Assembly: GCA_010093705.1 (NCBI GenBank)
Contig: MU006091.1
Coordinates: 868,001 to 932,000, forward strand
Reading direction: 5' to 3'
Source of the DNA: Patellaria atrata CBS 101060
Taxonomy: Eukaryota
Length of the DNA: 64,000 nucleotides
Positions 1-64,000 of this stretch are shown piece by piece (the first letter of the stretch is position 1; each line of letters begins with the position of its first letter). A program made the translations under genes and the position numbers. The notes beneath the pieces are model-generated. The model searched no databases and was not told the DNA's origin. It was given only the letters and a program-made list of their open reading frames with translations.

Positions 1-2395
1 CCCCTCATCGATATCATACTCCATTCCTGGTGGTGGACGGGCTACTGAAGGAGAGAGTTTATGTTCGTCCTCATCGTTACCTCCACGTTGATCACCCTCT
101 TCATAACTCCAACCCGTGAAATCAAACATCTTAACATCCAACGGGTCGCCGACAAGTTCACCATCTATCAGACGTAAAGAATGGCATGTGGCCATAGTAT
201 ACAGGATCGTCTTGTTCGTCCGATAGTCAATCGTAGGATCACGCTCGTACTGGGCTGCAGGCAAAAGAGAGTCCGAGTCTGGTAGAAGTTCGCTGAACCT
301 GTTTGACTGATGTTGCGCTACACGCACACCCAGAACATCAAGCCCATCCTCAGTCAAAGTACCCGTTTTGTCGAAGCAGATGACGTCGAGCTTGCCACCT
401 ACATTTACCCTTTGAGGGCTAATGCAGAATATAGATTTGTTTTTCAGGCGCGACAAAGCAAAACTGGTGCCGATTGTGAGTGTTGCTGGTAGTGCAGGTG
501 GTACGACTATCGTGATGAGATCCAATGCTCTGACCACGATAAGGTGCCATGCCAGCCCAAGGTGAATGAAATTGACGAATGAAACGATGAACCCTACCAT
601 TGCGACCATGCCCATGACGGAAATATAGCGGAAGGAATCGCGGTAAAACTTGAAGCCTGAAGGTTTTGGGAACAGCATAGAACGTACTAATGCGCCCTTG
701 GTGGTGTTAAAGCCGGTCCTCACAACCATCGCGAGGGCAACAGCTGTATCAACTTTGTCGTCCTGTGGACGCCTGGCTCTGATGATCTTAGTTCCTGAAA
801 AAAGCATATGACGAGCAACATCAGGGTGAATGGTGGAAGCACTTAGGTTCAGGTCATCAAGTGTCTCGTTCGTGGCAGGTATTTTGGATACAGGTACAGA
901 CTCGCCAGTGAGCATGCTCTCATTGACAATGCAGTCCCCAGAGAGTAGAAGACTATCGCACGGAAAAAGAGTGAGGTTTGGATCCGTCACCTCATAGACA
1001 TCCCCAGGGACAAGCTCGCTTGATTCCACGCTTCGCCAGAAGCCATTTCTGAGTACTCTCACATCACATTCGAACCGGGACACTTCGCGAAGGCGCTTCA
1101 TTGTGGCCTTAGTCTCAATTAAGGTGGTCGTGATGCTGATCACAGAGATAAGGAAAATGCAGGCGGCGTAATAGTAATATTCATCCACGGACCAAAGGAT
1201 CAAGCTTGCGATCTGGAAAACATAGAATGGGTGAAACGCTTCATCGACTAGTAGCTGACTCACTGACTTTTCCTCGAGATCAATGATATTCTTTCCAAAT
1301 ACACGCTCACGGTAGTCCTTGGCTTCGCTGTCTAGTCCAGCTCGTATGGAAATGACGTCTGTCCAGGAAGGGTCTTTCCATGTATTTCCAAGCACAAATC
1401 TATCCTTAGTATCGTGGAATAGGAACCGAATGTAACGATAATCCAAAGAACGCAGAGTGTCTATAACAGGATCGTAATCGTCTGAATAATGCCGGAAGCT
1501 ACTCTTCTCGTCTTCTCCAAAGACAGTCGACATAGAGCGTCCATACTCTTGCGTTTTGACATTTTGCACAGATATTTCCCCCCACTGATTTTCAATAACA
1601 ACCCAATCACATGACGAGAGAGCAGTCGGGTTTCCAATTATATGGACTTTCCAGCATGGTAACCAACGCATCAATAGCCAGCCAAGTCCAAACGTGGAGA
1701 CGCACAGGAAAAGGTAAATGGCATATCCGATTGGATGAGTCCTAAACCCTGCTATTACAATGGTCAAATCCTCAGTGACGATGTAAACCTTTTGACTTAT
1801 TCGCCGTCCACCTCTTTCCACATTCCCAGCATCGGTACTACTCGTAGAATATCGGCGTAGTAAAGGAGTCTCGGAGGATCGTCGCCTAGAGAGAGACGAG
1901 GACTTTCGTCTAAGTGATGGAGGGATACCAAAATCCAGGCTTCGAAGGGATTCTTGGTCATCATAATCCCGAATGCTTGCATCCTCGTCATCAACCAAGG
2001 CTTCTTCGTCCTCTTCCGCTACATCTTCCTCTTCATCGTAATATGAGAAGCTCCCCACTGAGCCAGCACGTCGTTGACGATGGGCGAAGGAGCTGATACT
2101 AGTAGGTACGCTTTCCGAAACCGGGCCAGAGAACATCTGCAAAGCATGTCAATCCTGAAACTTTTGCCTGGATGCCAATAGAAAATGACCTCATCTTGTG
2201 CCATCTCGACGTCTGTGAAAAAGCTCGCCCTAGGAACCTCGTCAGCTCCAGATTCAGTATTCATGATCACCGGACTCACTGGCTCAGGTTCGATTCACGC
2301 CGATATAGCGTCCTCTGCCTAGCCCTAGACCGTCCATTGCTCTGGAAGCTGCTGCGCCGGCTTCTAGCATCATCTTGGTCGTCATAGTCGTCCAT
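1..2395 (-). CDS. YPK9: P5B-type cation/polyamine-transporting ATPase (ATP13A2/Ypk9-like), 3' part runs off the window
   Basis: ATG at 2395 (MDDYDDQDD), two short 5' introns, then an open frame to position 1 containing LTGES, VPPALP and the CFDKTGTLTEDG phosphorylation motif (~350-385). Absent from the ORF track because its stop lies outside the window. Confidence 0.9.
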
Positions 2396-3048
2396 GACTG
2401 TAGGAGCTCAACACTCACACCTCACGCACGAAATATGGTATAGGGCGCATACGTTATGGGCCGCACGGATTTCGGAAGTATTAGAGAACAGTGAGAGGGC
2501 GGTCAGACATAGATACTGTATGAAAATGCCTATCGCTAGTTTAGGCCATCATCGAAACTCGGATATCGGAGGCCTTGGCAACAGGTCAACGATAAGTTCT
2601 CTATACAGTATATTAGATGCCAGCTGGATGGGGGAAACCAATTATTTTTCCGGGACAAAGCGAGCGTTTAACGAGAGATAAGCTTGAAGGAGAATACGGT
2701 AACAGAAGTAAACGTGAGGAAATGATTCCATCCATTCATCTTGTACCACGCTCGGACCATATAGGAAACTCTATCCTGTACCTTTAGACCCACCAGAACC
2801 ATCCTTTTACGTTGCCCTCCCACACCTTCACAGTGAAAAGCTTTTTATCTATTGTGGTGTTCTAAGTGCGATACGCACCTCAATCATAATCACAGTAATC
2901 AGTTGTCGCTTCTATCTCATTCGGTCAATGTTGAAGAGCATCAGATCAAACAATCCTCACCCCTAGTTTCAAGACATCATAACATAACATGTGTATTCAA
3001 ATTGCTATTCTCTACCAACGCCTAGTATGCAAATTTGATTCCACAAAA

Positions 3049-4672
3049 CTAATGGTCAACATCTTCCCAGGCCCGCCCCTGAACCTGTTGTAACTCCTCT
3101 TCAGTTAGTTTCTTACCTGTCGTAAAGTAACCTGCATGTATCTTGGCATCAATCTCAACTCTACTGTCGTCCGGAATCATCTCGTCAGGAATCGGGACGC
3201 GTTCTTTAATTGGAATTCCCTGGGAAACAATTGCATCGTGTTTCATATTGCTCATACTCAACATGCGATCGATTTTGGTGATTCCCAACCAGTGCAGGAT
3301 ATCTGGCATGAGAGCTTGGAAACGCATGTCTTTTACGCCGGCAATATTCTCGGTGCGCTTGAAATATTCGCTGGCGCGATCGATACCCCGTTTCCGTGCG
3401 TTGTATACGAGGTATTTAGTCACTTCTCCTAGCGCGCGACCTTCTTTCCGGAAATATATGACAACCCCTGAGCCCCCATTCTGCGCCTCCTTAACAGCTT
3501 CTTCAACGCCGAAAATTAGGTATGGACGGCAGGTGCAGATATCTGAACCGAAAACATCACTCCCGTTGCACTCGTCGTGGACCCGGAGTGCCAGCCGAAC
3601 GTTAGGGTCGGCCATTTTTGCTGGGTCACCAAAGCAGTACACAGTCAAGCCACCAATAGGAGGAAGGAAGACCTTGATATCCCCTCGTGTGATCAGTTCT
3701 GGATAAGAACCACCAGTTTCTTCGAACAGAGTACGGCGAAGGGTTCCTTCATCGATACCAAAGCGTTCGGCCACACCAGGAAGATACCAAACGGGTTCGA
3801 CGGCGAACTTGGTTACGGCGAGCTCACCTTCTTCGTTGATACATATTTTACCATCCGGTACAAGACGGCCGGCTTTAACGCTTTCAACTAGCTCAGGAAG
3901 AATCATGTGAGCTTTGGTAACGGCTATGGTAGGACGTATTTCGACATTATCGTTGTCAATGTAAGACTTGAAGAGCCACGGCGCAAGGTGACCCAGCGGA
4001 TCCATAGAGACGATCTTCTTGGGATCGCTCCATTGGGGAAATGGCCCGATGTCTGCCGCTGGTTCTGTGTTTGTGAAGTCAGGCTTATGCTCAATATTCA
4101 ATGTTTTGCTTGCAACTGCCAGGGCATGATAAATGGAGTAAGATCCACCGTGCGCACCGATAGCTGGGGATTATGTTAGTGACATTGTCTTAAATAAATG
4201 GTAAAAGGAGTTGTTTTGCCATACCATTCCTTCTCCGGATAGAAGTTGTATGTCTGGACACTACAACGGGACCTCTTTGCGCAGGATCTTTATGACCCCA
4301 ATTCATGATAATAGGATCAACGCCCGCTTGACCAGGGTACGATGTTAAGATAATCTTTGAATTGACACTAGAACGACGGGGACTTGCAGTAACAGGTGCA
4401 ATTTCATATTGCTCTTGGACATCCGCTACACCATCTGCTGTTTTCTTCGTCATTTCTTCTTCGTTTTCTTTCAGCTTCCCTTCAGTGATAGCAGTACCAT
4501 CTGTGGCAACTTCTTGCACTTGCTTTATACCCGCCAACATATTAACCCTTCCATTGATTGCATCAATCGCGGATGACAAAGAAGAATTGTCCCGCTGTAA
4601 TGCTTTGATGTTTGACAGTATCTCACTTAGCACGCTCGAGACATCATGTCCCGGAGTTACCGAAGAAGCCAT
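3049..4672 (-). CDS. URC1: GTP cyclohydrolase II-like protein of the URC1/urg1 type (uracil catabolism); 2 exons
   Basis: Spliced RRNAIGAHGGSYSIY N-terminal domain, plus RVHDECNGSDVFGSDICTCRPYL Zn-binding motif and RKEGRALGEVTK. Confidence 0.9.
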
Positions 4673-5568
4673 ATCTGCGAGGAGCTACGAATACGCTCTA
4701 TCAGATTCACGATAGCAGAAAATGGGCACGGCAATAGTAACTTGATAGGTATAAATGTGACTGAGATATGGCGGAGACTGGGGAGAGTCCGTAGATAGTT
4801 AGATAGAGATTGCCCTTGTTGGACAACTAACAAAGGATGAATCTATGGTGGATTAGGTTTGCAATGTCAGACCGCTGTATGACAAATGAAGTAAAGATCA
4901 CCGGAGGCGCAGGAAGTTTGTGAGAATGAGATTGAGGAGAGAAAAGAAGATATGTAGAACGTCAGGTTTCTGCTAGAAACACAATACTTATGTAGTTGAA
5001 GGTATCGGATCCAAGGCTCCGTAAGTAGGTAAGGTATTTCGTTGACACCTCCGCGAACACCTGCCCTTATCGAATTATTGATACACACGCGGCTACGGTA
5101 GAACTACTACTTGGCGGGGAAGCGGTTATCAGAGGTCCACGCCTCGATCCGATTGACGCATGCAGTGGAGCTGGCATCTCCAAACTGGGACACCAGACAG
5201 GCACGTGAGATATGACAGGAAGAGAAATAACGAGAATCGATTGCTGATGGCTTAACACGGCTGAAACAAAAGCAGTCAAAGAAATTGTTCTATTTCGGAA
5301 ACTGAGGGCGGTGTACGTTTCCAAGCTAAAGAGCTAGGGCAGATTGCTATTGTGGAGCCGCATGCCTATTGTTCTTCGTACCTTGCATGACTTCATCGTC
5401 AATAGCAACAATAGTAAGCTCTCAAAAGTACAATAACCGTCAAATTCGCACAATAGCATCAGAAAGCACAATAGTCGCTCGCTAAAGCACAGCAACATTT
5501 ATAAGTAGTGAATGTAGAACAGACCTCTGCTGTTCTTCAAAAATCCACACATTCAATCTACTTTCAAA

Positions 5569-6186
5569 ATGGTGGGTTCAAAGTCTACTAAATTCTACAA
5601 ATTCCTGTCAAAAAAGCCACTTTACCAATCACACTTCCAGGGCAAGCGCAAGAAAGCTGCCAAAAAGCCTACAGGCCCAAGAAAGGTTCGTAACCGCTAT
5701 ATTCCTATACTCCGAAGTCATCCAGCTGAATCATCTCTTCAGAAAGAAGCGCTCTCAACCACATTCCAATGCCTCTTTTGCAACCACGAAGACTCCGTGA
5801 CCGTCAAGATGGAGAAGAAACTCGGCGTCGGACATCTTCAGTGCAAGGTGTGCGGACAAACCTTCCAGACAGGTATTAACTGTACGTACTGAGCCCACAC
5901 TCGCAAAACCTCATAACCCACCCTCAAGATGTCGTTTACTGATCATTCTGATTCTCAAGATCTCTCATCCGGTGTCGACGTTTACGCCGACTGGGTCGAC
6001 GCATGCGATGCTGTCGCCAAGGAAGCTTCCAATGCCTCTTCTGCCACTGCCAAAGAGAGACAGCGCAACGCACGCGTTTCCTCAAGAGCCCCACGACAAA
6101 CCGCCGCTGCTGGAGATGGAGAAATGGATGGCTTTATCGAAGACGATGAGGTTGATGCAGAAGGCGAATTTGCAGATGATGGTTAA
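5569..6186 (+). CDS. ELF1: Transcription elongation factor Elf1; 4 exons, first coding exon is the ATG alone
   Basis: M|GKRKK, FQCLFCNHE...CKVCGQ zinc ribbon, VDVYADWVDACD, acidic tail. Confidence 0.95.
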
Positions 6187-6403
6187 TCACAGTTTACCTT
6201 CAGACTCTGGTCAAGGCGTTTATGTTATCTATCAGTCCCGAAATGGTGGTCACTAGAACTATTACCTACTGGGTGGCTGGATCTGGTGTTTATGGCACAT
6301 GCATTGCAATAGCGTAATGGGACATTTACCAAGAATGATCTTACTTGAATCGATGATCTTATGTGCGCTTAATCCACACTGATAGATATGCAATGCTTAA
6401 CGC

Positions 6404-7335
<932 letters not shown>

Positions 7336-7987
7336 CGTTGGAAACGGCGAGCGTGGTACTGCTTTGTGTCGTGTGAGGGTGTGCGGTAAGATGCAGGAGC
7401 TCGAGGTCCAAGTGCAAGGATCAAGTTCAGGAACAGATGCGAAAGAGCAGCAATGTGTAGTAAGTGAGATGATCACCGTATATTTTATTACTTCTTCCGA
7501 ACGCTTATTCGGTTGGTAGTAGGTAAGGGAAACGTTTACTGTATGTAAGATACTCAGCGTATCTCTTTAGAGGAAGGTTGATCAAGATGAGCCCTGAAGC
7601 TAGCAAGGCTAGCCCCTTGCCCCTTGTACCCCGCCGTTGCCTGTCCTTGAGTCGGTAGAACTAAATGAACTCCGAAGTTTTAGCGGTATATCATTTCACG
7701 TGATGTTTCTCAATCGTTCAGATTGTAATGCGTCACAACAACAACCCAATAACAACGCTCTTTCACTTCGAACTGACCTACTCCTTACTCCCATTAACGA
7801 ATTACTTTTCTTAGAGTTCCCTTAAATACCGACTTCTTGTCTTGTAGCGTAAAGCTGTCAGAATACCCGCTCCACTCTCTCGAAATGGCCACGCCGCGTC
7901 CACGTTCATAGTGGTCTCCCGGTTTCAGTCGGTGGCCATATAAACGCTTTCTCATCCGGACTGTTTACTACACCGTAACAGTTTCAT

Positions 7988-10900
7988 ATGGTAACAATGG
8001 CAGCTCTGGCATCCTTGAACTCGCAACAGCGCCGGCGTAAACCTGTCACGTATGGCAAATCACGAGGCCACGAGTACACCTTTAAACATGACACAGCGCT
8101 CGCCAAACCAAGCTCGATAAACCGGAGCACAACTTCTGAGGAGATACCAAGACGTAATATACCTAAGGAACAATCTGAGAAACTCAGCCGCACATTCGCG
8201 ATACCATCTGTCAAAGCGAACAATGTCTTTGATGTACCGTCTTCGGATTCGGATGATAACCATAAGGTCGTCACAAGACGGAAACCTCAAATTGCTTCAA
8301 AACCGCTATCCTCACGCCACCCATCCGTCCATGTTACGTCTTCCGAAAGTGAAGATGGACCTTCTAGACAATTACGACTTGAATCCTCCCGGGGGTTGAC
8401 CCAACAAGAGAATGAAAGTTCTTTGAGGAGGCGTTATCCGGATAAAGATAATTATCAAGGGCTGTCCGATGCTTCACGTGAATCATATGTTCCCACCGCT
8501 CTCAAGAGGAAGAGACCAACTCCCACTCCACAAGCGCATAAAAGGGAAGAGCTAGGAAACAAAAAGCGCTCGGGGAACATGTTAGGATCAAAATCAGGCA
8601 AAGAAGTCACCATTGCAATGAGGATGCGGGAACAGACGGTTAAAACCACTGCTGTGGATGATGTATCAGTGTGGGATGTACCGATGAAGGACGAACCTAC
8701 CATTAAAAAGCCTCGAAGGGCAGCGCCTAAGAAATCTGTGATTAGACCCAGCGTTAGTTCTGGTAGATCCGCCCCCGGAGCACTTCAAACCATGATTACT
8801 GGCACTACTTCAAAACGAAGTGGTACACCACCAATTTCTAGAAGACAGTCTTGCCTTCCACAGAGATCTACGACGCCGGTTGACGAGACGCTACCGTCGA
8901 CACCACCACCGGCGCTTGTGGATCCCCCAACGACTCACTCATCAGCTACGCCAAGACAAACCCCGGGTCAACGAAGAGTCTGGAGTCAGTTACCGATATG
9001 GGATGATACCATAATCTCTGCCACTCCAAGCAGCCTCAAATTAGCAGAATTGCGTATCTCAGGATCCCGACCGAATCATAAGCACACAGTAACTGATCTT
9101 TCGAAGACTCGTCGTCCTCGCTTGATTGATACGCTCATCACTTCCGCGCCTCAAGATGTGGAAGATGAAGTCGAGGAAGAGAAGCAGCAAGAACCCCCTG
9201 TTGAGTCCGCAATGGATGAAGATGGTCACTGCTCAATGCAAGGGATAGCAGAAGCGGAATTACTACCATCTTCGCAGTCCTCTTCGAAAAGTCGAAATAT
9301 CGAGAGTACTTCCGGAGCGGTCGCAAGCACTGTGAAGCACACAGCAAAGGTCACATATGCTAAAGAACGCTCTTACTTACAAGAAGACTCATTAGAAGCT
9401 GAACTGATGCTTGATCTTCCAATGGCTTCCTCAAACTTCTTTCAAAACAATAAGCACGGTAATTCACAGTCGAAGAAGGCAGATCTATTCCAACCACCGG
9501 GGTTGGAAGATAATATTGAAGAGCTAGGAGAGACCAAGGGAATGCGTAGTATTCACGAATTGCGCGCTGCGGGTATCAATAATCGCTTCTTGAGCGACAT
9601 GGAAGAGCTGATGAATGATATCAAGGATTCAAGTCGAGCAGGGACCTCACGTAGACGAAGCGCGATGATGGAGCTTTGCACGAAGCTATTCGACAAGTCC
9701 TTCGTCGCAAAGTTTTTGGATTACGGCTTCGAACAGATTCTATATCCCCATCTTAAGAACGCGTCTGACGGTATCATCGGGTTCCTAATGGCTGCCTCGA
9801 TTGCTCTCATCATCGAGAGCGGCGCCCCGGTCAATGCTTTGAAGCATGTCGCGGAATCCGGTTGCATGCTCGCCTTAAAGTCTCTCCTGGATCAAAGCAC
9901 AGACATTAGTCGAGTAGCGAGGGATCGTCGTAGCAACATGTCCAAAGTCACACAGGCTAGCCTCAACGACCTACGCACCCTCCTCCTAGATTCGCCGATC
10001 TTCGGTGCCGCTGAAAAGCAACAGACCATCACCCCGCAAACCATGGCCTTAATGAGTATTGCACTCTTAACTCGCAAGTTGCAGGATGCTGGTTACCCAT
10101 GTGACATGCTAGATGGCGAAATGGTCGGGAAACTGATCGCCGTTGCAGAAAAGGCTTGTAAACGTCAAATTGCAACAACTCCAATGGGGGCTTCCATGGG
10201 TGATTTAGAGTTGGTGTTTAACATTCTCGAAGCAAATTCACTATCTTCTCTTTCGGGCGGTGCCATGTGGTCGGTTACAAATTTGCAACAGCTTTCAGCT
10301 TTATACCCCTTAATTCTAGGGTTGAAGATGGAACGAGTCGAGCAAGAAGGACTCAACTCTTTCGCACTGAGACTTTGCCTTAACTTGACTGAGAGCAAAC
10401 CTACCGTCTGCGAACTATTCTCCACTCCAGAGATCATAGAACCGTGGGCTCAAGTTGTTGATCACAGCTGTAGATCGCTCGCTTCGGATATGGACGAAAT
10501 GGAACGGGAGACAATCCTTCAACAAGTTGTAGTACTATTAGGTACTATGATCAACCTTTCAGAGCATAGCGATCGTGCCAGACTTTCCATCCTAGCCAAT
10601 GGAGACCAGCTGCTTTTCCGACTTCTCGACTCGTTCGTAGTGGGGCAGCAGCGAGTAAGCCAGGTAAGTTTGTTTTTAAAGAAAAACAATCAACTGGTTT
10701 TTGGATGCACTGACAATATCCTACCTAGGCTGATTCGGTGGAAGAATCGCGCTCAAACGTGGCATTTGGTTATTTGGCAGTACTGCTTGGTAATCTTTGC
10801 ATTAACCTGCTCATACGAGCTAAGGTCCAATCTGCTCTCCCAGGTAAAAGTCTTGGTTTTCTGATCGAGAGTATTGAGGAGTTCGTCTCCGTCCATCGGT

Positions 10901-10992
10901 CAGCTGACGATTACTTCAAAGTAGAGAGCCAGAAAGAGGTTCATGAAGCCCTGACAAGGCGTCTGCAAGCGGTCGCGGACCGGTTGAAATAG
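7988..10992 (+). CDS. WPL1: Wings apart-like (WAPL/Wpl1/Rad61) cohesin release factor; 2 exons (intron ~10664-10728)
   Basis: Long disordered N-terminus, then SIHELRAAG...RRSAMMELC and a helical C-terminal domain ending GYLAVLLGNLC, as in fungal WAPL domains. Confidence 0.8.
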
Positions 10993-11480
10993 GATCACGA
11001 TTGTTTTTGGTAAACGACAACAGAACAGATGATACCATTCTCGAGAGAGCTATCCGGATTTCCTGATATGGTCACACGAAGCTTATGTTAGATATACTTT
11101 TGGACATTGCGGGCGCTACGGGCCCTTACATACCATCACGTGTGGTACGTTTGATATGTCGACTGACGGTTGGGTAACTTTATTATCGAGCGTGCATGTA
11201 TGTATTGCCGCTTGGGTGGGTGAGTGGGTGGGTGGATAGACATAGATGATACCCCCAAGATGCTTATCTGCGACGAATAGACATTATAGGTTTCTGCAGG
11301 ATGAATAGCATCAGCAACTGCAAGAACATATATGTAATTTCAACAATCTCTTGTATGTGCTTGGGCATGCGTGATAAGGTAGTTGACATAGAGCATGACG
11401 ATCTCTCTAATTTTATACATAGCATCGCCCGACAAGAGGGCCAAGCTCCGGGCCAGTTCCTTCGCTAACTTCGCTCCGCC

Positions 11481-11519
11481 ATGCTCCAGATGCTCCAGAT
11501 GCTCCAGATGCTCGAAATG
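11481..11519 (+). repeat. Short 9-bp tandem repeat (ATGCTCCAG)x3 plus a degenerate copy
   Basis: atgctccag atgctccag atgctccag atgctcgaa atg. Confidence 0.8.
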
Positions 11520-12661
11520 CTGATCGATGTTGATCAACGACTGATGTTGCAGTCAACACTCCCGTTTTCGTACCACACCACAGGCACACTTTTCACCACA
11601 TTATTCTCGTCCCCGTTCCATCTTTTCGGGTTTGACATTCGAACGGTCTCAAGCCGAATATATTAGATCCAGTGCTTGAAAACTTTCGGGCTCTCCATCC
11701 TTTAGGGCAAGAGATCTGGAAATGCAATGTATTACAGCATCTCCATGCAATCCTCGATGCATTGCTTGATGCGTCAGGATGGCAATCTTACCTAGTACTG
11801 TACCGCACCGTACCTCAGTAGACGAATGCTATATATGCACCCACTTCACCTCAGCAGAATCAACTTCAAATCATTGTGCAGGGGAGTGTTGGCCACTTGA
11901 GGCTTCTGCCTAGGCTCAGTAAGTTGGTGGGAAGATGTGGAATACAGTACGGTACATATCTGGTGCATCGCTCCACCCAACAAGAATAACAAGACTGTAC
12001 AAAGTGCATACACCAGCATTTCCCCCCTCATGGTGTCAATATTTTCTTCGTACCACTTTCGTCTAGACTATGCAGAATACCTGGTCCAAATACGCAAGTG
12101 TTGGGGGTCGTTTATGAAGATACTTAGCATAGTAGCAGCCGTGGCAGGCGCCCGAAAGATGTTTAACTGTTTGTCGTATCAACGTCCCCTTGTTTCCGGA
12201 TGTGCCCGCTGAGAACTTCTGCACAAGCTTCCAAGGTTACTTTGAGTTACTCTCGTACTGGTCAGAATGAGGCACCAGCATGCTTACGACTGGAGAAATT
12301 TGGACGCTTCCCCGCCTGGAGGCTTCGAACTTACCAAGTTCCCTTGCTGGCCGACGCCGTGCTTCCGAGTCGCGTATAAACGACTGACAAGTTGACAACG
12401 CAGCTCTCTCATGTGCATGACTTCCTACCACCAATCTGTCACCGCCATAATTGGATCAAGCTGGAAAAACGAATGCGGAAATCAGACATCCTTGAGTACA
12501 GAGTACTCGCCGCACTACGCACTCTACGCTTATACTTAGACATCCCGCCCTTTTGATTGTTCCTTTAATCATACCGCGTTCTCTATCCCATTCCTAGGAC
12601 TTGCAACCTGCTGGACTTGCCTCTTCCTACCATAGTCGACTACTCACTGGCTCACCTCACA

Positions 12662-13164
12662 ATGGCAAACCAATTCTATATCCCTTTGCCGCCGCAAACA
12701 CCACACGGGAAGCAGGCAGTCCGAAGGCCTCCCGTCACCCCGTCAACAATTACTCCGCCATCAATCAGCAGACACAATTCTTCTGTAGCGGTCAGACAAG
12801 TTACAGGCGTCAAGTCCCCTGACCAGGCAACCGCTCTTCTTGCAAAGGTAGCGTCTCATCCTACTACAAGACGAGGGACCCCCGTATCATCACCTCTCCC
12901 ATCCCCGACAGAACAGCCAACTGAGAGCCACCGAACTTTGCAACAAGAGCCGTCGGCAAGTGACAGGCTCGATGTTTCGAGGTACTGGACAGCGCACGCG
13001 CAACAAGGTTTGTTACCAACCTGAGCAAACTGTACCAAACATATACCAACGTCTATACTACAGATGGTTACATAAGTTTCCCCGACTTCGAAAAATTCCA
13101 TCAGAACTGTGGTCCTCAGGAAAGACGCGAGCGTAGCCGCGACCGTCGAACTGCGCGGACATGA
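12662..13164 (+). CDS. Small S/T/P-rich hypothetical protein (~148 aa); exons 12662-13007 and 13064-13164
   Basis: MANQFYIPLPPQTP...; a GTTTGT...CTACAG intron joins in frame to DGYISFPDFEKF...RTART*. Confidence 0.55.
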
Positions 13165-14054
13165 CCGCATCACGCATCGAGTGTTATTTGATTATTTCAG
13201 CCCTGCCGTGTTCTATGTTTTGAGTTTGAGATATATTTCTACCGCGTCGACGAATTAGCATCCACATGGCGTGGTAGTGAATAAATTGGGCATGTTTTAG
13301 CGAAGGATTTCATCATGCATCTGTGGTATCCAGAAGGGAGTACGGAGTACATACTTCGTACATCGCCATCGGCGATCACCACTTCAACAGCGAGGCGTTA
13401 GGGAGTTTCAGAGGCTCACGTGCAAGCGATCATATGGGCCGTGTGTAGGATGAAAAGTGAACCGTTCTACATACTTGCGGTATTTGCGGATTTGGTCTTT
13501 TAGGTAGTTGTATATCCACATCTATCGGTTGATATGGTATAGGTAATCATGCCTTCGAAGTAAATAGCTCACCACTGCTGCAAAGCAGATTGCACATGAA
13601 TCAAGATTTTGTTCGTATCCTTCCCTTGCTGTATCACTTTACGCTTCTCTATCATGATCCGGTTTATTGCATGTTCCCCAAAGACAGTCAGCTGATGATA
13701 TATGATTGCATTGAACGTCATCGATATCATGGTTGCAGACAAGAAGAGCGGTAAGAAGCCATAGGTGCCTACTGGATGTAAAGAAGAAGCTGCCGTGAGA
13801 GTGAGAGGAAGTGTGAGTCTATCGTGCAGCGTGGGGTGTGCAGGATTGTACCTTAAGGTAGGTCGTCATGTACAGAAAATGACTAAGCATGGGCTGGGGG
13901 TAGGTAGATGTATTTTTACGGCTAAACTTCGCACGTGATATGCCTTAGCGAGCCCTCCCACAACACTACTACCCAAGAATATTCTGACAGGCCACTGACC
14001 GACGACGACGACAATTTCTAACTTCAACTCCGCCTCGCATATCTTGTCGCAATT

Positions 14055-15007
14055 ATGGCTGTCGGCAAGAACAAGCGTTTGTCCAAGGGCAAGAAAGGTC
14101 TCAAGAAGAAGACCGACCCATTCGCGAAGAAAGACTGGTATTCCATCAAGGCTCCCTCAACTTTCCAGATTAGAGAGTAAGTCCCCCAGACAATTTCATC
14201 GATTGGCGTTTCCCGAGATCAACGCCGCTCACGATGCATCTATTAGTGTTGGAAAGACACTTGTAAACAGAACTACGGGTCTTAAGAACGCGAACGATGC
14301 CTTGAAGGGCCGGATACTCGAGGTTTCGCTTGCAGACCTCCAAAAGGATGAGGACCACGCATTCCGCAAGATCAAGCTACGAGTCGACGAAGTCCAAGGC
14401 AAGAACTGCCTCACCAATTTCCATGGTCTCGACTTCACTTCCGACAAGCTACGCTCGCTCGTCCGCAAGTGGCAAACTTTGATCGAAGCCAACGTCGTTG
14501 TCAAGACCACCGACGACTACCTCCTCCGCCTCTTCTGCATCGCTTTCACCAAACGCCGACCCAACCAAATCAAGAAGACTACGTACGCGGCATCTTCCCA
14601 GATCCGCGCCATCAGGAAGAAGATGACGGAGATCATGCAGAGGGAGGCACAGAGCTGCACACTGTCACAGTTGACAACGAAGCTCATTCCTGAGGTTATT
14701 GGCCGTGAGATCGAGAAGTCTTGCCAGGGCATCTACCCACTCCAAAACGTATGTTAAGAACTTCACGGAGATTATAATACTTTGGATAGCTCGGTTAATG
14801 AGTATCATAGGTTCACGTCCGAAAGGTCAAGCTCCTCAAGCAACCGAAGTTCGATCTTGGTGCCCTCCTCACCCTTCACGGTGAGGCGACTGCTGACGAG
14901 TCGGGACAAAAGGTAAGATATACGAAGTGACTCCCTTCATGCACAATACTGACTTATGGAATCAGGTCGAGAGGGAGTTTAAGGAGCAGGTGCTAGAGAA
15001 CGTGTAA
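14055..15007 (+). CDS. RPS1: 40S ribosomal protein eS1 (S1/S3a); 4 exons
   Basis: [41 protein letters not shown]. Confidence 0.98.
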
Positions 15008-15737
15008 TTTGCGGGCGGAAAATCCTTCTGACGGCACTTGGGTTCTGCTCTTCAGTCTGCATCGATAGGGTGTTATGTTTCAATAAAAACAATAACAGAG
15101 AGCAATGAAAGTATGATTTCAATTACATGACGGTGCATTTTCAGTGTCCTCGAGCACACAACATTCGGAGAAGCACTCCCGGAGCTAGATATGATGAAGG
15201 ACCTTAGATATTATTATTTATTAACAGTGTTAACACCTAGTGCCGTCCTTCTAGCAGAGTCCACATAAACCCTAAATACATCTTACAGGAGAAACCCCTT
15301 TCAATTGGTATACAGCTAGGGAGAAGTTCGCAGGCGAGACGTGTGGGAATATTTCCGTGCCTAACTGTTTAGCAGCCTGTTACGTCCCCGATGGAGTATC
15401 TGGCTGTATCTATGCCGTCATCTGGCTGGCTCTCACCTCCCTCCCTCAGCTAGGAGTGTGCTGTACTATACTGTACTCTTCCGTCTCGCCTGCTCCGTGC
15501 CAGCGTACCGAAAATGGCTGTAGGGGGAATGTGGCGCTTGTAGGTCCTAAGCTCTTGCGATAGTGTTGGGGTATCCGATGTCCTCTCCAGGTGGAGGTGA
15601 AAATCCGGCGCGTAAGGGGCCGGTCCCGACGACCATCCGTCGAGTCTAAGAAACAGGTTCTGGACATCAAGATAGTCTGAGCGAGGAAAAAAGTATATTG
15701 GAAAAAACGATAGTACAGCAAAGTCTGTGAGTTCTCC

Positions 15738-15837
15738 NNNNNNNNNNNNNNNNNNNNNNNNNNNNNNNNNNNNNNNNNNNNNNNNNNNNNNNNNNNNNNN
15801 NNNNNNNNNNNNNNNNNNNNNNNNNNNNNNNNNNNNN
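15738..15837. other. Assembly gap (100 N)
   Basis: Run of 100 n followed by poly-A. Confidence 1.
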
Positions 15838-16078
15838 AAAAAAAAAAAGTCCCTCTCCCCATATCCCATCCATCTAATGCAAAAACCCTTTACAATTTGC
15901 CGAAAAACGATGGACGCCACATACTTGAAAATCCAATGCAAGATTCTTTTCCGCCAAATATAAATATGACGTCCATGCGAAACAAAAGCCCAAATTAACC
16001 ATCCCTTCACCCCAGTCTTGTAACGAAGAATTGACCCTAATTTACATAAGAGAACTTTGTCGAAAACACCACAGCTCT

Positions 16079-17966
16079 CTACTTCTCGCTAACCACCAAG
16101 TTTCGCCTCCTGATCCTAGCTCTGATGTTACCCTTCGGCGCCACGACCGCGGTCATCTTGGTCTGTTTCGGGAGCTTCCACTCCTGCGCTCCGACGGGCT
16201 CGAAGTCCCAAAGGACGAGCATGCCGGCGACGAAGGCGAGACACTCCTTCTCGGCGAAGAAGCGGCCTTTGCACATGCTTTTCCCTCCACCTGGGAAGAT
16301 AGCATATTAGCATCAAGTTCCATAGTACCGGGGGGTGAGGAAGGGAGAAAGGGGAGACTCACCGTATACTCTTAACGTGCCCCACTCAGTGGTCCCGGGC
16401 CCTGTGCCCGCAGGCTGCCCGTCTGCGGGTTCCGAAACCTTGATGTGCCGCTCCGGGATCCACTTGCGCGGCTGGTCGAAGTACTGCGGATCCGTATTGT
16501 GCAGGTCGAACGCGACCTCGACATACTGCCCTTTGCTGATTCTGAAAGTTTCTGGCTTCGCGCCACCGGCTTCATCGGCGCTCTCTATGAGCTCGAAGTC
16601 CCGATGTACGGTTTTGACGCTCCAGGGACTGGAGTCCAGCCGGAGAGTTTCCATGTAGCAGCTCCTGAGCAGCGGACAGCGGGTCCACAGAGCGTTGATG
16701 TCGAGTTTGAGTCTCGGCGGCTCCGGTATGCCGAAGAGTTGGGCGGGCTGCGTCGCGCTTGCGAAGGGAGCCGTTTCGGCACGGAGGCGGTCGACGAGGC
16801 CGGGTTCGCGCAGGATGCGGAGGAGGATCCAGAAGACGAGGGAGTCGGAGTTCGCATTCATGGCCCAAGTGGTACCTAGAATCTGGGCTGCACGACCCTG
16901 AGGAGAGATGCCTGCAGAGCGCATGCAACTTTGTTCGTCTATTAGGGCCTGGCTGACATCGCTGAGGTCCAGCCATTGAGGGTCTGTATCCTTGCCTTCC
17001 GTGAGGGCGTCGAGGGCGGTCACGAAGGAAAGACAGGCGTCGTTGAGACGTCTGCGAGCGAGATGGCCGGGAATGAGTCCGGGGAAGGGGAACCATCTGG
17101 GCAGGCCACTGCCCATGAGGATGAAGTAGCGGTCGAGAGTCCAAAGGTTGTCAGTGAAATCGGGGTAGTTCTCAAGGAAAGCGGTTCCGGTGTAGGTGTT
17201 GATATTTAAGTGCGCCATCAAGTCGCGGACGAGTGGGCTATAATAGATTTAGTTCGACGTTAGAAATAAGCTACTTCCAGTATATAAGGACTGAAATGGT
17301 TTTAAAAATCAGAACTTACAGCAGGTCAACCTCCACCGCTCTCCCGTTGTCGACAACTTCTGCTTGACTCACACGTTCCCACGCCGTCTGGTCTACCAGA
17401 CTAGAGTTAAAGGACACTAGATTAGGGAGTTCGGTCTCCATCCTCCGGCTCAGTACCCTTACGATGTTGCCAAGTTGAGGCTCCTGGAGAAAGTGGCGAG
17501 TGAAGACTTGGATCACACGATCAATGATTGCCTCAAATTGCGGTATCTCTTTCTTCGGAAACCCAAAACAGTTCTTCCGTATTCGCCACTGTAGCTCATC
17601 ATGGTCGGCGACAGATTGCTTGAGAGAAAGGACCTGTTTTTGCAAGCTTGGGGAGTGGACTACATTGTGTGTAGTGCCAGCCATATACAGGGTGAATAGA
17701 CCATGCGTACTACCATCCCTGAGGCCCTTCAAGAACTTTTCATTATTGGTGAAAAATTGGAAGGCGTTTCCAATTACAGGCATCCAATAAGGGACCAAGG
17801 GCGGTGACCTAGGCCCTCCTTTACTAGACGCACCTACATCCGCGCGCATCCCAGTCCAAACGCGTGTCGTCAAAAGTAGGATCATCAGTGTGAGGATTGC
17901 AATCGGGGTACTGCTCCGTGTAAGCCATGGAGAATTTTGGATCTCAAGATCTGACATCCTGTCCAT
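16079..17966 (-). CDS. Cytochrome P450, CYP7/CYP8/CYP39-like; 3 exons
   Basis: N-terminal TM and PPLVPYWMPVIGNA, I-helix WAMNANS, ETLR, WIPERH, and heme motif YG|GGKSMCKGRFFA across an intron. Confidence 0.9.
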
Positions 17967-18911
17967 CTTTGATAATTGAAGCTTAGGACCACCAGAAGCT
18001 CAGGGTTGTAGGAAATAAATATGTTTTTGAATATTGAGCGGGCGCAACGTCAGCTTGCGGTCTGACGCGAATTGATAGCAAACGAGGGCTGAAATGGTAC
18101 TGTCCGATGGATACACAACGACAGGACTTTCTTCTTTGTTCGAACTTCTTATTACTAGGCGAAATTAAGATATAGCTTCAGTTAAAAGGGAAAAAAAAAT
18201 CGAAAAAGATCTGATGAGAACAGTAGCACACAATGGTGAAAAGTAAGTCATGAAATTAGTGAAGGAATGCGGATTCGCGCCAACTGATGACCGGGAAGTT
18301 AGAGAAGAGAGAAGAGAGAAGATACCTAGACAAAAAGAGACGAAGGAAAGGTGTAGATGTACAAAAGCTCCATGATGGAGATACAGGATAGAGTAAGGAA
18401 AGTCGGCCGAAGTTTTGTTAAAAGTTAACGGCTATTTCATTCTCTTGCGCCGGCCACTCTGGCAGATGCCGAACTATCCCACACCAACTTCACACCATTG
18501 ACACCAAGTGACCAAGGGCACGAACGAACATTCAACTCCGCGCCCCCTTCGTACGCACTGTACGCCAGCGTAATAATAATAATAATCAGCACTTGTTAGC
18601 CTGTCGTATCTCATCACACTTGACTCGCCTTGACCCTTCCACGCCTTCTCAGTTCTCACCCTTCTCAGCCGCTCGTTCGCCTGGTGCAAGGCGTGCGATG
18701 CCCTACAGGGTTCTCATCGTAGTCTCACACCTTATTAGTCTGCAATTTGCGCCGTTGAAACGGAATCTAGAAGTTCCGCGATCGTCTTCAGGTAGTTTTG
18801 TTTGATAAGGTTACGGAGAACAAGGTACAGACTATTTCGACTGTAACTATACATCTTTTCGCTAAATCTATTTGCACTTTCTCATTATTTGTCTAGAAAC
18901 AACTTAGGATA

Positions 18912-19710
18912 ATGGCTCCTCGCGAACTCAATTTCATTACCGGCAACAAGAACAAACTGGCCGAAGTGAAGGCAATTCTGGGTGAAACAGTCGAGCTAAA
19001 AACCCAGCCGCTGGATCTCGTAGAAATTCAGGGAACGGTTGAGGAGGTTACAGTTGATAAGTGCAAGCGCGCCGCAGACGCCGTACGCATGCTTCACCTG
19101 GCATAAAATTAACTTCTAACTTTTGCTTATGGTGTAGGTTGGTGGACCAGTACTTGTAGAAGATACATGTCTCTGTTTTAAGGCCATGAAAGATTTACCT
19201 GGTCCCTACATGTATGTGACATTACACGCGCGAATGAATCAATATTTCTCCAATTACTGTATCCTAACACTTAGATAGTAAATGGTTTATGCTAGCACTT
19301 GGGCCGCAGGATCTTCATAAGATGCTTGATGGCTTTGAAGACAAATCAGCTCAAGCCGTCTGCACGTTTGCCTATTCCGAAGGTCCCGGCCATGAACCCA
19401 TAGTCTTCCAGGGCAGAACTGATGTAAGTCTACACGCTGGAGGTGCGTACCGTAGAACCATCTAATGAGGGAGTTTTCTATAGGGGAAGCTAGTACCATC
19501 AAGAGGTCCCACTGTCTTTGGTAAGCAACTGTGCCGCACTCTTGCCTAACTTCTGGCTTTTGTACTCACTCCGCTCGAGGTTGGGACTCGACGTTCGAAT
19601 ACGAAGGGAAGACATATGCCGAGATGGACAAGTCAGAGAAGAATAAGATCTCCCATCGTGGCAAAGCCTTAGAGAAGCTCAAGGAGTGGCTGAATGCGGA
19701 AGTCGCTTGA
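18912..19710 (+). CDS. HAM1: Inosine triphosphate pyrophosphatase (ITPase); 5 exons
   Basis: [39 protein letters not shown]. Confidence 0.96.
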
Positions 19711-19746
19711 GGGAGTTCGGCCGGTGAATTCGATTCGCATGATAAG

Positions 19747-20348
19747 TCAAGCGTCCTCATCCTCCCGATTAGCATTATCCTGCTTCCAGTTCCTGATCCA
19801 CACCTCAATCCGCTCAACATTACTATCGATATCCTCAAGGGTATCGCTTTGCAGTTTCACGACGATGTTCTCATCATAAGACTCCCTCGCCTCATTAAGA
19901 AGCACCTCCATAATCTCGACATCCATATTCTCATCCAGCTTCTTTTTGACATATCCGCGGGCACTAAGGCGATCATAGAGTAGAGTAGAGTCACAGCGAA
20001 TAACCACGACGAGATCTATCCAGCTTTCTGGGAACATGTCGCAACCGTGCCAGTCGATGAGGTAACCACCACCTTTTACTTCGTCCTCAATAGCATCGAG
20101 CAGCTAGAAAATGAAAGTTAGCACGACCTACTATAGTCTTATTGGTGATATACACTGAATCATACCTTATCTTCGTCGACGATCCAGCACTTGGATTCCT
20201 CGTCCCAGCCGTCATGACAATGTCGGTCTTTGACAATCTGGTTGATCGAGAGGTGCTTGAGACCTGTATTTTGTGCAAGAATCTCGCAGTGAGTAGTCTT
20301 ACCGGTGCCTGGAGTACCGGTGACTATGATGTTCGGGCTGGTTCTCAT
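19747..20348 (-). CDS. FAP7: Adenylate kinase 6 / Fap7 (hCINAP), 40S maturation ATPase; 2 exons
   Basis: PNIIVTGTPGTGKTT P-loop, IDWHGCDMFPESWIDLVVV, LYDRLSARGY. Confidence 0.95.
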
Positions 20349-20856
20349 TTTTGGTGCCAATATGAGCGTGAGGGGCCTTTTTCGCAAAACTATGTCAAAT
20401 CTTTTCTGCGCGAAATTGAAAGTTTGCCGAGGCGGTCCCTCATCCGGTCGGAGCGCGGAATTATTCACATTCCGCCGAGCTAGAATTAGGGATCCTCTTG
20501 GCCCAACAGGATAGGGGCAAGAGCCGGGAACAAAGATAATGATGGCAAATTGGGCATCTGGGCCTCAATCACTTGTACTTGATAATCATTTCAAAACTCT
20601 CTTTCGAAGAATGTAGTCAAGAGATGCGGCACAGCCAGAGCAAGAGGAGAGTTTTCGATTCATAGCTCATTCAACATACGCCAGTGTCTCAATCCATCCC
20701 TGGAACTAGATTTCGCTGAGGGTAATCACCACTGGGGACCTTCAGCGTACATGGTACTCTTCCGACGCCTCTTATTCTCTCCCACACTTGCGCTACTCCA
20801 TCACAGTTATCAATGAAACCTTTGCTAGCTTAAGTCTCTAGTTGTGGGAGTTCAGC

Positions 20857-22968
20857 TCAGAGCTTCCCCCCCTGTTGATCCGACACTGGCCATTGATAAC
20901 CTGCGGCATCGCTAAACTTGTAGCCGTACGATGAAGTAAAGTCGTCGAGCACGGCTGGTCCGCGGGAACCTGAAATTATCTGAGTATCATGCTATCACAA
21001 GGGAAGGGGAATAGATCTTACCATAAGGATACTCCATTGGGATGATCTCTTTGTTATCATCTAGGTAATGCAGCAGTGGAGTAAAGATCTTCCAACTTGC
21101 ATCCAACTCGTCATCCCGGACAAAGTTGGAGTGATCTCCCTTCAGAGCATCAAGGATAAGCGACTCATAGGCTTCGGGAATCTTCAAGTCAGAGAAACGT
21201 CTCCGGTAAGTAAGATCCAATTCAGTGACGACCGTTTGCATGCTCAAACCCGGCAACTTAGAATTCATCTTGATGTAGACGCTCTCGTTGGGTTGGACAC
21301 GAATGACGAGCTCGTTACGCGGAATATCTTTGAAGATACCTGATGTAACGTCCTTGAACTGGATTCGTACCTCGGTCTTTTGCTCGTTTAGCGCTACCTC
21401 TGAGTTAGCTAGCTGTTCCGAAAAATAGTCGTACAGGTAGCACACCTTTGCCGGCTTTCAAAATAAATGGAATACCGTCCCACCGTTCGTTCTTGATGTA
21501 TACCACCATAGAAGCGAATGTAGGGCATCGAGAGTCTTTCGGTACAGTATCATCCTCCTTATATCCTGGTTTGCTCCCGTCCAAGGACTTCCCGTATTGA
21601 CCAATGATAACATTCTTTGGCTCAATCGGTGGGATACCACGGAGCACACGTACCTATAAATTGTTAATTTGTCATTCAATTCCGTCGAGACACAATCATA
21701 CCTTTTCGTCTCGGATGTCCTCAGCGGAGAAAGATATGGGTCTCTCCATGGTGAGTAGAGTAAGGACCTGAAGTAGATCTAGAGTACTATCAATCGGTGG
21801 CTCGTGTAACGAATCATATTTGCTTACGATTTTGCATGACGTCTCGAACAATTCCAAACTCATCAAAGTAGCCACCACGGCCCTCGGTTCCGAACGGCTC
21901 CTTGAAGGAGATCTCCTCGTGTCAGTTAAGATCTGACTGTTGGTGAAAAAGAACATACCTGGACGTTTGCGATATGGTTGCGATTCCAAGTAGCACCGAA
22001 GAACTCATTGCCAAATCTTAGTATAAGAATATTTTTAACCATTTCTTTGCCCAAGTAATGGTCAATACGGAATACTTCATCCTCCTTCCAGTCAGGTCCA
22101 AGGGCCCTCTGTAGCTCGCGTGAGCTCTCTAGGTCCTTTCCGAATGGCTTCTCTATCTATTTGGTATTTCTGTTAGATGCAACCATATAAGAACTATCAA
22201 AGACTAGACCTGACATACTATGATTCTAGCAATACCCGATGATGGGTAGCAGATTTTCTTGAGATGCTGGGATACAGGTATGAAGACGCTAGGAGGTAAT
22301 GCCATGTAGAACACACGATTGGTTTCCTTCCTACCTTGTTCAAGTTCCTCTAGGTGCTTTCGGAGATTCACGAACGAGTCATCCTGGTCATATTGTCCAG
22401 AGATGTATGTGCACATCTTGCAGAACTCATTTAGCTGCTCTTCCAGATCTTTCGTCGGTGTCTTGATGTATGACTTGACCCTCTTAAGATATTCCTCGTG
22501 GTCCATCTTAGTCCGCGCATATCCAATGATTTTGACGTTCTTAGGTAGGAAATTGTTCCGGTGCTGGTTAATCAATTAGGGAAGTCTGTATCAAAGATTT
22601 TATGGATACGCACGAGACCGAAGAGCGCAGGAAACTGGTTTCAAGATGTCAGCACTCAGTCTATACTGCAGTCGTATCGAACCTACTGTTTTCTTCTTAG
22701 CGAGATCCCCAGATGCGCCGAGCACGACAATAACAGTATTGTCTTTGAGTTCAATGTCGCTATACGAAGAATTGTCAGCGTTCAGTAGGAGTGATCCTGG
22801 AGCTATAGTATTGTCACATCCCGGCCCAACGGGGCGCAAATCGGTTGTAAAGAACGCTTTCAGATGGACTCCAAGAAAAGAATTATGAAAATAGAATATA
22901 GAAGAGAGTCGATGGACGGCTGACACTTACTGAGCTTCCGCATGAGGTCGAATCATCGTGTCCGCCAT
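20857..22968 (-). CDS. ZWF1: Glucose-6-phosphate 1-dehydrogenase; many introns
   Basis: [64 protein letters not shown]; ends GKL*. Confidence 0.97.
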
Positions 22969-24573
22969 CTTGCGCGTCTGCTAGATTCCCCCGCTGCAGA
23001 GCCGATAAGTATTTCGAGCGGGTTCGAGGGTCGATGAATAAGTTCAATTGAGTGATAAAGCTTCGCAAATTGTCAATTGGAATCTAGGAAGAGTAATTGT
23101 GAAATTTGAATTGATCGGAGGTTGGGGGAGATTTGCGGGCGTTTCTTTCGTGTTGATGTATGCGCGGGGTCGGAGTTGGATTCTTTTCCTCGAGCAGTTC
23201 ACTGTGACGTTCTTGACAGAACTTACCTGAGGAAAATTATCCCTTTGGATGAAACTCAAGGCGAAGGACAGAAAAGAGTTTGTATCACGCCGGCCTTTTG
23301 CAAGAGGAAGAAGTCACCGACTACAGTCCAGACACAGGAGTAATTTTTCTTTGTGATCATTACACCCCCGCAGCACAGAGCTCACTAAGCCGATGTCTAC
23401 GGTAGCTTTGCCTAATGCCTCGAGCTGTATACCGCATGGCCAGCGGTCATGATCGCCCCGCCATACACACGGCTTTCTTCAAATTGGGAGCTATCGCTGA
23501 GCAACTCTCAGCAATTTAAAAGACCTGCGCCAATGTTGTTCGGATCCAATGCTACTCAAGACGAGCTCCCCCTCCAGGTCACGCATTCATCCTCACATTT
23601 CACTTCCAACCACAGTTGTTGTATGGTGTGGGAGATAGGCTCCGCTCAAGGCGGAGGAAAGTAATATCTCCGAGGGTACCGGACGCAGCGGAAAAGGTTC
23701 CAGCAGTTACATTTCCAGTCGAAGAATACTGCTTCTAGCGGGAGCGCTCAAGAAATTTGCCGGTTCACGTTATCGAACCCGGTATCAGCATGGTTATCCT
23801 TTGATACAGGATCCAGTCTTGAACAGCGCACTATATGAATAGGAAGCCATGGAAGATGTATCAAATGGTGTTCCTAGCTGAGTCTAACCAGCATAACAAC
23901 AGACGGAATAATTGCACAGATATATCCTGAGGAGAGATCAGATCCCAATTGATTCTCCACCGGCGGCAGGACTGTTTGGCGGTAGGTATGCCTATAAAGC
24001 CAACATTTCCGTTCTCTAGACTGGCCGAAATCGCAAAATGTGTTCGACGAGCGCCCTAGAAATCATCCATCAAATTGCACCAAGATTAGCTGATACCACG
24101 ATAGCCTGCTTTCAGAAGTATCGCATCTTCGGAGGGAATTGGTCAATAGCGTCCCATAAAGTAGATAAAGTCATCTTTGTTCTACGCGTGCTCCGTATAG
24201 TGAGAGGTTGTCTTTACTGAGAATCATATCCCTACGGGATATAAGCATCACAACTGGCCCGTTCATGTCGAAATATGAGCTGAAAAGGTAGATGCTATTG
24301 CTCTCTGCGGAAATAACGAACACTAGTACTTTTATCATTCAATATAATCGTGATAAGTGAGTGTTGCAAAAGTTGCTTTTGACTTTCGTATCTAGAAGTT
24401 GAGAACCCCTTAGCCGCTAAGTTTAGCGAGTGCCAAGGAATTCACACAACTACAGTGTGCCCATTTTGCTACTCCACTAACTTCGAGGACAACGACAACA
24501 ACATTTCCCGGATCCAAATTCCTCTCTTCGCAAGGCAACCCGTAAACTTGTGTAAAGTGAGGCGCTATTAAAA

Positions 24574-25242
24574 ATGCCTTCGGAAGCAGGTCATAGACGT
24601 AAGTACATACAATTCTTAAATCGACCTCGATCACCATTGGAAGTCTCGATAACTAACGTCAATCTTTGTGTAGTATACGTGAAGTAAGTTCAAATTATCC
24701 CGTCTTTGTTCGACCTTACAACCATTACGCGCCATGCCCCTTCGAAATCATCAACGCCAGCTATCTGGGCCGGGCTTACTCTCATTCTAGGGGACGCCAT
24801 CTGTCCTACCAGCGCGGCAAGCGCAACACCAACCCGGGAACTTCTCTTATTCAGATCGAGGGTGTTGATTCCAAGGAGGCATCAACGTGAGCAATATCCT
24901 ATCTACGGACAAGATGCGATACTGACAATTGGAAGGTTCTATCTCGGGAAGAAGGTCGCTTTCGGTATGCATTATATTGAAAAGGTTGAAAATTAAAATA
25001 GTCGGAAATCTAACATATGTACAGTTTATCGTGCTCAGAGGGAGAGGCAAGGCTCGAAGATCAGAGTTATCTGGGGCAAAGTCACTCGACCAGTAAGAAT
25101 GTCTATATCTCCCATTTCTCGCGCTTCTAACAGTTATTAGCACGGTAACTCTGGCGTCGTTCGCGCTCAGTTCAGACGCAACCTTCCTCCCAAGTCCTTC
25201 GGCGCATCCGTTCGTGTCATGCTTTACCCTTCTTCAATATAG
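24574..25242 (+). CDS. RPL33: 60S ribosomal protein eL33 (L33/L35a); 6 exons including a 10-nt micro-exon (24674-24683)
   Basis: [51 protein letters not shown]. Confidence 0.97.
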
Positions 25243-25841
25243 ACTATGGAACATGGTGAGGGGGAGCGAGTGGTTGAGAGTGGTAGAGACATGAACGAAA
25301 GGGGATGAATCATTTGTACAAGCGGGTCAATCACATAATCTCCGCGCTTTCTTAACGGCATATCATCGGCGTGGGTGCTGCTGTTACAAAGGAACTAGGT
25401 CCAATAAATCAAAAGTGACCAAATATGTCGCTGTTTCGAGTTCAGTGATATTCGCGCGTCCTGTACAAAATCTAATTGTTACTGCTCCCCTGATTCGTAG
25501 TGTAAAGAGCGAGTATTGCCCTGAGACTCGGGACGTTAGCGTAGACTTCCTGTAATACCCCCTCTTTCTGGGTATAAAACCTTTCTAAGTAATGAGCGTA
25601 ATGATCGTAATGATACGTTGTAACTTACAATCTCGGTGGGACGGGAAAGATAACACCTTGCTTGGCAAAGCTCTTGGCATACTTGACCAGATGCTCCAAC
25701 AACGACATCTCGTCCGTCGGTTGAGCAAGAAGCGATCCGTACTTCACCTCAGAGCCCCTCCACCATCAAATCTCTGTAAGTCTCAATTGAAGGAGGTATT
25801 CTTCACTATTCCTAACTCTACGACTGACTCATCCTAGCACA

Positions 25842-26283
25842 ATGGCACCGCCACGGCAAGACCTCACCGGGTTTAACCCTCAGAAATTTGCAGCCTCTTC
25901 CCGCATGCATACCAATGATCCGTGGGCGCGAAAGTACGTTTGGTCTCTTCGATAGAGCTCTCGTCAGCATACCTTTCTGCTCGGGTGTTTCCGCACGAAC
26001 ACTTCCTCTGCCGCACTTCTGTAGGGGATAGTTGAGAAGACTACTGGCTAACAAAGATGTCAATTGCAGCGAAGCATGGCGATATACCGGCCCCTTTACG
26101 AGATGGAACCGATTAAAGAATGCATTTCCCGGTCTAGGCATAGCTACGGTCGCCTTTGGGGCCTATCTGGCCTACGAGGCTGTGACTCTGAAAGACGACC
26201 ACGCGCATGGACAAAGTGAGGGACATGGAAGCACTGGACATTCAAGTATCAGCGGAAGTGGAGGGTCTAGCACTGCATCGTGA
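25842..26283 (+). CDS. NDUFB3: NADH:ubiquinone oxidoreductase B12 (NDUFB3) subunit; 2 coding exons, probable 5'UTR intron 25776-25837
   Basis: DPWARN|EAWRYTGPFTRWNRLKNAFPGLGIA followed by a TM helix and a His/Gly/Ser-rich tail. Confidence 0.9.
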
Positions 26284-27489
26284 GGCACCGAACATAAGAG
26301 GACATCCAGGCTCTACCACGTTCCTCTGGATTCGTTGGAGAAGAGATGGTCGGACAACTGTAAAGAAAGCATGTATTAGGCGTTACGGGCGATGTTAATA
26401 TTGCACCGGAAGAGAGAATTGTACATATTCAAGTGAAAGAGACGAAGGGAATTCAATGCGCATACGAGTACAAGGGAGATCTCGCAGCACTATGAAGACT
26501 TGGTTCTCGCAATACACCATCTCTGGTATACTGATCATGTCAATATAGGAAATGGAGCATAGCTTAGAGCTCATGTACTAAATTTGATCATCCTCTTCCG
26601 CAATACGGAATTCTTCGACCCCCACAAGTCTTGTTTCCAATCGAAATCGGCTATCGAACACCAGCTCACGGACTCCCATTGATGAAATCAAAAACACACG
26701 TCCTCGATAGGAGCAATGCATTATAATTAGTTCCAGCTAGATCTGACCACATTACTCCTCTTATACAAAGCCCCATCATCGTCCCCACGCCATCTCCTAA
26801 AAGCTTCCCTTTGAGACCTCGCCTTGCCCCCCATCTCCGCCGTCTTCCTCTTCCACTCTCCCTCTTCTCAATCCACCTCTCCAACCCCGGCGCGACCCTT
26901 TGAAAAAACCCCTGTACTCTACATCTCTTCACGACAACAGCCCCACCTTTCAGGAATATTGCGCTCAGTTTGCTCTTCTTGCTATCTTGTGGTGCAGAGC
27001 CCCCGGGAACTGACTCGATGTGTGTGATTTTTGCTGTTGGTAGTGGGCCTGAGGGTAGAGGAGGGGGTGGAGGAGGAGGTAGATTCTCGGTAGGATCTTG
27101 GAGCAGTGGGAAGGTGATGCTTATTTCGAAGGCGGAGTGGGGAAGGTATGGAATGTGGGATTGATTTTCGAGGTGGAGAGTGTAAGGTTGAGTTTAGATC
27201 TTTGGAATAGGGTGAGGGATTTCACTTTATACGAGGTTATATACGTTGTAGACTGAATTTCTTTCATTGGGAGTTGTTGGTACCGATTACGAACACAAGC
27301 AGACGATGGCTTCCGAAAATAGTTTACATTCCACATGCTGCGTGGTCGAATCTACTTCGGGAGAACAAAGACACCGAAACTGGTCTCAAGGTTGACTCCG
27401 TCTAGGCTGAACATTATCTATCAGAGGTATAATTACCTCCTTGATGTCATCATAATAAGTGTTGCTCTACTCAGTACCATAAGCAGTCA

Positions 27490-29677
27490 TTATTCATCAA
27501 CAATCAGCTCAATCTCAACATCGTCTCCATCATCCGGTTGAGCCCTCTTCTGCTTGTTTTTCTTGCCCTTCTTCCCCTTTTCTGTATTCCTGCCGTTCTC
27601 ACCTGCGGCATCATCTTCCTCATCATCGTGCCCAGCAGCTCTCCTTTGCCTCTTGAGCTCTTCGTATTTCTTCCTCGCTACTTCTATCACCGCCTTATTA
27701 GCCTCTCTCTCAGCTTCGATTTCTCTCTCGATCTCCCTCGGATCTTTGAAATCGCTATCCTCTTTCCCAGCCTTCTCTTTGTACACCTCAAAATCCATGG
27801 GCACGGAATTTCCTACGAGGGCTTGCTTGACCCGTTCCGTAGCACATCTCTCCTCGCGCACGAATTTCGCTTTGATTTGCCGACGAGTCATGCCCGGGAA
27901 CATCTTAGAGATGATCATGAAATCAGTACCGAACATCCGTAGAGCCTCGTAAAATGCCTCAGTCTTCTCTTCATCCCAACGCCGCCCCTTTCCACCAGCC
28001 CAGGGATGGCGCTCCGCTGGATCACGGCGATAATCTAGCATGCGGGTGCGTGTAGTCACACGGTTTGTCAAGTCATTTTCCTCGACTTCCTCAAGTACAT
28101 CTTCCTCCTGCGCCGCATTGCGGTCGACCTGAAGAGAAGTCTGATCAGTGACGATTTGCCCGTTGATCATTATCAATCGAGGTCCAGAGCCCGAGGGCGC
28201 ATTCTCATCATCTTGGTGTTGTATATCTTCTTGCTGTAACTCTTGCGACTCTTCAGTGGAGGCGCCTGTTATGACCCGCTGAATTTCCTCTTCTCGCCTC
28301 TTCTTCACTGCATCCCAGTCGATTTTCCGCATTGCCATCTCTCTTTCAGATTTCTTTCCTGTTTTAGTTTCCCGACATAAATCCTGCATACTCACCATCG
28401 TCGGTACTATCTCGACGAGTTCCGCTCCTTCGGGTGTCTCTGCACGCTTGCGATTAGACCGCTTTCGCCGTTTGCGTCTGGTCCCACGTTCATCTTCGGC
28501 CTCGGTAGCTTCGTCCTCTTCACTACCTTCCGTTATCTGTGGCCTGCTTCGCTTCTGTTTCCTCCTGGCAGGCGTCGCAGCATCATCCTGGTCCGTACTA
28601 TCTTGCGCCGCGGTCTCTTCAGTAGTAGTTGTCGCTGCATCTTTAGGCTTCCTCCTTGTACCTTTGTCCTTACGTACTTTGCGAGGTTTCTTACCACTGA
28701 TGATAGGAGCTCCAGCTACATTAGTATCAATAATGGTCTCTCCGGGTTCGATACGTGGTCTCTGCTTCGCTTGCTCCTTTCTTGCGGGTGCCGGTTTCTT
28801 TGTAGGTTGTGAAGCTTGACCATTTGTGGGAGGTTGTTTACGCTTATTCTTTGATGAGGTTGGAGGATTTGCCGTGATTTCTAATTCGGGGGCTGGTGTT
28901 GGAGGCACCGAACTACTGGCAACGGTCGGAACGTCGCTCAGAGCAGGCGTTGGTGATTGCACTGATGGTGTTTGGCGTGGTGGTAGGGAAGAAATATTTT
29001 GTGGAGCCTGGTGCTGAGTGGATGTGACGGATGCAGTTGCGTTGGTAGGCTCTTCATCGGACACTTGCTCTGAGGGAACTGTAGGGTCTACCGTTTCGAC
29101 GTTCGACGAAGCTCTTTGCGTCGCACCTGCCTGAAACTCTGGGACAAGCTGATTTGGTCCAGAAGCATTCGGTTTCGGAACAGTTGTTATTTTAGGCTGC
29201 GCAGCGACCTGAGATTCAACAACCTGTGCCAAGGTATTCAAGGACGGTGAAGGCACACGAGCAGGTATTTGAGCAGGAGTCACTGATTTAGAGAGATTAA
29301 ATGGAGCAGACGCCGGCTGAGATACTATGTTATCTGCGGGACTCGAAGTATCTGTTGGGTGTGTCTGCGGAGTCGGAACATTGAGGCCGCTGACGAGACC
29401 ATCTTGAGCGGATGTAGTAACATGTTTTTCGGGTTCTGAAGCAGCAGGTGTACTCAAGGGGGGAACAGCTTCTGAAATAGTAGGTGTGTCTAACGAGGAA
29501 ACGGGCTCATTTGACGTAGGCGGAGCTGTAGACGCTGGAGGGGGGGCGGCTTGGGGTTTTCGTCTTTGAGGAGCTTTGGGAGCAACCTTTTTAGTCGACT
29601 TGTCTGTAGGAGGATCAGTCAATCGTAATTACAAGAGCTCCCGAGAACTAAATAGACTTACTTATGAAGGACGACAT
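27490..29677 (-). CDS. BDP1: TFIIIB subunit B'' (Bdp1); short first exon MSSFI(N) plus a long exon
   Basis: MSSFINKSTKKVAPKA start; SANT/Myb domain WDEEKTEAFYEALRMFGTDFMIISKMFPGMTRRQIKAKFVREER; NGQIVTDQTSL. Confidence 0.9.
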
Positions 29678-30417
29678 CACAGAAGCTCTTGTAACTCATG
29701 CTTCAAGGGTGGGCTCGATTGCGGGGAGGATCTTGTGAAAGCGCTATACTCGATTTCTTTCCTCCGCGGGCAGTAAGCCTATACTTAACCAGATTAGAGA
29801 AGATGAATTAGGTTCACGCGCCCGGAAAGTAAGATACTTAATTGGTGAAGATCCAGAACTTTTGGAGGAGAATATAAGTCTCTCGGTTCGCTGAAGAAAC
29901 TATCTGGTTGACTGTTGAAGATGAATGACTCGCGTTGTCGCGTCGGGAAGGGTATACCTTACTTGACGGCCACCCGGATAAGTAAGCTCAGTAAGATACA
30001 GTAACCTGTGGTAGCGTATTGAATCTTTTAAAGTCAGCTTTCAACTGTTATATTTACGCGTGCTCGTTGTGGAGAAAATGTATATTACTAAGCGCTATCC
30101 TCGAAATCGTGATCGTAAATTTGTCCTGAGGCGAAATGGGGCTTCTTGGCAAGGGGAGCGTGCCTTGACCTCTTCTTTCTTTCAACATCACCTTCCGAAG
30201 ACATAACCAGCCCTTCTTCTATTATATACCTTCTCCGTCCGCTCTCATATACTGAGACATACGCTCCTTAACTTCTCTCGACTCTTTATATGAACTGACA
30301 CCTCTATTTCCCTTCCGCTCTTTCTGATCTGCCAACCTTTACTTGCTATTTCTCTCTGTTCCTATGAAGACCACCTCAGTAGAACCGCTTGCCATTCGTT
30401 CCATCGGCGTCGTCAAG

Positions 30418-32828
30418 ATGGAAGACCGCAAGAGACCTGCCATGATGGAGGTCGACGATTCCGCTCCACCCTCTAAGAGGCAAGCGACTACAGTTAATGG
30501 GGCCAAGCCTCATCCTGATGCTGACATGCCTTGGAAAGAAGAAATCGAGGTTCGTGCAATCCGAAAAGTAGCATGGTACCTATCGGATCCTCCTGCGCCG
30601 ACACACCCGATGCATTATAGCTGACTTGTGTTTATGATTACAGTACTATCAGAAAGATGCAATCTGGAGGCAAATGCGGGAATACAAACGAGAAAAGGGA
30701 GAGTTAGAATCTCAGGTGGCCGAGCTGGAGAAGAAATCAAGATACCATGATGAACATTTACGTACAATAGATTCATGGTTTTCGCAGGTTAGTGGTAGCT
30801 TACGAAGTCGAGTACATTCTGAGTATGCGTATCCGGACTGATTCGTGATCTGTCTTATAGTTATTAGACGAAGTTAAAATTCTAGCTGGAGATACCATGG
30901 CCATAGATTCTTCATATCATTCTAGTATGAATCCATATATTCCTAAATTGCATGGCGGGCTAACATGATTTTAGGCGCAACGTCCTTGTCCAACACTGTA
31001 CTTACACTCAACAGCGAGAGGTTCCAAGAACACCTTGGGAAACGTTCGGATGAGATAAGATCCGCCATAACACAGTTGTTTGGCAAACTCCCTGTTGCAT
31101 CGCCAGATCTTCGACAATTACAAGAGCGACTAGCACAAGCACTGTCCGCTGAGAAGGAGAATATCGCAGAGCTACAGAGGGTAACAACGGAAAAGGAACA
31201 GCTGTCTGAGCGACTAGAAAACGCCTCTTACCGGTACATGGTCGCCGAAAAGAAGTTGGACCGGGCGAAAAGCGCAGCGGTCGCAAAGTTAGAGAAACAA
31301 GCAACGATGGGAGGAGCCACGGGCAGTGATGAGGCGTCGAGCGCTAAACAAGACAGTCCTTCCGAAGTCAACGGTATACCTACTGGAGCGGGTGGAGAGA
31401 ATGCTGAAGTTGCGCGCAAGGAGGCCATTGCTGTTGTTGCGAAGGTTAAGGAGCAGTTAGAACAACTGGAGGCGGAGAACAAAAAGCTGACAGACTCGTT
31501 AACTGCTGCGAATGCTCGATTCGTGACTTTGTCCGATGATGACTATGCAAAGACAGATCTTTTCAAGCTTGCTAAGTCACAACAGGAGGAGCAGATCAAG
31601 AGGATCAATCATTTGGAGGCAACTAACAACCAGCTCAGGGAGGAGGCGCAGAAGTTGCAGGCAGAAAGAACGTCTTACCGTATGCAGATGGAAGAAGAGT
31701 CTCGTACAGTTATCAGTGAAGTGGAAAGCCAGATCGCCCGTGCTGAAACTGATCTATCAAGAATTCGGAATGCTCGTGACGAATTTATGTCTGAACTGAC
31801 AATGAAAAAGATGGCTTTAGAGCAGCAGAGGACTGCCTCTGATCAGATCAAAGAGCTTGCAAGTGCTAGAGAAAATCGAATAGTTACTTTAGAGACCGAG
31901 ATTGAGAGATTGAAGCGAAAGATAGGAGAAATCGAAGCCGAACAACCGTCAATAGATGTGGTGTCTATGACCATAGAAGAGTTACGGGTTAAAGTCGCCA
32001 GTCTTCAAAAGGACTACGACCTAATAAGCAATGAACTCCCATCCATGGAAGCCGCGTGGAAAAAAGCACAAGCTCTTGCCAGTAAGAAGGTCGGAGATCT
32101 CATGGCTTCGGAAGAGCAATTATCCAAACTCAGTGCTGAGAAGTCAAAGGCTGACCAGAAATATTTTGGGGCTATGAAAGCCAAGGAAGCCCGGGAACAG
32201 GAGAATCGGACGCTTCGCCTGCAGAACACAAAGAGCTCCGAGATCATTTCGCAGTTGAAGGAGGCAGAGAGCTCCACCCGTGCAGTGCTCGTTAACCTGG
32301 AAAAACATGTTGCTGAAGTGAAAGATGCGCACAATACCTTGATGCAGAAGAATGGTCTGCTAGAGCAGAAGATTACCGAATATACTATAACATCGGAAGG
32401 GCTCATCTCCCAAGTAGCCGAGTTAAAGAAGCAATTGACCTCCAAGGACGCAAGTCTCTTGTCGGCGGCACATTCGCAGAAGCGGGCAGAGATTGAGGCG
32501 GAGGAGTTAAAAGTTCGTCTTGCTGAGACTAAGAAGAGTCTCGAGGGCTGGAAGAAAAAGGGTCTAGGCAATCAGTCAGAGGAGTATGAGTCTTTACGGG
32601 TAAGTGTTAAAAATATTCCTGATTATGAGTACATATACTTACTTCATGTCATAGAGCATCGCTATATGTACCGTCTGTCGTAAGAACTTCAAAAATACGG
32701 CACTCAAGACTTGCGGACATGTCTTTTGCCAGTCCTGTGTCGAGGAACGCATCGTTTCGCGTTCCCGGAAATGCCCTAATTGCGGGAAATCGTTCGGCGC
32801 GAGCGATCATATGCGTGTCACGCTTTGA
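30418..32828 (+). CDS. BRE1: E3 ubiquitin ligase Bre1 (H2B ubiquitylation); 5 exons; alternative in-frame ATG at 30364
   Basis: MEDRKRPA, YQKDAIWRQMREYKR, long coiled coil with KADQKYFGAMK, C-terminal RING CTVC...CGHVFCQSC...CPNC. Confidence 0.95.
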
Positions 32829-33536
32829 GCACACGCTTCTCTTTACTCGATGTTAGCTTCTCATACTGTATATTATCCCAACTGTTTCGGAATGCTTACT
32901 GCAATGAGTACTCCTGCGCCTTCTGTCAAGAGTAGCTGGGAGTTGCGTCTTTTTTGTTGTCTAAGATCTGGGCACTATCAACTGTTGCTGCTTCTGACAG
33001 GCATTGGGGAAACCGGTTCCAGCTGGTTCATGCTTGTTAGCGAAGGCTTCATACGTGTTCGGGCACCTGAGTAAAGATCTCACATCGTTTGAGCTTTAAG
33101 TGGCAGAGTCACCCGTGCATGGTTGTCCACACTGTCGCGGGGTTAGGCAGATGTAGAAGTAGATCATAGTGGAACTGAATGGAGGCACTTTGGATAGTTA
33201 TGATCTCTCCTGTATAATCACATCTTGATAAGTTGCGCCTAGTGTACTACGTACTGACAAGTTAGCAATCAGGACGCACAAAGTCAAAAGAATTTGAGAA
33301 CCGTGCCTTACGGATTGCTTCCTTAATCCTCTAGTAATCTCTATGTACCTTAGTTATTTGGAAGAGGAAGTGGTGGTTTGTCCTGGGGCTGTTGTTAGAG
33401 GAACAGGCAAGAAAACAATACGGAGACCTAAAAGTATTACAGGGATCGTCGGCACTTTCTCGCCTAATATTGCACCATTTCGTGTGCTCGTCCTCTCGTC
33501 CCCAATATCTCGAATTTCCCCTTCCTCTCCAATAAC

Positions 33537-34695
33537 ATGGCGAAGGCAAAAGCGAAGCGCCGAAAACTAGAGAAAAGGTCTCATAAGGGTGTCAAGAGTA
33601 ATAAGCCTATAGGGGCAAGCCCGAAGAAATTGAAGCCGAAGAAGAGAGGCAATGGGGGACAGAGCAAGCAGGAAGTCCTCCCATTCGAGGCGAATGACCA
33701 GATACTATTAGTCGGTGAAGGTGCGTAACCTGTTTGCGGAGATGTCACTTATTCTACGCGATAGAGAGACACATGCTCTACTACCAATTCTGATCAAGAT
33801 AGGTGATTTCTCCTTCGCGCGCTCAATCGTCGAACACCACGGTTGCGTCAACGTAACAGCAACATGCTTCGACACCGAAGTAGACCTAAACAGAAAGTAA
33901 AAGTCTCTATATACATACTCGTTCTCGGGACTCTCTTGCTAATCCCACAACCCTTCCAGATACCCCCAGTCCAAAACCCACACTACCTACCTCCGCTCCC
34001 AGTCCCAATCCGTCCTCCACGGCATTGACGCCACAAAGCTCTCCCAACAAAAGCGTATCCGTGCCTCCAGGTTAGACCGCATCATCTTCAACTTCCCGCA
34101 CGTCGGCGGCAAGTCCACCGACGTCAACCGCCAGGTCCGCCATAACCAGGACTTACTCGTGCGCTTCTTCGGCACCGCTTTGCCCCTTCTGACCCAGCGG
34201 GGCACGGTGGTGGTGACACTCTTCGAGGCCGAGCCGTATACGCTGTGGAATGTGAGGGATCTGGCGAGACATGTGGGGTTGGTTGTTGTGAGGAGTTTTC
34301 GGTTTGATGCGGGTGTGTATCCGGGGTATAGGCATGCGAGGACGGTGGGGAATATTGCTGCTAAAGGGGGTGGTAGCCGGGATGAGGTGGTAGAGAGGAA
34401 GAGTGGGGAAGAGAAAGTCGTGAGGAACGAGGATGAGAGCAACGAGGAACAGGGAAAGGAAGAGGAAGAAGGGAGAGTGGAAGCCGAGGATAAAGATGAT
34501 AAAGAAAAGAGAGACGAAGGTTACAATGAGGATAAGAGAAGAGGCTGGAAAGGAGAGGAAAGAGCGGCTAGGACCTACGTCTTTTGTGCTAAGGAATCGT
34601 ACGACGCTGTCCTTCGAGCAGCAGGACATTCCAACAGTAACAGCACGGAGAAGAAACGGAAAGCAGATGAAAGCTCCTCAGATGATGAGGACTGA
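33537..34695 (+). CDS. BMT5: 25S rRNA uridine-N3 methyltransferase Bmt5 (DUF2431); 3 exons
   Basis: ILLVGE|GDFSFARS, IIFNFPHVGG, VTLFEAEPYTLWNVRDLA, YPGYRHART. Confidence 0.9.
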
Positions 34696-34828
34696 ACTCT
34701 GTATCACAATCCTACACCACGATATTTTACAACATAAAACCAAACATACACGAAAGAGAAAACCCGCAGAGATCGAACGCCGCCGCTATGCTCTCAAAAT
34801 CATCTACTTGGTTCATGTATAGGGTGTA

Positions 34829-36252
34829 CTACGAAATGAACACCTTCTTGATCTCTTGTTCTTCGAACAGTTTCATGTCTGTCGGATCCCTTACCATACC
34901 TTTGGCGGTACCCATCTTCTCGTTCACATGCCGTAATCTTTCTCGTCCGTAGATACGTCCGTTTGGCAAAACCACCGGATCATGCTCGACCTCGCTTTTA
35001 CTATGCTGTGCGTATGGCACGTTCCTCGCCAGCTCGTTCAATTCTGTCGAGCAGATTGGACAGACAGAGGTTGAAGTTGAAGATGCGTTGGAGGAGGATG
35101 AAGTATATGTGCTATGGCATGCGGGAGTCTTTAGGGCGGAGAGTCCAGCAGAAAGAGCGATATGGAGGAGAGGACGTGATGGTAAAGATAGGAGGTTATG
35201 GTGGGTGGATAGGAAGAGACTTGTTAGATGTGTCCAACGATTAGGAGAGTAGAGATCCTGTTCTTGTAGATTAGTATTAGAAGAAAGCATAAGGCTATAC
35301 CTTTGAGACAAACCCGATAAGGCTCCGCGGGGGTATTTGGCGGGAATGCTAACAAGCATGCGGCCCTTGTTACAAGCTGGATATCACTATGGCTCGCAAG
35401 ATACTTCCGTGCATGCATTGTAGCTTCTTTGATCTTGTTTGGATTTTGCGTTCGGACGAGCTCGATGTATTGTTGTAATCGGAGTTGAAATTCGAGATCA
35501 CTCTAGACTGCGGTTAGCCAGGCATTCTCTTCTTAAGGAGGTCAACCCCTTCCCATGTGCCCATAAGATAAACAATTAGAGAAAAAAAAAAAGAAAGAAA
35601 TGTGACATACCCCTAATTTCTTCAAGCTCTGTTTATTCTCTCCACACCACGCCAACGCCTCCGCAGTCCTGCCCTCCCTCAAACTCCTCTCGATCTTCTG
35701 ACACGTCACAAACGCCTCCACATCCACCAACTCTGCGATACCCTTCTCCCTCGCCAGAGCCGCAGCACTAGACCCATACCCAAACCGCAGCAGGTAGTCC
35801 ACCAGCAGCCGATCGAGTCTAACCCGCGCCCACTCGTCGTACTTGACGTCCACCAGGCTCGGGATCTTATACAGCTCCCCCAGATGCTCGATGCGCGCGC
35901 GGGAGTTGCGGCTCTGCTGCTTCGAGCTCGCGGCCAGCGTGGCAAGCCGCTTCTTCAGCGCTTCGAGCTTCGCGATCGAGGCGTCTAGGCTTTCGAGAGA
36001 GGCGGGTGCCGAGGCATCGCCGGAGAGCGCGGCGGTGCCGGCTGCTTTGAGAGAACTGAGGAGGGCGTCGCGTTCGCGCTCGAAGGCACGTTGGGCGGCT
36101 TTGAAGTTCTTACGGGAGACTTCGAGAGGGAGGCGGAGGAGGGGTTGGTCCTGGGATTGAGGTGTTAGTAGAATTGGGGACTGGGATAGTGGGGAACTGA
36201 CAAGGAGGAGATGAGCGTCGGGGTTGAGGGTTGTGGTGGTCGTTTCTGCCAT
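34829..36252 (-). CDS. FYV10: GID/CTLH E3 ligase subunit Fyv10 (Gid9/MAEA); 4 exons
   Basis: LDQPLLRLP, LisH RLLVDYLLRFGY, CTLH EALAWCGENK, AGLSALKTPAC, degenerate RING CPICSTELN. Confidence 0.93.
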
Positions 36253-37015
36253 GATGAGGTACAAAGCGAGCAGGAAATTGCAGGTGTGAAATTCGGAAGG
36301 GCGGGTCGATTTCAAGAGGTTTGGAGCTTGATCGGCTAGATGTTCATAAAGTATTGCGGGCCTGTGTATAGGCAAGCTCCGCTTGAGCTTGTTGAAGATC
36401 TACACAGTATGACAGATCAGATTAGATTAGATCAAAGCAAATGTGGTATAACAGGTTTTGTTCTTGATCCACAAACTATCGTCCTTTCATATATTAGAAC
36501 TTTTTACGCAATGACCTATAGTTTACCCATTCAATCTGTCTACAGACGTGTGCTTCACAATACATTGCTCAATAGGAGGATTACACGTCCAATCCCTGAT
36601 TACTTTTTCATCGACATATGATATTCAATTGAGGTTGGCCTAGTAAACGAATCACTCTTCCTTTAAAGAACAACAGAGTACGAAGATGTATTTCAGTACC
36701 CTAGTTCTACTCCAACAGATCTGAGAATCCATCATTGATGCTGGAACCACGGTTACCCACCATCCACAAATAGCGACTCCTTCAACGTCTTGAAACTATA
36801 ACGAGCATACGGATTAGCTACATATCTACTCAATCGATAATTGTGATAGATGGACCTCACAAGGTAGGAATTCAGGTCATTGTCGAACCATATTAGTCGT
36901 CATTGTTAGGCATTGGTGAAATGAATCTCATCATGATTTGATGCCGTCTTTGGAGGGAGAAATGACACTTAACGTACCTGTGAGATAGTGTAATAATGTT
37001 CGCAGGCGTAATAAT

Positions 37016-38625
37016 TCATTCTTGCTTGGTCTGTTGACGCCATTGCAGAAACTCCTCCGAAAGGATACTTCCGTGGCCCGCTTCAGAGATCTTGTACACC
37101 GTTATGGGGTGTCCTCGTTCGCAGTGGATCCGCCACACGCCGTCACCAGTAATCGTTGCTTTAAGAACTACCGCATGTTTAGTAGATAATAATCATTCAT
37201 GCCCGCCGAATAGCGCGTATACAAGAAAAAAGGCGACGGAAGGGCTACCCACACTCCAAAAATGCACTTGCAAAATTGATACAAACATTCCCATCCCAGC
37301 TATACTGGCCCTCTCTCTTAACTTTTCCCGGGATCGAGTTCGTCTTGTACTCATCAAGACGTTGCAGGATTCCCTGCGGCGAGCGGAACCCTACGATGAT
37401 ACGTGGGACGCCGAGTAAGAATGACTGGACCCAGAATTTGAGCAGCTTACGCTCAAACTTTTGAGCAGAGAAGGAGGAGTTGGGTTCTTCGGCGGTCTTG
37501 AGTTCAACCCAGTTTATGTCCGTCGTGCGGTTGGCGAGTTTGCGATCCCATACTACAAGATAAGTGGTCAGTCTTGATGTATGATGGGCAAAGGTGGGCG
37601 AAGAGAGAGAAAAGAGAGGGAAGAGGAAGGGGAGTTACCGGCATCAACTTCACCTCCCAGAATTAGGCTGGAACTTCCAAGTCCGGTACGTACAACGGAG
37701 CAGTATTGTGCGTGGTTGGACACGATTTCGTGTTCACGGTTCTCGATTGTTTCGCGGGAGACTTTGTCCCATACGTCCGGGATCAGAGAGATGGTCTCGA
37801 ATTTATAACCTGCAATGGTAGTAAACAATTGGAATCCTGAAGGTAAGGTGCAGTGAAATTGGTCACATACCCCAGAAACTCATCATGTCTTGAGACGGTT
37901 GGCCACGCCGAGGTTGCTGTCCGCTCTGCTTTTGCTGTAATGCCCACTTGGTAGCATGGTCTTCCTCGATGTAACTATTTGTGTCAGAAGGACAGTAAAT
38001 TAATGAAGAAATCATCGTACATTGTACCCTGCGAGACATTAGATCAATAAATCCTTCTCAGGGGCTATACGTATGTTCGGATATACTGACCTGAAATAGG
38101 GTAGCATTCATATCGAAACTTGCAAGAAGATCAGATTTAGTACAAAGATACAGAGTGAAGGATATACTCATTGAACCTATCATAAGGAGCAGCCATGATC
38201 TGAACAATTCGTTAGCTTCCCCCCGGAAAGAGGGCTCATGGTGACCTCCCTTCGTCATCATCCCCCTCCACGTAATAAAGTCAACCTCAAGTAGCTCTCC
38301 TGTCTCTTTCTCCTTCTCAAGGATGGTTTTGAGCAAGCTATTGAGGCCGTCATCGGCCGTCGTGTCTAGTTTCTTGAACTCATTGAAACCAGCACAGAGA
38401 TTGGCTCCCAATTTAGGAGGGTAGTAATACTTCAATGAAGAGTCATCAAGGCGAAACTTATGCTCCTCATCATAGGAGAAGCAAGCAATTTCCTAAGCGT
38501 ACTTAGAGAAAGGCCATAGAGGTGGGTTGAAAACGATTCAGGGGAAAGGGTAGTACCTCAGGCTTGCGGATGGCACTGCCCTGGCCTACGAAACGGTCCA
38601 CAGGTTCGATCGGGAATGAAGACAT
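37016..38625 (-). CDS. RAI1: Rai1/DXO decapping nuclease; many introns, an 8-nt micro-exon (38021-38028) and one apparently non-canonical donor
   Basis: EIACFSYD, ITWRGMMTK, FWGYKFE, LILGGEVD, WVELKT, LLKFWVQSFLLGVP. Confidence 0.93.
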
Positions 38626-39035
38626 GTTGAAATCAGTAGAAGCATAACTTTATAGAAAATTTGATCAAGAAAGGGGAAGTAGGTAACTTAAGAGGATGAT
38701 GTGTCAATGATCTGAAAATGGCTAATGAATGCAATGACCTGAGAGAAGAATGAACTGGAGAGTGATAGATCTGTTAACAAAAAGTCAAAGTGAATAGCAA
38801 ACATTCAATCTGTAACCATCCTCTGATCCAAAATTTTAGTAGCAATGGTATTCTTCATAACATTATTGACGGTGAAGATGATATTCTTCTTCAAGGAGGT
38901 AGGATAAAACTAAATCCAGCAATTAGCTTGTTCCCGCAACAACCACAACCCGCAAACAAATAACTCTACTTCTTCCACTTCATGCACGTCTTCCAACCTC
39001 CACTTCTGCGATTCTCCGCATCAACAATCAACAAC

Positions 39036-39671
39036 ATGGCCTCCCGCGCACCCACAGGCAACCCTCGCACCACCACTGCCTCCGGTGTGCGTCGCAACCT
39101 CTTCTCCGCCTCCCTAAGCCGTCGACCCACCACATCCTCCACGTCAACATCCGCAACTACCCTACACGCAAACGAAGATGAGACTGCGCGTGATCTCATC
39201 GAGCGGGATGAGAGCGGCGCAGTGCAGTTTACCCAATTGAATATCGCGCCACTCCCTGCAGACGAAGAGAAAGATGAGCGAGGTATGTTCGGAGCATGCA
39301 CAAGTACAATTGTATTCAATGCACAAATCTTTGCGCGCTCTATACGATCATTCTACCAAACTGCGTTTTCTGATGTTTGGGGTTGGAAACAGAGGCGGAG
39401 AACAAGTTGATTGAGACGTATCGGAAGCATCAACAGCATATTGACCCAGCTGGTGAGTCTCCTTCTCAAAGCTCGAGAACAAATGGGTTTTAAGGGTGAT
39501 GACGGATCCTGTACAATGAATCATTGAGAAGGCCGTCGACACGTAAGGTCGATGGTGCTAACTTGTTATGTAGAAGTCATGGCGACTTTGAAAGCGAGTC
39601 TTCAGGCCAAAGTCGCATCTTTGGATGAGGATAAGTGGATGTTTGAAGAGGAAGACCCGGTTCCGAAATGA
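39036..39671 (+). CDS. Small hypothetical protein (134 aa); exons 39036-39282, 39393-39452, 39574-39671
   Basis: Canonical GTATGT..CAG and GTGAGT..GCTAAC..TAG introns join in frame: MASRAP..VRRNLF..EAENKLIETYRKH..LQAKVASLDEDKWMFEEEDPVPK*. Confidence 0.8.
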
Positions 39672-39867
39672 TGGTTGGGCAGAATGTGTCCTGACTTATG
39701 ACTGCAATTATGGGGATGAAGGGTGATTTGTTCATGATACCCGGCTTTCAACAACAGCTTGAGCCATAGGCGTTCGGACGGGGCAGCATAGCAAGAGAAA
39801 TATACGTCTTTCTGGGAATATGAATGGTATACTGCACTAGAATGATACAGAGTACCCGCCCCGATCA

Positions 39868-41003
39868 TTAATCTACGCCAGGAGCTGGTGCCGGTGAGTC
39901 CAGTCTTCTACTCTTCGGTTTGGATCCCGCTCCAGCTCCTCCACCACCCATAAACAAGCTACCCATCATGTCGAACAGCGGGTTGCTTTGCGACGGTGCC
40001 CTGATTCCGAAATACATATGTCCAACCTGTGTCAAAGCGTCATCCCAAGCGCTCACCTCCTTCAAGTGTACGGAGTAGTGACTCTTGAGCTGCCTGAACA
40101 AGTCTGTACTCCCTCTCTGTACCGCCAGCAAAAGCAAACCAAGGAAGTTGAGCAACGGAAGACTGGGATACGCTCTTAGATCCGAACTGTTGCTGCTGAC
40201 CTCTTGCATCCCAAGTTCTGGGTGTGCCTGACTCAATTTGCTCGTGAAGAGTAGGTATGCCTTATTCGCCGATCGAAGGTTTCCAACGAGAAGATACGGG
40301 AATACAGCACGGGCTGCATAGAGGGGCGCCGTGTGAGAATCATCTTCGGTGTACCATTCGTATTCCATCCGTACGAAGTAGTCAGGTGAATCTTTCGTCC
40401 CAAGTGTGAAGTGCCGTTCCGCATCGTATACCTCGGAGTCTATAGCGTGTTAATTCCGTTGTCACCTCAAGTCTTTCTCGTGGGTCATACCTTCCGCATA
40501 CAGAGTACCAGCAACATGATGCAGCTCTGGATCGCCAGCTGGATATTCACCCTGTTTCGCAGACCACCTTTTTCAATTAGTAAATCCCTAACTCGTGAAT
40601 ATCTTGTCAACATACCTAATCATCTCCCCAATGAACTTCTTCCTTGTCGGCTCTCCCGGAGGAAAGCTCCTCAGCAGCGTGAGAAGCCTTCCCTTCGACT
40701 CAGCATTCGGCGTGGTTTCCGCCTTGTTGTATACGTCGACCAGATAGATGCATAGATCCGCACCGCTACCTCCTTGTCCCGCCTTAAGAAGCATTCCCGC
40801 TCCCGAAGACAGCACGTTTATCGCATCGTCCCATTTCGATTGCTTGATGTAGCGCGAGGCTATGACGCGGAGCTGCTGGTGAGCTTCGTAGTATTGCCCT
40901 TCCTCGACTCTATAGAACTAATTAGTTTCTTGGTCCATAAGTAAATAGTAAAGGCCGCTTACTTCTCCCGCTGACGAGCTATTGTCTTCTCTATTTTCGA
41001 CAT
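39868..41003 (-). CDS. GET4: Golgi-to-ER traffic protein 4 (tail-anchored protein targeting); 4 exons
   Basis: EGQYYEAHQQLRVIASRY, GDPELHHVAG, AERHFTLG, PLLNFL, YFGI. Confidence 0.93.
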
Positions 41004-41199
41004 ATTGGGTTACTACCTGTTTGCTTGCTGGGGGATAGCAAAGAAGTTGGTGGGGCTTGAAAGAGGGACGCTATACTTGGCAGCGGAACATCGATATCGT
41101 CACCCCTCAAACCCTCAACACCTCAAAAATAATATTTCTGGGTCTTCTGATCACATAACTAACAAAAACAATTAGTCAAAAATGCAAAAGAAAAGCGGA

Positions 41200-41270
41200 T
41201 GCGACCAACGGGACTCGAACCCGTGCCTCAAGCATGGGAAGCTTGAATTCTACCCCTGAACTATGATCGC
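41200..41270 (-). tRNA. tRNA-Gly(CCC), intronless, 71 nt
   Basis: GCGATCA/TGGTCGC acceptor stem plus discriminator A, D arm GTTC-AGGGGTA-GAAT, anticodon arm CAAGC-TTCCCAT-GCTTG, T loop GGTTCGAGTCC, downstream T runs. Confidence 0.95.
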
Positions 41271-41825
41271 TATGGTCGGGTTTTCCATCCCTTTCTGACT
41301 ATGTTAAAATTTTATTAGTACCCAATCGGGTAAACCTGTCCCTCCTTTTCTTCAGCCAGATAGCTATCATGGAGCACCAACTTTGAGACGTTCCCCCTCA
41401 CGGCACTCTTCTGTACTGTACGCTCACACTCAAAAGTGTGTCCAGATCTACGGTACAGAGACGAGGAGAACATACAGCGCATTCACAAGAGTGCAAACAG
41501 TTTCAAAATATGATCTGTTTACACGTACGGCTATTGTCAGGGGGAGCTCCGGCTTCCTGTACAGCAAAGGTGAAAATGGGAGTAAGCCTGCTGACCGTAC
41601 GCAGGACTTGGCCGTACCGATACTGGGAATCTTTTGACATATCACGCTCAACGACTTGCAAGTGGACCTGGTAGTATTAAAACGAGATATATCCATCCAG
41701 CAATGCGAAACAATACTCATCCAGGAGGACGTTCACTTGAATTACAATTTCGCTCATTTTCGAAAATTTATAACCTACGAAATCTCTCCATCAAAAATCC
41801 CCCCTTAACACAAACCTCCTCACCC

Positions 41826-44124
41826 CTATTTCGAACAACAATCCTTCGGTTTTGCACTAACACTCTTCCGATCCGTTTTATCCCACTTCCCTCCACTCGG
41901 ATAACTACTATAGCTCGGCGGGACATCCAAGCATGGATTCCGCGTGAAGAAGTTCCGCGGGCGCAACAGCAGCGTCATCGGCTCCGCCGGCATGACGGGG
42001 AAGTCCTCGGGAGACGGGAAATGCGTGATGCCGAAGGTATGCCAGAGCACGACGTCGGTGTTATCGGTCGAGGCGTCGGGGTCCGCGGCGATCCAAGCGG
42101 GCAAGCCCATAGACGGGACGCCGGAGGTTTGCGGGACATGCCGACCTGCGGGGTGGATTTGTGCGTCGTCGTCTAGCAGAAAGGTTAGTATCGTATAATC
42201 GAGCCCAGGCGCCCCCCCCCCCCCCCCCGGGGGGAGGGGGACCGGTTGAGGGATCGAAACTCACATTTCGTAACGTGGATGGCGTGACGGGCGAATCCGG
42301 CACGCTTCCACACTAATCCGCCTTCCTTAGGGAGAAGCTCCGGGACTTCGCGGCTGACGAGCTTGTAGGAGACGGGCTTGTGGCTGTATGGGTTGATCTT
42401 GTTCGGATTGCACATCTCCCACGTCCGGCTCGTTGCGCCGTTGTAGTCGCTCATGCTGCTTCCTTGCGTGGCTAGTTTCTTCTTCTTCGCGTAGAACGCG
42501 TTCCCGTACTTGTTCTCTGCCGAGCCGACCTCTCCTGGGCCCCTAGCAGCGTCTACTTCGAAGACTGTATTGGATGGCCCGTCGATATTGGGGTCGACGC
42601 GTAGGCAGAAGAGATGTTGGTGGTTGTGTGCATTGACACCGGGGTAGACTTCGGTTCCCCAGCCCTGAGGATCCTCACCTGGGTTCATGGCATAGGTGTT
42701 CAGAATACCGGTCAGTTTGATCTCGAGCTGGACGGTTCCGTCCTGGTGGAAGATCCAGTATACGCAGTACTCGTAGTTAGCGGCAGTGAAGATGTGGGAA
42801 ATTACTAGTTTATGTGCGCGAGTTACAGTTACGGAGTCGTCTCTGAAATCGGTCTGGAAGATGTCAGATCGCTCGTAGGTCAAATCGGGGTCGATTAGAA
42901 CTTACATGTTTAAACAGTATTCCAGCGTCTTCCTCGTGAATACAAATGGCGTTTTTTATGGTAGTAGCGGCACCTGCACGATTGACAAAAGCTGCATCCA
43001 TGTAATAGATAGCTCCTTTGCAATCACAGCCTAAGCTCAGACTGTTTGTCATGTAACCACCTCCGTACTCTCCAAGATCGAACGCATGTTTCCGATGATG
43101 AGGGTGCTCAGGATTACCATACGGTACGACCATCTCCGCCAGGGACAGTCTCCAGAAAACGGGTCGGACATTACCTTTGTCGTTGAAGGTGATATTGCTA
43201 AGGACAATCCCTTCCCGGTAGTTAAAGCCGACGTGGACTCTCCAGTTTTGCCAATTGATGATTCTACCTTCCATGGTGAATGAGACACCCTCCGGCTGAG
43301 TGATTTCGATAGGCTTGATATCGGTTCGGAATCCACCTTCCGCTTCGATAGCTGCGGCATGATAATTGTTCGGCGGTGCCTTGTTGACAGGCCTTCGTAC
43401 CTTTGGAACATCGATGTGGATGATCTCTTGTGTATCTGCGTTGAAGATTGGGCAAAAATCCAGAGGATAGCTATACTGGCTGTCGTCCACATGCGGTCGG
43501 AAGTACATCAATGCCTGCTGGAGGCGGATATTGCTGCCGAAACGCTCATCATATCCAATTGTCCAGGCTGTGTTGAAAGGTTAGCAATATCCTTGGACCA
43601 GGGGGAAGGGGGACTAACGGTCACAATACACCTTGTGCATGTCTTCCGGTGGAATCCCTATCAGCCCGCACTGTTCAATGACCTTGGGGTCTTTCCGGAC
43701 TATAGTCTCTACGATTTGTAGATCCTCCATTGTGATCTAAAGCACTATTTAGTTTATAGTTCAGTATAAGGGGGGAAAGACTATTCACCAATGGCTGCAC
43801 ACCCTCCGTCAGTTCCCAATGCACGATTTTCTCCTCATTCAGATCCACATGGCCATCATAGACCTTGCTCCCTCTCCCAATGGCCACCACATCAGCAATT
43901 CTGTGCGGTCTGGGAGTGTGGTCGGGATCTGCCACCCATTTCATCATCTCCGACTTCCGCGGTTCCCATAATGTAATGGCATTGAAGAAGAGGCCGTCAT
44001 GTTCTTTGCGTATGATGGCAACTGCTTTCTCAATCTCCACTTCTGAAAGAGGGTCGAAAGGATGAGGAGGCGGACTCTGGCCTGTCACGTGGGAGGCGAC
44101 CTGCTTGAGACGTTCAAGTACCAT
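41826..44124 (-). CDS. Copper amine oxidase, probably peroxisomal; 5 exons
   Basis: TAANYEY topaquinone motif, HNHQH Cu ligands, THFPSPEDFPVMP; N-terminal RLKQVASHV resembles PTS2. Confidence 0.95.
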
Positions 44125-44956
44125 TGTGGGAGTCCGTGTAGTCAATTGTTGAGCTTTTTCAATCCTAATCTCGATGTGTTACTCGTTAGTATTTGAGCTC
44201 TCTCGATGAGAATTCCTGAGATGATCAGAAAATCGAATGAGACGGGAATCGAGTTTTAAATAGTCATGATATTCAGGAAAGGGCTGTCTTCAAATATTAT
44301 TTATATAGATTATCTACCTGTTATCGCTCTGGATCCCTCCACGGCTGGGTCAGAGGGGCTGCAGAAGCGTTGTATGGCTTAACGTTGAATCTCAAGCTCC
44401 GATAAGTGACTGTTACCAGTCTGTCAGTCCCTCCGCTAAACCAATTACGGTCATAAAACCCGAAGAGTTGGATTTCAAGTCCAATCTAGGAGATACAACA
44501 TTGCTATGCCCTACTTTTAGCATCCTCTTCATGTGGAGTGACCCCTCTCGTTTCCGATCACCAGCAATGTGAATGGGTTGCTATTGGCCTGTTGTGGTCA
44601 AGCGGATAGTGAAATGGAAGATATTCCGCAATGTCAGGAGCAAAGAATTGCGACTACCGCAAATAAGACATGTATAACGGATGCCGGTATGTCGTACTGC
44701 TCTAGAGCCTCTATCTACCTTATCCACTAGAAGTACCGTTAGGCCCACGTACTGAACTTTCAATTGTGCCGACATGAGCCGATCCGATGGCACCTCTGAC
44801 CTTATTTGACCGTCCGTACGGTTATACCATTGGCCTCCTCCCTATCACTCTATACGTGAACTCGTAGAGTGATAAGTGTATACATTTCCTATCGTGGAAG
44901 GACTGGCTCGCTGTACACTTATGCTTCACAAGACTTTCATGTAGCTCCTGATCCTG

Positions 44957-45020
44957 CTCCTCCTCTTCTTCATCTTCTTTCTCCTCCTCCTCCTCCTCCT
45001 CCTCCTCCACCACCACCACC
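44957..45020 (+). repeat. Compound trinucleotide microsatellite (CTT/CTC)n(CAC)n
   Basis: ctcctcctc...caccaccacc, intergenic. Confidence 0.9.
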
Positions 45021-45709
45021 CTCCCCATCGTCCTCGAGCTCTGACGAGGAAGGGGATAGAAAAGCGGTTATGAGGGCCTTGCAAGGAGACAGCAGTCAAC
45101 CGCCCCTCCCGCTCTAGACACAAGTATCGGAGAAGCCATCCGATACATATTAGCTACGCGGTACCTCAGTGAAGAGTCACACTGGCTCTCTGAACTTGGC
45201 TACACAGCAAGTGTACAGTGTGCCAACAGACGGAGTATACGGCGAGCGAATAAGACTACGGGACCAATCGTGACAAAATCCCCGGACGTATGGCAAGCAT
45301 TTGGTAATATCCACCATCCGACTTGATGCCTCACGTCTTCTCGTAAGTACGCAAAACGCGCAAGAGCGAGTAGAAAGAATCTAGAGCCTCTGGTGCTAAA
45401 GATCCAGTAGTTCGAATCTTGGTCCGAGTATGTAGCGCTTTTGCCGTAAACCCGTAACCTATGAGAACGCACTGTGACTATTTCAAAAACGATGCCTTAA
45501 TTCCCAATTTCGGAGCGATTCCTGACGAGGCCATAGATACTAATATGTCAATGGAATTGCCTTGGAAATCTTACTCTCAAGGGAGTGGCCCTGTTCTTCC
45601 ATTAAACCAACCCAGCGGCTTTGTTATGCCATCTCCATAACAAGTAGTTAAATGGGTACAAACTGTTAGATCCTGAAGACATGTTGTCCTAGTATGATCT
45701 CTAGGAGCT

Positions 45710-48700
45710 TTAAGGGACCCCTCTTTCAATGTCCCGACTATTCCTCATCTTGAACCCGGTGATTAAGCCACCGTTCTCAACTTTCCTCACACTGGGTGCT
45801 GAAGTCCGACTGGTGACTGGCAGCAGGTAATTTTGAATCCTGTCAGTTTCCACGCTCTTGCGGTTTGTGCTCAGGATATTCTCCATCTTTAGCAAATCAT
45901 TTTGCTGATGCGGTTCACAGTTCTTTTCTGTTGCGCGCTTGCGTCGTTCATGTACACGTCTTCGTACATCGTGATAAAGGTCGGCAATATTGTCCAATTG
46001 TAGTGCAATAACGACCAAAGGAATGGAGATTGCAAATCCGATACCGAACATGTATTTTGAGACGTACGATAAAGGTAAGCTTTCGCTGCCGTCATTTTCC
46101 CGAGGAAATTCGCGAATATTTATGGTGAAGAACGCTGCAATAAAGCTGAGCGGGAGAAAGATGATGGTAACAATCGTAAACACCATGATTGTCTGACTCT
46201 GTTTTGCGGTACCTGCTGCTTGATCACGAGCAAAACGTGCTTCGAAAGCATTGGCATGTTTCTGCTTGAGATCCAGGAGGTCAGTGATGGAAGAATATAT
46301 CCGCTCTGCTTGCTTGTCCATGCGTTCAATATCTTTAATATGCATCTCGATAGTCCTTTGCTGCTCTCTTAGACGTCTTTTCACGTCTGATTGGTTACGA
46401 TGTTCCTCTCTAAAGATATCACAAATAGCCATCTCAAGGTCCTGAAGGACAGTAGCCTGGTCTTCTAATACTTTACGAATCATACTCAGTTCATCCCGTA
46501 TATCTTTGGTCTCTCGGACAAGGTCTGTTTCTTCTCCAATATCTAGAAGTTTATCGACGAAGAGGGGAGAGTAACTTGGATCGTCATATTTGAAATGATC
46601 TTCTTTCCCCGCCGCCCTTTGAGTTTTTCGAGAAGTCGATTCAAGTTGACGAAAGAAACGATTTGGGCGACGGTGTCTCTGCAGCCATTCAGATGCTTGT
46701 CTCGAAGCTGCGTTGAAGTCCGAAAAGAGCTTGGACTCCTTGTCTGTCGCGCTTCCAATACTAGCCTCGAACATATCGAGGAACTGGTAATCGCCATCGC
46801 CCATGCGATGTCTATCAAAGATGCCTGAGCATCTGGCTGTGATTATTAGCGCGAGATCGTATACGGACCGAACGGGATCCCGAGTTTTGGAATTAATATC
46901 TTCGATGATGCCATCCAACACGTTCAAGGGATCGTTCCTCGGTTGTTGCCATCGCTGTGGAAAGGAAGTGACAATAAGATCTTTCCCTAGAATATACATG
47001 AACAGTTGGTCTACCATATATATCTTCGCATCGATATCACAGTTATCACCACCTGCGCTCCTGGTCTGATAACGGTAGACGACTTGATCACGATCACGAT
47101 TTTGCGTATCGATGTTGTGATAAAAGTACTGATCTAGGGTCCGTCTTACATGAAGAGAAAGGGTGGATGTTGCTAGATGGGCTCTGAGAAGCATCTCATC
47201 GGTTGTTTTAGCTTTCGTGACGGCTTGCTGTCCGTTTAGGAGAGTTGCACGCTTGATAGCCTCTTGCATCTCTTGCCGTTTTGCATCGGTTTCAAAGTGC
47301 AGGTACGGCATGAAGGTATAAATATTGCCCTTTGCAATTTGTGTGGGATCTTTACGACCTGGAGAACCGGGCGACCTCCAACTTCTGGACTCAATGGGAA
47401 GGCTTACTTTGCGCTTCCCGTCTGATTTGGAAGTATCGTGGGTGATCTTAACAGGCTTTGAGCCCTTTCCTGAACCCCTCTTCTCCTTTTTCTCATTGGA
47501 CGGTTTACTACTGCTGAAAGAGCTTGTTGATTGATTCTCTCGCACATACTCGGCTCTTCCTTGCCGCTTAGGAATCTCGGGTGTTCTAGGGGTTTGAGCG
47601 TTTCCATTCACCACAATCGTTGGAGTAGGAGGCGTCTGGTCCGTAGGTGATTGCTGAGCCTCTTCGTCTGGTATACGTGGTGCTCTCGGAGTGCTATGAC
47701 ATAACGGGCGCATAAAGTGGGAATGAACTTGTTGACCACGATGTTGATGCGTAAAAGATCTTTCTAAAGCTTTAAACCCTTCGATATCGGAAGCTCCTTC
47801 CTCAATGAAGGATTTCGTAAGCAGAGCTTCGACCCACTGCATATTGTTCGCGGGTAGGTGAATCCATCTGAAGTCAGCGGCCTTGTTGTCTTTTGGAAGG
47901 ACAGTGATTGCAGGTTTTCGAGAATTTTTAGGATCTCTACCATATAGCAGTTCGTAAATCGTTCGTTTCTTCACTTGATTCTCATTGCGGAAATTGCCAA
48001 AGTCGACAATAGTGGCACTAAAACCATTGGCGGCGCCAAGTGCATCTGAAGATAAAGCATTAACGTTGTTGGAGGGGGCCAGTAGGTTAACTACATCTTT
48101 GCGTCTATTCTGAGCGGCTCGAAGAAATGGAGTACTGCCGAACGTATCTCTTGCTGCTCGCTTGATCTCCTTGCGTTCAAGCAAACATTTGACGACGTCT
48201 AAATGGCCTTCTTCGGCAGCGATATGCAATGCTGTCTTCCCGTTCAGAAGCCTTGAGTTAACGTCTGCACCGGAATCTAGAAGCATACGAACGATTTTAG
48301 CACAACCTTTAAGGCAGGCATTGTGAAGTGCCATCCATCCTCCGTCACTGATTTGATGTACATTTGCGCCATGTTCAAGAAGCAGTCCCACGATATCATC
48401 CCGGTCATGCGCGGCAGCTATATGAAGACTAGTCTTGCTTCGAATCTCAACAGAATTTACATTCGCTCTTGGATACTTGCTTCTTGTCAGTAACTGCTCT
48501 GCTAGCCTCTTCTTTCCGGTCGCGCAAGCCCAATGCAATGGAGATCGCTTCAACTCATCCTGTCCCGCTTCTCCGTCGATATGGATGTTGACCTTCAAGA
48601 GCAACTCGATAACAGAATCTCCCCAATCGCATATTTTGTCTGCAGCGAGATTGTGTAGGACGTTCCTTTGCTTCGAATCCTTCGCATTCACATTGGCGCC

Positions 48701-49123
48701 TTTGATGATAAGGAGATTCAGTACATGCCAGTGATTCTTCCACGCAGCAGTCATCAGAGCTGTCCGTCCCTTCTTGTCTGCAGTCTCAGGGCTAGCTCCA
48801 TAGTCCAGGAGTAATTGTACAATCCTTATATGGTTATGTTCTACGGCTCTCATCAATGGTGAAGCACGATTCCCGTTTGCTCCATCTGACCTGGCACCAC
48901 AGTTAAGCAGATATTGTGTCGCATTGATCTTCCCCTTTTCGGAGCTCCTTAGTAGACCGATCCTTAGGAAGTTATCGCTGATCTGACCTTTGGACTTTGC
49001 TGCTTCGATGACCTCCTTTAATGTCTCAACATCGTCATTCTCCGCCGCGCGTAGTAGCTTAGGTTCCAACCGTTCTTGATTGACACTCCCTCCATCGGTT
49101 GATCTTGATCGATCGCGTGGCAT
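45710..49123 (-). CDS. Ankyrin-repeat protein with a C-terminal CorA-like two-TM domain (1137 aa, single exon)
   Basis: Repeated ankyrin units (GRTALMTAA, SPLHWAC, TSLHIAA, GKTALHIAA) in the first ~350 aa; WIHLPANNMQWVE, RRTLDQYFY, MVDQL; coiled coil then VFTIVTIIFLPLSFIAAFFTINI and a second TM helix. Confidence 0.85.
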   Translation of the reverse strand: MPRDRSRSTDGGSVNQERLEPKLLRAAENDDVETLKEVIEAAKSKGQISDNFLRIGLLRSSEKGKINATQYLLNCGARSDGANGNRASPLMRAVEHNHIRIVQLLLDYGASPETADKKGRTALMTAAWKNHWHVLNLLIIKGANVNAKDSKQRNVLHNLAADKICDWGDSVIELLLKVNIHIDGEAGQDELKRSPLHWACATGKKRLAEQLLTRSKYPRANVNSVEIRSKTSLHIAAAHDRDDIVGLLLEHGANVHQISDGGWMALHNACLKGCAKIVRMLLDSGADVNSRLLNGKTALHIAAEEGHLDVVKCLLERKEIKRAARDTFGSTPFLRAAQNRRKDVVNLLAPSNNVNALSSDALGAANGFSATIVDFGNFRNENQVKKRTIYELLYGRDPKNSRKPAITVLPKDNKAADFRWIHLPANNMQWVEALLTKSFIEEGASDIEGFKALERSFTHQHRGQQVHSHFMRPLCHSTPRAPRIPDEEAQQSPTDQTPPTPTIVVNGNAQTPRTPEIPKRQGRAEYVRENQSTSSFSSSKPSNEKKEKRGSGKGSKPVKITHDTSKSDGKRKVSLPIESRSWRSPGSPGRKDPTQIAKGNIYTFMPYLHFETDAKRQEMQEAIKRATLLNGQQAVTKAKTTDEMLLRAHLATSTLSLHVRRTLDQYFYHNIDTQNRDRDQVVYRYQTRSAGGDNCDIDAKIYMVDQLFMYILGKDLIVTSFPQRWQQPRNDPLNVLDGIIEDINSKTRDPVRSVYDLALIITARCSGIFDRHRMGDGDYQFLDMFEASIGSATDKESKLFSDFNAASRQASEWLQRHRRPNRFFRQLESTSRKTQRAAGKEDHFKYDDPSYSPLFVDKLLDIGEETDLVRETKDIRDELSMIRKVLEDQATVLQDLEMAICDIFREEHRNQSDVKRRLREQQRTIEMHIKDIERMDKQAERIYSSITDLLDLKQKHANAFEARFARDQAAGTAKQSQTIMVFTIVTIIFLPLSFIAAFFTINIREFPRENDGSESLPLSYVSKYMFGIGFAISIPLVVIALQLDNIADLYHDVRRRVHERRKRATEKNCEPHQQNDLLKMENILSTNRKSVETDRIQNYLLPVTSRTSAPSVRKVENGGLITGFKMRNSRDIERGVP

Positions 49124-49532
49124 CCTACTTTTGCAAACGTTTTGTATGTTTTATAGCATAGTCGTACACGTTCAGCACCGTACGTCTCGGCGGGCGTGCT
49201 TGTCAAACGATATGGCGGCGAATCCTATCTGGTAATAAGGACGAGTATAGGCAAAACTAGTAAGGAGCTTTAGTTTGGATCGAGTTCGGAGGCTTATAGG
49301 TCGCTCTCTCTGGGAATTTCTATCAATTAGTTGTCGCCAAAACCAGGGGATCCATTCTAAGCGATTGTGAAGGTAATATAGACCCAATTGTTGGGGTTTA
49401 AAGGTGGCAGAGTCTCTACATATCGAACTGTACCACAACAGTTGAGGTAGGAGTCTTGGCTAAAGAAAGTTCCCATTTCAGCTCACCGCAGTTCGTCATG
49501 TCCTGATCTGCAAACATGACAAAACAGCTCCA

Positions 49533-49683
49533 TATCCAGTCCGGGGATAAGAAGCTGTGGATAGATCGGTCTCCCTATCCAGAAATCAGATAAGGAACAA
49601 CATATCTCTTGGCATCAGGAACATCCGCGGACCATAGCCCGTACTTTCCTTATCTTCCCAGACTTCCCCAGATTTCCCCAGAG
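49533..49683. promoter_or_regulatory. Cluster of GATA cores around a TCCGCGGA palindrome (putative AreA/NIT2 plus NirA/NIT4 element)
   Basis: GATA/TATC at 49533, 49546, 49560, 49576, 49589, 49603, 49651; TCCGCGGA at 49624-49631; three TCCC(C)AGA copies at ~49655-49682. Confidence 0.55.
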
Positions 49684-50285
49684 CCTCATTCTTCCTTAAA
49701 CCAGCTTCAGACGTCAATCCAACTTTGTACATCCTCATCATTGATTCTATAAACATCTTCGCCTACTATAATACCGTTTTCAACCCCGAAAAGATGTATC
49801 TTGACAGCTGGATGGTCCTCCTCGGAAATTCGAGACGCCAATGCGGAACGTCTGGAGCTCTTACGTTATGAGAAGGTTCGCACGAACCGCAAATTTGGTA
49901 ATGGGCAGCAGAATCGAGTTAACCGCAGCAAAGTGATGAGGGAACAGTACCTACACTGAAGATGATTCCTTAGCTCCAGGGTTCTTTGATCGTTTACCAA
50001 TGTCACACGCCGTCTTCGAGTTGCAGTTGTGGCCGAATATTGGCTCCTTTTGCTCTTGATGGGCCAGGAACAAAGCCTTGGGACTTTGGACGTTATTTGA
50101 GGCTTCCCGAGTTCCTGAATATGCCGTGAGCCTGTATACGACACTGAGATGCCCTTAATCAACTGGTTGGCCCTGTTCCGGTGCAACGTCCGCTTCGCTA
50201 CCTCTACTCACACTATTTTGGTACTCTTGTACAGTACTCTACTCTTGTTCTTTAAAGTCGTTAGACAACCAGGAATTGTATCAAC

Positions 50286-51366
50286 ATGATTAGAAGGTTA
50301 AAGGATATAAAGGCCACTGATCTGCATTGGGATGTAGACTACTATATCAATCCATATATACCATCTTCACAATTACGCCGGCTTCCTACGCTACTTTCAC
50401 GCTTCCTGGGCTATCGTGAGAATACTACACAAGATGTTGGAAATATCTTGATATGGTTCTGGTCCGCAGTGGGAACCTTCTGTGGCCTCACTCTTGTAGC
50501 CGGAGTATTCATGAACGGTCCTGCATGGCACTCTCATCATCCTCCTGCTCTAGTTGCTAGTTTGGTACGGTTAACCCTATAACAAACAACCCACATCTTA
50601 CCATTTCCCCTCACCCCAATATTGCAAACACACAAATTGACATCCCCAGGGCGCCGCTGCAATCCTCGACTACAACGCCATCGCCTCCCCCCTCGCCCAA
50701 CCCCGCAACAGCGTCATCGGCCACATCCTCGCCGCCCTCACCGGCGTCTCAGTCACCAAACTGATATCCCTCTCCCCCCACTTCCAAGAACTGCGCTGGA
50801 TGACCGCCGCCGCCGCCTGCGCCCTCGCCTCTGTCGTCATGGGCGCCACAAACACGACCTACCCGCCCGGCGGCGCCACAGCCGTCCTCGCCGCCTTCGA
50901 CCCGCAGGTCACGGAGCTCGGCTGGCTCTTCGTCGGCTTGGTCGCCGTCGCGAGCCTGCTCATGTTGACCGTCGCGCTCCTCGTCAATAATCTGCAAAGG
51001 CGCTTTCCGTATTTCTGGTGGACACCCGTCGATCTGATCGAGTTGAGACGGAAACGCAGATCGGGAGATGTGGAACAGGGGAAGGGAGCGACGAGCCGGC
51101 TGGATGTGAAGCGGAAGGAGAGCGTGGAGTTCAGGCGCACGCAGGATGATGTTATCATCTTGAGAAAGAAGGAGATCGTGTTGCCCGAGGGCTTGGTCCT
51201 CGCGCCGGAGCAACTGGGCATGGTGGAGATGTTGCAGGAAATGTTGAGGGAGAGGACGCATCTGGCGCCTCAGCGGAGTCACTCGAGTAGCGAGTCGACG
51301 CCGTTCGAGGAGAAGGAGAGGGATGGGGAGGAAGAAGAGGAGCATAGTCGCCGTTCTAATCAATGA
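50286..51366 (+). CDS. HPP-family integral membrane protein (331 aa); exons 50286-50564 and 50650-51366
   Basis: ASL|GAAAILDYNAIASPLAQPRNSVIGH, TYPPGGATA (HPP motif position), NNLQRRFPYFWWTP; several TM helices. Confidence 0.88.
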
Positions 51367-51585
51367 GGATTATGTGGGCGGAATCATAGTTCAAGTGTTT
51401 CATTTTTCGGATAAGTAAAAATTCGCGTGGAATCTGGAGCGTTCGACTCTGACGGATTAATCCAACGATAATTCACGTGTACATCTACGAAAACGAAAAT
51501 TAACTAAAGGTTACGCTCACTTCCAGCAACACACCCTCCGCAAACTTACACAAACACCCTATCGATACACATCCCCCAAACCCCG

Positions 51586-53624
51586 CTAGCCACCCCCAAG
51601 CATCTCCCCGACAACGCCCCCAATGGCGCCCCCAACCTCCCCAAAGAATATACTCTTAAGCACAGTCTCCATCTCGCCCTCGACCCACTCACCCGCCCTA
51701 ACCAGCCGGCCCCGCCACACCTCCCGCTCATGCTTCTCCAGCTCCTCCCACTTCCGCGCGCCCCCGCTCTTAACCGCCTGTTCCGCGTCGACGACCTCAG
51801 GCCTGACCTCCCTCTCAGACGCAGGGTCTTCATCCGGCACGAGAACGACGGCCTTGGCGTCCGACTGCGGCGTCCCCTCCCGCCGCTCCTTATGGTGCGC
51901 GTGCAGGTGCGGCATATGGTGTCTGACGAGGTCGCGCAGCGAATGGCTTACTTTAGCCACGGGCGGCGCATGGACGTCGACGTCGACGAAGTGTTCAGCG
52001 TTCTCGAGGGCCTCGCGGACGCGGTCGGCACGGCGTGCTTCGAGGACGCGTTCGCCGGGGGCTTTGAGGCCTCCTAGGGCGGTGCGGATGGAGGGGGGGA
52101 GGATGTTGAGGCGGGTTGAGGGGGTGTCGCCGCGTTCGAGGGCGAGGGCGTCTTGGTAGCTTTGGAAGAGGAGGGCGCAGACGAGGAGGACGAAGGCGGC
52201 GACGAAGACGGTGGCGGCCGTGTGGAGGTGCTCGGATACGTTTGGGGATAGGGTGTGGCGCGTGTCTGGGTTCTTGTCGATTGGGTCGAGGGAGAATGTG
52301 TCGATGACGACGGTGTTGCCCATGGATACGGAGGCTAGGCGGAGGTATTGGGGGGATGGTTTCCTGCGGATCTCGGATGTTGAAGGGGTTATGGGACGGT
52401 GGAAGGGCGACCAGACTATGCGCGTCATTTGGAGGGGGTGCACGTCGCGGAGGGTGATGTATTTCTTGAATTTGCTGACGGTGGAGGAGGAGGGGTAATG
52501 GTCGATTGTTAGCACACTGATGGAGATGTCCTGCCCTGCGACGGCGATGGCGATCTGGCGAACACCGGTGCGCGAGTCTGGGTCGAGAGGACAGACGTCG
52601 AGGCCAACGGCCGCTTTGACATGGCTTCCGAGACGTTTGCGTAGAGTTATCTGGCAGGGCCCTTCGGGGTAGAGGCGCAGGACCGACAACTCTGCGCCGG
52701 TCTTCTTATCGAGATTTGAGAGAAGGAGTAGGTGATCTGGAGATAGGAAGCGTACCGCGCGGAATTTAGATCGTTTCTTGGACTCAAAGACATCGGGGTA
52801 AGGAGTCTCGTAGACTCGCCGCGCCTCTGCGTTCTTTCCCCCAGCTTTACGCTGGACGCGAGTGATGTGAATGGAGTAATCTGTACAATACGCTACGGCG
52901 AATTCGTCTTGCCCTGTTTCAATGATATCAAGGTCGGCAGCTTCTTCACCCTCAGGAGGATATAATCGCTGAATTACTTCTCTTGAGGAAGGTGAAGACA
53001 CTGTCGCATCGAAGAGGACTATCTCCGCTTTGTCCGCCAGCCCTGTACAAATACCCCCGATTCTCTTACTTCCTGAAGTGCGTAAATGCGCCGGTGATAA
53101 CCGTATTACCCTCTGATATGTTTCGTTCTTGCTTGACTTCGGCGGGGACGCAAACAGCTGTGTCTTCCCCAGAAACTCAATCGTACCATCTTGTATCTTT
53201 TCTTCTGACCCTTGCGAACCCTTTGTCTTCAGGGGATACGACACGAGAAAGGATCTAAAGTGCTCATTCTTTCCCGCCTGAAGCTGTTTCTCACTCGAAT
53301 TGATACCCGCTTGTACTACTAACCCATCTTTAGCGGCGAGGGTTGCTAAGGAAGTCACGGAATCCTCGTCCCGGGAGAGTTCGATTTCGGCAGCGGACTT
53401 TATCTCAGTGCGGGAGGAGACGTCTAGGAGTGTCTGAGATAGGGCCAATCAGTTACAGGAACTGAGGGCGCAATGGTATTTGAACGTACAATTTTGTTAC
53501 CAACTCCACTTCGCCCCTCCCCTCCTCCGCCAGCTACGACGAGATAACCGCGACCGTACGGGTCGAAATCTGCAGCATATAGAGGATATGAGAGTGTGGT
53601 TTTGGTGAATGAAGGAGCAGGCAT
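51586..53624 (-). CDS. SEC12: Sec12/PREB-like Sar1 guanine nucleotide exchange factor; 2 exons
   Basis: YPLYAADF...VAGGGGEGRSGVGNKI K-loop region, beta-propeller body, LASVSMGNTVV, single TM helix. Confidence 0.85.
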
Positions 53625-54456
53625 GGCGGTCGGATGTACTTCGCGGCGGTTGAGGGACAATTAAGGAATAGATTTAGGTATGGAGCAGTTAGGGATAGCG
53701 AAAATTATCGTCGTATTAGAATAACTAGGACCCAGTGCACAGAATAATACTTTTAATATTAGACGTCCATACTGGCAAGGATGGATTACAAGGGAGGTGT
53801 ATATCGCTACTTGTGCTTTTGAGGTTGAGGTTCCCACCAAGGAATGCTAGAAAAGCAAGGCGACGTTGCTTTTTCCGTTCTACATCATCGTCGACCAGCT
53901 TTATTCCCCTTGATTTTGACCAAAACAGGTTCTAGGAGTGTAAAAATGGGCATATTTCCAATGACAAGTTTTGCATAGACAGTCACATCTCGCTGAGAAA
54001 CTCATAACTATTAGAGATCATGCTCAATTTTCTATCAAAGCCTCTACCATTTCACCCACTCTCTCCATCGCTGCTATTTCGTCGCTAGAATAAAAGACAT
54101 TAGCCATTCAAACTCCTCTGCCGTGCAAAAGTAACCATCCTGTCCCGACGTCTCCCAGTTCCTAAGACTGAAAATGCAGCCGAGATCCAAAGGTATCGAA
54201 CAGTGAGAGATGAGAAGAGTTACAGGATACGCGCTAATCTGGAATATACTCATTCGCTTTCCAGAAGTGTAAGTACCATCGATGCAAAAGCTTATGACTG
54301 CAAAGTGACAGTCATCCGCATCAAATTATAACCAGAGCATAAATGCGCCGCCGAAGACCTCGATTAGGGGATGACGTTGATCGAGTTTTGTGACCGTTCC
54401 ACTATGCAGGCCGACCATATGAAAAGAAGAAAAATGTTCAAAGAAGACTGGGCAAT

Positions 54457-57297
54457 TTACTGTCCACTACCCTTCCTGAACGATAGGAGCTGCGCGAGGC
54501 TTCCTAAGCTGCATCCATTCTTCAAGAAGTCCAGATTCATCAGCTCGCTCGCCGAAGCTCGTGACTTGACGTCGACACAGAGACAAACGCTGAGGAACTG
54601 CTTCAAATCCTTTGAAAGTTTCTCAGGTTTCTTAAGTCGAGGAGTACCATTGGTCGCGATAAGGTATAGTGCTTTCAGAGGTTCCTCATTCAAGTAAGGG
54701 GGTTCTGATTCGATCATTTCGATGGCCATGATACCCAGGGACCAGATATCAACCTTGTTGCCATATTCTTTCTGCTTTACAACCTCAGGAGCCATCCAAT
54801 AAGGCGTACCAACCATAGTCGCACGCTTGCTACGCTGCTCTGTAAGCTTAGCACAGAAGCCGAAGTCGGCTAGACAGGAAGTTAGACATGCTGTGGTAGA
54901 CTTATGCTTAAGCGTATTCACTTACTGATTTTAACGTTGCCTCTTCCGTCAAGAAGAACGTTATCACTCTTGATGTCACGGTGAATGATGTTCTGATTAT
55001 GAAGGTGCTGAAGACCCTTGCAAGTCTAAACCGAGAATTAGTAAATCATATCTTATGAAATGGTTAGATTAATGCTTACCTCCAAGCAGATAGTCGCTAT
55101 TTGCTCCTCGGATATGACGGGGTTGTTATCAATGACATCTGTTAAAGCACCACCCTCCATGAATTCCATAACAACCCACAATTCGGATTGTTCCTCCTGT
55201 AAGAATGCATCGAGGAAATTAACGATATTTGGATGCTTGCTATCCTTCATAACGATGATCTCGTTGACGATGAGCTCCTTGCGGGGTTGGTTACGTAGAT
55301 CCATCTGTTTGATAGCAACTTGGGCCCTTGGGCCATGCTCTCTAAGCAAAGACCTAGCAGTTGGCGATGGAGCGCTCTCGCGGATGCGTGCGACATAGAC
55401 GGATCCAGAAGCTCCTTGTCCAATCTTCTTCTGCTTGTTGTATGACTCAAGGGGCTTCTCCTTAGAAACAACTTCTCGTAGTTTGGCCATAACTTCACTT
55501 TCAGACATGCTCGACATGCGCACATCTTTCCTAGTATCGTCCTTCTTCGTTAGTGCAGCTTCAGCCTTCTTCACCGCATCATTGGTTACAGGTTGCTTAG
55601 CTTGCCCATTGCTGGGTTTCGGAGCTGTACTCGTTCCAGGAGCTCGGGTACTGGATGGCTGAGAGGTTGCACTAGCGCCATTTGGAGTACGTTGCCCTGA
55701 AGGCTGACCATTCGTAGCCTGAGGATATCGAGGAATTGAAGACTGCTGCTGGTGCCCCGGTGAGGGTTGTCTACTGGTAGCAGGTTTTTGAAATGCACCA
55801 TTCTGAGTCGGGGCGGATGGTGCAGTCCTCTGAGGATTCATCTGCCTGAGAGATCCAGGTGGTTGTTGTCGATCCCTAGAAGCAACGGGCGCTGATGGCG
55901 GGGGCCGGGATGGGTTATACCGAGATGACGGTGCGGATGGGCTAGGTTCTCTGTTTTCATCATTACCATAGCCGCCTATTTCCTGTTTAGCTAGAGGGAC
56001 ACGGGTTTGAGGAATGGATGCATTATATGCAGCTAGTTCCTCACGTTCTCTCCTTTCCGCTTCTTCTCTTGCCCTTTCTCGCTCACGTTGCTTTCGTGCT
56101 TCATCCTCCATTCGACGGCGGCGATCTTCTTCTGCTCTGGCATCTGCCGCTTGTTGTTGGGATGAAAAGGAGCTCGATCGTTCATGACGAGTCGCGAACG
56201 AGCCAGTGGGAGTGTGACTAGGGGAACCATAACTATCTTTACGTTGGAAACTACCAGGAGGATTTGGTCTTGGAGGGGCAATGCCACCAACACTAGCATA
56301 TCCCAACTGTTTATGGGTCTGTGGGTCTACAGGTGGAGTAGGTGTCAAGCTTGGGTATGCAGCTGGGTCTTCAGCACGCTTAACCATCTTCTCAGTGTAG
56401 AACTCGAGCGCTTCAAGCACTGCTTTTGGATTCTTTTGATAATCATCCTTTGTGATTGCGGACGCTGTCAGAAGCTTCTCCCACTCTAATGGTAGGCCAA
56501 CAAACGCTCCGCTTGTAGGATCGAAGCCGACATGGACACGATGTGTGAAATTGGTTGGGTTGCTCACACCACCCATGCTCGGGCAGCGTTGATAGATTGA
56601 ATCAATCCAGGAGTAAACCTCATCATCGGTCTCCACTTTGCATATCAGTAATTTGGTAGGACCATCTCGAGGTGGTGATCCGCCCGAGTTGGAGGAAACG
56701 GTTCGGTGGATCTCGAAGGAATATGGATAATCATCTGAGCGCTCAATGCTGGTCACATCTCGCAGCTGTACAGTAAATGACGCTCGGGATGTGTTGTTGT
56801 TCTTCAGAAAATCCAGTTGAGATTCGCGCAGAACCAGATACTTCTCTGACCAGATCATGCTCTTAAAGAGGCCCTCTTCTTTGATTTTTGCCCAACCGTC
56901 TTTGACCACCGAAAGGGGAGCATTGGATCTGTCCGTATTGGATCGAGTCAAATGGGGAAGGGAATTTGTAGAATTATTTGTTGAAGGGGATTGTAAGTTC
57001 AGACTAGACATGTTACCAGGCAGGTTATTGACGGCTGGTGTAAGATTGAGGCGGGGTCTGTCGGTAGGGGGCCTCGGGCCGGCACGAGGGTTCATGAACT
57101 GATCCGGCGTATACATACTGCAGGAAATTAGCAAGAGGTAGTTAGAAGACTAGATATTGCATTTGAGGTGGAAGGTCACTAGCAGAAAGGAAGTTTGAAA
57201 GGGTTGTTGAAGTGTCGGTGAAGCGAGTGTGTATCCGCAGTAGATATCCGTATGAACATACTGAAACAGCTTACTTTCGTGACTGTGATGAAGCCAT
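54457..57297 (-). CDS. CLA4: PAK kinase Cla4 (PH, CRIB and Ser/Thr kinase domains); 4 exons
   Basis: Short first exon MASSQSRN; PH domain; [49 protein letters not shown]. Confidence 0.95.
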
Positions 57298-58904
57298 GAC
57301 TGGAGCTACTGGTATTCCTTAGCAAGTGAGGCGATGTATTTGCCGTCCGTAAAAGAACGAGCGAAGTCTTGTTGATATGTTGGCCCCCGGCGAACGGAAG
57401 CTCCAAAGTAACCTGGGGTGAGCGAAAGATGGTAGTAGCTTTACGGATAACTGGGCCGCTAGTGAGCGATAATCCCAAGAGCGATTTGCGAATGTCGAAA
57501 CTGGGGAAGACTATTCTAAAGACCGTAATAAGGGCGGATATGCTTCAGCATAGGAGGTTGCCCTTGTTGAGCGGCGCAGTTGCTAGCCGAAAGTTGGAAA
57601 ACTGTATTCTATGTGAGCAGCTCATGCGAGTATATGTGAGTGGTTGAGAAAGGTAAATTTATCGTTGTCGCATAGAAAGTATCACAAGGCGGTTCATGAA
57701 GATGTTGGTGGTAAGAAGTTTCGAGGGCGTGAGGGTTGTAGTTGCTCAAGGCGTCCCGAAGTGGGATAAGGAACAATCAACAAGGGACCCGGAAGGCTTA
57801 ACGGGTCACCGCCTAGGCCTTTCTGTCGGGGGGAGAAGGTAAAGCAGGAACGGCAAAAAGAAAATAGGAGAAAGAACAAATAAGAAAGAAGAAAGAAAAT
57901 ACAGAGTACTGTAGCAACATACCTCGAACTAAACAGCTGGAGTCACCGAAGCCGAAGCTGAAGCTGAAGCAAATCTTCACCTGCCTCTTCTCTTCTCTTT
58001 GCGCCAGATAAGGAGAGCGATACAGGCAATACCTTACCCTATGCTGTACCTCCGTACGGTAAGGAGTACTCTGTACAGTACAGATCTGGTAGGATTCCCA
58101 GGCCGTGAGGTTCTCTTCCAGTATCGGACGACGTTTAGGGGCAAGGAGTCAAGCAGGCTGCAGACTCCGCACTCCAACTGCAGAGAAGAAAGTAGCAAAG
58201 CTGCAAAGGAATTAGCAACAGTGAACAGTCAGAACCGGCAGCGCTTCTGTACCGCTGAGGCAAAAGCTTGAGAGATGGAGACAAGTCGCCAAGCGCCTGG
58301 AGTTGCTGTTTAGCAAATGCTATAGGTCCGTCTCATCTTACACAACCACCAGATCCATCTGTTTCAGCTTGAAGGCGCCTGCGATTCATGTATGAGAAAC
58401 GTCGATTGGCATAATCTTCCACTATACTGTACAAACCCTCCAGGATATTTCCACCCGGTGAAACGGCACTAGATTTGAGATAGAAAGGTGGATAAGGGCT
58501 CGCCCTGATACTCATACTACTTTTCGAGCTGCCAATTCACTTGTAAAGTCATAATTAACGTCTCTCGGAAATGCATTATAAAGCATTCAAGCTACATTAC
58601 TAGACTGAAAAAGGTTCATATTGCGCTAATCATTTGTTCCAGAATACAGTACAAGTACACTTTGTACGATGCTCATCATCCAATTAGCTCCACCCCAGAT
58701 GATAAACGTACCATCTGTAAAACCGCTGCATGCAATGATGCAAATTGAGTATTCGAAAAGTCCTACCCAAAACTCCGATCAATCCCATTCCATCATATGC
58801 AGAGTAATCCAACCATGTTCGTAAGACGGGGTAAACCCGCGGTTTGCGAGATGAGTTACTCGTGTCGGCGCGATAAGTCTGATCCAGAAATCCCATGATA
58901 ATGT

Positions 58905-61111
58905 TCATTTATTTACTCCATTCGCGTCATTCATTGAAGGATCATCTCCCATGTACCTTTCCATGAAGCTGATATAGTCATACTTTGGTAAATCACGGTC
59001 TTCCTGCATATCTGGACCTTTATGTTCCGGCATACTGCTGACGAGATGTTCGATGAGCTCGTCTGGCACTAGAGAATGTCGAAGGTCCAGCTCCGTCACG
59101 TACGGCTACGTTTTGGTCAGTTTAAGCTCATTGTTACGTGCAGGTTGACAGATCCCAGCAGTATAAAACGTACCTTGCCGTCAGCCACTTCGCGGAAACT
59201 CTCAAACACCTGTTCAGCTGTATTCTGATCTTCAGTCTCATCAACCATAAACCTAATAAACTGCTCGAAAGTCACGTAGCTTCGACCACCACTTGTATCC
59301 AAAAATTTGTCATGCATTTCATCCTCATCGTATACTAGACCAAGACTTGCCAATGCAGCAGAAAATTCTAACTCGTGTAATGAATTACTCAGGTCACGAT
59401 CGAAGTGTCGGAAAACAGACTCGAATTCTTCTAGTTGTATTGGCGTTAGGTTCGTCATATTTCGAGCGACCATCTGATTTTCTAGAAATGCGAGTTTCTT
59501 CGATACGCTTGACTTGACAAGGCCTAGCTCATAATCTAGTTCATCAAGAGTGTACGTTGTGAAGTCGTTCTCCTCGATATTTGCTTCGATGCATTGTTGG
59601 TCAATGTTCTCAATTATGCCTAGAAACTCATCGAGTGGTTGTAGATTTTCACTCAATCTTTGCGTGTGTCTTAGTTGATCTTCAACGTCCCCTTCGAGGC
59701 CCGATATCGATGCTGAAAGTGTGTGAAGAGCGAGCGCGAAGTCATTCGCTTTGTCTGCAAAATTGCGTCTGAGGGCGTTCTTAATACTGCGTCTCTGGTC
59801 AGCACATGGTACCAATATTATGTTCGGACTCATACTCTCGAATTGCTTCGTTAATAATCTGACTTCTTTCCCTCTCGGCGTGCATCAGTCCTACCCATGC
59901 CTTATCTAACGCCTCTAAGCTGAGCTCTGCTGGTGGTTCGTACGGTCTGAGACGGTATGTGCTAAGCTTCGTTTTGATGTTACCAAGGAGATTGACTAGT
60001 TCTGATTTTTCGGCAACCCAGGCTCTCTTCGAAGTCCGCTTATATGCCGTGAACTGATTAAGCTGATGCTTTGCGTCTGCGTATGTTCCGTCGAATTCTG
60101 CCTCTTCCCAGTCTTTATGTTGCTTTGCAATATTGTTAAGAAGTTCCCTCATGCGTCTTTCAAATGAATTTTGCATCTCCCAAGCGCCTTGCATATTAGT
60201 CACGAACTTTTCAACTCGCCTTCCTGCATTTTCAACCCTTTCCATTTGAGAGAAAGCGTGGAACCAGTACGCAATATATGTCATAAGTGAACGCTCATCT
60301 GGCTTTGCTACGTCGCATACATCTTCCACGTCGAGCAAGTCGGGGATACCAATCTCCTTGGATGCAATATCGAATGCAAGCTGCATATTACCGCGGTGAT
60401 CATTCTTGTCGAGGGTCTCGTAATCGATGAGGTCCGGCCGATGAATGTCGAGAAGAGCGCAGCTAGACGAATCAGTTATTGCTTTTAAATATAGCCCACA
60501 GACGTCCATACAATGCAAGTCCATCATTCCAGCTTGTGGAGAAGTCTCGTACATCCACCCCATCGTAACAAGCTGTCTTTCTCTGGCACCAGAGCAGAAG
60601 GCCTTCTTTTGCACTCAAACCTTCCTCATTAATGTCACTGATCGTAAACCGTAAGATCAATGTCCAGATAAGACCCAATATGATTTTCCTATTACCGTCT
60701 ACGACATCTTCTGCTCCAATATTTGTCAATTGAATACTGCGCCCCTTGATAAAATCTAATGCTTTATTAACATTCTCAAATCGCTGTACTCGGAGCTTAG
60801 GTTTCGCTGCATATCTTCCTAGGGACTCGTTGCTTAGGATCTCGAGGAGATGTATTAGAATGACCTGGGACGGCGGGGTTAGTTTTAGACACAAGATGTA
60901 TGGGTGGAAAAGTTGACGCAGTACTCACCCCATCGGAGAGGTCCTTCACTAAATCTGCGATCTCAACATCTCTAATTTTCAATTTGCTGTTGAGCCTGGA
61001 GTTACGGCTCGAATTAGCAATTCGAGTCAGGTAGAGACGAATCCTAAGTACTAACCATTTGGTGAAGGTTTTCTGCTGCACCGTGACCCATTGTCCCTCA
61101 AGAAGCGCCAT
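58905..61111 (-). CDS. ain1: Alpha-actinin (two CH domains, spectrin-like rod, EF hands); multiple introns
   Basis: QQKTFTKWLN, IGAEDVVDGNRKIILGLIWTLILRF, LLLWCQRKT, KPDERSLMTY, C-terminal EF hands. Confidence 0.95.
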
Positions 61112-63882
61112 ATAGCCTGTGGTATTCGATAACTATGTACACCATATGTAAAGGACAATACATGTGTGTGTGCGTGTGCGCAAATAATTGTGTTGTGTTC
61201 GATACGAATATTTGAAGTTGTTGTCAGTTTTGTTGTCAAACAACGGGGGAAAGGTTGCAAGGGCCAATCGGCGCTGAACTAGCGCCACTGGCCCACCTTG
61301 TGGTGATGACGACGGGATAAAACGCAGGGAAGGGACACCCTGAAGCACATCAACGCCTTGGACATCAGTAAAGGTAGACGGGAATAATGGAACCTCGTCA
61401 ATTAACCTCAATGATTTCAAGGAACCCATCTTCCATTCTTGATTATTCCCCCTTCTCCAACCTAAGTCTTTTCTATCCATTCGACCAGTCTTGATCCGTA
61501 ACCTGTTCATTGTTATCGACGAGAAGCCTGTTCTAGTGTTAACTCAACATTCATTTTTCCATCTTCTTTCCTCCTTTCGTCGCAAGTCTGCGATATCCCT
61601 TCTGTTCAACTACCAAACTTCAAGCAGGTTAAGTTGGCCGATACCAGGGTCCATAGAGTGACAGTCGATTTTATTTTTTTCCAGGTCTAGGACAACCTAG
61701 AATGGAAGTAATCTCTAGAGAACAAGACGCTCAATAAATAACTTGGTTTCTACTCTCATTACATCTCTTATCCATCCAAAATCCTGCAGTATCCATTACC
61801 TGTCTCTCGTTAGCCAAAGTTTTGGCCTATTCCTTGTTAGAGACCTCACAGACAGCGGTGACGAGTCACTCCTTCAAATGCAAAATCGAGAGGAATGTTT
61901 TCTTCAACCCATCAAGGAGACTTTCGGATTTGGATGCCTCGCAGTTACAGTGCTAGTAGGCCTTTAACTGAGCTCATATCAAGATACATAGATTTGCATT
62001 ATCGACCATTTCAAAGGCCAAGTACCTCCGTGATCGCAGCATATCGGTCCTGAGACACAATGGAAAGATAACTCCGACTCAGCGTCGCTCGAAAACTGTA
62101 ACTTTTCGATCATATACCGCACGATTATTTCCTCAAAGGTCATATCTTCCGCCTTAGACCTTTTTGCGGATAAGGTATAAGACACCAAAGGAACGATAAT
62201 TGAGCAGGGCGCAAAAGATCAAGGTACGACATGGAAGACGAAATCATCTAAAAAAAAATAAAAAAAAATAAAATAAAATCGAGCCGCTTATCGAGCAGTG
62301 AACTTGAGCTCATCAGGTAGAGATACGACTAAAACACATTCAGAATGAAACGATCCGTTCTTAGCCTCTGCCCGTCTCACGGTACTTCCTACTCGTTATA
62401 TGCAATTGCTCTTGAACAGAACCCCCCAGGTCGTATAAAATGACTGGACTGTACAGAATGACTTGACGGTACAGTTGCATGATTTAAGCACCTGAAGGAG
62501 GTGTATGAATATCTCTAAGCATGATAGTTGAGCGCTAGATATACAGCAAGCTTTCAACAACCCACGAGTGCCAACCACAACAATAGGGGAGATGCTAACC
62601 ATATGTCACTAACCATCTTCCGCGCTATATCCCTCTATGGGGTATCCCATCCTCTCCATTGCTAATATTATATTAATAAAAGACCTCCGCAGACCCATCA
62701 ATATCATCTCTTCACGGACCAGAGGATACGCTCGCTACATACGCCCTTTCTATAAGCGTAGGATTAGACGCGGTGACGCGACGGGGAAATATCTGTCTGG
62801 TGGAAGGTAGAGTCATTTATTGACTATGCTCGTGGGACTTGGAAGTTTCTATACCTCAAGTGATCCATGGTTTGGTAGGTTGACCCAATATATCACACTG
62901 CGCGTCATTGTTTGTCCGCGCACCTGGGTGACGGGGAGAAGGGGGATACATACGAAGCAAAGGTAATGCTTGATATCCTCTAGTTTCTCTAACGACCCGC
63001 AAATACTACCTTAAAGTAGGTGCAACGGTGAACTCGCTTCACGAGGCCACATGTAGTCGGGAGCTTGCATAGGATTAGGTTGGTATCCGTCGACGCAGGT
63101 CCTGTAACGGTTCAGCCCAGTCCAGTAACCTCGCGCATGCACTGGGTAATTTCCAATTATTCCACACGGTATCTCTATCACACGACATCATCTATAACAA
63201 CAGAAAGCTTCTTCACCAGCGCTGCCCGAATAGATGGTACCGTACTGCTTGCCCATAACACCCTAATTTAAGTCAATATCGACAGCTCTTCTCGGTTACG
63301 CACAACTTCCTTCGACCCATAAAAACATATTAACTAACCCACCCACACTCGTCCCCAGAACTCGCTTCCGCACCAGAAAGCAGGATTACGGGCCTACGGC
63401 TCCCTAGACCCAATGACCACGCACCTGGGACCACGACAGTACCTCAAGGGGGGTTAGACACGAGATCGACGCGTCCAACATGCGCAAGGAAACGGGGAGC
63501 ATGCGAAGTCATCGAAAAGGGATGGCACAGAAAGCTCATCACAACTTTGGAACGCACGTCATGGACAGCGAGATTTGGAGTTTTGAATCGATCGATCAAA
63601 TTGATATATGACTACATTCGCAAACAGAAAGCCAGACCATGGGCCCATGGCGCCAGCATCCTGTGGCCCCGTTTGGGAAAGGCCCCGACTACCCCCCAAC
63701 CTGACGCTTATGCACACCGGAAAACAGTACATGAGCCACAACATCGCCCGTTTCACCCAGCTACCATAGCACGCCTCAAGATACGGTCCGACTTTTGTCT
63801 AATAAGCGATCCATCTTGAACCTTTCCAAAACTAATCCAAGCAGACAACAAAGACTCCTGTGCCCTTCTAATTTGTCGGGTT

Positions 63883-63908
63883 GAGAGAGAGAGAGAGAGG
63901 GAGAGAGA
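63883..63908 (+). repeat. (GA)n microsatellite
   Basis: gagagagagagagagagggagagaga. Confidence 0.85.
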
Positions 63909-64000
63909 AAATACGCCATTACCACTCTAGAATGCCTCTACCTAGGGGCTGAACATAGGGAAAACCTTGCAACGGTTGTTGCTCGCTAAAGACCAGCTCA

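Follow-up and report, generated by a model that had tools for sequence, protein, structure and literature searches.

A compact motif-dense patch in the divergent promoter of an HPP-family gene of Patellaria atrata, with nitrate/nitrite control as a plausible reading

We analysed a 64-kb window of DNA from Patellaria atrata (Dothideomycetes) in which a gene for an HPP-family membrane protein and a gene for an ankyrin-repeat/CorA-like membrane protein diverge from a shared intergenic region. The reading that we favour, with a probability of roughly 0.35, is that this spacer is an ordinary divergent shared promoter with a compact, motif-dense patch acting as a composite upstream element (Table 1). 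The patch stands only weakly beyond chance, and assigning it to nitrate/nitrite control is a guess. That hypothesis is reasonable, with support that goes no further than plausibility, and the locus looks ordinary.

Table 1. Features of the divergent locus, with positions counted from the first nucleotide of the 64-kb window
Feature	Positions	Strand	Remarks
Ankyrin-repeat/CorA-like membrane protein gene	45710..49123	-	single long ORF; ORF map and Pfam
Shared divergent intergenic region	49124..50285		1162 bp, from the ankyrin/CorA-like ATG to the HPP ATG
Direct repeat CTCCATATCCAG (49528-49539) / CTCCCTATCCAG (49571-49582)	49528..49582	+	repeat search, 11/12 identical
Patch of seven GATA cores	49533..49654		two of seven fit HGATAR
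TCCGGGGA, one mismatch from the palindrome	49540..49547		within the GATA patch
ATCAGATAA, SreA-type ATCWGATAA	49585..49593	+	sole match in window (motif census)
Exact inverted 10-mer AGATAAGGAA (49588-49597) / TTCCTTATCT (49646-49655)	49588..49655		repeat search
TCCGCGGA palindrome, candidate Zn2Cys6-type CCG/CGG site	49624..49631		single copy in window
Three tandem TTCCC(C)AGA copies	49655..49682	+	directly 3' of the patch; read from the sequence
TCCTCGGA, one mismatch from the palindrome	49819..49826		minus strand reads TTCCGAGG
HPP gene, exon 1	50286..50564	+	93 codons
HPP gene, intron	50565..50649	+	85 nt, GTACGG...CCCCAG
HPP gene, exon 2	50650..51366	+	238 codons and stop; TM_HPP core, YPPGGA motif, C-terminal domain

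An earlier note on this DNA had placed a 1.16-kb divergent promoter between the two genes, and the gene models agree with it. The ankyrin/CorA-like ATG lies at 49123-49121 on the minus strand and the HPP ATG at 50286, with 1162 bp between them. Pfam assigned Ank_2 (2.9e-67), other ankyrin models, and CorA (3.4e-13) to the ankyrin/CorA-like gene. The CorA motif is the tripeptide GMN; we found no GMN in the sequence of this protein, so a metal-transport role for its CorA-like domain is itself uncertain. As the divergent neighbour, this gene is closer to the patch than the HPP gene, with 410-531 bp to its ATG against 632-753 bp to that of the HPP gene. The spacer contained no Rfam match, and no nitrate-assimilation gene was found within the 64-kb window.

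The GATA or TATC cores of the patch start at 49533, 49546, 49560, 49576, 49589, 49603, and 49651. As had been claimed, about one core would be expected in a stretch of this size: seven cores span 122 bp, while the whole window averages 1.07 cores per 120 bp (569 in 64 kb). The cores that fit the AreA/NIT2 consensus HGATAR are both AGATAA, at 49588 (plus strand) and 49650 (minus strand); the others are GGATAN (four cores) and AGATAT (one core). Two non-consensus cores are contributed by the direct repeat, whose word is CTCC[A/C]TATCCAG. The arms of the inverted 10-mer are 100% complementary and 48 nt apart and correspond to the two consensus sites, with the palindrome between them; the gap between AGATAA and the palindrome is 26 bp on the upstream side and 14 bp on the downstream side. 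Both repeats, the exact inverted 10-mer and the 11/12 direct 12-mer, fall within 130 bp.

We read this arrangement as a composite element that would be made mainly of two words, CTCC[A/C]TATCCAG in two direct copies and AGATAAGGAA in two inverted copies, with the CCGCGG palindrome seated between the latter. The two consensus AGATAA sites may be occupied by a GATA factor of AreA/NIT2 type, and the palindrome by some member of the fungus's large set of Zn2Cys6 factors; together, these proteins would place one or both flanking genes under nitrogen-status-dependent control. For the palindrome, NirA/NIT4 would be the first regulator to name, though nothing singles it out.

How far the patch departs from chance depends on the background against which it is set. 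In Markov-1 simulations of the spacer, run on 49127-50285 (1159 bp), seven or more cores within 123 bp were reached in 15 of 3000 cases. The window as a whole, simulated with Ns skipped, holds two 7-core clusters against a simulated mean of 0.16 and five clusters of at least six cores against a mean of 1.03, a number that none of the 300 simulations reached. The second 7-core cluster (47021-47122) is inside the ankyrin/CorA coding sequence, and in a further cluster at 4699-4805, five of the six cores fit HGATAR, far better than in the spacer patch. Since the window is rich in GATA clusters and one of them lies in coding sequence, clustering is a general property of the DNA here. Over the whole spacer, HGATAR is found at four sites against 3.6 expected, and the counts of SYGGRG and STRE are likewise at expectation. 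Self-BLAST of 49500-49720 returned no further copy in the window.

The palindrome had been noticed by eye as the sole copy of TCCGCGGA, and a search of all 64 kb returned that one copy. The expected number is 0.87, and 60 of 100 dinucleotide shuffles contained at least one. The picture of the patch as exceptional was not confirmed, with GATA clusters recurring in the window and the octamer at its chance frequency. By simple arithmetic, the sole octamer sits in one of two 7-core clusters that jointly make up about 0.4% of the window, and the spacer contains three TCCGCGGA-like words (at most one mismatch) where 0.53 are expected. One of these, TCCTCGGA, supplies a TCCGHGG core (49820) when read on the minus strand; such cores occur in the window at expectation (18 versus 20.4). 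All five copies of the full NirA consensus CTCCGHGG in the window lie outside the spacer; TCCGCGGA matches this consensus at 7/8 positions on either strand. NIT4 reportedly binds the TCCGCGGA octamer. A full-text search found no literature tying TCCGCGGA to NIT4, and its sole text match was a list of absent words.

Other regulators can be matched to the same nucleotides. TCCGCGGA is identical to the canonical type A yeast PDRE (Pdr1/Pdr3 element), and ATCAGATAA fits ATCWGATAA, a motif described as over-represented in SreA-regulated promoters in PMC2610380. For this 9-mer with one degenerate position, we calculated about one occurrence per 64 kb on two strands, and its significance is thus no greater than that of the octamer. 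With PDRE and SreA motifs both matched in one patch, coherent stories are cheaply read into it. CCCCAG is present in two of the three tandem TTCCC(C)AGA copies and fits SYGGRG on the opposite strand.

We then turn to the protein. Exon 2 alone matched Pfam TM_HPP (PF04982) at E 3.1e-36, its 124.8 bits exceeding the gathering score of 27.2, and exon 1 adds profile positions 4-41; judged by its sequence, the product is a true TM_HPP member. The spliced translation has 331 aa and agrees at every residue (100% identity) with P0001, an “HPP family protein” of P. atrata, and the nearest other homologue among the matches listed is 51% identical. The protein belongs to a conserved Pezizomycotina HPP orthogroup. 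In place of the name-giving His-Pro-Pro, residues 164-166 read YPP, the signature His being replaced by Tyr; across the 120 aligned homologues listed (P0001 included), this position is His in 110, Tyr in 9, and Phe in 1. Q110, R112, N207, and R210 are the polar or charged residues that are invariant over the same 120 sequences. In an AF2 model (pLDDT 80, pTM 0.69), a multi-helix membrane core is formed by long helices at 53-77, 89-102, 111-133, 142-160, 165-183, and 186-209, and residues 253-298 make up a further element modelled with confidence. In this model, the six long helices precede a small conserved C-terminal domain that is predicted to be cytosolic. Neither sequence nor profile searches detected a PDB relative, and Foldseek gave 0 matches against the PDB at E <= 0.001. 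The top Foldseek rows were to the anion channel AtALMT1 (E 0.6-0.9, TM-score 0.24-0.30), a lead only.

The prokaryotic relatives were surveyed as the best 80 of at least 572 confirmed matches on bacterial and archaeal genome contigs. These come from Desulfobacterota, Nitrospirota, Bacteroidota, and others, with no cyanobacterial title among the 80. HPP proteins of sulfate reducers are among the closest prokaryotic relatives listed, with 40-47% of core residues identical. Bacterial family members measure about 200 aa (median 198), and 73 of 74 keep the signature His. Within these best 80 of at least 572 loci, hcp lies within 6 kb of the HPP gene in six, NapC/NirT (nrfH-like) genes are neighbours in two to three, and NIR_SIR is a neighbour in one; a CBS-pair protein adjoins HPP in 24 and a CLC channel in nine. 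No annotated nitrite or NO metabolism gene was found within 6 kb at 74 of the 80 loci. A scan of neighbour ORFs within 1.8 kb, which covered ORFs beyond the recurrent clusters (100 of 239), returned one that was nitrogen-oxide-related, a NIR_SIR protein at locus L051. In Desulfovibrio, the HPP gene Ddes_0524, located near hcpR1, rises under NO. We infer that the P. atrata product may let through a small anion, for example nitrite, because the invariant Gln, Arg, and Asn residues and the prokaryotic gene neighbourhoods point there.

For fungi, the earlier note knew of no nitrite role described for HPP proteins. This was nearly right, except that a preprint on Fusarium graminearum already voices the hypothesis. 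There, plasma-activated water raised the HPP gene FGSG_02821 1731-fold, more than any other gene; the water contains nitrite and nitrate, and the authors proposed a nitrite/nitrate response. Plasma-activated water is a mixed stress, not nitrite/nitrate alone. This preprint was the only link between a fungal HPP protein and nitrite that we found in the literature, and a Botrytis NO paper and a Cryptococcus paper added nothing on function. Queries with Colletotrichum and Fusarium homologues listed many Fusarium species, without the name F. graminearum among the matches listed. No Aspergillus or Neurospora name occurred among the matches listed in three lists of 120 homologues, which leaves the classical NirA/NIT4 regulons uninformative for this gene. 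The term “HPP” is absent from the main text and one supplement of an A. nidulans nitrate transcriptome, and “membrane protein” is absent from one supplement; because no Aspergillus orthologue was seen, the missing “HPP” is weak evidence.

Several explanations of the patch have to be weighed against the composite element. It is quite possible, although we would not bet on it, that the motifs co-occur by chance and have no regulatory role, a coincidence of the kind met about once per 64-kb window. One observed octamer against 0.87 expected fits this well, as do the five clusters with at least six cores, including one in coding DNA, the restriction of consensus sites to two of the seven cores, the unremarkable counts of HGATAR, SYGGRG, and STRE over the spacer, and the lack of a second copy of 49500-49720 in the window. 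The ATCWGATAA site makes the same point, since it too is single in the window, lies in the same patch, and would back a quite different story. Chance accounts less easily for seven cores in 122 bp, a density reached by only 15 of 3000 spacer simulations, for the inverted and direct repeats packed into 130 bp, for three TCCGCGGA-like words where 0.53 are expected, and for the sole octamer falling within about 0.4% of the window. It seems improbable that the patch is functional but works for different regulators or for the neighbouring gene: an SreA-type iron-responsive GATA repressor could act through ATCAGATAA on the CorA-like gene, a metal-transporter-type gene, or TCCGCGGA could be the target of a Zn2Cys6 factor, Pdr1/Pdr3-like or otherwise. 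The only ATCWGATAA of the window, of the kind over-represented in SreA-regulated promoters (PMC2610380), sits in the patch, the octamer is the type A PDRE, the ankyrin/CorA-like ATG is the nearer one, and four of the seven cores are GGATA within repeated non-HGATAR words. Set against this are the roughly one ATCWGATAA expected per 64 kb, no more significant than the octamer, and the missing GMN, which leaves metal transport by the CorA-like domain uncertain.

The earlier note had taken the palindrome for a NirA/NIT4 site working with AreA/NIT2 GATA sites and proposed that the HPP gene is nitrate/nitrite-induced, its product carrying nitrite or a related anion as a system separate from FNT-type NitA and the MFS transporters NrtA/B. 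We regard this as unlikely, although it gathers suggestive points: an exact TCCGCGGA between two consensus HGATAR sites, each within 30 bp, a second TCCGHGG core at 49820 on the minus strand, HPP genes linked with nitrite or NO in Desulfobacterota, and FGSG_02821 as the most induced gene in water containing nitrite and nitrate. All the statistical caveats on the octamer and the GATA cluster apply to it, however, and the full CTCCGHGG is missing from the spacer, the ankyrin/CorA-like gene is closer to the patch, the octamer is equally a PDRE, the protein has YPP instead of HPP, and no Aspergillus or Neurospora homologue was among the matches listed. Plasma-activated water adds other stresses, and FGSG_02821 is a candidate orthologue only. 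Moreover, nitrite reductase is cytosolic in fungi, so the logic of plastid import is not transferable. For the regulators themselves, PMC3020322 describes NirA as acting together with AreA, with the consensus CTCCGHGG, and for the transporters, nitrite transport is reported for HPP-family proteins of cyanobacteria and chloroplasts (Maeda et al. 2014). A wider proposal strikes us as a long shot: fungal HPP proteins might form a third nitrite-handling membrane class beside NitA and NrtA/B, switched by NirA/NIT4 with AreA in response to nitrate, nitrite, or reactive nitrogen, and with a part in nitrite export, detoxification, or the supply of organelles and not in bulk uptake, with this locus as an example promoter.

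If true, the nitrate/nitrite reading would add a transporter family to the well-studied fungal circuits of nitrate assimilation and nitrosative stress, and a Pezizomycotina orthogroup now annotated just as “HPP family protein” would gain a function. On present evidence, the promoter is ordinary and its motif match, although suggestive, is weak in statistical terms, and the main value of the locus is as one data point toward comparing orthologous promoters.

Among known systems, F. graminearum FGSG_02821 is likewise a fungal HPP family gene, described through its expression. The yeast type A PDRE, bound by Pdr1p/Pdr3p, is the same octamer as TCCGCGGA; it was defined in Saccharomyces, whereas the P. 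atrata locus has neither an orthologous regulator nor a drug-pump gene. The sites of SreA, Urbs1, and Fep1 (ATCWGATAA) are matched exactly by ATCAGATAA, as a single site, but both flanking genes fall outside the known iron-uptake families. The niiA-niaD (A. nidulans) and nit-3 (N. crassa) promoters are controlled by NirA/NIT4 and AreA/NIT2. Their architecture resembles the P. atrata spacer in its size of about 1.2 kb and in a Zn2Cys6 site near HGATAR, and niiA-niaD is also divergent; in contrast, the P. atrata spacer lacks a full CTCCGHGG and has a single exact palindrome, its patch contains only two HGATAR consensus sites, and no nitrate-assimilation gene lies in the window. The HPP genes of sulfate reducers that are linked to HcpR and nitrosative stress, such as Ddes_0524, are among the closest prokaryotic relatives listed, but the bacterial proteins lack the fungal extensions and are often paired with a separate CBS-pair protein. 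Compared with the HPP nitrite transporters of cyanobacteria and chloroplasts, the fungal orthogroup has two conserved additions, an N-terminal stretch and a C-terminal helix/strand/strand/helix element, and the P. atrata protein has Tyr for the signature His, in an organism without a plastid; common to both are the TM_HPP domain, a small multi-helix core, an SPLAQPRN-type loop, and an xPPGGA motif.

The gene on the plus strand of the divergent pair encodes, in its exon 2, a sequence with 100% identity to the 331-aa "HPP family protein" of P. atrata CBS 101060 (P0001). Ankyrin repeats are numerous in the product of its minus-strand neighbor, whose C-terminus holds a CorA-like domain; FFTINIREF precedes its last two hydrophobic segments. 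Because the GMN tripeptide, the CorA signature, is absent throughout this protein, Mg2+ transport by it is doubtful. No nitrate-assimilation genes were found within the 64-kb window. Also present were an ORF without a Pfam match, convergent with the 3′ end of the HPP gene, and a gene for a copper amine oxidase, a typical nitrogen-catabolic enzyme, adjoined by a tRNA gene.

Coordinates of features in the window
Feature	Position	Strand	Remarks
HPP gene, spliced	50286-50564 + 50650-51366	+	joined translation equals P0001 exactly
HPP intron	between 50564 and 50650	+	85 nt; GTACGG...CCCCAG
HPP-motif position	50775-50783	+	codons 164-166
C-terminal element	51043-51179	+	residues ~253-298
Ankyrin/CorA-like gene	ATG 49123-49121, stop at 45710	-	single 1137-codon ORF
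Spacer	49124-50285		1162 bp
GATA patch	49533-49654		core starts 49533, 49546, 49560, 49576, 49589, 49603, 49651
TCCGCGGA	49624-49631		
ATCWGATAA	49585-49593		within patch
Further TCCGHGG	49820	-	
Second seven-core GATA cluster	47021-47122		
Six-core GATA cluster	4699-4805		
GTP cyclohydrolase II-like gene	3049-4684	-	
tRNA gene	41200-41270	-	Rfam, 64.9 bits
Copper amine oxidase gene	41900-44200	-	several exons
Convergent ORF	51586-53448	-	620 codons
Assembly gap	15738-15837		100 N

Dense in motifs and self-contained, the patch belongs to a promoter common to both flanking genes, either of which it may serve; it lies 410 to 531 bp from the ATG of the ankyrin/CorA-like gene versus 632 to 753 bp from that of the HPP gene. 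Two repeated longer words supply four of its seven GATA cores; one occurs as a direct pair, CTCCATATCCAG and CTCCCTATCCAG, at a spacing of 43 bp, and the other, AGATAAGGAA, is accompanied by an exact inverted copy, with 48 nt between. Among the patch cores, the HGATAR consensus is fitted only by two AGATAA sites, one 26 bp and the other 14 bp from the palindrome that lies between them. Three tandem TTCCC(C)AGA units follow directly downstream of the patch.

The earlier note had described a lone TCCGCGGA among seven GATA cores where about one would be expected, and our counts bore this out: the palindrome occurs once in the window, all seven cores are present, and the window averages 1.07 cores per 120 bp. 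We consider a generic composite element, served by a GATA factor and a Zn-cluster protein and most likely nitrogen-related, the leading reading, at a probability of roughly 35%. That the patch arose by pure chance is only slightly less probable. When the spacer was simulated with a Markov-1 model (on 49127-50285), 15 of 3000 runs reached a seven-core cluster; the real window nevertheless holds two such clusters and five with at least six cores, against simulated means of 0.16 and 1.03, respectively. The second seven-core cluster sits within the ankyrin/CorA coding sequence, and therefore such clusters can form without promoter function. For TCCGCGGA itself the expectation is 0.87 copies per window, and it was present in 60 of 100 shuffles. 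Words within one mismatch of it show a mild excess in the spacer (3 versus 0.53 expected). The motif observation is accurate but statistically soft, and its weight is modest.

The specific nitrate/nitrite circuit of NirA/NIT4 and AreA/NIT2 that the note had proposed is a reading we regard as unlikely. HGATAR, the AreA consensus, is matched by two of the seven patch cores versus five of the six in the cluster at 4699-4805, the better AreA-type cluster, and the whole spacer holds 4 such sites versus 3.6 expected. The cluster at 4699-4805 lies directly upstream of a GTP cyclohydrolase II-like gene. The palindrome agrees at seven of eight positions, on either strand, with CTCCGHGG, given as the NirA consensus in PMC3020322; the full consensus has five copies in the window, none of them in the spacer. 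The TCCGHGG core occurs 18 times in the window (20.4 expected), and in the spacer it lies at the palindrome and at one further site. Fu et al. are said to have found in 1995 that NIT4 binds TCCGCGGA; our literature search found no paper connecting the two. Service to other regulators, or to the other gene, is more improbable still, although candidates are at hand. In yeast, TCCGCGGA is the canonical PDRE of type A, bound by Pdr1p/Pdr3p (bioRxiv 10.1101/2023.08.11.553033), and ATCWGATAA, an extended GATA motif over-represented in SreA-regulated iron genes according to PMC2610380, has its single window copy in the patch. As PDRE, ATCWGATAA, or "NIT4" octamer, each word is single-copy and at about chance frequency. 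Since this holds for the PDRE and SreA-type words, matching motifs to neighboring genes comes cheap; we roughly estimate one coherent motif story per 64-kb window by chance.

The HPP protein strongly matched Pfam TM_HPP, and an alignment of its best 120 homologues contained 17 invariant columns, among them Q110, R112, N207, and R210. The HPP-motif His is replaced by Tyr in P. atrata (YPPGGA); in the 120 aligned sequences (P0001 included) the position is His in 110, Tyr in 9, and Phe in 1, and HPPGGA is kept in 73 of 74 bacterial relatives. A tree of 119 rows was built with FastTree from the 83 sequences of at least 270 aa among the first 120 matches, 25 more picked in subsequent searches, and each seventh bacterial ORF; in it, fungal rows grouped by taxonomy. 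P0001 occupied a long branch next to a His-bearing row in a well-supported 38-row Dothideomycete clade, within which the Tyr/Phe rows were dispersed. In the AF2 model (pLDDT 80, pTM 0.69), six long helices are followed at the C-terminus by a strand-strand-helix element modeled with high confidence. The element corresponds to a sequence block without a Pfam match that is conserved across fungi after a variable charged linker. No solved structure related by sequence was found, and Foldseek returned no significant structural match, the top rows being the ALMT1 anion channel (E 0.6-0.9).

The best 80 of at least 572 confirmed prokaryotic loci, with identities of 32 to 47%, belonged to Desulfobacterota, Nitrospirota, Bacteroidota, and a few other groups. 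Neighbors no more than 6 kb from the HPP gene in these 80 loci included a separate CBS-pair protein in 24 cases, a CLC channel in 9, hcp (Prismane) in 6, and a NapC/NirT cytochrome and a Hemerythrin in 2 to 3 each. A scan of 100 further nearest neighbors gave one NIR_SIR protein and no other nitrogen-oxide genes. PMC5701242 lists, among genes up under NO, an HPP gene of Desulfovibrio desulfuricans that is located four genes away from hcpR1. These findings give an HPP-nitrite/NO link real but minority support, and an anion-related, CBS-regulated membrane function has broader support. Many bacterial relatives have a separate CBS-pair gene adjoining, whereas fungal HPP proteins have their own C-terminal element. 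In five Bacteroidota loci (L008, L010, L013, L014, and L019), the HPP gene, at ~6001-6500 in most and at 3653-4108 in L013, stands 3 to 45 bp ahead of a same-strand gene for a CLC-type channel, which suggests a two-gene anion unit. The contig of another locus, L018, titled as a Bifidobacterium breve MAG, is probably mis-binned, since the HPP gene on it is Bacteroidota-like and a neighbor carries a Por_Secre_tail (type IX secretion) domain.

Among fungi, "HPP" was not found in the A. nidulans nitrate transcriptome text or one supplement. No Aspergillus or Neurospora names occurred among the HPP homologue matches listed, so the classical model regulons may lack an HPP gene. A Fusarium graminearum preprint was the only source in our literature search to connect fungal HPP proteins with nitrite. 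In plasma-activated water, no gene was upregulated more strongly than FGSG_02821 (HPP family; 1731-fold), a possible orthologue of the P. atrata gene, and the preprint's authors hypothesize a nitrite/nitrate response. As a hypothesis, the nitrate/nitrite interpretation is fair and has a degree of independent plausibility. If true, it would add to two known classes: HPP-family anion transporters and promoters of the AreA/pathway-specific Zn-cluster type.
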